This document shows positions 1 through 32,000 of a DNA stretch of 32,000 bases, piece after piece (the stretch's first letter is position 1; every line of letters begins with the position of its first letter). The stretch lies in NCBI RefSeq assembly GCF_000014265.1, contig NC_008312.1, positions 1,410,001 to 1,442,000 on the forward strand. Reading direction: 5' to 3'. Source of the stretch: Trichodesmium erythraeum IMS101. GTDB lineage: Bacteria; Cyanobacteriota; Cyanobacteriia; Cyanobacteriales; Microcoleaceae. The notes below the pieces were generated by a model. That model saw only the letters and a list, made by a program, of their open reading frames with translations. It did no database searches and was not told the origin of the DNA. A program made the translations under genes and the position numbers.

Positions 1-1
1 T

Positions 2-328
2 ACTCCTAAGTTGACAGGAAGTATATTAGGGGGAATTACTCGAGATAGTGCATTAACTTTATTTAGAGATATGGGTGTTAAAGTTGAGGAAAGATTAATC
101 TCTATTGATGAGGTTGCAAAGGCTTATGAAGCAGGAAATATTTCTGAGGCTTTTGGTATGGGTACTGCTGCTACAATTGCTCATATTTCTGTTATTAACT
201 ATCAAGGTAAAGATATGATTTTACCTCCTGTTGATGAACGAAAATATGCTTCTCAAGTTTTGCAAAAATTAGAAGATATTAAAACTGGTAAAGTCACTGA
301 CCCCTATGGTTGGATTTGTCAACTTTAA
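2..328 (+). CDS. ilvE: branched-chain amino acid aminotransferase, C-terminal part (5' end lies outside the window)
   Basis: The frame is open from base 2 (TPKLTGSILGGITRDS...). Class IV aminotransferase motifs ILGGITRDS and FGMGTAATI are present. Stop TAA at 326-328. Confidence 0.85.
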   Translation, partial: TPKLTGSILGGITRDSALTLFRDMGVKVEERLISIDEVAKAYEAGNISEAFGMGTAATIAHISVINYQGKDMILPPVDERKYASQVLQKLEDIKTGKVTDPYGWICQL

Positions 329-570
329 ATACTTGAATATTATATTAGTCTTGGGATGATATAGCTGAATTTAGAATTCATAATTTAGAAGCTATAAGCC
401 AAAATTAAAGAACATAAATTACTCAATAAAAATAATTTTTATAGAATATAAATATAGCAATTATCGGCTGTAATTTTGTCTAAAATATTGCTGTTTTTTG
501 GTAGCCTAGACTAGGAAATTACTAATATTTTTGAAGTTTATTTCTAGTTATTAAGTTGTTTAAAAAAATG

Positions 571-603
571 TTTTTATATAATTTTTATATAATTTTTATA
601 TGG
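571..603. repeat. 11-bp tandem repeat (tttttatataa, about 3 copies) in an AT-rich intergenic region
   Basis: Direct reading of 571-603. Confidence 0.8.
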
Positions 604-905
604 CTAAAATTTATCCTAATTTAGGATGAGATAAAATATTAAAAGTATGACTAGGTATTTTTGATAGTTTAACAGGAGAGTTGAAAATTTGTTGAGAAAT
701 GACAACAAACATTAGGATGAGAAGGGGGATTGAGCCTTGACTTCTAAAAATATGACAACTTAACTAACTGATTCCTAACTACTACCAAAATATTACATTA
801 CAAATTTTGTGAGTCTAATAAACTACATAGCCAGGCTTAATAATTAATAGTGTTAGGGTGTAACTTGAAAATTAAACTAAGTCAAAAAAACCTAATTTAA
901 AATCA

Positions 906-1763
906 ATGATAAAACAAGGTAGTTTCAAATCAATACTATCTATCTTTAAAGCTCCTGCCGGATTAATAGCTGGTTCAACCTATCATTTTCGTGCTTTAAT
1001 AATATTTGTAAAAAATCCTAGATTAATCAATTACATAATTGCTCCGATTTTTATTAATATTGTTGTCGGTATTTTTCTGTATATTAGTCTGCTATTACCT
1101 GGAATAAGTTTAATTAATACTATCTTTAATAATTTATCTTTGCAGTTTGATAGCCTGATTTATCAATTACCAACTTGGTTAAAATTCTTGAGTTATTTGG
1201 ATAATGCTTTAGGTTTGCTCTTTAAGCTCATTCTATTTACAATATTTTTGCTAATTATTGGATTTTTGTTAGTACAATTTGGAGTTATTCTTGGTTCTCC
1301 TTTTTATGGTCAACTTTCTGAACAATTAGAAAAAACTCGAACTGGTACATTACCTGAAGCTTCTTCTGGTTTACTATCTATTATTAGGGATATTTACCGA
1401 GCTATACTTTTTGAGCTCAAAAAAGTGGCATTATTATTAGCAATAGGCTTGCCGATGTTGTTGCTCAATTTTTTTCCTGGAGGCTCTTTAATAGCAACTA
1501 TTGGCGGCATCGCTTTAACAACTTCTATTGTTTGTCTTGACTTTTTTGATGGACCTTTGGAGAGAAGAAAATTAAAATTTCGAGAGAAGTTAAAAGTTGT
1601 ATATCGTAGCTTACCAGCAAGTGCCACTTTTGGGTTAATTTGTCAAGTTTTAATTACTATTCCTATAGTTAATTTTTTGGCTATTCCTATATGTGTAGTG
1701 GCAGGGACTTTATTTTGTTGCGATCGCGTACTACCAAAGTTATTACCAAATAACCAAACTTAA
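906..1763 (+). CDS. CysZ/EI24-family integral membrane protein
   Basis: 285-aa ORF with several hydrophobic spans. The N-terminal pattern G..Y.F.A......P.L..Y.I.P..IN resembles the CysZ/EI24 family. No close functional motif was recognised. Confidence 0.55.
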   Translation: MIKQGSFKSILSIFKAPAGLIAGSTYHFRALIIFVKNPRLINYIIAPIFINIVVGIFLYISLLLPGISLINTIFNNLSLQFDSLIYQLPTWLKFLSYLDNALGLLFKLILFTIFLLIIGFLLVQFGVILGSPFYGQLSEQLEKTRTGTLPEASSGLLSIIRDIYRAILFELKKVALLLAIGLPMLLLNFFPGGSLIATIGGIALTTSIVCLDFFDGPLERRKLKFREKLKVVYRSLPASATFGLICQVLITIPIVNFLAIPICVVAGTLFCCDRVLPKLLPNNQT

Positions 1764-1854
1764 AGAGGGTTTTTAGGTACTATACATTAAATATTAGGGC
1801 TTTGATGGCTGATTACAGTAGCAGCCTTTAGGAGAGAGCATGGGTAAGAAAAAT

Positions 1855-1921
1855 GTCAACCTACTATTGAGGTTCGGCTCGGTAGAAATCTCCGCACCTT
1901 TACTTTGGGAAGAATATCAAG
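1855..1921 (+). repeat. 67-nt repeat, copy 1, in the sodN upstream region
   Basis: About 73% identical by eye to 2128-2194. Shared blocks are gtcaacc, ggctc, atctccgc.ccttta. A hairpin forms at the same relative position (CUAUUGAG/CUCGGUAG). Confidence 0.6.
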
Positions 1922-2127
1922 TTTTTCATTTACAATACCCTCTTATGAGATTTATTGAAAAACCTCTCTCTCAAAGTGGGAAAACATAAAACATAAAGTA
2001 TAATATTATTGTCTATTGTCGTGGGTGGGCAATCTGAGACATTAAGCAGACGTACAGGGAAGCATAACTTACCTTTATCCACTCCTTCGATGGGGGCAAA
2101 AAGGATGGGTGCAGCATTCAATAAAAC

Positions 2128-2194
2128 GTCAACCCACTGAAGAGCTTAGGCTCAGTATGTATCTCCGCGCCTTTATGTCGCTGAGGATCTCAAA
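2128..2194 (+). repeat. 67-nt repeat, copy 2, immediately upstream of sodN
   Basis: Pairs with 1855-1921. The hairpin ACU..GAGC-uuag-GCUC-AGU sits at the equivalent position with different stem bases. Confidence 0.6.
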
Positions 2195-2226
2195 ATTTTA
2201 ACAACAATGTAATTTTTTCTATATAA

Positions 2227-2706
2227 ATGGGGATATCTTTGAAAATTATGCTTAACACAATTGCAACTCAGATTAGAAAGTGGTTCTCAGCACCAGAGGT
2301 GAGTGCTCACTGTGATGGTCCTTGCGGTGTTTATGACCCTGCTTCTGCTCGCATTTACGCTGAAGCTGTATTATCTATGACTAAGAAAATTCTAGATCTT
2401 GACCCAAAAGCTGGAGATCATAAGACTGCTAATACCCTTTCTCGCTATATTGCAATTAAGGAAGAGCAAGCTCAGAAGACTAAGGAAGATTTGCTTATTC
2501 TCTGGACTGATTATTTTAAGCCTGTACATTTAGAAAAGTATCCAGACCTCCACGATACTTTTTGGAAGGCTGCTAAGTTATGCTCTGCTTGTAAGGTAGA
2601 AGTTAGTTTGGAGCATGCTACTGAGTTACTAGCTGCTGTGGAGAAAATTCACAATATGTTCTGGGCTACTAAGGAGCGGGATGTGACTTGGTACAAGGCT
2701 AGCTAA
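2227..2706 (+). CDS. sodN: nickel superoxide dismutase precursor
   Basis: Ni-hook motif HCDGPCGVYDP, with His at 2308-2310, preceded by a short pro-peptide. The true start may be the second ATG at 2248. Confidence 0.95.
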   Translation: MGISLKIMLNTIATQIRKWFSAPEVSAHCDGPCGVYDPASARIYAEAVLSMTKKILDLDPKAGDHKTANTLSRYIAIKEEQAQKTKEDLLILWTDYFKPVHLEKYPDLHDTFWKAAKLCSACKVEVSLEHATELLAAVEKIHNMFWATKERDVTWYKAS

Positions 2707-2712
2707 TTTTTT

Positions 2713-3084
2713 TTGTTTGAGGTGGTAGGTACAAGGTTGATACAAACAATTGATAATAAAGAATTATTGCTTTGGTTATTAAGGTTGCGCCAACGGTTTT
2801 GTGTCACAGGATTTTCTATGTTTCCTATACTTAAACCTGGAGATGAGGTTCTTGTAGATACAAAAGCCTACCACCACTGTGCTCCAGAAATAGGGGATAT
2901 GGTTGTGGCTGAACACCCTCATCGTCAAGAGTTAAAAATAATTAAGTGGGTTGCTTTTGTTGATGAAAAAGGTGACTGTTTTTTGGTCGGAGAAAATAAG
3001 GAAGAAAGTACCGATAGTCGTTCTTTTGGTTTGGTAAATCGAAAACGAATAATTGGTAAGGTAAAGAGCAAGTTTCCAACATAG
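2713..3084 (+). CDS. sodX: S26-type signal-peptidase-like NiSOD maturation protease
   Basis: Lies 7 nt downstream of sodN. S26 motifs GFSMFPILKPGDEVLVD and GEN...STDSRSFG are present. The TTG start is taken from the ORF track. Confidence 0.8.
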   Translation: MFEVVGTRLIQTIDNKELLLWLLRLRQRFCVTGFSMFPILKPGDEVLVDTKAYHHCAPEIGDMVVAEHPHRQELKIIKWVAFVDEKGDCFLVGENKEESTDSRSFGLVNRKRIIGKVKSKFPT

Positions 3085-3113
3085 TTTAACACATTAGGTT
3101 TGAAGGATATTGG

Positions 3114-4195
3114 TTGAATAAAAAATCATGTTTGCATTTAAATAACTCTTACTAATTTCAGTATATCAATTTTTTTTTAATTGGAGCTTCGCAAAATGAT
3201 AGTAGCTGCTATCTGTTGTCTTGCTATTTCAGGCACAAAGCGATCATCAGAGAACTAGTTATATAAGACTTATGATTTTTTTCTAGTTGAATAAAAAATC
3301 ATACAAAAGGGCGAGTTTGTACCACTAACTATAGTATATCAAATTTTTTTTGAGAATGGCTGGTGGAAATAATAATGCTTTTTAGAGCTCCGTAAAATGA
3401 TAGCGATCGCTATCTGTTGTCTTGCTATTTCAGGCACAAAGCGATCATCAGAGAACTAGTCATATAAGACTTATGATTTTTTTCTAGTTGAATAAAAAAT
3501 CATACAAAAGGGCGAGTTTGTACCACTAACTATAGTATATCAAATTTTTTTTGAGAATGGCTGGTGGAAATAATAATGCTTTTTTAGAGCTTTGTAAAAT
3601 GAGAGCGATCGCTATCTGTTGTCTTGCTATTTCAGGCTCAAAGCGTCGAGACTTATGATTTTTTCTAGTTGAATAAAAAATCATACAAAAGGGCGAGTTT
3701 GTACCACTAACTATAGTATATCAAATTTTTTTTGAGAATGGCTGGTGGAAATAATAATGCTTTTTTAGAGCTTTGTAAAATGAGAGCGATCGCTATCTGT
3801 TGTCTTGCTATTTCAGGCACAAAGCGATCATCAGAGAACTAGTCATATAAGACTTATGATTTTTTTTTAGTTGAATAAAAAATCATACAAAAGGGCGAGT
3901 TTGTACCACTAACTATAGTATATCAAATTTTTTTTGAGAATGGCTGGTGGAAATAATAATGCTTTTTTAGAGCTTTGTAAAATGAGAGCGATCGCTATCT
4001 GTTGTCTTGCTATTTCAGGCACAAAGCGATCATCAGAGAACTAGTTATATAAGACTTATGATTTTTTTCTAGTTGAATAAAAAATCATACAAAAGGGCGA
4101 GCTTGTACCACTGTACCACTAACTATAGTATATCAAATTTTTTTTGAGAATGGCTGGTGAAAATAATAATGTTTTTTTAGAGCTCCGTAAAATGC
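3114..4195. repeat. tandem array of units about 201 bp long (degenerate first unit, 4 full units, truncated last unit)
   Basis: The unit marker ttgaataaaaaatcat recurs at 3114, 3287, 3488, 3669, 3871 and 4073, giving periods of 173, 201, 181, 202 and 202. Each full unit has an AT hairpin (tatgatttttt..aaaaaatcata), a TATAGT box, and a 16-bp palindrome gatagcgatcgctatc containing HIP1. An isolated hairpin relic lies at 4336-4365. Confidence 0.95.
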
Positions 4196-4772
4196 CAACT
4201 AGTTGTTTAGTGGGGGGGGAGGAATGGCTTACATAGGAGATTGAGGCATTTTATTTAATGATCTAGGGGAGTCGTGCCTCACTTTTGGTAGATATTTGAG
4301 GAGCCTTAATTCATAATTGTAGCGATCGTAACTAGTGATTTTTTGATTGAATAAAAAATCATATTTAAATTGTTGGTATTGAGTAGAGCGATCGCTGTGC
4401 TGACTTTATGGTTAGTTTATAGTTAGTTTTTCTTGGCAAGTACCTTTGCTGAAAAATCAGGATGTAGGGACTTGGTATATAATCTTCCTCAAAGGTTTAT
4501 GTCAAAACCAAGTTAACTCCTCTGGGAGAAATTCCCACACTTCCTTAAAAAGGAAAGTGCTACGGGAAAGCCAGTAGTTAGTTTTGTGGTTCATTCTTGC
4601 TTTCGCTCTTTTTTTTGAGCATTGAGACAGTAAAAACACCACAGGACGCAATAAAGTAAGACTCAATAACTATTCCTTTGGGATTTATCAAAATGATTTT
4701 CATTATTTAAGTGAAGCATTTAAAAGATATAAAGAAGGAAGCAATATATCAATTTCCATCAATTAAGAACTA

Positions 4773-6365
4773 ATGACTATAGCTATAGATTTCGGAACAA
4801 GTAATACTGTTATTTCTCGTTGGAATCAAACAACTAAACAACCAGAAATTGTCAAGTTACCAAATATCTCAATTCTTTCTGTGGAAAATCCGCCTTTAAT
4901 TCCTAGCTTAGTCTATGTGGAAAATGTTGCTGAAAAAAAAGTAGTAGTAGGTCAACAGGTTAGAGATAAAGGTTACGATGTTAATACGGAATCTAGATTT
5001 TTTCGTAATTTCAAACGGGGTATTGGTGCAAATGTTCAAGGATTTTTGCCGGAACTTGACGGTCAAATTGTTTCTTTTGAACAGGTAGGGAAATTGTTTT
5101 TAGAAGAAGTTGTAGCAGGTCTTCAGAAAGTGCCTTTGCCAGTAGAGTCTTTAATTTTTACTGTTCCAGTAGATAGTTTTGAAGCTTATCGAAATTGGTT
5201 GGGGGAAGTTTGTCAGTCTCTAGAGGTTGAACAGGTAAGAATGATTGATGAACCTACTGCTGCGGCTTTAGGTTATGGGATGGCAGATGCGGAAATTTTG
5301 TTGGTGGTTGATTTTGGTGGGGGAACTTTAGATTTATCTTTGGTAAGGTTGGATAATGTGATGGCAAAACAACCTTTGGGTTATATTCTGAAATGGGGTA
5401 AAAAATCTTATGGTAACAATTCAAGTCAAAAGGCAAGAACTGCAAGGGTTTTGGCAAAGGCTGGAGAGAATTTAGGGGGTTCGGATATTGATAATTGGTT
5501 GGTGGATTATTTTGTTAAGAGTCAAGGGATAGAAAAGAGCTCTTTAGTTACTCGTTTGGCAGAAAAGTTAAAAATTCAATTGTCTTTGCAGCAAGAGGGA
5601 ACGGAGGTTTTTTTTGATGATGAAAGTTTGGAAAGTTATGAGCTGGGGTTGGGGCGGGATGCTTTTGAGGAAATTCTCCGGGAAAATGGTTTTTTTGCTA
5701 GTCTTGATCAGTCAATGAGTCGGGTTTTACAGCAGGCAAAAAGACAAGGAATAGAGTTATCGGATATTGGTGCTGTTTTATTGGTGGGAGGAACGGTGCA
5801 AATTCCGGCGGTTCAGAGGTGGGTAAGGGAATATTTTGATGCTGGAAAAATTCGTTGTGAAAAACCTTTTGAGGCAATTTCTCAGGGAGCGTTGCAATTA
5901 GTTCAAGGAGTGGAGGTTAAGGATTTTTTGTATCACGGTTATGGTATCCGGTATTGGGATAGAAAGAAAAATGCTCATGGTTGGCATCCGTTGATTAAGT
6001 CTGGTCAACCGTATCCAATGAGTAGTCCTGTAGAGCTGGTTTTGGGTGCTTCTATGAATAGTCAACCTAGTATAGAGTTGGTTTTGGGAGAGTTGGGTGC
6101 TGAGTCTGCTGGTACAGAGGTTTTTTTTGATGGCGATCGCCTTATTACTCGGAAAGTTTCTGGGGAGCAAACTGCTGTACAACTTTTAAATGATAGAGAG
6201 GGAGGTCGTAGTATTGCTCAATTAAGTCCTTTGGGAAATCCGGGGAGGGATCGCATTAAGGTTTTGTTTTGGGTGGATGAGTCTAGGTTTTTGAGAATAA
6301 CGGTGGAGGATTTATTGACGAATGAAATTTTGTTAAATGAGCAGGCTGTTGTACAGTTGAGTTAG
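4773..6365 (+). CDS. Hsp70/DnaK-family ATPase-like protein (short form without a helical lid)
   Basis: Hsp70 NBD motifs IAIDFGTSNT, DEPTAAALGYG, VVDFGGGTLDLSLV and LLVGGTVQIPAVQ. At 530 aa it ends after a beta-rich domain. Confidence 0.85.
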   Translation: MTIAIDFGTSNTVISRWNQTTKQPEIVKLPNISILSVENPPLIPSLVYVENVAEKKVVVGQQVRDKGYDVNTESRFFRNFKRGIGANVQGFLPELDGQIVSFEQVGKLFLEEVVAGLQKVPLPVESLIFTVPVDSFEAYRNWLGEVCQSLEVEQVRMIDEPTAAALGYGMADAEILLVVDFGGGTLDLSLVRLDNVMAKQPLGYILKWGKKSYGNNSSQKARTARVLAKAGENLGGSDIDNWLVDYFVKSQGIEKSSLVTRLAEKLKIQLSLQQEGTEVFFDDESLESYELGLGRDAFEEILRENGFFASLDQSMSRVLQQAKRQGIELSDIGAVLLVGGTVQIPAVQRWVREYFDAGKIRCEKPFEAISQGALQLVQGVEVKDFLYHGYGIRYWDRKKNAHGWHPLIKSGQPYPMSSPVELVLGASMNSQPSIELVLGELGAESAGTEVFFDGDRLITRKVSGEQTAVQLLNDREGGRSIAQLSPLGNPGRDRIKVLFWVDESRFLRITVEDLLTNEILLNEQAVVQLS

Positions 6366-6501
6366 GGTAGGAGGCTGTTAGTTAGTGGCTGGAAAAAGAG
6401 GTTTTGGAGGGATTTTATTCAATATTATCCTTTTGTTTTAGTATTATATTTAACATAATAATTTAACATAATAATAAAGTTGATAATTGATTGAAAAAAA
6501 A

Positions 6502-8502
6502 ATGACTAATGAACTACCAAAAACTGATTCTCTAAAAAAAAAGGGTCGTATTTTTTCTCAAGATTCATGGGAAAAAATATCTTCTCCGGAAGAGTTTGAC
6601 GAATTAATACAAGTAGTTACTGTTAAAAACTGGCTGTCTTTTTCTATATTTGGTGGTCTAGTTTTAGTGGGTATTTTATGGAGTATTTTTGGTAAAATAC
6701 CTATTACAGTAACTGGAAAGGGGGTGTTAATTCGCCCTCGACAAGTGGTTACATTTCAATCAGCAATTGAAGGTAATTTAGATTCTTTGAAGATTAGAGA
6801 TGGAGAGTGTGTAAAAAAAGATGAGGTTCTGGCAACTATTAATCCATCTCAACTGAAAAAACAGTTAGAGTTACAACGACAAAAGCTATTTCTTTTTCAA
6901 ACTCAAGCATTAGATACTCAAAGGTTAGAAGGTCAACGGACTCAGTTAGAAGTAGATGGTCTGACAACTAAGGCTGAAGGTTTAAGGCAACGTTTGCGAG
7001 ATACTCAAAGTCTTACGCCTACTTTACAAAGTAATACTTTAGAGGCTCTCCGGGAAAAGGGTCAGACTTTGGAGCAACGTTTACAGGATATGCAGGCTGT
7101 TACTCCGAGATTAAAGGAGGAAAAATTACAGGAAATTAATAAACAACGAGTAAGTTTAGAAAAACGTTTGGGGGATGCTAAAAAATTAACTCCTGAATTG
7201 AGGGATAAAAAATTACAGGCGATCGCTGAACAAAAGATTACTCTGCAGGAAAGGTTACAAAGTGCTAAAAGTTTAACTCCTATTTTGCGGGATAAAAATG
7301 AGTTGGCATTGCAACAACAACGAGAAAGTTTAAAGCAACGTTTGAAAGATGCCCAAGAGTTAGTTCCGGTTTTTGAGCAGAGGCTAACAAAGCGCCAGAA
7401 GTTATTGGATGATGGTGCTATTTCTCAAGATAATTTATTACAAACAGAACAGGAGTTTAGGCAAAATTTACAGTCTATTGCTCAAATTAAAACTGAGTTA
7501 AAACAAGTAGAGGTACAGGAAGCAGAAACTGCAGAAAAATATTTACAAAATTTCAGTACTATTAATGAAATTGAGGATAAACTGAAGGATTTAGAAGTGG
7601 AGGAAGTTGAAACTAATCAGAGATATTTAGATAATGTTAATACTATTAGAGAAATTGAGGGTCAATTACAGGGATTAGATTCACAAACAACTGAAACTTC
7701 TAAACAATTTCTGGATAATCTCAATCAAATTAATGAGATAAAGGTGCAGTTACAGGAAGTTAAGTTGCAAGAAACTGAGGCTATGGAAAAGTTTTTGGAA
7801 AGTCAGAATATTATGGCTCAATTAAAGGTTGATTTGCTGGATTTAGAAACCCAGAAAAAACGTTTGGAACAAGAAAATTTAGAGGCGGCAAATACTCGGA
7901 AAAATCAAATAGAAGAAGTTAATCGAGAAATTGCTCAGTTAGAAAAACAGGTTGCAGATAATAGTAAAATTCTTAGTCCTGTAGATGGGTGTATTTTGGA
8001 AATTAAAGGCACTGTCGGACAATATGTAAGTCCTGGTACTGTTCTGGGTAAAATTAATGTTCAAGGAAGGTTATCAGGATTAATGGCAGTTAGTTATTTT
8101 CCTGTTAAAGATGGTAAAATGATTAAGTCTGATATGAAAATTACTATTACTCCTGATACTGTTAAACGAGAAAGATTTGGAGGAATTATTGGCAATATTA
8201 CTTCTATTTCTAGTTTTCCTGTGACTAAGGAAGGGGCAAGTTTTGTAGTAGGAAATCCAGAAATAGTAGAAAATATTATTGGGGAAAGTGGGGGGCAAAT
8301 TGAAACTTATGCTCAACTAAGAAAGGATGATAATACTTTCAGTGATTATCAATGGTCTTCTTCAAAGGGACCACAAAAAAAATTTACTGCGGGTACGACA
8401 ATAACAGCACGGGTAAGGGTTGAGGAAAGAGCGCCTATTACTTTTGTTTTGCCAATATTAAGGGAGTGGAGCGGGGTTTATTTATTTAAGTCTAAGTCTT
8501 AA
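6502..8502 (+). CDS. HlyD-family periplasmic adaptor (bacteriocin/NHLM-type secretion protein) with a repeat-extended coiled coil
   Basis: N-terminal TM segment (WLSFSIFGGLVLVGILWSIF), lipoyl-like segment, long coiled coil, and C-terminal beta-barrel (SPVDGCILEI...). ATG 6502 is preferred over the track's TTG at 6487. Confidence 0.9.
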   Translation: MTNELPKTDSLKKKGRIFSQDSWEKISSPEEFDELIQVVTVKNWLSFSIFGGLVLVGILWSIFGKIPITVTGKGVLIRPRQVVTFQSAIEGNLDSLKIRDGECVKKDEVLATINPSQLKKQLELQRQKLFLFQTQALDTQRLEGQRTQLEVDGLTTKAEGLRQRLRDTQSLTPTLQSNTLEALREKGQTLEQRLQDMQAVTPRLKEEKLQEINKQRVSLEKRLGDAKKLTPELRDKKLQAIAEQKITLQERLQSAKSLTPILRDKNELALQQQRESLKQRLKDAQELVPVFEQRLTKRQKLLDDGAISQDNLLQTEQEFRQNLQSIAQIKTELKQVEVQEAETAEKYLQNFSTINEIEDKLKDLEVEEVETNQRYLDNVNTIREIEGQLQGLDSQTTETSKQFLDNLNQINEIKVQLQEVKLQETEAMEKFLESQNIMAQLKVDLLDLETQKKRLEQENLEAANTRKNQIEEVNREIAQLEKQVADNSKILSPVDGCILEIKGTVGQYVSPGTVLGKINVQGRLSGLMAVSYFPVKDGKMIKSDMKITITPDTVKRERFGGIIGNITSISSFPVTKEGASFVVGNPEIVENIIGESGGQIETYAQLRKDDNTFSDYQWSSSKGPQKKFTAGTTITARVRVEERAPITFVLPILREWSGVYLFKSKS

Positions 8503-9000
8503 TATAAGTCAAAGGTTTTTTAAAAGCTACCTGCCCACCTATTCACCTATTCAAATATTTTTCTAAAGTAAGTTTTTTTTTGGTTATAAAGTGGAATTTT
8601 GAGTCAAAAGTTACTTATTTAAAGGTTAAAAGCTATAGCGCTAATATTTACTGCTATAAAAGTTCATATTTTTTTGAATTTCATAAGTAAAATTAAAAAT
8701 AATATGCCTATATTAAATGATAGAATTTGAAAAAAATAGTCAAGCTTTTAGATGAGTGTGAATAACTTATTAAAATTCTAATACTATTCTAGCTTCATCT
8801 TTAGTCACTAGCAAAAAAAAGCTGGTTAATTTTGAGTTAAAGTTAAATTTTTGCTTATTAAAGGCTAGCTTGAAAATTGTAACTTTTGAATTTTGATTTT
8901 AATATTAATGACTTTTAAAAGACTTTTGACTTAAAATTTGACTTAAAATTTGGGAGTTTAAATCCAAATTGGCTCTTTTAAAGTTTATCCCTTCTGCTTT

Positions 9001-9309
9001 TTATGGCTTTTTATTGATTTTCTTACTTACCTTTTGAAGCTCACTTGATATTTTCTTAGTCATTGTTTTAAAATCAGCTTTGTTGAAGTTATTCTTAACT
9101 TTATTCCACTCATTATTAATTGTTTTCAAGTCAGCTTTGTTGAAGTTACCCTTAGCTTTATTCCACTCATTATTAATTGCTTTAAAATCAACTTTCTTGA
9201 GCTCATTCTGAACTTTATGCAGCTCATTATCAATTTTTTTAAAATCAACTTTCTTGAGCTCATCTTTAACTTTATTTAGCCCCTTCTCAATTTCGTTATA
9301 TTTAGTCAT
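9001..9309 (-). CDS. hypothetical Lys/Asn-rich protein built from 19-aa (57-nt) tandem repeats
   Basis: GGAG lies 7 nt before the ATG. The repeat I(D/N)NE(L/W).K.....K(V/A)D(F/L)K occurs 4 times; the DNA period of 57 nt is seen at 9101 and 9158. Confidence 0.6.
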   Translation of the reverse strand: MTKYNEIEKGLNKVKDELKKVDFKKIDNELHKVQNELKKVDFKAINNEWNKAKGNFNKADLKTINNEWNKVKNNFNKADFKTMTKKISSELQKVSKKINKKP

Positions 9310-9415
9310 TTTTTTTCTCCAAATAAAATAACAAATTGTTCTAATTTTGATTTTAGCATTACAGCGATGCTAGGGAGTCTATCCCTTTCTAGGGTATAGC
9401 AGCGTCGGGAGAATG

Positions 9416-9658
9416 TCAATGTGTACCATTAATCCATATTTCATGTTCACTTATATCAATTTCATCATTCCAAATAATTCCACTCCCTGATGGATCTATT
9501 TGAAAATTTTTGCAGAAAGCAAAGTTTTTTGGAGGAAAGAACGTTGGTTTGTTTAGTAATTTTTGAATATTATACTTTCTTGTTTTATGATTGGAGAAAT
9601 GTACTAACAAGGTGTAGTTATCTATTACTTGAGCTGATTTGATTTTGGGATAAAGCAT
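9416..9658 (-). CDS. DUF2442-family protein
   Basis: 80 aa. The pattern ...V.DNYTLLVHFSN...Y......L......F....F..F.IDPSG.GI.W..EIDIS matches my recollection of DUF2442. It is translationally coupled to the DUF4160 relic upstream. Confidence 0.7.
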   Translation of the reverse strand: MLYPKIKSAQVIDNYTLLVHFSNHKTRKYNIQKLLNKPTFFPPKNFAFCKNFQIDPSGSGIIWNDEIDISEHEIWINGTH

Positions 9659-9661
9659 AAT

Positions 9662-9921
9662 TTTTATTCGATAATTTATTTTTATGGTGGTAATTTTCTA
9701 AATTCTTGGGTATTCTTTGCAATAATTCTGTTTGATATATTGATGCCTATTCAATTACTATTTTTGTTGCTCTATTTGCTAAATCACCTTCAATAATTTC
9801 CCAGGTTTCTAGATTAAATAGAGGGTTATATTTTCCATAAATTGCATGAAAATGAGGAGGAGGATGATCTGCAAAAAATAATAATTTTGATAATTCCATA
9901 AAATCTGGAAACTTCAGGCAT
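9662..9921 (-). pseudogene. DUF4160-family gene inactivated by a frameshift and a premature stop
   Basis: ATG 9921 gives MPEVSRFYGIIKIIIF. The reading must then shift frame inside a T-run to continue ADHPPPHFHAIYGKY...ATKIVIE (the ORF 9747-9899). TAG at 9747-9749 sits where the family has Trp (..LEWA..), and homology (ASIYQTELLQ) continues after it. Confidence 0.7.
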
Positions 9922-9956
9922 TGGTTTGATTCTCAAAAGCAAATTCCCAAAAATAA

Positions 9957-10268
9957 TTATATTATTACTTGCTCATAAATTACCATTGCTTCCTGTAATA
10001 CCCGCAAAAGGCGAAAATAACGACTTAGATCTTTTGGAGTCCTCAAATCTACTACTCTTCCTAATAAATAATTTAATTCATCTTCTATTCTAATAATTGC
10101 TAAACCAGGAGTTTTTCCTGGCTCAAATTCTACTAAGATATCTATATCACTTTCAGTCGTAAAGTCATGCCGCAGCACTGAACCAAATAAGGATAATTTG
10201 CTAATATTATACTGCTGACAAATTTGATTAATTTCAGCTTTTTGTAAATCAATAGGTAAAGTTTTCAT
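9957..10268 (-). CDS. minimal nucleotidyltransferase (MNT-type antitoxin-like), no HEPN partner present
   Basis: Motif LSLFGSVLRHDFTTESDIDILVEF (GS...D.D polymerase-beta-fold NTase). Confidence 0.85.
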   Translation of the reverse strand: MKTLPIDLQKAEINQICQQYNISKLSLFGSVLRHDFTTESDIDILVEFEPGKTPGLAIIRIEDELNYLLGRVVDLRTPKDLSRYFRLLRVLQEAMVIYEQVII

Positions 10269-10321
10269 GTTTATTGCTAGTTAGATAAACTTCAGTTAAA
10301 AATTGGCAGCAAGAAATAGAG

Positions 10322-10660
10322 TCATAATGTTAATTCACTGACTACTAAAATAGATAACTCACGGACTTTTTTGAACTGTAAATCATTAGTTAAAAAAGCA
10401 TCACAATTAGACTGAATTGCTGTGGCAATTTGTAAAGCATCAGGTAATTTTAAATTATATCTAACCCGAATATCAGCAGCAATAAGAGCAGTCTCTGAAT
10501 TAATATCCACAAAATTAATTTTGTCTTGACTCGTCAGAATGTTAATAAATTGTTGTTGTACAGAGAGATTTTTTTGACTGGTTATATGGATTATTAGGAT
10601 TGCTAAATAATCGGAGCAGAATCTAAAAAATCCGATTTAGCTGTCCTAAAATTGTCTCAA
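10322..10660 (-). pseudogene. PIN-domain (VapC-like) toxin gene, frameshifted and without a start codon
   Basis: The C-terminal half is intact (ALIAADIRVRYNLKLPDALQIATAIQSNCDAFLTNDLQFKKV). The N-terminal FLDSAPII motif is readable only in another frame near 10600-10630. No ATG is present. Confidence 0.65.
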
Positions 10661-10681
10661 TTTTCTTTGAATTTAAACAAT

Positions 10682-10915
10682 TTATTGTTCTCGTTGTTGC
10701 CATTCTTGACGTAATTCCTTAACCCATTCTTGAGCATCTTTTCCCTCTAAGATATTAGGTAATATTCCTCGCAAATTACACAAACTATGTTTAGAGGTTT
10801 TGGGAATAGTTGTCTGACGCTTCAATTGTTCTGTAGTATAGGTAATGATTTGAAACTTTTCTTCTATAGTAAGCTGTTCAATTTCTTGTAATATTTTTGT
10901 TAATAAAGGACTCAT
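10682..10915 (-). CDS. putative antitoxin of the decayed PIN pair
   Basis: 77 aa. GGAGG lies 8 nt before the ATG at 10915. The C-terminal LRGILPNILEGKDAQEWVKELRQEW motif is typical of small cyanobacterial PIN-associated antitoxins, as I recall them. Confidence 0.55.
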   Translation of the reverse strand: MSPLLTKILQEIEQLTIEEKFQIITYTTEQLKRQTTIPKTSKHSLCNLRGILPNILEGKDAQEWVKELRQEWQQREQ

Positions 10916-11096
10916 TAATTTAACCTCCATAAATAGTCTAATTGGGGCTTGCTGATTAAATATAAAAGCATTGACATATTCTTAATATGTATATCTATTC
11001 TATCAACATTCCTCACAGGATTATCAACTGGTACCCTAATCACTACTAATACAGTTATGATTGATTCTAGACTAGAGTTGTAGTAGGTATAAAAAA

Positions 11097-11984
11097 ATGA
11101 AAAAAATGTTCAAGTTCAGGCTATTAAATCAAAATTCTATCTCTGAGAATCTCGAAAAATATCAAAGACTTACTTATCCTCCTTATCGTCCTATCCTAGA
11201 TAATCTTCTAGATTCCAAATACATTGCTATAAGTGCAGAAGATAATCAAGAAATATTAGGATTGACTATAGGAAAAATAGATTATAAAAAAAATATTGGG
11301 GAAGTTTTGTCTCTGTTTGTTATACCAGAATATCGAAGACAAGGCATTGGTAATCAGTTATTGGTTGCCCTAGAAACAGAGTTCAGGGGGAAAAATTGCC
11401 AACAAATTGATTTGATTTATATTCCCAACCAAACAATTATTGCTTTGGAAAAAATATTTCAGAAAAATGCCTGGTCTAAGCCTAAAGCTCGTATGTTAAT
11501 TGGTCTGGGAGAGCGAGAAACTATCAAAAACATGGCTTGGTTAAATCTAGATCAGAAATTACCATTAGGTTATGAAATCTTTCCCTGGGGAGAATTAACT
11601 TCTAAGGAAAGAACAATTCTTGAAAAATCACTTTGGTATCCAGATATTTTATCCCCTTTCACTGAAGAGGATATTATTGAACCAATCAATAGTTTGGGTT
11701 TAAGATACAATCATCAAGTAGTAGGTTGGATGATTACTCATCGAATTTCAGAGAATACTATTCGTTACACTATACTTTTTGTTAAAGAAGAACTGCAATC
11801 TATTGGTAGAGGAATTGCTCTTCTTGCACGAGCAATTAAATTAAATTTAAATCATCCTGAAATTAATCAAGGTAGTTTTGCTCTTTTGATTAATAATGAA
11901 AAAATGGCTAAGTTTACCGAAAGAAGATTAAAACCTTATTTAGCTTCTTTTCGTCAATCTTTTATTAGTAGTAAGTTAACGTAA
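11097..11984 (+). CDS. two-domain GNAT-family N-acetyltransferase
   Basis: The first domain has acetyl-CoA motif A, VIPEYRRQGIGNQLL. The second GNAT-like half has FVKEELQSIGRGIALLARAI. Confidence 0.7.
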   Translation: MKKMFKFRLLNQNSISENLEKYQRLTYPPYRPILDNLLDSKYIAISAEDNQEILGLTIGKIDYKKNIGEVLSLFVIPEYRRQGIGNQLLVALETEFRGKNCQQIDLIYIPNQTIIALEKIFQKNAWSKPKARMLIGLGERETIKNMAWLNLDQKLPLGYEIFPWGELTSKERTILEKSLWYPDILSPFTEEDIIEPINSLGLRYNHQVVGWMITHRISENTIRYTILFVKEELQSIGRGIALLARAIKLNLNHPEINQGSFALLINNEKMAKFTERRLKPYLASFRQSFISSKLT

Positions 11985-12041
11985 AATTCGTAGTTTTTCT
12001 TTTTTCTCTCTAACTCTTTTGGCACCTGTTGAAGCACGATC

Positions 12042-12086
12042 GCGAATTTGATACATCCACCACGGCGCGAATGTCGGGGAAAACGA
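12042..12086 (+). pseudogene. short degenerate duplicate of the 5' part of the Y1 transposase gene
   Basis: cgcgaatttgatacatcc...ggcgcgaatgtcgggg resembles cgtgaatttaaactatccaggcgcgaatgtcggga at 12318-12358 (REFKLSRRECRE). Confidence 0.4.
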
Positions 12087-12257
12087 ATGTGTTGGGACTG
12101 ATTAAACTCCTCTCGGTTTCTGGTAGAAGCACTCTTTTCTTCTGCCTTCAGAGCGATCGCCTCCACCATTCGTCTCGTCCCACATTGACCGCTCCTTTGA
12201 CGGCTCCTAGTTGTTCTTTTTTCTCTCTTACTTTTGACTTTTGACTTGAAATGAATT

Positions 12258-13010
12258 ATGCCAAGAAAACCTCGGAATTTTCAAATTGGACACTCTTATC
12301 ACATTACGACTCGTTGTAATAACCGTGAATTTAAACTATCCAGGCGCGAATGTCGGGAAGTATTTCTTTATGCAATAAAAAAGGTTAGCACCAAATACAA
12401 TTTTCGGCTTTATGCTTTGTGCATTATGTCCAATCATGTTCATTATTTGATTGAACCGTTGCAACCAGAAGATTTACCAAAAATTATGCACTACCTCAAC
12501 TGGTACACAGCTATGTGTTTCAACAGAATGTTAAAACGTACGGGGCATTTTTGGGAAAAACGATATTACTGCAATGGGTTTCCTTCCTCAGATAGAGAAA
12601 GAGCATTGAATACTTTACGCTACATCCACGGTAATCCTAAAGCGGCCAAAATGCGTTGCGGCTTTTTCTATGATTTTAGTAACTATGGTAGCTACGAATG
12701 TTTGACTAATGATGGCCTGACTCAATGGCATCCGGCTTTCTTAGAGTTGGCCAATACTCTGGACCAATGTGCCCAGAAATATAAGGAATTTTGTAAGAAA
12801 TATAAGTCCAAACAAAAAGATTCGAGAAAGTGCCACTGGGGCAGCAAACTTTTAGGGGGTATTGTGCTGTCTTTTGATGGCCGAAATTCTCGCTCTGCTA
12901 AGAAGAAAAAGTTATCAACTCCTTTTGACTTTCCGCCGACGGTGATGCCAGACAATGAAGAATTAGCAAAGGTAGTTAGTCAATTTGTTGTAGCTAATAG
13001 ACCGAATTAG
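12258..13010 (+). CDS. IS200/IS605-like Y1 (HUH) transposase, RAYT-like
   Basis: HUH motif SNHVHYLIEP, catalytic Tyr region LRYIHGNPKAAKM, and N-terminal YHITTRCNNREF. Confidence 0.85.
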   Translation: MPRKPRNFQIGHSYHITTRCNNREFKLSRRECREVFLYAIKKVSTKYNFRLYALCIMSNHVHYLIEPLQPEDLPKIMHYLNWYTAMCFNRMLKRTGHFWEKRYYCNGFPSSDRERALNTLRYIHGNPKAAKMRCGFFYDFSNYGSYECLTNDGLTQWHPAFLELANTLDQCAQKYKEFCKKYKSKQKDSRKCHWGSKLLGGIVLSFDGRNSRSAKKKKLSTPFDFPPTVMPDNEELAKVVSQFVVANRPN

Positions 13011-13081
13011 CAGAAAAAAAAAATGTAATACCTAGGTTTTAGCTTTAGTTCATAGTTCAGTTCTTTTAAACTATTTCCCCT

Positions 13082-13136
13082 AAGCAAGCAAAAGAACTTT
13101 TCATAGTTCTTTTGCTTGCTTGGACTCCGTTTTTTT
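13082..13136 (+). terminator. perfect 17-bp stem hairpin followed by a T7 run (terminator or REP-like hairpin) downstream of the transposase
   Basis: aagcaagcaaaagaact (13082-13098), loop tttcat, agttcttttgcttgctt (13105-13121), then ggactccg and ttttttt. Confidence 0.6.
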
Positions 13137-13228
13137 GATATTTTTATGAATTTGTTCATCACAAATCCCAACAACTTTTCCCAAAAACTAGCATTGTTTA
13201 ATTCGTACAAGAGAAACGGTGTAAATTT

Positions 13229-13317
13229 TAGGACTTACGCAACGGCACTATGTATAGTAGCAATATCTTGAAAATGATATTTTTTGGCACCATATATAGC
13301 GGTACTGCGTAAGTCCT
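13229..13317. repeat. 88-bp element bounded by imperfect inverted repeats about 26 bp long (REPIN/MITE-like)
   Basis: aggacttacgca...tgcgtaagtcct is a perfect 12-bp inverted repeat, and the arms extend imperfectly. The related termini aggacttac/gtaagtcct occur again at 21946-22124. Confidence 0.5.
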
Positions 13318-13350
13318 GTTAGTTTAAATTCCTCGAGTAGAACAGAACAG

Positions 13351-13499
13351 ACATCCTGTGGCACAACTATGCCAACTGACGAGTTACCAACTGCCTAAAC
13401 AACCCCTCCTGTGCCATCAACTCATCAAACCTTCCCTTCTGCACAACTCCCCCCTAGAGAGACATCACATAAATAACATCGGCGTTCCTCGGCGTTCCT
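13351..13499 (-). pseudogene. duplicated fragment of the exporter 3' end (last 40 or so codons plus stop)
   Basis: About 95% identical to 14427-14572. It carries a 3-nt insertion that creates an in-frame TAG (VMSL*GGVVQKGRFDELMAQEGLFRQLVTRQLA*). Confidence 0.9.
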
Positions 13500-13664
13500 A
13501 GGCGGGGGTGCCAGGTAACAAATAAAGAATGTGAAAAAGGGCTTATGTTTAATGTTATGTATACAATAACCCTTAGGGTTCTACCAATAACCCTAGTTTT
13601 GGTTCCTTCTCTTTTTATTTTTTCTTCATTCCTTTCAACTGGAGTTGTTCTCAAGTTACGCTCT

Positions 13665-13763
13665 CTAATTATTAAGTTCCTCAAGTTCCTCGTAGTGGGC
13701 GGCGTCGCCCGGTTGCGAGGTTTCGGTTTTTGGTTTTTTGGTCATTGCGTTCATGGCGTTCAT
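13665..13763 (-). CDS. candidate small ORF (32 aa) MNAMNAMTKKPKTETSQPGDAAHYEELEELNN
   Basis: AAGGAG lies 6 nt upstream of the ATG. It sits in a local GC-rich island within an AT-rich region, on the same strand as the exporter. No homology was recognised. Confidence 0.3.
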   Translation of the reverse strand: MNAMNAMTKKPKTETSQPGDAAHYEELEELNN

Positions 13764-14240
13764 GGTCAACTCCTTTGTTTTTTTTGTTTTTGGTTTAGCG
13801 TTCTGCTAATAGCATAGCATTTCTTTTGTTTTTTTTGTGGCGTTTTAAAGTTTTATTAATTAATAGTATTCATATTACAGTTAGTTAATCTAATCTGTAT
13901 TCATAAGTTTTATTAATCTAATCTGTATTCTTTCGTTATTTTGTATTTCGCTGCGCGGCTATTTCCTCCCCTAGTGTAGCCGTTCCGAGTCGAGAGTATG
14001 TTTGTTTTCGATTTTGTCTGGATTTCGTCCGCGTTCGGTGGTTGGGTTGCATTGTGTTATGTCTTCTCTCCCACCGCGTTCGCGTAAAATCTTAATTATA
14101 AATCTTCGTTGAATATAGAAAAAAAGAGAAACCTTGATGTGTATGGTCAAATTGTCTAAGCAAATAGACCCTCAAAGTGGGGAGGAAAGGATTTTTTTGC
14201 TTTCCCTTCCTGTCGTTTTTATTTCGACAACTGGCTCGTT

Positions 14241-14360
14241 TTAACGCCAACCACCTTGCGCCAAAAAACTTGCGTAGTAACTATTCCAGTAACCACCCGA
14301 CCAGCGTTCCATTTGGGTGCAGCCGGCCGGAGCGCCATAGCCACCACAAATTTCCTCCAA
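14241..14360 (-). CDS. candidate double-glycine-type peptide (possibly a 5'-truncated relic): LEEICGG / YGAPAGCTQMERWSGGYWNSYYASFLAQGGWR
   Basis: It begins 82 nt downstream of the exporter stop on the same strand, in a GC-rich island. A leader-end-like LEEICGG is followed by a Gly/aromatic-rich 32-aa core. There is no ATG: only TTG at 14360, with an in-frame TGA at 14385-14387. Two other frames are also open here. Confidence 0.3.
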   Translation of the reverse strand: MEEICGGYGAPAGCTQMERWSGGYWNSYYASFLAQGGWR

Positions 14361-14442
14361 TTTGTGAGTTCCTATTCTTTTCTTTCAATTATTTACTGCT
14401 TTATTTTTTTTAATTGTTTCTCTTATACATCAGTGCCATCAA

Positions 14443-17400
14443 CTATGCCAACTGACGATTTACCAACCGCCTAAACAACCCCTCCTGTGCCATCAACTCA
14501 TCAAACCTTCCCTTCTGCACAACCCGCCCCTGAGACATCACATAAATAACATCCGCGTTCCTAATAGTACTCAAACGATGAGCAATAACAACCCTGGTCA
14601 CATTCAACCGCTCCAAACTCTCAGTAACGATCGCCTGAGTTTTATTATCCAAAGCACTAGTCGCCTCATCCAACAAAATAATTTTCGGCTGCAATATCAA
14701 CGCCCGAGCAATTAACAACCGTTGTCGTTGCCCCACGGAAATATTACCACCTCCCTCACTCACTATTGTATGCATCCCCATAGGCATTTTCTCTATATCA
14801 TCAGCAAAACCCACCTTCTGAGCGGCCTCCCATGCTACCTGTGGACTTACCAACTCACCACTACTAATATTTTGATAAATACTACCCGTGATCACCTGAC
14901 CATTTTGCAGCACCACCCCTAATTGTTGTCTAACTGCCTCCAAGTCTAATTCAGCCAAATTTTTACCATCATAAAAAATACTTCCGGTTTGTGGTTGCTC
15001 AAACCCCAACAACAAACGAAACAAAGTAGACTTGCCACTGCCAGAGGGGCCCACAATAGCAACAAATTCTCCTGGTTTAACTTCCAAACTAATATTATGG
15101 AGTACAGTCACCCCATTAAATTGTGGGAGATTTTCTTCAGTTTTGCCAACTATTAATTTAGACTTTTGATGATAACTAAAAGTCAGATTATCAATAGAAA
15201 TATGACCTTGTAATTTTCCGGGGTGAGCCAAATTAGGATTATATTCAATAGGAGAATCTAAAATACTTTTAGCTCTTTCCCACAAAGGCACAATACCAAT
15301 AACATCAGTAATAGTATCACTCAAAGAAGTTACTCCACCAAGAAACACACCCATGGCAGAATTAAAAGCAATAAATGTACCAATATTTAAACCAGGAGTT
15401 CCGGTCTGAGCCGCAGAAATAATAATCTGAATAGCAAACCAATAAATCACAATAGAAGTCACCAGAGAAACCACTTCATTAATGACAGAAATAATATCGT
15501 TTATCTGAAAAATCCGATTATTAAGTTGAATTTGAGGTTGAAACTTTTTACCCCAAACTGCAAAAGCTCTAACTTCTGCAGCCGCAACTCGTAATTTTTG
15601 AATCCCATTGATGAGCTCTACAGTTAAACCTTGAATTTTCCCGCTCAACTTTTCTTGTTCCCGTTCAAAACGAATTAAAATTATTCCAGAAATCAAAGTA
15701 ATGAGGAAAGAAATTACACCAACAATTAAAACTATTAAAGCTAATTTTTTGCTATAGACAAACATTAAACCCAAATTTAACAGAGAAAATAACCCAGTAA
15801 AAATAGTCGTAATTACAGCACTATTAACCAAACCACTAATCTGACTTATCGCAGCAATACGAGTTAATAAATCTCCCAAACTAAATTCCCGGAAAAAAGT
15901 TGGGTTGAGCCGAAAAAGACGGTCATAAATTCCAGATTGTAAATTAATTTGCATTCCCTGAGAAACCTTAATAGACATTATGCCTTGGAGCAAACTAAAC
16001 AAAGATTTTCCTACAGTAACAGCAAGTAAACCCAGTGCTATTTGCCATAATAATAATTTGTCACTATCAGGAATAGCATTATTAATAAGAATGGCACTTG
16101 CCTGAGGAGTAACCATACCCATCAGACTGATTATTGTGCCTAAAATCATTACTTTTATTGCATCCCATTCATAACCTTTGATGGCAAATAAAAATATATC
16201 CCAAACCTTTTTAACTTGGATGGGAAAAGGGCGATAAAAAGTAAATGCTGTTGATGATAAAGTAGCAGCTACATTTTGATTTATAGGAATAGAAGTTTGA
16301 GTCTTTGGGTTGTAGAGAAAATATTGATTATTCTTAGGTAATAAAGCCACGGGTAAATTTTCTAATTTCAGCCAACCCAACAAAGCACCAGAATTTTTTT
16401 GCCACCATTTATCTCTGAGTTTTACTTCCCGAATTCGACAACGTGAAGCTCTAGCAATTTCTTGTAAATATATTTGATAATCAGCAGGAGATTGTTTTTC
16501 TGGGATAGTATTTTGGAAATTTTTTCTTTGTGTAAGTGGTGGTTTAATTTCTATCTGACTAGCACGACCTATTGCTCCTACTGCGGCTAATAATAAGTCA
16601 TTAAAATCAGAGACCAAAGAGTTAGTTGTTTTTCGATTATATAAAACAGAAACAAAATTTTGCATAGTTTCTGCTTGACTGCGTTGATTATAGGTTTTGA
16701 GTCGTTGAGAATTGAAAATTTCTGTTTGTTCCTCAGCCAAAATAACTTGGTGGAGATAATTGCAAAAATTATTATTAATTGAAACAATTTCCGAAAAATT
16801 AGGAAGCTCAGATTTTCCAAAAGATGGCAAAGAAAAATCTTTTGGTATTGAGTCAACAGATTCATCTATCAATTCCAAATTTTGAATTTTGGCTTTTGAA
16901 TTTTGACTTTCCCAAAGGTAGTTTAACCATTTTTCTACTAGAGAACCAGACAAACTCTGGAAATCTTCATTTAAATCTGTATTAGCAAGATTAATCTGAA
17001 TTAATTCAGCTTTTTCCAAAGCAATTCCCAATAATTTGCCTTGAGTCTGAGCATCGGAATTAAAAATTAACTCTCCCTGTTTAACCGTAAATAAATAATG
17101 ACGATTTCCGATTAATTCTCCATCTAATTCCAGAGAATAAAATATTTCCACAGCTCCAGATTTTACGAACCAGATAATTTGGGGGAATTCAAAAATTAGA
17201 GGTTGATTACCCTCCAAAAAATAATATTTTGTTTTACTGTCTAAATTAGCCAATAACCGAGTAGAAACCAGAGACTTTTCAACAATATTTTCCCCTTTTA
17301 TTTCTCTATTTATTCCCAACTCTTGATACCTTAGTTCAGGCAAAATATCCTGCCTAAAATCTTGACTCCCTTCTTCCATCTCCAATAATTGACGATAATA

Positions 17401-19596
17401 AACACCCTGATGCCAAAGTTGTTGATGAGTACCTCTTTCTAATACCTTTCCTTCTCTTAAAACAATAATTTCATCACAATCTCGAATTGTACTTAAACGG
17501 TGGGCAACCACAATACAAGCACAACCCCGACGACGTAAATTCTGATCAATAACTCTTTCAGTTTCCGCATCCAAACTACTCGTTGCTTCATCTAAAATTA
17601 AAATCCGAGGATTATTTACTAAAGCTCTAGCAATTTCCAAACGTTGTCTTTGACCACCCGATAAATTCACCCCACCTTCCAACAAATTAGCATCATAACC
17701 ACCAGATAAACTGATAATAAATTCGTGAATATTTGCATCCTTACAAGCCTGAGTCAAAGCCGAATTACTAATAGTTGGATTCCATAAAGTTAAATTTTCT
17801 CGAATTGTACCTTCAAATAAAGATATATCTTGTGCCACCATAGCCACCGACTTTGTTAAAACAGAACGAGGAATTTCTTGACGGGGAATATCATCAAATA
17901 AAACTTCTCCTAATAATGGTTGATATAAACCGCAAACTAAATTAGCAATAGTAGATTTTCCAGAACCACTTTTTCCCACCAAAGCAACTCTTGAACCAGG
18001 ATTAATCAACAAATTAAAATTGACAATTAATGGAGGCTTTAAAGGATTATAACCAAAAGTAATATCTCTAAGTTCAACTTTACCTTTTAATGGAGAATAT
18101 GGAATTAATAACCCGTTCGGAGCATTTTTTTTATCATAAAATGTCAGTTGTTCCAAATTATTTCCGGCTTCAACAACAGAATTTTCTACATCATTTTCTA
18201 CTGCTTCAGTAATTTCAATATCTTCATCAAGAGGATTATCCAAAACATCATCAAGACGTTCCAAACTTGCCTCCAACTCTTGTAAACTACTGGCAAAATT
18301 GATTAATTTGCCCAGAGGATTCAAAAAACCAGAAGCTACAGTTTGAAATGCCACTAACATCCCAATACTCATGTCTCCTGCCATAACCGTTAAACCTCCC
18401 AAAACCAAAATTATTGCAGAAGAAAGAGTACTTAAAAATGTTGGTAAAAGAGTTAAAATTTGAGTTTGAATATTTAATTTTTGTTCCTCATTCATCACCT
18501 GAGAATATATCCCCAAAATCCGGGAAAACATATAAGATTCTAAACCCCCCGCCTTGAGACTTTCAATTGCTCCTAAACTACCCAAAAGATAACCAGACAA
18601 TTTACCTTTTTTTTCGCTCAAATTCAAAGTTGCCTCAATCCGAAATTGTCGAAGCCAATATAATGCTGCCACATTAATCAAACCAAAAACTATAGTAATT
18701 CCAGCTAAAACTCCATTATAAAAACTCATTAAAACAGCATAAAATACCAACATTATCGTATCAATAAAAGTATTTGCAACCTGACTCAATAATTGTACAG
18801 TTGTGTCATTTAAAGCAGCCCGAGAACTAATATCTCCAGTAAATCTTTGGGCATAAAAATTCATAGGTAATCGTAACAGATGCCACATAAACTTACTATT
18901 CATAGTAATTGAAAGTTTAATAATTAACTTCCGCAAGAAAATATATTGCATCCTAGCAATAGTAAATTGTAGAATCGTAGTTACCGCCATTCCTACAAGT
19001 AAAGGACGGAGCCAACCTTGCAAACCCTCCACTAAAACTTGGTCAACAAAAACCAAACTAAAAGCCGGAATAATTAAACGAATTAAACTGAGAAAAAAAC
19101 CAGTAATAAAAGTAAAAACCAGAGCATTTTTCGAGTTTTGTAAACGAACTGCTAAATAAGCAATAAAATTTCTTTTTTTTCCTCCTTTAACAAACTCTTC
19201 CCCCGGTTCCATCTGCAAAACAATACCACTGTAAGATTGAGCAAATTCTTCCTTACTAACCTTGCGCCTACCCAATGCCGGATCATTCAGATAAGCAAAC
19301 TTTTTATCAAAACCTTCCACTACCAAAAAATGATTAAATTTCCAAAAAATAATCACAGGTAAATCAATTTCTTCTAAAAATTCAACGTTACTTTTTCCAC
19401 CCTTAGCTGTCAAACCATATTCCCTTGCCGTTCTGACAATTTGTCCGGCATTAGTACCATCTCGACTCACACCGCATTTACTGCGCAACTCCATTAAAGG
19501 AACTTGACGCCCATAATATTTCAGAATAATACCCAAGGATGCGGCGCCACATTCAGTAGCTTCTCTTTGTAAAAAAGGTTTTGTTTTTACTCTCAT
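14443..19596 (-). CDS. fused double ABC exporter: C39 peptidase-TMD-NBD, then cNMP-binding-like domain-C39-like domain-TMD-NBD (1,717 aa)
   Basis: C39 Cys (QREATECGAASLG) and His (NHFLVVEG). Two Walker A motifs (GKSGSGKST, GPSGSGKST), two signature motifs (LSGGQRQR, ISVGQRQR), and two Walker B motifs. The ATG at 19596 has AAGGA upstream and is preferred over the track's TTG at 19674. Confidence 0.95.
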   Translation of the reverse strand: MRVKTKPFLQREATECGAASLGIILKYYGRQVPLMELRSKCGVSRDGTNAGQIVRTAREYGLTAKGGKSNVEFLEEIDLPVIIFWKFNHFLVVEGFDKKFAYLNDPALGRRKVSKEEFAQSYSGIVLQMEPGEEFVKGGKKRNFIAYLAVRLQNSKNALVFTFITGFFLSLIRLIIPAFSLVFVDQVLVEGLQGWLRPLLVGMAVTTILQFTIARMQYIFLRKLIIKLSITMNSKFMWHLLRLPMNFYAQRFTGDISSRAALNDTTVQLLSQVANTFIDTIMLVFYAVLMSFYNGVLAGITIVFGLINVAALYWLRQFRIEATLNLSEKKGKLSGYLLGSLGAIESLKAGGLESYMFSRILGIYSQVMNEEQKLNIQTQILTLLPTFLSTLSSAIILVLGGLTVMAGDMSIGMLVAFQTVASGFLNPLGKLINFASSLQELEASLERLDDVLDNPLDEDIEITEAVENDVENSVVEAGNNLEQLTFYDKKNAPNGLLIPYSPLKGKVELRDITFGYNPLKPPLIVNFNLLINPGSRVALVGKSGSGKSTIANLVCGLYQPLLGEVLFDDIPRQEIPRSVLTKSVAMVAQDISLFEGTIRENLTLWNPTISNSALTQACKDANIHEFIISLSGGYDANLLEGGVNLSGGQRQRLEIARALVNNPRILILDEATSSLDAETERVIDQNLRRRGCACIVVAHRLSTIRDCDEIIVLREGKVLERGTHQQLWHQGVYYRQLLEMEEGSQDFRQDILPELRYQELGINREIKGENIVEKSLVSTRLLANLDSKTKYYFLEGNQPLIFEFPQIIWFVKSGAVEIFYSLELDGELIGNRHYLFTVKQGELIFNSDAQTQGKLLGIALEKAELIQINLANTDLNEDFQSLSGSLVEKWLNYLWESQNSKAKIQNLELIDESVDSIPKDFSLPSFGKSELPNFSEIVSINNNFCNYLHQVILAEEQTEIFNSQRLKTYNQRSQAETMQNFVSVLYNRKTTNSLVSDFNDLLLAAVGAIGRASQIEIKPPLTQRKNFQNTIPEKQSPADYQIYLQEIARASRCRIREVKLRDKWWQKNSGALLGWLKLENLPVALLPKNNQYFLYNPKTQTSIPINQNVAATLSSTAFTFYRPFPIQVKKVWDIFLFAIKGYEWDAIKVMILGTIISLMGMVTPQASAILINNAIPDSDKLLLWQIALGLLAVTVGKSLFSLLQGIMSIKVSQGMQINLQSGIYDRLFRLNPTFFREFSLGDLLTRIAAISQISGLVNSAVITTIFTGLFSLLNLGLMFVYSKKLALIVLIVGVISFLITLISGIILIRFEREQEKLSGKIQGLTVELINGIQKLRVAAAEVRAFAVWGKKFQPQIQLNNRIFQINDIISVINEVVSLVTSIVIYWFAIQIIISAAQTGTPGLNIGTFIAFNSAMGVFLGGVTSLSDTITDVIGIVPLWERAKSILDSPIEYNPNLAHPGKLQGHISIDNLTFSYHQKSKLIVGKTEENLPQFNGVTVLHNISLEVKPGEFVAIVGPSGSGKSTLFRLLLGFEQPQTGSIFYDGKNLAELDLEAVRQQLGVVLQNGQVITGSIYQNISSGELVSPQVAWEAAQKVGFADDIEKMPMGMHTIVSEGGGNISVGQRQRLLIARALILQPKIILLDEATSALDNKTQAIVTESLERLNVTRVVIAHRLSTIRNADVIYVMSQGRVVQKGRFDELMAQEGLFRRLVNRQLA

Positions 19597-19717
19597 TTTT
19601 TTTTCCTTAATTTTTTTTATTTGTGATAGAGATATAGCTAATAAAATATCAGCCTTCCCTTTCAACTTCAGCAAAATATATTGTCAAAATACGACTATGA
19701 TATAAAAGTACGCTTAT

Positions 19718-20425
19718 GATGTATAATTTTAATTTTAAGACAGATAAACAAAAGAAGAATTTTACACTATAATTAAATAACTAACATGTCTAGTTTTATG
19801 TCAATATCCTCTGATAAAATTTAATTAAATTATATATAAACTAACTAACTATTAAAATTATAAAATTATATTTTGCTTGTGAGATATTTGTATGAAATTT
19901 TCTCATATTCCTTTTTTTTCAAAAATTTAGCAGTAAAAAAAAGTAAAAACACTTGATGTATAATTTTAATTTTAAGACAGATAAACAAAAGAAGAATTTT
20001 ACACTATAATTAAATAACTAACATGTCTAGTTTTATGTCAATATCCTCTGATAAAATTTAATTAAATTATATATAAACTAACTAACTATTAAAATTATAA
20101 AATTAAAATTAATTAAAATAAAATTGTGAGATATTTGTATGAAATTTTCTCATATTCCTTTTTTTTTCAAAAATTTAGCAGTAAAAAAAAGTAAAAACAC
20201 TTGATGTATAATTTTAATTTTAAGTACAGATAAACAAAAGAAGAATTTTACACTATAATTAAATAACTAACATGTCTAGTTTTATGTCAATATCGTCTGA
20301 TAAAATTTAATTAAATTATATATAAACTAAATTATATTAAATTAAATATTTTGCTTGTGAAATATTTGTATAGAATTTTCTCATATTCCTTTTTTTTTCA
20401 AAAATTTAGCAGTAAAAACACTTAA
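19718..20425. repeat. tandem array of 3 units about 240 bp long, between the divergent exporter and cbiD genes
   Basis: The marker gatgtataattttaattttaag recurs at 19718, 19955 and 20203 (periods 237 and 248). Each unit has a perfect TATAAT (for example 19768-19773), and a weak hairpin plus a T8-9 run (for example 19912-19919) on the plus strand. Confidence 0.9.
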
Positions 20426-20591
20426 ATTTAAACATAAGTTTCAAGTTTAGTAGGTATGAAAAAACTTAGCTATATTAAGATTTATCTACTGACTTCAATA
20501 TCCTCTAAGAGATTAATTAACATTTTGACAGACGACAAATTTCAACACTGACCTAATTAATAAATAACTAATAACTAATAACTAATAACTG

Positions 20592-21749
20592 ATGACTGAA
20601 CCTATTGCTGAACCTATTGCTGGATATACTTTACCTGTATTTGCTTGTGCTGCTGCCGTAGCTGCTCTAGGTTGGCTACGTCAAAATGTTTCCTCTTCAT
20701 CTACTGTATCAATTAACTTACTAGAACCAAGAGAAATTGTTGATATTCCTATCCAACAGGTAGCTTTACTGAAAAATAATACTGCTTTAGCCGTTACTCG
20801 TTCCGATCCCGGTAATAATCTTGACCTAACTCATAATACTCCTATTTGGGCTATGGTAGAATTGGTAAAAGTTTGCCAAACTGACACTTCAGAAAAAATT
20901 GTGATTATAGGTGGAGAAGGAATAGGATATGATATTAATAGTAGAGAAGCAGCTATATATAATTATGCCCAACGACTGCTCCAAGAAAATCTTCAACCCT
21001 TGCTCAAGCAAAATGAACAAGTTATAGTCACTATTATCCTACCAGAGGGTCGTCAATTAGCGGCTCGGACTTCTAATTCTGCTTTTGGTATAGTTGAAGG
21101 TCTTTCTTTGTTAGGGACTACTGGGGTTTCTCAACCTTTAAGTGTGCCTGGACAACTTGAAGTTTACCAAGAGGAACTACAACAAAAGGCGGCGCAGTTT
21201 CAGAGTTTGGTGTTTTGTGTAGGGGAAAATGGTCTAGATATAGCCAGGAAAATGGGTATCTCTCCACAGCAGACCGTCAAAACAGCTAACTGGTTGGGCC
21301 CAATGTTAGTTGCTGCTGCTATTGCTGGAGTGGAGTATATTCTATTGTTAGGCTATCATGGTAAATTAATTAAGTTGGCTGGTGGAATTTTTCATACTCA
21401 TCACCATTTAGCTGATGGACGATTAGAAATTTTAACAGCTCACTGTGCAAATATAGGTGTACCTACTTCTGTAGTACAAAAAATTTTTGCTTGTCCTACA
21501 GCTGAGAGTGCTTTGAAGCTGCTGCGGAGTATAGATACAAATCAGAAAAATGATTTGGTAGGTAAGGTTTATGGAGCGATCGCTTCAAAAATTGACCAAC
21601 GTTGTCAAGCTTATATTTTTAATCATAGCCAAAAGCAAGTCCAAGTAGGTTCGATGTTATTTGACCGCGATCGGCAAATTTTCCTCAAAACTAAAGTTGC
21701 GGATCAAGTTTTTTCCCAAATTTTTTCCTTTGAAGATCATAAAAAATAA
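20592..21749 (+). CDS. cbiD: cobalt-precorrin-5B (C1)-methyltransferase
   Basis: GYTLPVFACAAAVAAL N-terminus and the GYHGKLIKLAGGIFHTHHHLADGRLEILTA block, both typical of CbiD. Confidence 0.9.
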   Translation: MTEPIAEPIAGYTLPVFACAAAVAALGWLRQNVSSSSTVSINLLEPREIVDIPIQQVALLKNNTALAVTRSDPGNNLDLTHNTPIWAMVELVKVCQTDTSEKIVIIGGEGIGYDINSREAAIYNYAQRLLQENLQPLLKQNEQVIVTIILPEGRQLAARTSNSAFGIVEGLSLLGTTGVSQPLSVPGQLEVYQEELQQKAAQFQSLVFCVGENGLDIARKMGISPQQTVKTANWLGPMLVAAAIAGVEYILLLGYHGKLIKLAGGIFHTHHHLADGRLEILTAHCANIGVPTSVVQKIFACPTAESALKLLRSIDTNQKNDLVGKVYGAIASKIDQRCQAYIFNHSQKQVQVGSMLFDRDRQIFLKTKVADQVFSQIFSFEDHKK

Positions 21750-21945
21750 AGAGTAGAAATTTTAAATAGTCAAGTTTAAGTTAGCTGGGGACCAACTAAT
21801 AATAACTGTTATTTAAGTTGGCTAAAAGAACTCAATAGTGTTTTAGTAAAATCATGAAAACTAGTAGAAACCGTTACTTAAGCTAGCTATGAGAACTATT
21901 ACTGTTGTGGAAAATCATTTATTATTTTCAAAGTACGCCAAGTAG

Positions 21946-22124
21946 GACTTACCAAAAATATCTAAGATCATCTGAGAAAATATTTCCGCTTGTTGCTGCC
22001 TTGTAAAGAAGAATTTATTAAACTAGGATTTTTCGAATACCATTATACAGACTTCCTTTTTCACATTCACTTTAAGTTCCAATAGTTTCCACGACTTAAC
22101 CAAGAAAATCTGTAAGTCCTGGAA
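21946..22124. repeat. pair of 9-10-bp inverted termini (aggacttac / gtaagtcct) related to the 13229-13317 element
   Basis: Direct reading. The arms are short, so support is weak. Confidence 0.3.
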
Positions 22125-22545
22125 TGAAATTACTGAAAAAAAATACGAGCTAGAGGAAAATTGTTGTGCCTGTATTGATGTTGGATTAGACAATTTAGCT
22201 ATATTAATTGTACTTCAAGCCGGAATTAAACCCAAGAGTGATAAATGGCAGACCATTAAAATCTATCAATAAATACTAAAAGAAAGTTAAGAGTTGAGCT
22301 TATCTTGCAATAAGTCCAGCAAAATCAATCAAGCCGACTACTAAAAAAGCTCAATATGTTAAAAAAAAAGAAAAGAGAATTCTCCCGACCGACTTATCTC
22401 CATAAGAGATTTAGAGGAACTTTGTGATTTTAGGCCTTTATACAGGAAGCACCAATATCAACTTAGGGAAAAGAAGATTTCAGATTTCTTGAAGTGTCCC
22501 CTATAATAAGTTAATTGAAATGTTATCTGATAAAGCCTCAACATG
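22100..22545 (+). pseudogene. heavily decayed IS200/IS605-family tnpB (OrfB) relic
   Basis: Fragments CIDVGLDNLAIL...KPKSDKWQTIKIYQ* and KREFSRPTYLHKRFRG resemble the TnpB blocks IDLGLNNLA..VNGRPLKSINQYYN and ..DYLHKASR. There are multiple stops and frameshifts. Confidence 0.55.
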
Positions 22546-23080
22546 CTTAGGGATAAGTGTAATTCTAAAAGCAAAAATCTTATAGTTCAAGATCAAGTTT
22601 TATAGATAATGATGTTCAAAAATTAAAATTGACTTGAATTATAAAAGGCCAAAAATATTAAGTCACTTTTTCTTCTAAAAAAGTAAAAAGAGAAATGCAC
22701 AAAGTAACACCAAAAAAAGATTAATCAAAGAGTAATGTGAAGATATCGGGATTGATCGAAAATTCCCACAATGAGAAAAGTAGCTCCCTTACGTTTTTGA
22801 CCATGATGGGATAATTAGTTTTATAGTTCACCCCCAAATTGAGTAACATCTGGAAAATAAGGATATGTCTTATGTGACTATATTTTTATGAACTATATAC
22901 CTATAAAAAACGAATCTACAAGCTTTTGTAGAAAGGCAGAAATTTTTTTTTACACTGAGAGTGTGTCAACAGAAAAATTTTTCTCACAATTATTTATTAG
23001 TTTGGCTAATAACTCAGAAAATAATTGTTACTAACACAAGAAAATTAATCATTAAAGTCCAACACAATAAAATATTAATC

Positions 23081-24688
23081 GTGACCCTAACAACACAGAC
23101 ACAAAAAAACTCAGATTCTCTCACTCAATTTAACCGTCAAATGATCGTAATTTTGGATTTTGGTTCTCAATATTCAGAACTAATTGCCCGCCGAATTCGG
23201 GAAACTCAAGTATATTCAGAGGTTATTTCTTACCGCACAACTGCAGCTAAACTGGCAGATATAAACCCCAAGGGAATCATTCTTTCTGGTGGGCCAAATT
23301 CTGTTTACGATGAAGGGGCACCTCATTGCGATCCCGAAATTTGGAATTTGGGAATACCCATTTTGGGTGTATGCTACGGTATGCAGTTAATGGTAAAACA
23401 ACTGGGCGGAGAAGTTGAACGCACTCAGTTAGCTGAATATGGTAAAGCATCTGTATCAATAGATGATCCTACAGATTTGCTAACAAATATAGAAGAAGGT
23501 ACAACTATGTGGATGAGTCATGGAGATTCTGTCACCAAAATGCCTTCTGGTTTTGAAGTATTAGCTCATACAGATAATACTCCTTGTGGAGCAATAGCTG
23601 ACCACAATAAAAAGCTCTATGGTACTCAGTTTCACCCAGAGGTAGTTCATTCTATTGGTGGTCAAGTATTAATTCGGAATTTTGTTTACCATATCTGCAA
23701 GTGTGAACCAACCTGGACGACAGAAGCTTTTGTAGAAGAAGCGATTCGAGAAATTAGAGCTAAAGTAGGGGATAAACGAGTATTATTAGCTCTGTCTGGA
23801 GGGGTAGACTCTTCGACTTTAGCATTTTTACTCCATCAGGCCATTGGAGATAAATTAACTTGTATGTTTATTGACCAAGGGTTTATGCGAAAGTATGAAC
23901 CAGAGAACTTGGTAAAAATATTTCACGAATCTTTTCATATATCAGTTAAATATGTGAATGCTCGCGATCGCTTCTTATCTATACTCAAAGGGGTCAGTGA
24001 TCCAGAAGAAAAACGGAAATTAATCGGCCATGAATTTATTCAAGTATTTGAAGAAGAGTCAAAACGTTTGGGACCTTTTGATTATCTAGCTCAAGGTACT
24101 CTTTATCCAGACGTGATTGAATCTGCTAATACGAATGTTGACCCCAAAACCGGGGAGCGAGTAGCGGTTAAAATTAAGAGTCATCACAATGTTGGTGGTT
24201 TGCCGAAAGATTTGAGATTTAAATTGGTCGAACCTTTGCGCAAACTATTTAAGGATGAAGTGAGAAACGTTGGTCGTTCTATTGGCTTACCAGAAGAAAT
24301 TGTGCGACGACATCCTTTTCCTGGCCCGGGATTAGCAATTCGGATTTTAGGGGAGGTTACAGACAAACGTTTGAAAATATTACGGGATGCTGATTTTATT
24401 GTGCGCGATGAAATTAGGCAGCAAGGTATGTATCATGATTTTTGGCAAGCGTTTGCTGTTTTGTTACCTATTCAAAGTGTTGGGGTAATGGGGGATCAAC
24501 GTACTTATGCTTACCCCATTGTTTTGCGGTTTGTTAAGAGTGAGGATGGAATGACTGCTGACTGGTCTCGTGTACCTTATGATTTGTTAGAAACTATTTC
24601 TAACCGCATTGTGAATGAGGTTAAGGGAGTTAATCGGGTGGTGTATGATATTACTTCTAAACCTCCAGGTACTATTGAGTGGGAATAA
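23081..24688 (+). CDS. guaA: glutamine-hydrolysing GMP synthase
   Basis: GATase motif [12 protein letters not shown]-PPase P-loop SGGVDSS, and C-terminal KPPGTIEWE. The conserved [15 protein letters not shown] suggests translation starts upstream of ATG 23141, so GTG 23081 was chosen. The track's 22961 start is unlikely. Confidence 0.93.
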
Positions 24689-24716
24689 TATAGTACTACG
24701 GTTAACTCCTAAGTCG

Positions 24717-24745
24717 GTAGGGGGTTTGGCTATCAAACCCCCTAC
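24717..24745 (+). terminator. guaA intrinsic terminator hairpin
   Basis: GTAGGGGGTTTG-gctat-CAAACCCCCTAC is a 12-bp perfect stem. It lies 29 nt after the guaA stop and is followed by T-rich sequence. Confidence 0.75.
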
Positions 24746-25159
24746 TATATTTATTGAATAAATTGGAGTTGTGGGAGTTAGGAGTAGTAGGAGAAAATAA
24801 TCATCTATCATCTCCAAAAATTGACTAAACCCTTCTATCCTTTTACGAAAGCTTCTTAATCATTGTTAAACATACATAAGCGATCGCAATACTTTGGGAT
24901 GAGTTTGAATAATGCAAAATATTAACCCAAATTTACCAAAAAAGACAAGTAAATAATATCACTTGTTTTATGGTCAAAGCTACAACAACGACTTTGCTGT
25001 TTGTTTGCTTAGAAAAAAAGAAATTAAAAGTGTGTCAAGAGGAAGTAAAATAGTTATAAAATCCGAGTTTGTCTTTGATGTGGAATATCTGGCACTATAT
25101 AATATAATTGAAATTTTGAAATTTACCGTAAATACCAACTACTATCATAAAAAAAACAA

Positions 25160-25445
25160 ATGAAAGTCATTGAAGTAACAGGAACTTTTAACAAAAAAGG
25201 GCAATGATTCTTCGATCGCCATGTTTGGAAAATTCAGCCCCAGGAAAAGCGCGAGTTATACTACCCTCCCAGGAAAAGCGGGAGTTATACTACTCTTTCG
25301 CGAAGTAACAGAAAAAATTGAACTCGATCCAGATGATACTCCCGTTGCCAAAATAAAAGTTAGTCTCACAAGAACATTGCCAAAAGCAAAATCTAAACAA
25401 CCCATTTCCTTTTCTCAAATGTGGAAGGAAATAGATATCGAATAA
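25160..25445 (+). pseudogene. small ORF disrupted by a frameshift at an A-run and a 29-bp tandem duplication
   Basis: Three pieces lie in three frames: MKVIEVTGTFNKKGQ* (25160), MILRSPCLENSAPGKA.. (25204), and the track ORF ..PGKAGVILLFREVTEKIELDPDD... (25221). Removing one copy of the 29-nt repeat (about 25242-25299) rejoins the last two frames. Confidence 0.4.
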
Positions 25446-25655
25446 TATTCCTGTAGTTGAGATTGACTTAAAACCTAAAAAGAATAAGAAATCTGCGGAA
25501 ACTCTTCCCAAAATATCCTCCTATTGAGCTTAGATACTCAACCAGTTATCGAACAAATACTAAAGAAATAAATTTCGAGCGCGATCGCCTGAAGCGACGT
25601 TTTCAACCAAACTAAATTATTATGATAAATTTATGTAAAACACTGTAGTTCCATT

Positions 25656-27428
25656 ATGCCTCAGATTCGATTCCCTCAAACTAAAAACCAAATAGTAATA
25701 TTGAGTTGTGTCGCTGTTTTCTTATGGCTGTTTAGCTGTACTCCCAACTCTCCAAAATCTCTACCTCTAGCAGAATTAAAACGGAGCAAAGAAAGTATAG
25801 TAGTTTCAGCTCATCCCCTAGCTAGTGAAGCAGGAAAGTTAATGCTAGAAAAAGGGGGCAATGCAGTAGATGCAGCGGTAGCTACAGCCTTTGCTATTTC
25901 TGTAGTAGAACCATTTTCCGCAGGTATTGGAGGTGGAGGCTTTTTACTATTAGGAACTCCTCCAGAAAATTCTGAGACTCAACAGTATAAAATTCGAGCC
26001 CTAGACTTTCGGGAAAGAGCTCCTAAAGCAGCAACTCGAAATATGTACCTTAACGAAAAGGGAGAAGTAGAGAAAAGAGCAAGTTTAGATGGACATTTAG
26101 CAGTCGGAGTACCTGGAACCGTAGCAGGATTGTATAATATTCACAAGTCCTTAGGCAAGTTACCTTGGAAAGAATTGCTAAAACCAGCTATTCGTTATGC
26201 TCGTGATGGGTTTGAGCTAAGGGATGACTTTGTTAGTAAACTAGAAAAACGCTTAGAGGTAATTAACAAAAATCCGGCAGCTAGGGATATATTTACTAAA
26301 AATGGCCAAGCTTATGAACCAGGAGATTTGCTGATTCAAACTGATCAAGCTCAAACCTTAGAAACCATTGCTGAAAATCCTCAAAGCTTTTATACAGGTA
26401 AAATTGCTCAGGCGATCGCTACTGATATGGCCAAAGCAGGAGGTCTAATTACTTTAGAAGATTTACAGAACTATACACCAATATGGCGTGAACCTATTTG
26501 TGGCAAGTTTAGACAAGCAAAAGTTTGTGCTATGCCACCACCATCTTCTGGAGGCGTACATTTACTACAAATATTAAATATTGTGGGAGAGACTAACTTG
26601 CAACAGTGGGGTAGGGAAAATGCTGATACTATTCATTTACTTACTGAAGCCATGCGGGTTGCTTATGCCGATCGCTCTTTGCATTTAGGGGACCCAGATT
26701 TTCTGGAAGTGCCAGTCAAGGAGTTGACTAGCTTGAGTTATGCTCAACAACGACGTCAGGAAATTAGTCTCACAAAAGTCAGACGTTCCACTGAAGTACA
26801 ACCAGTATCACCAGAAGTTCTCAGGAGTAATATTTTGGAGTCTCCTGATACTACTCATTTAACCGTAGTAGATCAAGAGCGAAATGTTATTAGTATGACA
26901 TATACAATTAATGGTAGTTTTGGTGCTGGAGTGGTAGCTGCTGGTACAGGAATATTGTTAAATAATGAAATGGATGATTTTGCCGCTGCTCCTGAAGCAC
27001 CAAATTTATACGGTTTGGTCGGGGATGAAGCGAATGCTATAGCTCCGAGAAAAACTCCTTTGTCTAGTATGACTCCTACTATTGTTACAGACAATGGTCG
27101 GTTAATTATGGCGACTGGTTCTCCTGGGGGTAGTACGATTATTACCACAGTTTTGCAGGTTATATTGAATGTGTTAGAGTATAAAATGAATGTTGCTGAA
27201 GCTGTGTCGGCTCCACGTTTTCACCATCAATGGCTGCCAGATAAGTTAATCTTGGAAACAGGGGGGTTTGGCGAGGCAACTGTGAATGAGTTGAAACAGC
27301 GCGGACATAATGTAGTAATGCAACGTGGTTGGGGTAATGCAAATGTAGTTTTCCAGGATGAGAGTGGGATGTTGGAAGCAGCAGCAGATCCTCGTGGGGA
27401 AGGGGAGGCAATGGGGACTGGCCAGTAG
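25656..27428 (+). CDS. ggt: gamma-glutamyltranspeptidase precursor
   Basis: N-terminal signal/lipobox-like LFSC, autoprocessing site PDTTHLTVVD, and the GSPGGSTIITT block. Confidence 0.95.
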   Translation: MPQIRFPQTKNQIVILSCVAVFLWLFSCTPNSPKSLPLAELKRSKESIVVSAHPLASEAGKLMLEKGGNAVDAAVATAFAISVVEPFSAGIGGGGFLLLGTPPENSETQQYKIRALDFRERAPKAATRNMYLNEKGEVEKRASLDGHLAVGVPGTVAGLYNIHKSLGKLPWKELLKPAIRYARDGFELRDDFVSKLEKRLEVINKNPAARDIFTKNGQAYEPGDLLIQTDQAQTLETIAENPQSFYTGKIAQAIATDMAKAGGLITLEDLQNYTPIWREPICGKFRQAKVCAMPPPSSGGVHLLQILNIVGETNLQQWGRENADTIHLLTEAMRVAYADRSLHLGDPDFLEVPVKELTSLSYAQQRRQEISLTKVRRSTEVQPVSPEVLRSNILESPDTTHLTVVDQERNVISMTYTINGSFGAGVVAAGTGILLNNEMDDFAAAPEAPNLYGLVGDEANAIAPRKTPLSSMTPTIVTDNGRLIMATGSPGGSTIITTVLQVILNVLEYKMNVAEAVSAPRFHHQWLPDKLILETGGFGEATVNELKQRGHNVVMQRGWGNANVVFQDESGMLEAAADPRGEGEAMGTGQ

Positions 27429-27571
27429 CTCACGAGGGTAGGTTTTTGATTTTCTGGTTGTTACAATATTTGGAAGCGTGGATATATAATACCAATTTTC
27501 TAAAGCCAGACTACACATACCTTGACATCTTGGTTTTCAAGCTTGATAAATTACTTTTACAAATGTTGTTT

Positions 27572-27613
27572 AAGTTTATGAAATTAAGTTTATGAAATTA
27601 AGTTTATGAAATT
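27572..27613. repeat. 14-bp tandem repeat (aagtttatgaaatt x3)
   Basis: Direct reading. Confidence 0.85.
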
Positions 27614-27789
27614 GGTATAAGAACTATTTACTTTAATGAAAGTAGTTTCAGTAGAAGGAAGCTTTAGTAGAGTTTATCTACAGGATAATTCCAACCAACG
27701 TCTTTGTGTTTTGGGTCGATATTGGGTTTTATTACCTCAACCCAACCTACAAATACTCTTAAGTTTCTTCTCATTAATTTCCTTCGTAA

Positions 27790-28310
27790 TTATTTGAGTT
27801 TATCTAGAAAGTTTTGAGATCCCTCTTGATCTGCTTGTTGTTTATATAAGTCAGCAGCTTTTTCAAAGTCTTTTATGGTCTGTTGCTGATCTCCAACTCC
27901 ATGGAGATAGTAAACACTACCCCGCCCATAGCAAGCATCAGCTATTCGGGTTAGAGTTAATAGCTTGTTAATATTCAGCAAGCGCCTTTTCATCTTCTGG
28001 TCTGAAAAACGTAAATATTACCCCGGTTATAATAGACCAAGAAATTGCCAAAAATAATCGGAATTAGCATTTTTGGGAACCCTTTGAATACCTTGGTTAA
28101 ACTCAGCGATCGCTTTTTCATCTTTTCCCTTATCCTGATAAAAAAGAACCCTGCTTGTGTGCCCAAGCATCTTAAGCATATTTAGGGTTCTAGTTGAATA
28201 GCTTGTTTATAGTTAGGGAGAGCCTTTTCACATTCGGATCTAAATAACATAAATATTACCCTGGTTACCATATTCAGCGATCGCCTTTTCATATTTTTCC
28301 TACTTATTGT
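27790..28310 (-). pseudogene. decayed TPR-repeat protein gene
   Basis: The last 67 codons are open (..ADACYGRGSVYYLHGVGDQQQTIKDFEKAADLYKQQ). Upstream TPR-like pieces (EKYEKAIAEY, KDEKAIAEFNQGIQ, NRGNIYV..KALPNYKQAIQLEP) are scattered over several frames with stops between them. Confidence 0.55.
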
Positions 28311-29018
28311 TAAAAAAGACCTTAGTAAAATGCTATTAATATAATTTTGGGCAATTCAAAGTTGCCATTTTTTACTAAGTTTTCTATCCGTTCTACTAAA
28401 CTTACCCAAACTTAAATGAATTGGAAATTGCATAAGCTTTGGAGCTAGCTTCGGTGTTTCACCCATATAACACTAAGTGCATTCTGTAACTTATCTTCCC
28501 TATCCGACAACAAAACCCAAGTCAGCTCAAGCTACTTATTCATATTCAGGTTTTCGATCATTACTCATACTCCTACAATATTGCTATGTATGTGTAACTG
28601 TAAATAAGTATAGTAAATTTTTATTTAACTCTCAAGTCCCCTGATCCAAAGGGGGAGGAGGTTGAGTGATATTCAAGCAGATAAATGCCAGTAGTACTCA
28701 CATTAACCATGTTAATATTCGTTTCATAATTTGTAAGTTCTCAAAGTTTTCTAAAGACAGTGTTATCATAAAATAACTAATAAACAAATTTTTATTAACT
28801 TAACTTTAATCTAAACGCACTGCTGCTATATACAGCGTATTTTTTGCAATTGTTTGAGATATTTATACTATAATTACTATCTGATTAATTGCGGTCTAAA
28901 ATATGACATTGGCTTATATCATGTCCGCTTAAATACTTATATTTAACAGAAAATAAAGTAGAGAAAAAACTCACTAACTATTTTTAATTTTTCATAACAA
29001 TTACCAACTGCTAACTAC

Positions 29019-31514
29019 CTATTTAATATTGAGTCGAGCCGCTTCTAAAATCAAACGTTGTTCAGCACGAGCAATCGCTTTATAAGTCTTTTCAACAGCA
29101 TTCAAATTAACAGAAATAGAAGTAATACCCCACCGAATTAAATCATCTATTATTTCTGGATATAAAGCAGGAGCATCCCCACAAATAGAACAAGGAATAC
29201 CAGCACTTTTAGCCTTAAAAATTAAATCTTTAATTGCCATCATTACTGCTGGGTTACGAGTATTAAAATAACTTTTTATTTCTTCTTTTTCTCGATCTAC
29301 ACCTAACAATAACTGAGTTAAATCATTAGTACCAATAGCAATACCTTGTACACCTTCTTTTACATATTCAGGTAATAGGAATAAAACTGATGGTACTTCT
29401 GCCATAATCCAAATTTGAAAATGATTTGGTTTATCCTTCCATTTTGTCTCAATTCGACTCCTACAAAATTGAAACTCTTCTAAAGAACGTACATAAGGCA
29501 AAATTAAATGAATGTTACTATAACCTAACTTATATACTGCAGATAAAATATTTATTTCTAAATCTAGTAACCTCGGTTCCAACATATAACTCAATGTGCC
29601 ATGTTGTCCTAATATGGGATTATAATAATTACTTTTATAGGAAAAACTTAACTCTTGAAATATATTTTGATCATGAATATTTTGACTATACTGATTATCT
29701 TGATTATTAGGATAATTTAGAGATGAATGCTCCAGTTTTTTCGTCATATTTTTTTCTTGATAACTATAATTAAATAGCACTAAATCAAAAGAACGATAAA
29801 ATACTGATTTGGGAGCAAAAGCAGCAGCAAACTGAGTTAGATTCTCTACCATTAAATCTATTAATTCTGATTCACGACCTTGTTTTATCCACCATAAAGG
29901 ATGACGATTTTCTAACAGTTCAATTGCCATTAACTCTGACCGCAACAATCCCACTCCATCTATAGGCAAGTTTTGAGCTTTTTTAATTGAATTAATTTGA
30001 CTAATATTTACAAATAATTTACTGCCAATGGGAAACAATGTTTTAGAATGAAAAGATTTTTTTTCTACTTCTATATCTAGTTTTTTAGGATAATTTTTAT
30101 GTTTTTTAACTAGATGTACTTCTCCATTATTACCATTAACTAATAAGTAGTTACCTGTTTTAATTATTTTAGTAGAATTGGTAGCTCCGACAATAGCAGG
30201 AATCCCAATTTCTCTGGATAAAATTGCAGCATGACTTGTGATACCGCCCTGTTCAGAAATTATCCCAGCAGCATTTTTTAGTAATGGCAAATAACTAGGA
30301 ATAACTGCTGATACAACTAAAATTTTTTCTTTATAAACCTCTTTTAATTGTGGATTAAAATCCTTAATAACTACAGCTTGAGCTGTGACTTTTCCTTCTG
30401 AGACTCCTATGCCTGTAACTATAGGGGAATCAAGTTTTTCAAGAGATTTTTTTTGCTTTTCTCTTGTTAAAGCAGTTGAATTTTCTGATTTTTTAGACTT
30501 TGTTTGCATATCCTTAAAATCTGTAATTAATAGTTGATTTTCTTCATGATTATCACTTTTAAACAAAGTCCATTTAAAATAAAAACTAGTAGGAAATTCA
30601 TTGGTTATTTTCTTAGTAATTTCAAGCAATAATTGTAAATATTTATCTCTCAAAGCAAATTCTTTTTGTACATTTTCTGGCAATAAAAAAGCTTGTAATC
30701 CTAGTAAATTATCAGGAATAGGCATTTGAGTATTATCAATTTCTTGCCATGTATTGATATAGCTTACTTTTGTCATAGCTGTATCAAGGTTATAAGCGAT
30801 AATTTTATTCCCTAGTTTTTTTTCTTGTATAGTGTAATTTTTAGGAGAAATTAGAAAAGAGTCAGGGATAACTTGCCCGAGCTCAATAGATATTCCTAAA
30901 CCATAAGTTGCTTGAATTTCCCAACTATTTGCAAAAGCTTGCATAGTTCCTGAAGCGATCGCTGATTGTAAAGATTGTACTAAAATTACTGGTTGAAGTT
31001 TTTGAATATCAACTTGGTGAATATGCCAATACAATAAACTTTTAGCTTTAAAGATTTCTGACCAGGCCTGTTTAATTACTTGAGTAAATTTTTCTGATTT
31101 AGCTTGACAGATTTTTACATCTAATATCCCAAAAGTTTCCAGTTTAGGAGAAGCTAAATAAGGCTGAAAAATTAAGCTTTCAGCATTAAGATTATTAATT
31201 GCAGATTCCAAAGATGAGACTAACTCTAATGGTAAATCAGCAGAAAAGATATAGTAATTAATTGATTGAGAAATATGTTGCCATTGTTGATAGTCATCAA
31301 TATTAAAATTTAAAGAAGAGTCAGGGAAATTAGCTAATAAAGGATCCGACCAATTAATACGTTCTAAAAATTGCCACAAGGTATTGGCTGGAATGACAAA
31401 ACCAGGGCTAATTGGATAACCTTTATCCATCAGATCTGCTAAATAAAAAGCTTTTTCTCCTACTATGTTCCAGTCTGATGATTTAATTTGATCTAGCCAG
31501 TAAAACTTATACAC
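29019..31514 (-). CDS. PEP-utilising enzyme (PpsA/PPDK-like), divergent
   Basis: Phosphohistidine swivel motif GGITSHAAILSREIGIPAIVG. C-terminal TIM-barrel motifs MAEVPS, IAIGTNDLTQLLLGVDRE and CSICGDAP. N-terminal ATP-grasp-like VGEKAFYLADL...PGFVIP. GTG start. Confidence 0.85.
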   Translation of the reverse strand: MYKFYWLDQIKSSDWNIVGEKAFYLADLMDKGYPISPGFVIPANTLWQFLERINWSDPLLANFPDSSLNFNIDDYQQWQHISQSINYYIFSADLPLELVSSLESAINNLNAESLIFQPYLASPKLETFGILDVKICQAKSEKFTQVIKQAWSEIFKAKSLLYWHIHQVDIQKLQPVILVQSLQSAIASGTMQAFANSWEIQATYGLGISIELGQVIPDSFLISPKNYTIQEKKLGNKIIAYNLDTAMTKVSYINTWQEIDNTQMPIPDNLLGLQAFLLPENVQKEFALRDKYLQLLLEITKKITNEFPTSFYFKWTLFKSDNHEENQLLITDFKDMQTKSKKSENSTALTREKQKKSLEKLDSPIVTGIGVSEGKVTAQAVVIKDFNPQLKEVYKEKILVVSAVIPSYLPLLKNAAGIISEQGGITSHAAILSREIGIPAIVGATNSTKIIKTGNYLLVNGNNGEVHLVKKHKNYPKKLDIEVEKKSFHSKTLFPIGSKLFVNISQINSIKKAQNLPIDGVGLLRSELMAIELLENRHPLWWIKQGRESELIDLMVENLTQFAAAFAPKSVFYRSFDLVLFNYSYQEKNMTKKLEHSSLNYPNNQDNQYSQNIHDQNIFQELSFSYKSNYYNPILGQHGTLSYMLEPRLLDLEINILSAVYKLGYSNIHLILPYVRSLEEFQFCRSRIETKWKDKPNHFQIWIMAEVPSVLFLLPEYVKEGVQGIAIGTNDLTQLLLGVDREKEEIKSYFNTRNPAVMMAIKDLIFKAKSAGIPCSICGDAPALYPEIIDDLIRWGITSISVNLNAVEKTYKAIARAEQRLILEAARLNIK

Positions 31515-31554
31515 AAAACTATTACTTTGCTTACGTCATTTTAATTATTATAGT

Positions 31555-31641
31555 TATCAGCTATCAGTTATCAGTACCGAGCAATTTCAGCCAAAGACTT
31601 GATTTTTTTTCATTCCCTTAAAATGGATATCTGATAGCTGA
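31555..31641. promoter_or_regulatory. perfect 12-bp inverted repeat (atcagctatcag / ctgatagctgat) 63 nt apart, in the divergent intergenic region
   Basis: Direct reading. The left arm lies within a (t/c)tatcag x3 run. The function is unknown. Confidence 0.3.
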
Positions 31642-31708
31642 TGGCTGAATGCTTATTATTAACATAAAATAATATTAGAAATATTATATCTTTTCAAGGT
31701 TCTTGACA

Positions 31709-32000
31709 ATGATTAAATTTATCCGGAGAAAAATTTTTAAACCATTTTTGAATATACTTCTTAAAGCTAACTGTCCTCTTTGTCAGCGTTCAGCAGACAG
31801 AGAGTTTTGTCAGTATTGCGAAAAACAAGTTTGGCACTGTCAGTTTCCTGGTGGAGGAGAAATATTTTCTGGAGAAGTACCTATATTTGTTTGGGGTCAA
31901 TATAAAGATAGTCTCAAACGAGCGATCGCTGCCATGAAATATGAAGATCACCCAGAAATAGCAAAACCCCTGGGATATTGGTTGGCGGATGGATGGTTAG
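31709..32000 (+). CDS. comF: ComF-family protein (double zinc-ribbon plus phosphoribosyltransferase-like), N-terminal part; continues beyond the window
   Basis: ATG 31709. CPLCQR...FCQYCEKQ zinc ribbon, then VWGQYKDSLKRAIAAMKYEDHPEIAKPLGYWLA, typical of ComFC-like proteins. It is not in the ORF track because it is open-ended. Confidence 0.75.
   Translation, partial: MIKFIRRKIFKPFLNILLKANCPLCQRSADREFCQYCEKQVWHCQFPGGGEIFSGEVPIFVWGQYKDSLKRAIAAMKYEDHPEIAKPLGYWLADGWL

What the first reader, a model, noticed from the sequence alone, without database searches (positions are those of the whole stretch)
3114..4365. Six-unit tandem array of about 201 bp, each unit with promoter-like and terminator-like elements and a conserved 20-codon mini-ORF
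Between sodX and the Hsp70-like gene, units start at 3114 (degenerate), 3287, 3488, 3669, 3871 and 4073 (truncated at about 4195). Each full unit carries:
- a TATAGT box (for example 3330-3335)
- a 16-bp perfect palindrome gatagcgatcgctatc (for example 3399-3414) followed by tgttgtcttgctattt, which is terminator-like on the plus strand
- an all-AT hairpin at the unit junction (for example 3271-3303)

A mini-ORF recurs five times, at 3196-3258, 3397-3459, 3599-3658, 3780-3842 and 3982-4044. It encodes M(I/R)(A/V)(I/A)AICCLAISG(T/S)KR..., a hydrophobic stretch followed by a charged tail.

In the first unit the palindrome is mutated (gtagctgc), yet the peptide stays hydrophobic (IVAAI versus IAIAI). 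A T5/T6 length difference switches an upstream in-frame extension on or off (MAGGNNNAFLELCK...).

This layout is reminiscent of tandem sRNA gene arrays such as NsiR1 in Nostocales, and of tandem type I toxin-antitoxin loci such as ibs/sib or ldr. Both comparisons are hypotheses. Other variation includes a 20-bp deletion in unit 3 and a gtaccact duplication at about 4097-4112.
Basis: partly seen in the sequence, partly recalled or inferred. Interest (0 to 1): 0.7.

Follow-up and report, generated by a model that had tools for sequence, protein, structure and literature searches.

The report
Tandem copies of a dispersed promoter module
The six ~200-bp repeats after the nickel-superoxide-dismutase genes of Trichodesmium erythraeum are amplified copies of a promoter-carrying intergenic element found at many sites in Trichodesmium and its relatives; its best-conserved promoter reads the strand opposite to the proposed mini-gene, and that mini-gene is not conserved.

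Summary
The array is real. There are six units at 3114-4195 plus a relic junction at 4326-4371, with a period of 201/202 bp and about 95% identity. The organism is Trichodesmium erythraeum, and the array lies between sodN/sodX (Tery_0971 region) and an Hsp70-like gene. The left ~135 bp of each unit belongs to a family I found at 10 or more unrelated intergenic sites in Trichodesmium and Dapis/Okeania-like relatives, often in tandem with other periods (260-410 bp). It is absent from Rfam and from 2.9 million viral contigs.

The invariant positions of the family spell an extended -10 sigma-70 promoter on the MINUS strand: TTGC(A/T)T, exactly 17 bp, then TGnTAnnnT. A 40-41-nt unstructured AU-rich leader follows and ends in the invariant CATGATTTTTTATTCAA.

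The palindrome is the cyanobacterial HIP1 motif. The AT hairpin is not a family feature.

The Shine-Dalgarno-like box and ATG of the mini-ORF are conserved. The ORF body is not: lengths run from 2 to 89 aa, frames are broken, and it reads MIFYWFD* in sister species. It has no homologue among 1.84 billion representative proteins.

Most likely each unit fires a short non-coding minus-strand transcript, and unit 0 reads antisense into sodX. Transcription itself is untested.

The parts
3114..4195 (.). Tandem array: unit 0 (3114-3286, degenerate, 29-bp gap), units 1-4 (3287-3487, 3488-3668 with 20-bp deletion, 3669-3870, 3871-4072), unit 5 (4073-~4195, truncated, 8-bp duplication)
   Evidence: TRF; repeats; alignments; 16-mer positions
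4326..4371 (.). Relic unit junction (T-run + TTGAATAAAAAATCAT at 4347-4362); sequence to its right (from ~4371) is conserved in the array-less sister lineage L011
3114..3130 (-). Family-invariant 17-mer TTGAATAAAAAATCATG (minus strand: CATGATTTTTTATTCAA), unit 0; the same box starts at 3287, 3488, 3669, 3871 and 4073 (there ...TCATA)
   Evidence: invariant columns
3153..3188 (-). P1 promoter of unit 0: TG 3168-3167, -10 TATACT 3165-3160, predicted TSS ~3153; -35 lost (AGCTCC). Transcript would run antisense into sodX (stop at 3084)
   Evidence: deleted in strain variants L051/L053/L055
3326..3361 (-). P1 promoter unit 1: -35 AGCCAT (3361-3356), 17 bp, TGA + TATACT (3338-3333), predicted TSS ~3326
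3527..3562 (-). P1 promoter unit 2 (-10 3539-3534, predicted TSS ~3527)
3708..3743 (-). P1 promoter unit 3 (-10 3720-3715, -35 3743-3738, predicted TSS ~3708)
3910..3945 (-). P1 promoter unit 4 (-10 3922-3917, predicted TSS ~3910)
4120..4155 (-). P1 promoter unit 5 (-10 4132-4127, predicted TSS ~4120)
3369..3396 (-). P2, T. erythraeum-specific second promoter-like site, unit 1: TTTACG-16-TATTAT (9/12)
3570..3598 (-). P2 unit 2: TTTACA-17-TATTAT (10/12); same at 3751-3779 and 3953-3981; 4163-4191 is TTTACG (9/12). Predicted TSS ~3563, 3744, 3946, 4156
3301..3322 (-). Leader hairpin (GUACAAA / CUCGCCCU loop / UUUGUAU, -5.8 kcal/mol) followed by U6 (plus-strand A-run 3293-3298); repeats at +201/+382/+584; a T. 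erythraeum feature, not conserved in the family
3382..3459 (+). Conserved block (family GGAGCTTCACAAAATGA; here AGAGCTCCGTAAAATGA) plus mini-ORF 3397-3459 (MIAIAICCLAISGTKRSSEN); other copies 3196-3258, 3599-3658, 3780-3842, 3982-4044; variant 4192-4236
3399..3414 (.). HIP1-centred palindrome GATAGCGATCGCTATC (perfect here; GAGAGC... at 3601-3616, 3782-3797, 3984-3999)
3271..3303 (.). All-AT inverted repeat across the unit junction (also 3472-3504, 3855-3887, 4057-4089)
   Evidence: not a family feature
2227..3084 (+). Flanking sodN (2227-2706, Sod_Ni) and sodX (2818-3084, Peptidase_S26)
   Evidence: Tery_0971 = NiSOD in PMC4642986
4773..6365 (+). Flanking Hsp70-like gene

Best explanation
The array is a lineage-specific tandem amplification of one copy of a dispersed intergenic element. 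I call it the TTGAAT-box module. It is about 135 bp long and is shared by Trichodesmium species and benthic relatives.

**Core of the module.** The conserved core is a sigma-70 promoter on the window's minus strand: -35 TTGC(A/T)T, a 17-bp spacer, and an extended -10 TGnTAnnnT. A fixed-length (40-41 nt), unstructured, AU-rich initial transcribed region follows and ends in CAUGAUUUUUUAUUCAA.

**State in T. erythraeum.**
- The -35 has decayed to AGCCAT, but the TG-extended -10 is intact.
- A second minus-strand promoter-like site (TTTACA-17-TATTAT) has arisen 36 bp upstream of the first.
- The leader has acquired a 7-bp hairpin followed by U6.

**Predicted output (inferred).**
- Each unit should produce a short non-coding minus-strand RNA. 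It would be about 35-40 nt if the hairpin/U6 terminates transcription, or about 110 nt up to the HIP1 hairpin plus AUUUUA if it reads through.
- Unit 0's transcript should run antisense into the 3' end of sodX.

**Shown versus inferred.**
- Shown: family membership, the conservation pattern, the absence of conserved RNA structure, and the non-conservation of the ORF.
- Inferred: promoter activity, transcript ends, and any regulatory effect on sodNX.
For: **Family and synteny.**
- The array is present at the same site after sodX in sister lineages. L017 has a 313-bp period x2.9 plus two degenerate units. L015 and L046 have a single unit, and L038 has three module copies.
- Only the left ~65 nt and the GAGCTTCACAAAATGA block align to the window units.
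- The metagenome scan returned 29 loci, about 16 of them true relatives, in unrelated intergenic regions.
- One copy lies upstream of prxQ in the Dapis sp. BLCC M229 isolate genome.
- A profile HMM gives E-values of 1e-16 to 1e-29 for these copies.

**Promoter on the minus strand.**
- In 34 distinct copies, TGA before the -10 is invariant.
- The -10 reads TATACT in 14 copies, TATAAT in 8 and TATAGT in 5.
- At exactly 17 bp upstream sit TTGCAT (8), TTGCTT (8) and CTGCAT (3). The spacer sequence varies freely.
- In 6 of 10 independent loci the promoter faces the start of a co-oriented gene 22-673 nt away (within 200 nt in five). In five of these the upstream gene is co-directional too.
- The consensus scan puts 11 of 12 promoter-like sites in the region on the minus strand.

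**Variation within the array.** Among the four full units there are 0 differences in the 92 columns holding the leader, promoter and upstream stretch, against 7 mutational events in the other 110 columns (Fisher p = 0.017).

**No conserved RNA fold.**
- RNAalifold finds no pairs on the plus strand and only a 3-pair stem (-0.24 kcal/mol) on the minus strand.
- A hand-drawn helix does no better than shuffles.
- Unit transcripts fold with z = -1.05 and -0.53.
- This pattern fits conservation of primary sequence and DNA signals.
Against: - No transcript data were available to me. The supplement of the T. erythraeum dRNA-seq paper is not held, and its main text does not mention this locus.
- The -35 is degenerate in all window units.
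- The -10 is symmetric (TAGTATA), so plus-strand initiation is not excluded.
- The plus-strand GGAG-N9-ATG block is nearly as conserved as the promoter. The minus-strand model explains it only as upstream DNA, and its distance from the -35 varies.
- The invariant 17-mer has no demonstrated role.
- Orientation relative to neighbouring genes is not significantly biased (6 of 10).
- Some natural T. erythraeum-type strains lack unit 0's -10 box. One sister lineage keeps only a decayed relic. The locus is therefore dispensable.
Confidence: 0.55

Rival explanations
1. Each unit is a plus-strand gene with a TATAGT/TAGTAT -10, an RNA carrying a translated 20-aa mini-protein (or acting as an sRNA), and termination at the weak hairpin plus T7 at the unit junction.
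For: - The Shine-Dalgarno-like GGAG sits 9 nt upstream of a nearly invariant ATG across the family.
- The peptides all begin with M, then K/I/R, then a hydrophobic run.
- TAGTAT fits TAnnnT, and A-11/T-7 of a plus-strand -10 are also invariant.
- Many copies, including the window units, have a T-run just before the next TTGAAT box.
- In L038 two 39-aa ORF copies keep their frame.
Against: - ORF length ranges from 2 to 89 aa. The ORF reads MIFYWFD* in L015 and L017, the ATG is lost in L017 unit 1, and 1-nt indels separate L017 units.
- In the window units the Shine-Dalgarno box is weakened to AGAG.
- The same block recurs inside longer ORFs and 2-3 times per unit. That points to a nucleotide motif rather than a start site.
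- There is no homologue in 1.84 billion proteins, Pfam or NCBIfam.
- The longest uninterrupted hydrophobic run is only 9-11 residues.
- The consensus scan finds no plus-strand -35/-10 pair inside the units.
- The invariant ATCA after the -10 is unexplained on the plus strand.
Confidence: 0.2
2. The array is a tandem type I toxin-antitoxin locus. A plus-strand hydrophobic toxin peptide would be controlled by the divergently transcribed minus-strand sRNA.
For: - A small hydrophobic ORF and an oppositely oriented strong promoter sit in one compact, tandemly repeated unit.
- The symmetric -10 would allow back-to-back transcription.
Against: - The predicted transcripts start about 18 bp apart and point away from each other, so they do not overlap.
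- By inspection, the best pairing between the minus leader and the plus start region is a 6-bp AU duplex.
- The toxin ORF is not conserved and is truncated to 2-8 codons in many copies.
- Its hydrophobic run is too short for a membrane helix.
- No Pfam or NCBIfam family matches.
Confidence: 0.05
3. The array is neutral or selfish repeated DNA. It would be a locally amplified remnant of a dispersed repeat with no function for the host, in a genome known for abundant non-coding DNA and repeats.
For: - There are two further tandem arrays in the same 32 kb.
- The spacer is a hot spot with IS insertions in sister lineages.
- The array is absent or decayed in L011-L013.
- Unit 0's promoter is deleted in some strains.
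- There is no conserved fold and no conserved ORF.
- Only about 60% of the T. erythraeum genome is coding (PMC6596454).
Against: - Boxes stay invariant across 30 or more copies at 10 or more loci and in several genera while the intervening bases vary freely. That indicates selection on each copy, or on propagation.
- There are no terminal inverted repeats, and no inverted copy of the 17-mer lies nearby.
- No transposase is associated, and the module is not in viral contigs.
- Several copies sit where a gene promoter is expected.
Confidence: 0.2

Closest known systems
NsiR1 tandem sRNA array upstream of hetF in Nostocales (Ionescu et al. 2010, as summarised in PMC6596454)
   Same: [quoted passage not shown]
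- The repeats have clade-restricted conservation.
   Different: - There is no sequence or Rfam match.
- There is no DIF (TCCGGA) or NtcA box.
- There is no conserved hairpin RNA.
- The organism forms no heterocysts.
- The family here is dispersed over many loci and is not tied to one gene.
The >6-kb, 7-unit tandem array giving the most abundant ncRNAs of T. erythraeum IMS101 (Pfreundt et al. 2014, PMC4143802)
   Same: - It is in the same organism.
- It is a tandem intergenic repeat, and there each repeat has been shown to have its own transcription start.
   Different: - Those units are 736-973 bp long, lie at genome position 103-110 kb and give ~260-nt RNAs.
- The present array has ~200-bp units near Tery_0971 and is not among the transcripts listed in that paper's main text.
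Promoter-bearing dispersed intergenic repeats such as Neisseria Correia elements (from my own knowledge, not tested here)
   Same: They are short non-coding elements scattered in intergenic regions that bring functional promoters next to unrelated genes.
   Different: - Correia elements have terminal inverted repeats and target-site duplications.
- No inverted repeats were found here, and tandem amplification is typical here.
Bidirectional promoters with a symmetric -10 (TAnnnTA), described as widespread in bacteria (my own knowledge, not tested here)
   Same: The box TAGTATA contains a -10 on both strands, offset by one base.
   Different: Here the TG extension and the -35 are conserved on one strand only.
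Tandem type I toxin-antitoxin loci (ibs/sib, ldr/rdl)
   Same: The units are tandem, ~200-bp scale and each holds a small hydrophobic ORF and an opposite-strand promoter.
   Different: - There is no conserved toxin ORF.
- There is no overlap or extended complementarity between the transcripts.
- No family match was found.

Membership tests
TTGAAT-box module family (defined here) | 17-mer TTGAATAAA(A/G)A(A/G)TCAT(G/A) at one end | tested here: met
   Present in all six units and in the relic.
TTGAAT-box module family (defined here) | TGnTAnnnT on the opposite strand, with the predicted start (7 nt after the -10) 40-41 nt from the outer end of the 17-mer | tested here: met
   TGATATACT is present in all six units. 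The leader is 40 nt, or 48 nt in unit 5 because of the 8-bp duplication.
TTGAAT-box module family (defined here) | -35 TTGC(A/T)T exactly 17 bp upstream of the -10 | tested here: not met
   Window units have AGCCAT, and unit 0 has AGCTCC. The spacing is kept but the hexamer is degenerate. Profile-HMM membership is still clear (E = 1e-16).
TTGAAT-box module family (defined here) | Block G(G/A)AGCTTCAnA(A/G)AATG beyond the promoter | tested here: met
   It reads GGAGCTTCGCAAAATG in unit 0 and AGAGCT(T/C)(T/C)GTAAAATG in units 1-5.
NsiR1 (Nostocales tandem sRNA) | Match to the curated RNA family, or the sequence/structure of the ~60-nt sRNA | tested here: not met
   Rfam 15 gave no hit at gathering score, and none at E <= 10 apart from spurious snoRNA models.
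NsiR1 (Nostocales tandem sRNA) | HetR/NtcA-dependent promoter with a DIF motif (TCCGGA) | tested here: not met
   No TCCGGA and no GTA-N8-TAC in 3086-4400 on either strand.
NsiR1 (Nostocales tandem sRNA) | Location upstream of hetF in a heterocyst-forming cyanobacterium | tested here: not met
   The flanks are sodN/sodX and an Hsp70-like gene. The organism is Trichodesmium erythraeum.
Type I toxin-antitoxin (Ibs/Sib, Ldr/Rdl type) | Conserved small hydrophobic toxin ORF | tested here: not met
   The ORF is not conserved in homologous units. There is no homologue and no family match. The hydrophobic run is 9-11 aa.
Type I toxin-antitoxin (Ibs/Sib, Ldr/Rdl type) | Antisense or complementary sRNA overlapping or pairing with the toxin mRNA | tested here: inconclusive
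   A minus-strand transcript from the next unit's promoter would be antisense to the mini-ORF if it read through. Transcript ends are unknown, and I found no extended trans-complementarity by inspection.
Type I toxin-antitoxin (Ibs/Sib, Ldr/Rdl type) | Toxicity of the peptide on overexpression | not testable with these tools
   This needs an experiment.
HIP1 (highly iterated palindrome of cyanobacteria) | GCGATCGC strongly over-represented genome-wide | tested here: met
18 copies in the window against 0.01 expected.
MITE / Correia-like mobile repeat | Terminal inverted repeats flanking the element | tested here: not met
   No inverted copy of the 17-mer occurs in any locus. All copies within a locus share one orientation.

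The most novel reading that the evidence does not exclude
The TTGAAT-box module is a selectively maintained, clade-specific promoter and 5'-leader cassette. It has been copied to many intergenic sites in the Trichodesmium/Dapis/Okeania clade and is repeatedly amplified in tandem. It would wire unrelated genes (prxQ, thrB, a U32 peptidase and others) and antisense transcripts (sodX, dnaJ 3' ends) to one shared control input, acting through the invariant 17-mer and the GGAGCTTCACAAAATG box. The sodX-proximal array would then be a dosage-amplified antisense regulator of nickel-SOD maturation.
Probability: 0.2. Interest if true: 0.7.

Novelty: new variant of a known kind. Interest (0 to 1): 0.45.

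Why it matters
About 40% of the Trichodesmium genome is non-coding, and the organism has an unusually high share of non-coding transcription starts (PMC6596454). What that DNA does is an open question, and there is no genetic system to address it.

A repeat family with an identifiable, strongly conserved promoter, a fixed-length leader and two invariant boxes gives a concrete sequence-defined class to look for in the existing dRNA-seq data. It may account for some of those orphan starts. It also suggests antisense transcription into the Ni-SOD maturation gene.

For the specific finding, the practical message is negative. The mini-ORF/toxin idea should be dropped, and any probe design should target the minus strand first.

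Tried and rejected
- **Rfam.** Searches of the window and 13 related loci found nothing.
- **Genome-collection scan.** A scan with the mini-ORF 20-mer returned only a chance hit in a Saprospiraceae MAG. That part of the unit is therefore not found in other species representatives. The window's own genome was not returned either and may be masked.
- **Exact look-ups.** Look-ups of the 34-aa and 36-aa long-ORF products and of the 123-aa sodX reading found nothing on record.
- **RNA structure.**
  - RNAalifold on the family found essentially no pairs on either strand.
  - A hand-proposed hairpin between the promoter and the T-run was 55.6% paired, no better than shuffles.
  - Single-unit folds were not significant.
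  - The idea that the minus leader ends in a conserved intrinsic terminator was rejected for the family. Only T. erythraeum and a few copies have a decent stem.
- **Minus-strand ORF.** The ORF starting at the ATG inside the 17-mer (MIFYS...) is 6-93 aa with nothing conserved beyond 7 residues, so I rejected it as a gene.
- **Coding test.** The 39-aa L038-type ORF has frame-breaking 1-nt indels in L017 units.
- **Sequence-motif ideas.** I considered a Fur-box, a CRP-like half-site, an NtcA site and an IHF site in the conserved boxes by inspection. The matches were too weak to claim.
- **Phage origin.** There were no viral-contig matches.
- **Direct TSS evidence.** I tried RNA-derived public contigs via sodX, prxQ and Hsp70 look-ups. 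Only long DNA contigs, or contigs ending at uninformative positions, came back.
- **Literature.** The dRNA-seq paper's supplement is not held. No paper mentions Tery_0972 or Tery_0973.
- **Copy number.** It could not be compared across strains. Other assemblies have N gaps or may be collapsed.
Full report
**Observation.** The sequence between 3114 and 4195 is a genuine tandem array.
- Tandem Repeats Finder reports periods of 201/202 bp with 95% matches.
- The 16-mer TTGAATAAAAAATCAT marks every unit start (3114, 3287, 3488, 3669, 3871, 4073) and a relic junction at 4347. Chance expectation is 0.33.
- The alignment of the units confirms the degenerate unit 0 (29-bp gap), the 20-bp deletion in the 3488 unit, the 8-bp GTACCACT duplication and the truncation of the last unit near 4195.
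- Two corrections apply. The 16-bp palindrome is perfect only in the 3287 unit. Its core is GCGATCGC, the cyanobacterial HIP1 motif, present 18 times in the window against 0.01 expected.

**Organism and setting.**
- The Hsp70-like protein encoded at 4773-6365 is identical to one on contig JAGGDU010000208.1 of GCA_018457135.1. PMC9366434 names that assembly Trichodesmium erythraeum.
- The upstream genes are sodN (Sod_Ni) and sodX (Peptidase_S26).
- NiSOD is Tery_0971 in PMC4642986.
- Other T. erythraeum-type assemblies have scaffolding gaps or possibly collapsed repeats in this spacer, so copy number cannot be compared.

**Comparative evidence at the same locus.** I fetched the sodX to hsp70 spacer from sister lineages through Hsp70 orthologues of 86-90% identity.
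- L011-L013 have no array. They keep only a decayed relic plus the conserved right flank.
- L015 and L046 have one ~300-bp unit.
- L017 has its own array with a 313-bp period, 2.9 copies at 92% identity, plus two degenerate units.
- L038 has three copies.
- Only the left ~65 nt of the T. erythraeum unit and the block GAGCTTCACAAAATGA align to these units.
- From the conserved ATG these lineages read ATGATTTTCTACTGGTTTGATTGA, which is MIFYWFD*. L017 unit 1 has ATA instead of ATG.

**A dispersed family.**
- A metagenome scan with TTGAATAAAAAATCAT-N25-45-TATATCA returned 29 loci. About 16 are clear relatives and the rest are chance matches.
- The relatives lie in unrelated intergenic regions next to TPR/sulfotransferase, prxQ, thrB-like GHMP kinase, U32 peptidase, dnaJ, prephenate dehydratase and glycosyltransferase genes.
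- Many are in tandem, with periods of 260-410 bp.
- One locus carries a PrxQ 98% identical to that of Dapis sp. BLCC M229. The isolate genome itself has one module upstream of prxQ. The family therefore reaches beyond Trichodesmium.
- A profile of the module recovers all copies at E = 1e-16 to 1e-29 and finds none elsewhere in the window.
- There are no Rfam matches for the window or for 13 loci, and no match in viral contigs.

**What is conserved.** In the alignment of 31 copies (A2) the invariant columns are the 17-mer, the bases A....TATCA, and AAT(G).
- Read on the minus strand, TATCA plus the upstream A is TGATAnnnT. Those are positions -15 T, -14 G, -12 T, -11 A and -7 T of an extended -10 promoter, and positions -10 to -8 vary.
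- The -10 hexamers are TATACT (14 copies), TATAAT (8) and TATAGT (5). Exactly 17 bp upstream sit TTGCAT (8), TTGCTT (8) and CTGCAT (3), while the spacer sequence varies.
- From the predicted start to the end of the 17-mer is 40-41 nt in almost every copy.
- On the plus strand the first -10 base varies (T/A/G), and the invariant ATCA would have no role.
- I therefore assign the conserved promoter to the minus strand.
- The window units keep TGATATACT, but their -35 is AGCCAT.
- The window units have in addition a species-specific TTTACA-17-TATTAT site 36 bp upstream, scoring 10 of 12. This contributes to the 11 of 12 promoter-like sites on the minus strand in the consensus scan.

**No conserved RNA fold.**
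- RNAalifold predicts no pairs on the plus strand and only a 3-pair stem (-0.24 kcal/mol) on the minus strand.
- A helix I drew by eye is 55.6% paired, equal to shuffles.
- Single-unit transcripts fold no better than shuffled sequence (z = -1.05 and -0.53).
- The T. erythraeum leader does form a 7-bp hairpin followed by U6 (-5.8 kcal/mol). This is not a family trait.
- Conservation therefore acts on primary sequence. That fits DNA signals (promoter, protein-binding boxes) or unstructured RNA.

**The plus-strand block.**
- GGAGCTTCACAAAATG looks like a Shine-Dalgarno box 9 nt before an ATG, and it is almost as conserved as the promoter.
- ORFs from that ATG are 2-89 aa. They share at most 6-8 hydrophobic codons and are interrupted by stops and 1-nt indels.
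- The block recurs two or three times per unit, even inside longer ORFs.
- The 34-aa form has no hit in 1.84 billion representative proteins. None of six peptides matches Pfam or NCBIfam.
- The longest uninterrupted hydrophobic run of the T. erythraeum peptide is 9-11 residues.
- I conclude that a conserved protein or toxin is unlikely. What this block does is unexplained.

**Variation inside the array.** The four full units are identical over the first 92 aligned columns (17-mer, leader, promoter and the ~17 bp upstream of the -35). They differ by 7 mutational events in the remaining 110 columns (Fisher p = 0.017). Either constraint on the promoter half or homogenisation could produce this.

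**Context.**
- In 6 of 10 independent loci the minus-strand promoter faces the start of a co-oriented gene 22-673 nt away. The distance is 22-200 nt in five of them.
- In five of the six the upstream gene is co-directional as well. In those places the module sits where a terminator-promoter spacer would be.
- At the sodX locus, and at three others, the promoter instead faces the 3' end of a gene.
- The bias is not statistically significant.
- At the sodX site the orientation is the same in all five lineages that carry the module. The 17-mer lies 30-66 nt from the sodX stop codon.

**Mechanism proposed.**
- Shown:
  - family membership;
  - the promoter-like conservation pattern;
  - the lack of conserved fold and ORF.
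- Inferred:
  - each unit initiates transcription on the minus strand at about 3153, 3326, 3527, 3708, 3910 and 4120, and possibly at 3362, 3563, 3744, 3946 and 4156;
  - some transcripts end at the hairpin/U6 (~35-40 nt) and some read on toward the HIP1 hairpin followed by AUUUUA (~110 nt);
  - unit 0's transcript continues into sodX as an antisense RNA.
- The tandem state is a recent, lineage-specific amplification. The ancestral state was a single unit, as in L015 and L046.

**Rivals.**
- A plus-strand sRNA or mini-protein gene remains possible (0.2), because of the conserved GGAG-N9-ATG and the symmetric -10.
- A type I toxin-antitoxin reading is unlikely (0.05).
- Functionless repeat DNA cannot be dismissed for this particular array (0.2). 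Supporting points are the loss in L011, the 23-bp deletion of unit 0's -10 in natural strains, and two other arrays in the same window. The family-wide invariance of the boxes argues that the module itself is under selection.

**Limits.**
- I had no transcript data. The T. erythraeum dRNA-seq paper's main text does not cover this locus, and its supplement is not held.
- I could not scan the T. erythraeum genome for other copies of the module. My single genome-collection scan used the mini-ORF 20-mer and found only a chance match.

Noticed in passing
window 19717-20418 and 9062-9276: Two further tandem arrays in the same 32 kb: 237 bp x 2.9 copies (91% matches) and 57 bp x 3.8 copies. The module profile HMM found no match in them.
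   Followed up: partly
window, 18 sites (e.g. 1720, 4388, 6133, 12153, 31922): HIP1 (GCGATCGC) occurs 18 times against 0.01 expected. Unit 0 differs from the other units exactly at this motif (GTAGCTGC against GCGATCGC), so a HIP1 site was gained or lost within the array.
   Followed up: partly
window 4489-4501 and 4642-4644: TATAAT lies at 4489-4494, upstream of the Hsp70-like gene. One public Logan contig (L008) begins at window 4501, and two others (L007, L009) begin about 130 nt before the ATG. These may be RNA-derived 5' ends.
   Followed up: no
L015 5080-5790; L017 4484-5200; L011 5345-5785: The sodX to hsp70 spacer is a hot spot for insertions. L015 has an IS-like element with disrupted reading frames. 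L017 has an IS605 OrfB fragment. L011 has a different ~440-bp filling with repeated aggacttac/gtaagtcct motifs.
   Followed up: no
L051/L053/L055 3330-3345 (window equivalent 3148-3170): Environmental T. erythraeum-type contigs lack 23 bp of unit 0, including its -10 box. Their unit 0 peptide reads MIVIAICCLAISG(T/S)KRSSEN.
   Followed up: partly
L017 3260-3290, L024 190-290, L031 11440-11810, L049 20-1410: The block GGAG(T)GCTTCACA(A/G)AATGA recurs two or three times inside single units, sometimes without the promoter half. In several loci a ~70-nt conserved stretch follows it (ATGAAAATGTTGGTGGTTTTCCACTGAGGAGGGATGGATGGAAAGATTTGA...), with a GUGG/CCAC to GUGA/UCAC change. It may be a separate sub-element.
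   Followed up: partly
window 4213-4220: There is a G8 run just after the truncated last unit. Its length varies among strain contigs: 8 in L051 and 9 in L054.
   Followed up: no
window 9416-10268, 12258-13010, 14443-19674: The neighbourhood holds small toxin-antitoxin-like pairs (DUF2442/DUF4160; nucleotidyltransferase/PIN), a Y1 (IS200/IS605) transposase and a 1743-aa C39-peptidase/double ABC protein. The Pfam labels come from the identical contig L001.
   Followed up: no

Follow-up and report, generated by a model that had tools for sequence, protein, structure and literature searches.

A single gene of Trichodesmium erythraeum IMS101 very probably specifies an ABC exporter with a peptidase domain, of heterodimer type but made as a single chain, that belongs to the NHLP/Nif11 ('NHLM') family for bacteriocin export. 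Judging from its predicted protein, a peptidase-ABC subunit (TIGR03796, ABC1) and a peptidase-less ABC subunit (TIGR03797, ABC2) are genuinely joined in one covalent chain. The fusion is real but not new, because the same gene was described in 2011 and many other bacteria carry such a fusion. At the start of the second half we find a CRP-like β-barrel, which, according to its structural model, most likely has a regulatory or ligand-binding role rather than that of a canonical cAMP/cGMP sensor. Coordinates refer to the window, i.e., the whole 32-kb stretch of DNA that was analysed (Table 1).

Results

One reading frame holds two half-transporters

The minus-strand ORF (14443 to 19674) has no internal stop. 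The family N-terminus (..RVxTPTxLQMEAxECGAAALG) favors initiation at the ATG at 19596, which gives 1,717 aa, over a start at the TTG further upstream (19674). At the ABC1/ABC2 junction the frame is a straight read-through (...YYRQLLEMEEGSQDF...).

TIGR03796 (NHLM_micro_ABC1) spans aa 5 to 738 with 1003.8 bits against a cutoff of 853.3. Residues 1 to 739 alone cover model positions 2 to 709 of 710, i.e., a full-length equivalog match. The C39 domain carries the motifs ECGAAS (aa 15 to 20), NHFLVV (aa 88 to 93), and LNDPA (aa 103 to 107). ECGAA, NHFLVV, and LNDPA, together with the predicted catalytic Cys16 (19549 to 19551) and His89 (19330 to 19332), are near-invariant across 121 aligned sequences. 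NBD1 has a Walker A at aa 541 to 549 (nucleotides 17950 to 17976), a Q-loop (VAQD, 587 to 590), the signature LSGGQ at aa 645 to 651 (nucleotides 17644 to 17664), a Walker B with its Glu (665 to 673), and an H-loop (697 to 702). The N-terminal half is, on these matches, predicted to be a complete TIGR03796 subunit with the Cys/His C39 peptidase intact.

In the second half, TIGR03797 (NHLM_micro_ABC2) spans aa 1000 to 1716 with 879.8 bits against a cutoff of 709.4, and residues 740 to 1717 alone cover positions 2 to 686 of the 686 in the model, again a full-length equivalog match. NBD2 comprises a Walker A at aa 1516 to 1524 (nucleotides 15025 to 15051), a Q-loop (VLQN, 1562 to 1565), a signature at aa 1619 to 1625 that reads ISVGQ and not LSGGQ, a Walker B with its Glu (1639 to 1647), and an H-loop (1671 to 1676). 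At both ATPase sites, Walker A and Walker B match the consensus, and the catalytic Glu and the H-loop are retained.

The C39-like domain of this half was identified only through structure prediction and Foldseek. Its top match was 3ZUA, 'A C39-like domain' of HlyB (E 7.7e-5, TMq 0.52, TMt 0.58), and further matches included HlyB/D (7SGR), ComA, LahT150 (6MPZ), and PCAT1 (4RY2). Pfam gave no PF03412 match in the second half, phmmer of the region against PDB sequences returned nothing relevant, and no conserved Cys or His was found in the domain. In an hhalign comparison, the N-terminal C39 profile and the profile of this domain matched in register but weakly (E 0.044, probability 1.2%), and the His segment was deleted in the alignment; we did not count this as stand-alone evidence. 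The low-complexity stretch before the domain is shorter than in the Nostoc and Planctomycete homologues, which have ~60 extra residues there. Taken from sequence and model, the C-terminal half appears to be a complete TIGR03797 subunit, whose cytoplasmic N-region would consist of a CRP-like β-barrel followed by a dead C39-like domain.

Table 1. Features of the fused exporter gene and its adaptor gene, in window coordinates
Feature	Coordinates	Strand	Residues	Remarks
Whole fused gene	14443..19596	(-)	1,717 codons	stop at 14443-14445; predicted single-chain NHLM-type peptide exporter, ABC1-linker-ABC2
C39 double-glycine peptidase domain, predicted active	19198..19581	(-)	6-133	PF03412, E 2.5e-34
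Transmembrane domain 1	18313..19119	(-)	160-428	PF00664, E 1.7e-23
NBD1	17383..18021	(-)	526-738	PF00005 (ABC_tran aa 526-673), E 1.3e-30
Inter-half linker	17230..17382	(-)	739-789 (~50 aa)	low-confidence/disordered, then short helix
CRP/FNR-effector-like β-barrel and long C-helix	16873..17229	(-)	790-908	AlphaFold2 pLDDT >90
Low-complexity stretch and long helix, barrel to C39-like domain	16597..16872	(-)	909-1000	model helices 138-169, 195-246
C39-like domain, predicted catalytically inactive	16180..16596	(-)	1001-1139	model pLDDT 82.6
Transmembrane domain 2	15337..16152	(-)	1149-1420	PF00664
NBD2	14446..15102	(-)	1499-1717	PF00005 (ABC_tran aa 1499-1647)
HlyD-family adaptor NHLM_micro_HlyD, Tery_0894	6487..8502	(+)	671 aa	TIGR03794, 323.7 bits vs cutoff 156.2

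The architecture agrees closely with the original prediction, which had been made from the letters alone. It had described an uninterrupted minus-strand ORF holding two complete half-transporters with no stop at the junction, and both TIGR models scored above their cutoffs over a frame with zero internal stops. The first half that it proposed (a C39 peptidase with Cys and His, an ABC membrane domain, and NBD1) is matched throughout by PF03412, PF00664, PF00005, and TIGR03796. Its second membrane domain and NBD2 were likewise recovered by PF00664, PF00005, and TIGR03797, and the second C39-like region, for which it saw no obvious catalytic Cys, corresponds to the 3ZUA-like fold devoid of conserved Cys and His. 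Its Walker A positions lay within one base of ours. For the NBD1 signature, the end base was identical and the start lay three bases lower than the one found here.

The fusion is conserved, probably recurrent, and probably translated as one chain

More than 120 protein clusters, of cyanobacterial and Planctomycete origin, share the open junction, and the fused full-length homologues measure 1,480 to 1,875 aa. The closest cluster (P0001) is 97% identical, represents 138 metagenomic member sequences, and has an open junction with the same linker. Homologues from Dapis, Okeania, and a Trichodesmium MAG are fused and full length at 70 to 83% identity, and those from Nostocales (~45%) and Isosphaeraceae (~36%) are all full length as well. 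JGI names fused database proteins with both family names, and such fusions are common in public databases.

Elsewhere the two halves are separate neighboring genes, which often overlap. HlyD, ABC1, and ABC2 are colinear and split in Desulfobacter, Acidobacteriaceae, Legionella, and Aetokthonos. In split loci the order is ABC1 then ABC2, with the ABC1 stop and the ABC2 start at the linker position, 2 to 9 nt apart or overlapping. In a search with the N-region of the second half, only ~6 of the best 150 cluster representatives (50% identity) exceeded 1,200 aa; most of these 150 relatives were split ABC2 proteins of 850 to 1,000 aa. The original prediction had proposed to look for a stop and start at the junction of orthologous loci; the junction is open in the fused homologues and marked by a stop and the next start in split loci. 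Its statement that the two ABCs are adjacent separate genes also holds for many other genomes.

This prevalence of split relatives at the 50%-cluster level, and junctions so short that a single base change could merge the genes, would be expected if the single ORF were a sequencing or assembly error, or an inconsequential strain-specific loss of a stop codon, with two half-transporters really being made. We give this explanation practically no credence. An assembly artefact is rejected because the open junction is kept in independent assemblies, and a strain-specific loss is contradicted by the same open junction in the 138-member cluster, in Dapis, Okeania, and the Trichodesmium MAG, and in the wider set of fused clusters.

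A second alternative accepts the fused ORF but holds that two polypeptides are still made, through an internal start near Met740 (17377 to 17379) or proteolysis of the linker, and that they assemble as a non-covalent heterodimer. The N-terminal part of the linker is indeed predicted to be disordered (pLDDT <50 at residues 1 to 31 of the AlphaFold2 model), and the linker differs in length and sequence between fused homologues, so that the junction alignment is gappy and variable. Moreover, an in-frame ATG with GGAG directly upstream stands at the old gene boundary. However, no spacer separates the GGAG from the ATG, which would be poor geometry for a ribosome-binding site, and translation begun at 19596 meets no stop before the end of the full chain. 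In a rough tree, at least nine clades contain fused forms. This recurrence speaks for several independent fusions and against one 'recent' event, and it suggests that the covalent link as such is either tolerated or favored by selection. We consider two separate products unlikely and favor the single chain.

The second half begins with a predicted CRP-like barrel

The predicted barrel shows the eight-stranded β-barrel and C-helix of the CRP/FNR effector fold. Its best 34 Foldseek matches were CooA, Vfr, CRP, CLP, and Thermus thermophilus CAP (E 7e-6 to 4e-5, prob 1.0, TMt 0.33 to 0.65), with CprK further down. Sequence methods behaved differently from the model. PF00027 (cNMP_binding) had no match in the whole protein at E ≤ 0.1, nor in isolated aa 740 to 1049 at E ≤ 10, where Pfam returned only a chance MOV-10_N match; it was equally silent in nine relatives (eight split ABC2 proteins and one fused Nostoc protein). 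An hhalign comparison of the family alignment with E. coli CRP found no similarity (probability 0.1%). The family barrel keeps an invariant Trp/Gly/Arg/Leu signature of its own.

In CRP and PKA, the cNMP phosphate-binding cassette lies between β6 and β7 and consists of a short helix, Gly-Glu, and Arg-Ser/Thr-Ala. No such cassette was found in the barrel: the β6-β7 loop, N846 to Q852 (NSDAQTQ), has seven residues, is helix-less, contains no Glu or Arg, and is not conserved across the family. The kinship of the barrel to cNMP-binding domains is, in the model, a resemblance at the level of fold only. Of the 'cNMP-binding-like β-barrel' originally predicted, the fold is therefore borne out by AlphaFold2 and Foldseek and the PF00027 assignment is not. 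The further proposal of a nucleotide-sensing module between the halves found no support in PF00027, in the comparison with CRP, or in the loop.

Could the barrel nonetheless be a true cyclic-nucleotide sensor that gates export on cAMP or cGMP? Among the structures that share its fold are cAMP-bound CRP, Vfr, and relatives of these, and the 2011 description likened the domain composition of the peptidase-less transporter to that of the CAP_ED-bearing long type (PMC3140520). Against this stand the silent profile, the lack of similarity to CRP in the hhalign comparison, and the short, unconserved loop. The matched structures also include proteins in which this fold holds other ligands, namely heme, chlorophenolacetate, or c-di-GMP. 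HetC points the same way. The domain of cNMP type that precedes its C39 domain is recognized by Pfam and needed in vivo. In thermal-shift assays this domain was not significantly protected by cAMP or 2-OG, but GDP, GTP, and above all ppGpp did protect it (PMC10986499). A cyclic-nucleotide sensor is, in our view, very unlikely.

The locus includes a convergent HlyD gene

The HlyD-family adaptor gene Tery_0894 lies 6 kb away on the opposite strand, convergent with the fused ABC gene; Okeania and a Trichodesmium MAG keep the same convergent layout. The two genes are separated by toxin-antitoxin-like genes, a GNAT, and a RAYT transposase. Six-frame regex scans of the 32-kb window found no double-glycine leader motifs and no NHLP or Nif11 precursor ORFs, and an Rfam scan of the window returned nothing. 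The nearby 'precursors' reported for this locus in 2011 are probably toxin-antitoxin genes.

Discussion

Previously, Wang, Fewer and Sivonen (PLoS One 2011) chose this locus, with hlyD Tery_0894 named as the marker, to exemplify the "group VII" bacteriocin clusters. They stated of its large protein that it "appears to be a direct fusion" of both ABC transporters (PMC3140520). The coordinates given for Tery_0895-0898 in Table S3 of that paper equal those of the window ORFs plus 1,410,000, and the window spans 1,410,001 to 1,442,000 of CP000393. Group VII is defined by a short-type C39 ABC fused to a peptidase-less ABC, plus HlyD, and the present gene has this makeup at the identical locus. The fusion was thus already known for the same gene, and the novelty implied by the original prediction does not stand. 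Whereas the fusion itself is the same in both descriptions, our analysis adds the fold-level CRP-like barrel and the dead C39-like domain, the occurrence in Planctomycetes, evidence of several independent fusions, and a doubt about the 'precursors'.

The three-gene NHLM transport cluster TIGR03794/TIGR03796/TIGR03797 was defined by Haft, Basu and Mitchell (BMC Biol 2010; PMC2887384). Like the split cluster, the present locus has both halves above equivalog cutoffs, an HlyD (TIGR03794), and the order ABC1 then ABC2. It differs in that both ABCs are encoded by one ORF and joined through a ~50-aa linker, that HlyD is distant and convergent, and that the regex scans of the window found no NHLP/Nif11 precursor. 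PCAT1 from Clostridium thermocellum (PDB 4RY2, 6V9Z) and ComA, which by sequence rank among the nearest bacterial relatives of solved structure (E about 1e-98), share the C39 peptidase, the six-helix membrane domain, and the NBD. Those proteins are homodimers with two active peptidases, whereas here a covalent heterodimer would combine one active and one dead domain with a CRP-like domain. HlyB (PDB 3ZUA, 7SGR) resembles the second half in having a C39-like domain that lacks the catalytic Cys, and it works with an HlyD-type adaptor, as the present protein would. In the HlyB homodimer, however, the C39-like domains bind uncleaved RTX substrates, while here the dead domain would stand in cis with an active C39.

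HetC of Nostoc PCC 7120, a 'long type' PCAT, has the same order as the second half (CRP-type effector, C39-type domain, membrane domain, NBD; PMC10986499). PF00027 recognizes its effector domain, and HetC has an active C39 domain; the barrel here goes unrecognized by Pfam, and the C39-like domain is predicted to be inactive. Eukaryotic full-length ABCB transporters (P-glycoprotein, ABCB4, Ste6) were the top PDB sequence matches because both halves match. They too are single chains arranged as membrane domain-NBD-linker-membrane domain-NBD, but they lack the peptidase domain as well as C39-like and CRP-like domains, and the fusion events are unrelated.

We infer that the fusion arose when the stop between adjacent, translationally coupled ABC1 and ABC2 genes was lost, so that the short intergenic stretch would have become a flexible linker and the halves would be fixed at 1:1. 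The partners of the exporter would be Tery_0894, as HlyD-type adaptor, and a channel in the outer membrane. The active C39 domain would cut double-glycine leaders, and the inactive C39-like domain may, as in HlyB, dock the substrate and leave it uncut. The two membrane domains, alternating with the energy of ATP, would then expel the peptide. A bolder proposal, which we hold only tentatively and think more probably wrong than right, is that the Pfam-invisible barrel senses a non-cyclic ligand (ppGpp/GTP as in HetC, or the leader peptide) and thereby allosterically gates the dead C39-like domain, and that the ABC1-ABC2 fusion arose independently many times because export needs a strict 1:1 ratio of the cutting half and the docking/sensing half.

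As a discovery the fusion carries little weight, given its publication for the same gene and the public annotation with both family names. A caution follows for annotation, as "cNMP-binding" labels on such transporters rest on fold resemblance alone. As a natural single-chain heterodimeric leader-cleaving exporter of fixed stoichiometry, the protein could suit structural study of how an active C39 and a dead C39-like domain cooperate, and it offers a system for studying what the CRP-like module senses.

The two halves in one chain

The original prediction placed both halves of a C39/NHLM-type peptide exporter in a single polypeptide, and the sequence bears this out. No stop interrupts the minus-strand ORF 14443..19674; counted from ATG 19596, which suits the family consensus N-terminus better than an upstream TTG in the homologue alignment, the fused protein has 1,717 residues. 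Whole NCBIfam models fall on aa 5-738 (TIGR03796, NHLM_micro_ABC1; the peptidase/permease/ATPase half, ABC1) and aa 1000-1716 (TIGR03797, NHLM_micro_ABC2; the peptidase-less permease/ATPase half, ABC2). Scored alone, the halves reached 1003.8 and 879.8 bits against curated equivalog cutoffs of 853.3 and 709.4, respectively. As predicted, the junction (...YYRQLLEMEEGSQDF...) reads through without a stop.

Features of the fused protein (residues) and of the surrounding window (nucleotides)
Feature	Position	Strand	Source
Peptidase_C39 (sole Pfam copy)	aa 6-133		Pfam
ABC_membrane, first	aa 160-428		Pfam
ABC_tran, first	aa 526-673		Pfam
ABC_membrane, second	aa 1149-1420		Pfam
ABC_tran, second	aa 1499-1647		Pfam
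NHLM-type HlyD adaptor	6487..8502	+	TIGR03794, 323.7 bits vs cutoff 156.2
Tery_0895	9001..9309 (CP000393 1419001..1419309)	-	Table S3, PMC3140520
Tery_0896	9416..9658 (CP000393 1419416..1419658)	-	Table S3, PMC3140520
Tery_0897	9747..9899 (CP000393 1419747..1419899)	-	Table S3, PMC3140520
Tery_0898	9957..10268 (CP000393 1419957..1420268)	-	Table S3, PMC3140520
REP-associated tyrosine transposase (RAYT)	12258-13010	+	

Fused proteins of full length (1,480-1,875 aa) turned up in more than 120 of the 5.8 billion protein clusters searched; the closest of these clusters (97% identity) represents 138 metagenomic sequences. Identity was about 83% for fused Trichodesmium and Dapis proteins, 44-61% for those of Chrysosporum, Crocosphaera, Nostoc, Brasilonema and Calothrix, and about 36% for those of Planctomycetes (Isosphaeraceae, Aquisphaera, Paludisphaera). 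Genome contigs of Dapis, Okeania hirsuta and one Trichodesmium MAG also carry the single ORF. With the same fusion in so many clusters and in the contigs of several genomes, it is hardly credible that the ORF is an assembly artefact. Many homologues are named in the JGI annotation with both family names joined.

Separate adjacent genes for ABC1 and ABC2, the arrangement that the original prediction gave for Nif11/NHLP-type systems, were found in Moorena, Aetokthonos, a Xenococcaceae MAG, an Acidobacteriaceae MAG, Desulfobacter vibrioformis and Legionella rubrilucens. At several split loci the ABC1 stop lies 2-9 nt from the ABC2 start or overlaps it. When orthologues are aligned across the junction, the fused forms show a variable, gappy linker in an unbroken chain, and the split loci a stop and a start. 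Two separate polypeptides, produced by internal initiation or linker cleavage, are unlikely. Only about six of the best 150 50%-identity representatives matching the N-region of the second half have fused length, most of the others being ABC2 from split loci, 850-1,000 aa long. Therefore, from the cluster survey, the contigs and these representatives, the split state is the commoner one and the fusion a conserved minority, not an artefact. A rough tree built from the ABC2 part by neighbour joining spreads the fused proteins over at least nine clades amid split ones, a pattern only suggestive of repeated fusion or fission.

Prior description of the locus

The definition of the three-gene transport cluster TIGR03794/03796/03797 goes back to Haft et al. 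(2010; PMC2887384), and a classification of cyanobacterial bacteriocin clusters to Wang, Fewer and Sivonen (2011; PMC3140520). According to the latter, group VII derived from group V through domain fusion, and the transporter without a peptidase shares its domain composition with the long type, which bears CAP_ED; their group VII example (Figure 2) comes from T. erythraeum, the hlyD of that cluster being Tery_0894. After subtraction of 1,410,000, the Table S3 coordinates of Tery_0895-0898 equal window ORFs exactly, with identical lengths and strand. The window therefore corresponds to CP000393 1,410,001-1,442,000 and the fused gene is the one described in 2011, so that the fusion is already known for this very gene (PMC3140520).

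The group VII 'precursors' listed there, Tery_0896-0900 (9416-10930, minus strand), match DUF2442 and nucleotidyltransferase (NTP_transf_2); their sequences also suggest a PIN fragment and a protein of DUF4160 type. Judged by these resemblances they are probably toxin-antitoxin-type genes, and none of them has a double-glycine leader. Tery_0895 encodes a very basic protein of 102 aa that matched no family; within its gene, 9056-9283 consists of four 57-nt (19-aa) units in tandem, with the pattern 'KADFK..INNEWNKVK.NFN'.

The barrel and the second C39-like domain

The AlphaFold2 model of aa 740-1160 (58 homologues used, mean pLDDT 80.9) begins with a disordered linker, after which come a beta-barrel with a long helix (aa 790-908, pLDDT >90), a low-complexity/helical stretch and an alpha/beta domain (aa 1001-1139). 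The first 34 PDB matches of the barrel are all CRP/FNR-family effector domains (Foldseek; E about 1e-5, probability 1.0); they are CooA, Vfr, CRP, CLP and T. thermophilus CAP, and CprK appears lower in the list. On this modelled structure, the cNMP-binding-like fold is thus real. Family-conserved residues in the homologue alignment are W809, G814, F819, R832 and L835.

The claim that the module senses nucleotides was not supported. PF00027 matched neither the fused protein, even with the isolated barrel segment at E<=10, nor nine relatives, and a profile-sequence comparison of the family with E. coli CRP by hhalign gave no similarity. The phosphate-binding cassette of CRP and PKA sits in the beta6-beta7 connection. 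In the barrel this connection is a helix-less 7-residue loop (NSDAQTQ) that is not conserved across the family and lacks the Gly-Glu...Arg-Ser/Thr-Ala motif. Without a PF00027 match and this cassette, membership of the cyclic-nucleotide-binding family was rejected, and a true cAMP/cGMP sensor is very improbable. Of the original interpretation, therefore, the fusion and the folds hold, whereas nucleotide sensing is not supported. The ligands of the matched structures are as diverse as heme, chlorophenolacetate, c-di-GMP and cAMP, so the fold is no guide to the ligand. In the cyanobacterial exporter HetC, the domain at the same position is essential and, unlike our barrel, recognised by Pfam; in vitro it is stabilised by ppGpp and GTP, but not by cAMP or 2-oxoglutarate (PMC10986499).

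A subgroup of fused proteins of about 1,480-1,540 aa (e.g., P0040, P0043 and P0049; Nostoc, Dendronalium) misses the barrel region entirely: little separates NBD1 from the segment that immediately precedes the C39-like domain. Thus, the barrel is dispensable in some lineages.

Modelled separately, aa 985-1150 (pLDDT 82.6) best matched the HlyB C39-like domain in the PDB (3ZUA, E 7.7e-5; Foldseek), followed by HlyB/D, ComA, LahT150 and PCAT1. The family alignment contains no conserved Cys or His in this region, in agreement with the original prediction, which saw no obvious catalytic Cys in its second C39-like region. The stretch joining it to the barrel is ~60 residues shorter in this lineage than in Nostoc and Planctomycete homologues.

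ATPase sites

A motif survey found Walker A, Walker B with the catalytic Glu, and the H-loop kept in both NBDs. The predicted Walker A coordinates lie within one base of ours; the predicted signature range shares our end base but starts three bases lower. Across fused homologues the Q-loop glutamine is often replaced in NBD1 (aa 587-590; VDSE, VDER, VDDQ) and invariant in NBD2; the window protein keeps both. Its NBD2 signature (aa 1619-1625) reads ISVGQ, where most relatives have LSGGQ or LSSGQ. Such deviations may indicate functional asymmetry of the two ATP sites in the family. With ATPase motifs largely intact in both NBDs, the asymmetry is chiefly one of accessory domains, with an active peptidase in one half versus a dead one plus the CRP-like barrel in the other.

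Genomic neighbourhood and substrate

The HlyD gene lies 6 kb from the fused gene and is convergent with it. Its product has 671 aa against 421 positions in the family model; the surplus is a series of coiled-coil repeats (…L(T/V)P.L….L…), implying an unusually long periplasmic hairpin. An Hsp70/MreB-like ATPase gene (530 aa, 4773-6365, plus strand) ends 120 nt upstream on the same strand, and the two may form one operon; tblastn found no homologue of this ATPase in the examined flanks of related fused or split loci. Farther away, the nickel superoxide dismutase gene sodN (2227-3084, plus strand) is immediately followed by an S26-type maturation peptidase gene (sodX-like), an ordinary pairing.

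Between HlyD and the fused gene lie GNAT acetyltransferase and RAYT genes and small genes of toxin-antitoxin type (DUF2442, a nucleotidyltransferase and, judged from sequence, a PIN fragment and a DUF4160-like gene). After the RAYT gene, about 1.4 kb (13000-14440) holds no convincing gene and contains short tandem and inverted repeats (e.g., 13230-13317, 13885-13940). The RAYT, repeats and toxin-antitoxin genes suggest that mobile DNA was inserted here. At 13364-13489, 1.08 kb downstream of the fused gene, is a 126-nt copy of its 3′ end (14440-14562; last ~39 codons plus stop), about 96% identical with one 3-nt indel, which looks like a scar of insertion or rearrangement at that end of the gene; the gene's own C-terminus still agrees with the family consensus. 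The Trichodesmium MAG shares both features of this layout, cbiD-guaA divergent from the fused gene and HlyD convergent with it; Dapis shares the former and Okeania the latter. HlyD, ABC1 and ABC2 are colinear at most split loci, HlyD being elsewhere in Moorena and Roseofilum. Six-frame regex scans found no double-glycine leader motif in any ORF or frame of the window; the substrate is therefore probably not encoded nearby.

Proposed mechanism

The fused protein is most likely a single-chain heterodimeric peptidase-containing ABC exporter. Its domains stand in the corresponding order, the C39 catalytic residues are intact, the second C39-like domain is dead and both ATPase sites are of consensus type; the adaptor is a cognate HlyD type and the fusion is conserved. 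The fusion could have arisen by stop-codon loss between translationally coupled genes. Gly-Gly leaders would be cut by the N-terminal C39 domain, with the substrate docked by the dead one, for which HlyB, its best fold match, is the model. Export would proceed via HlyD and an outer-membrane channel, and the CRP-like barrel may regulate the exporter through a ligand that its fold leaves unspecified.
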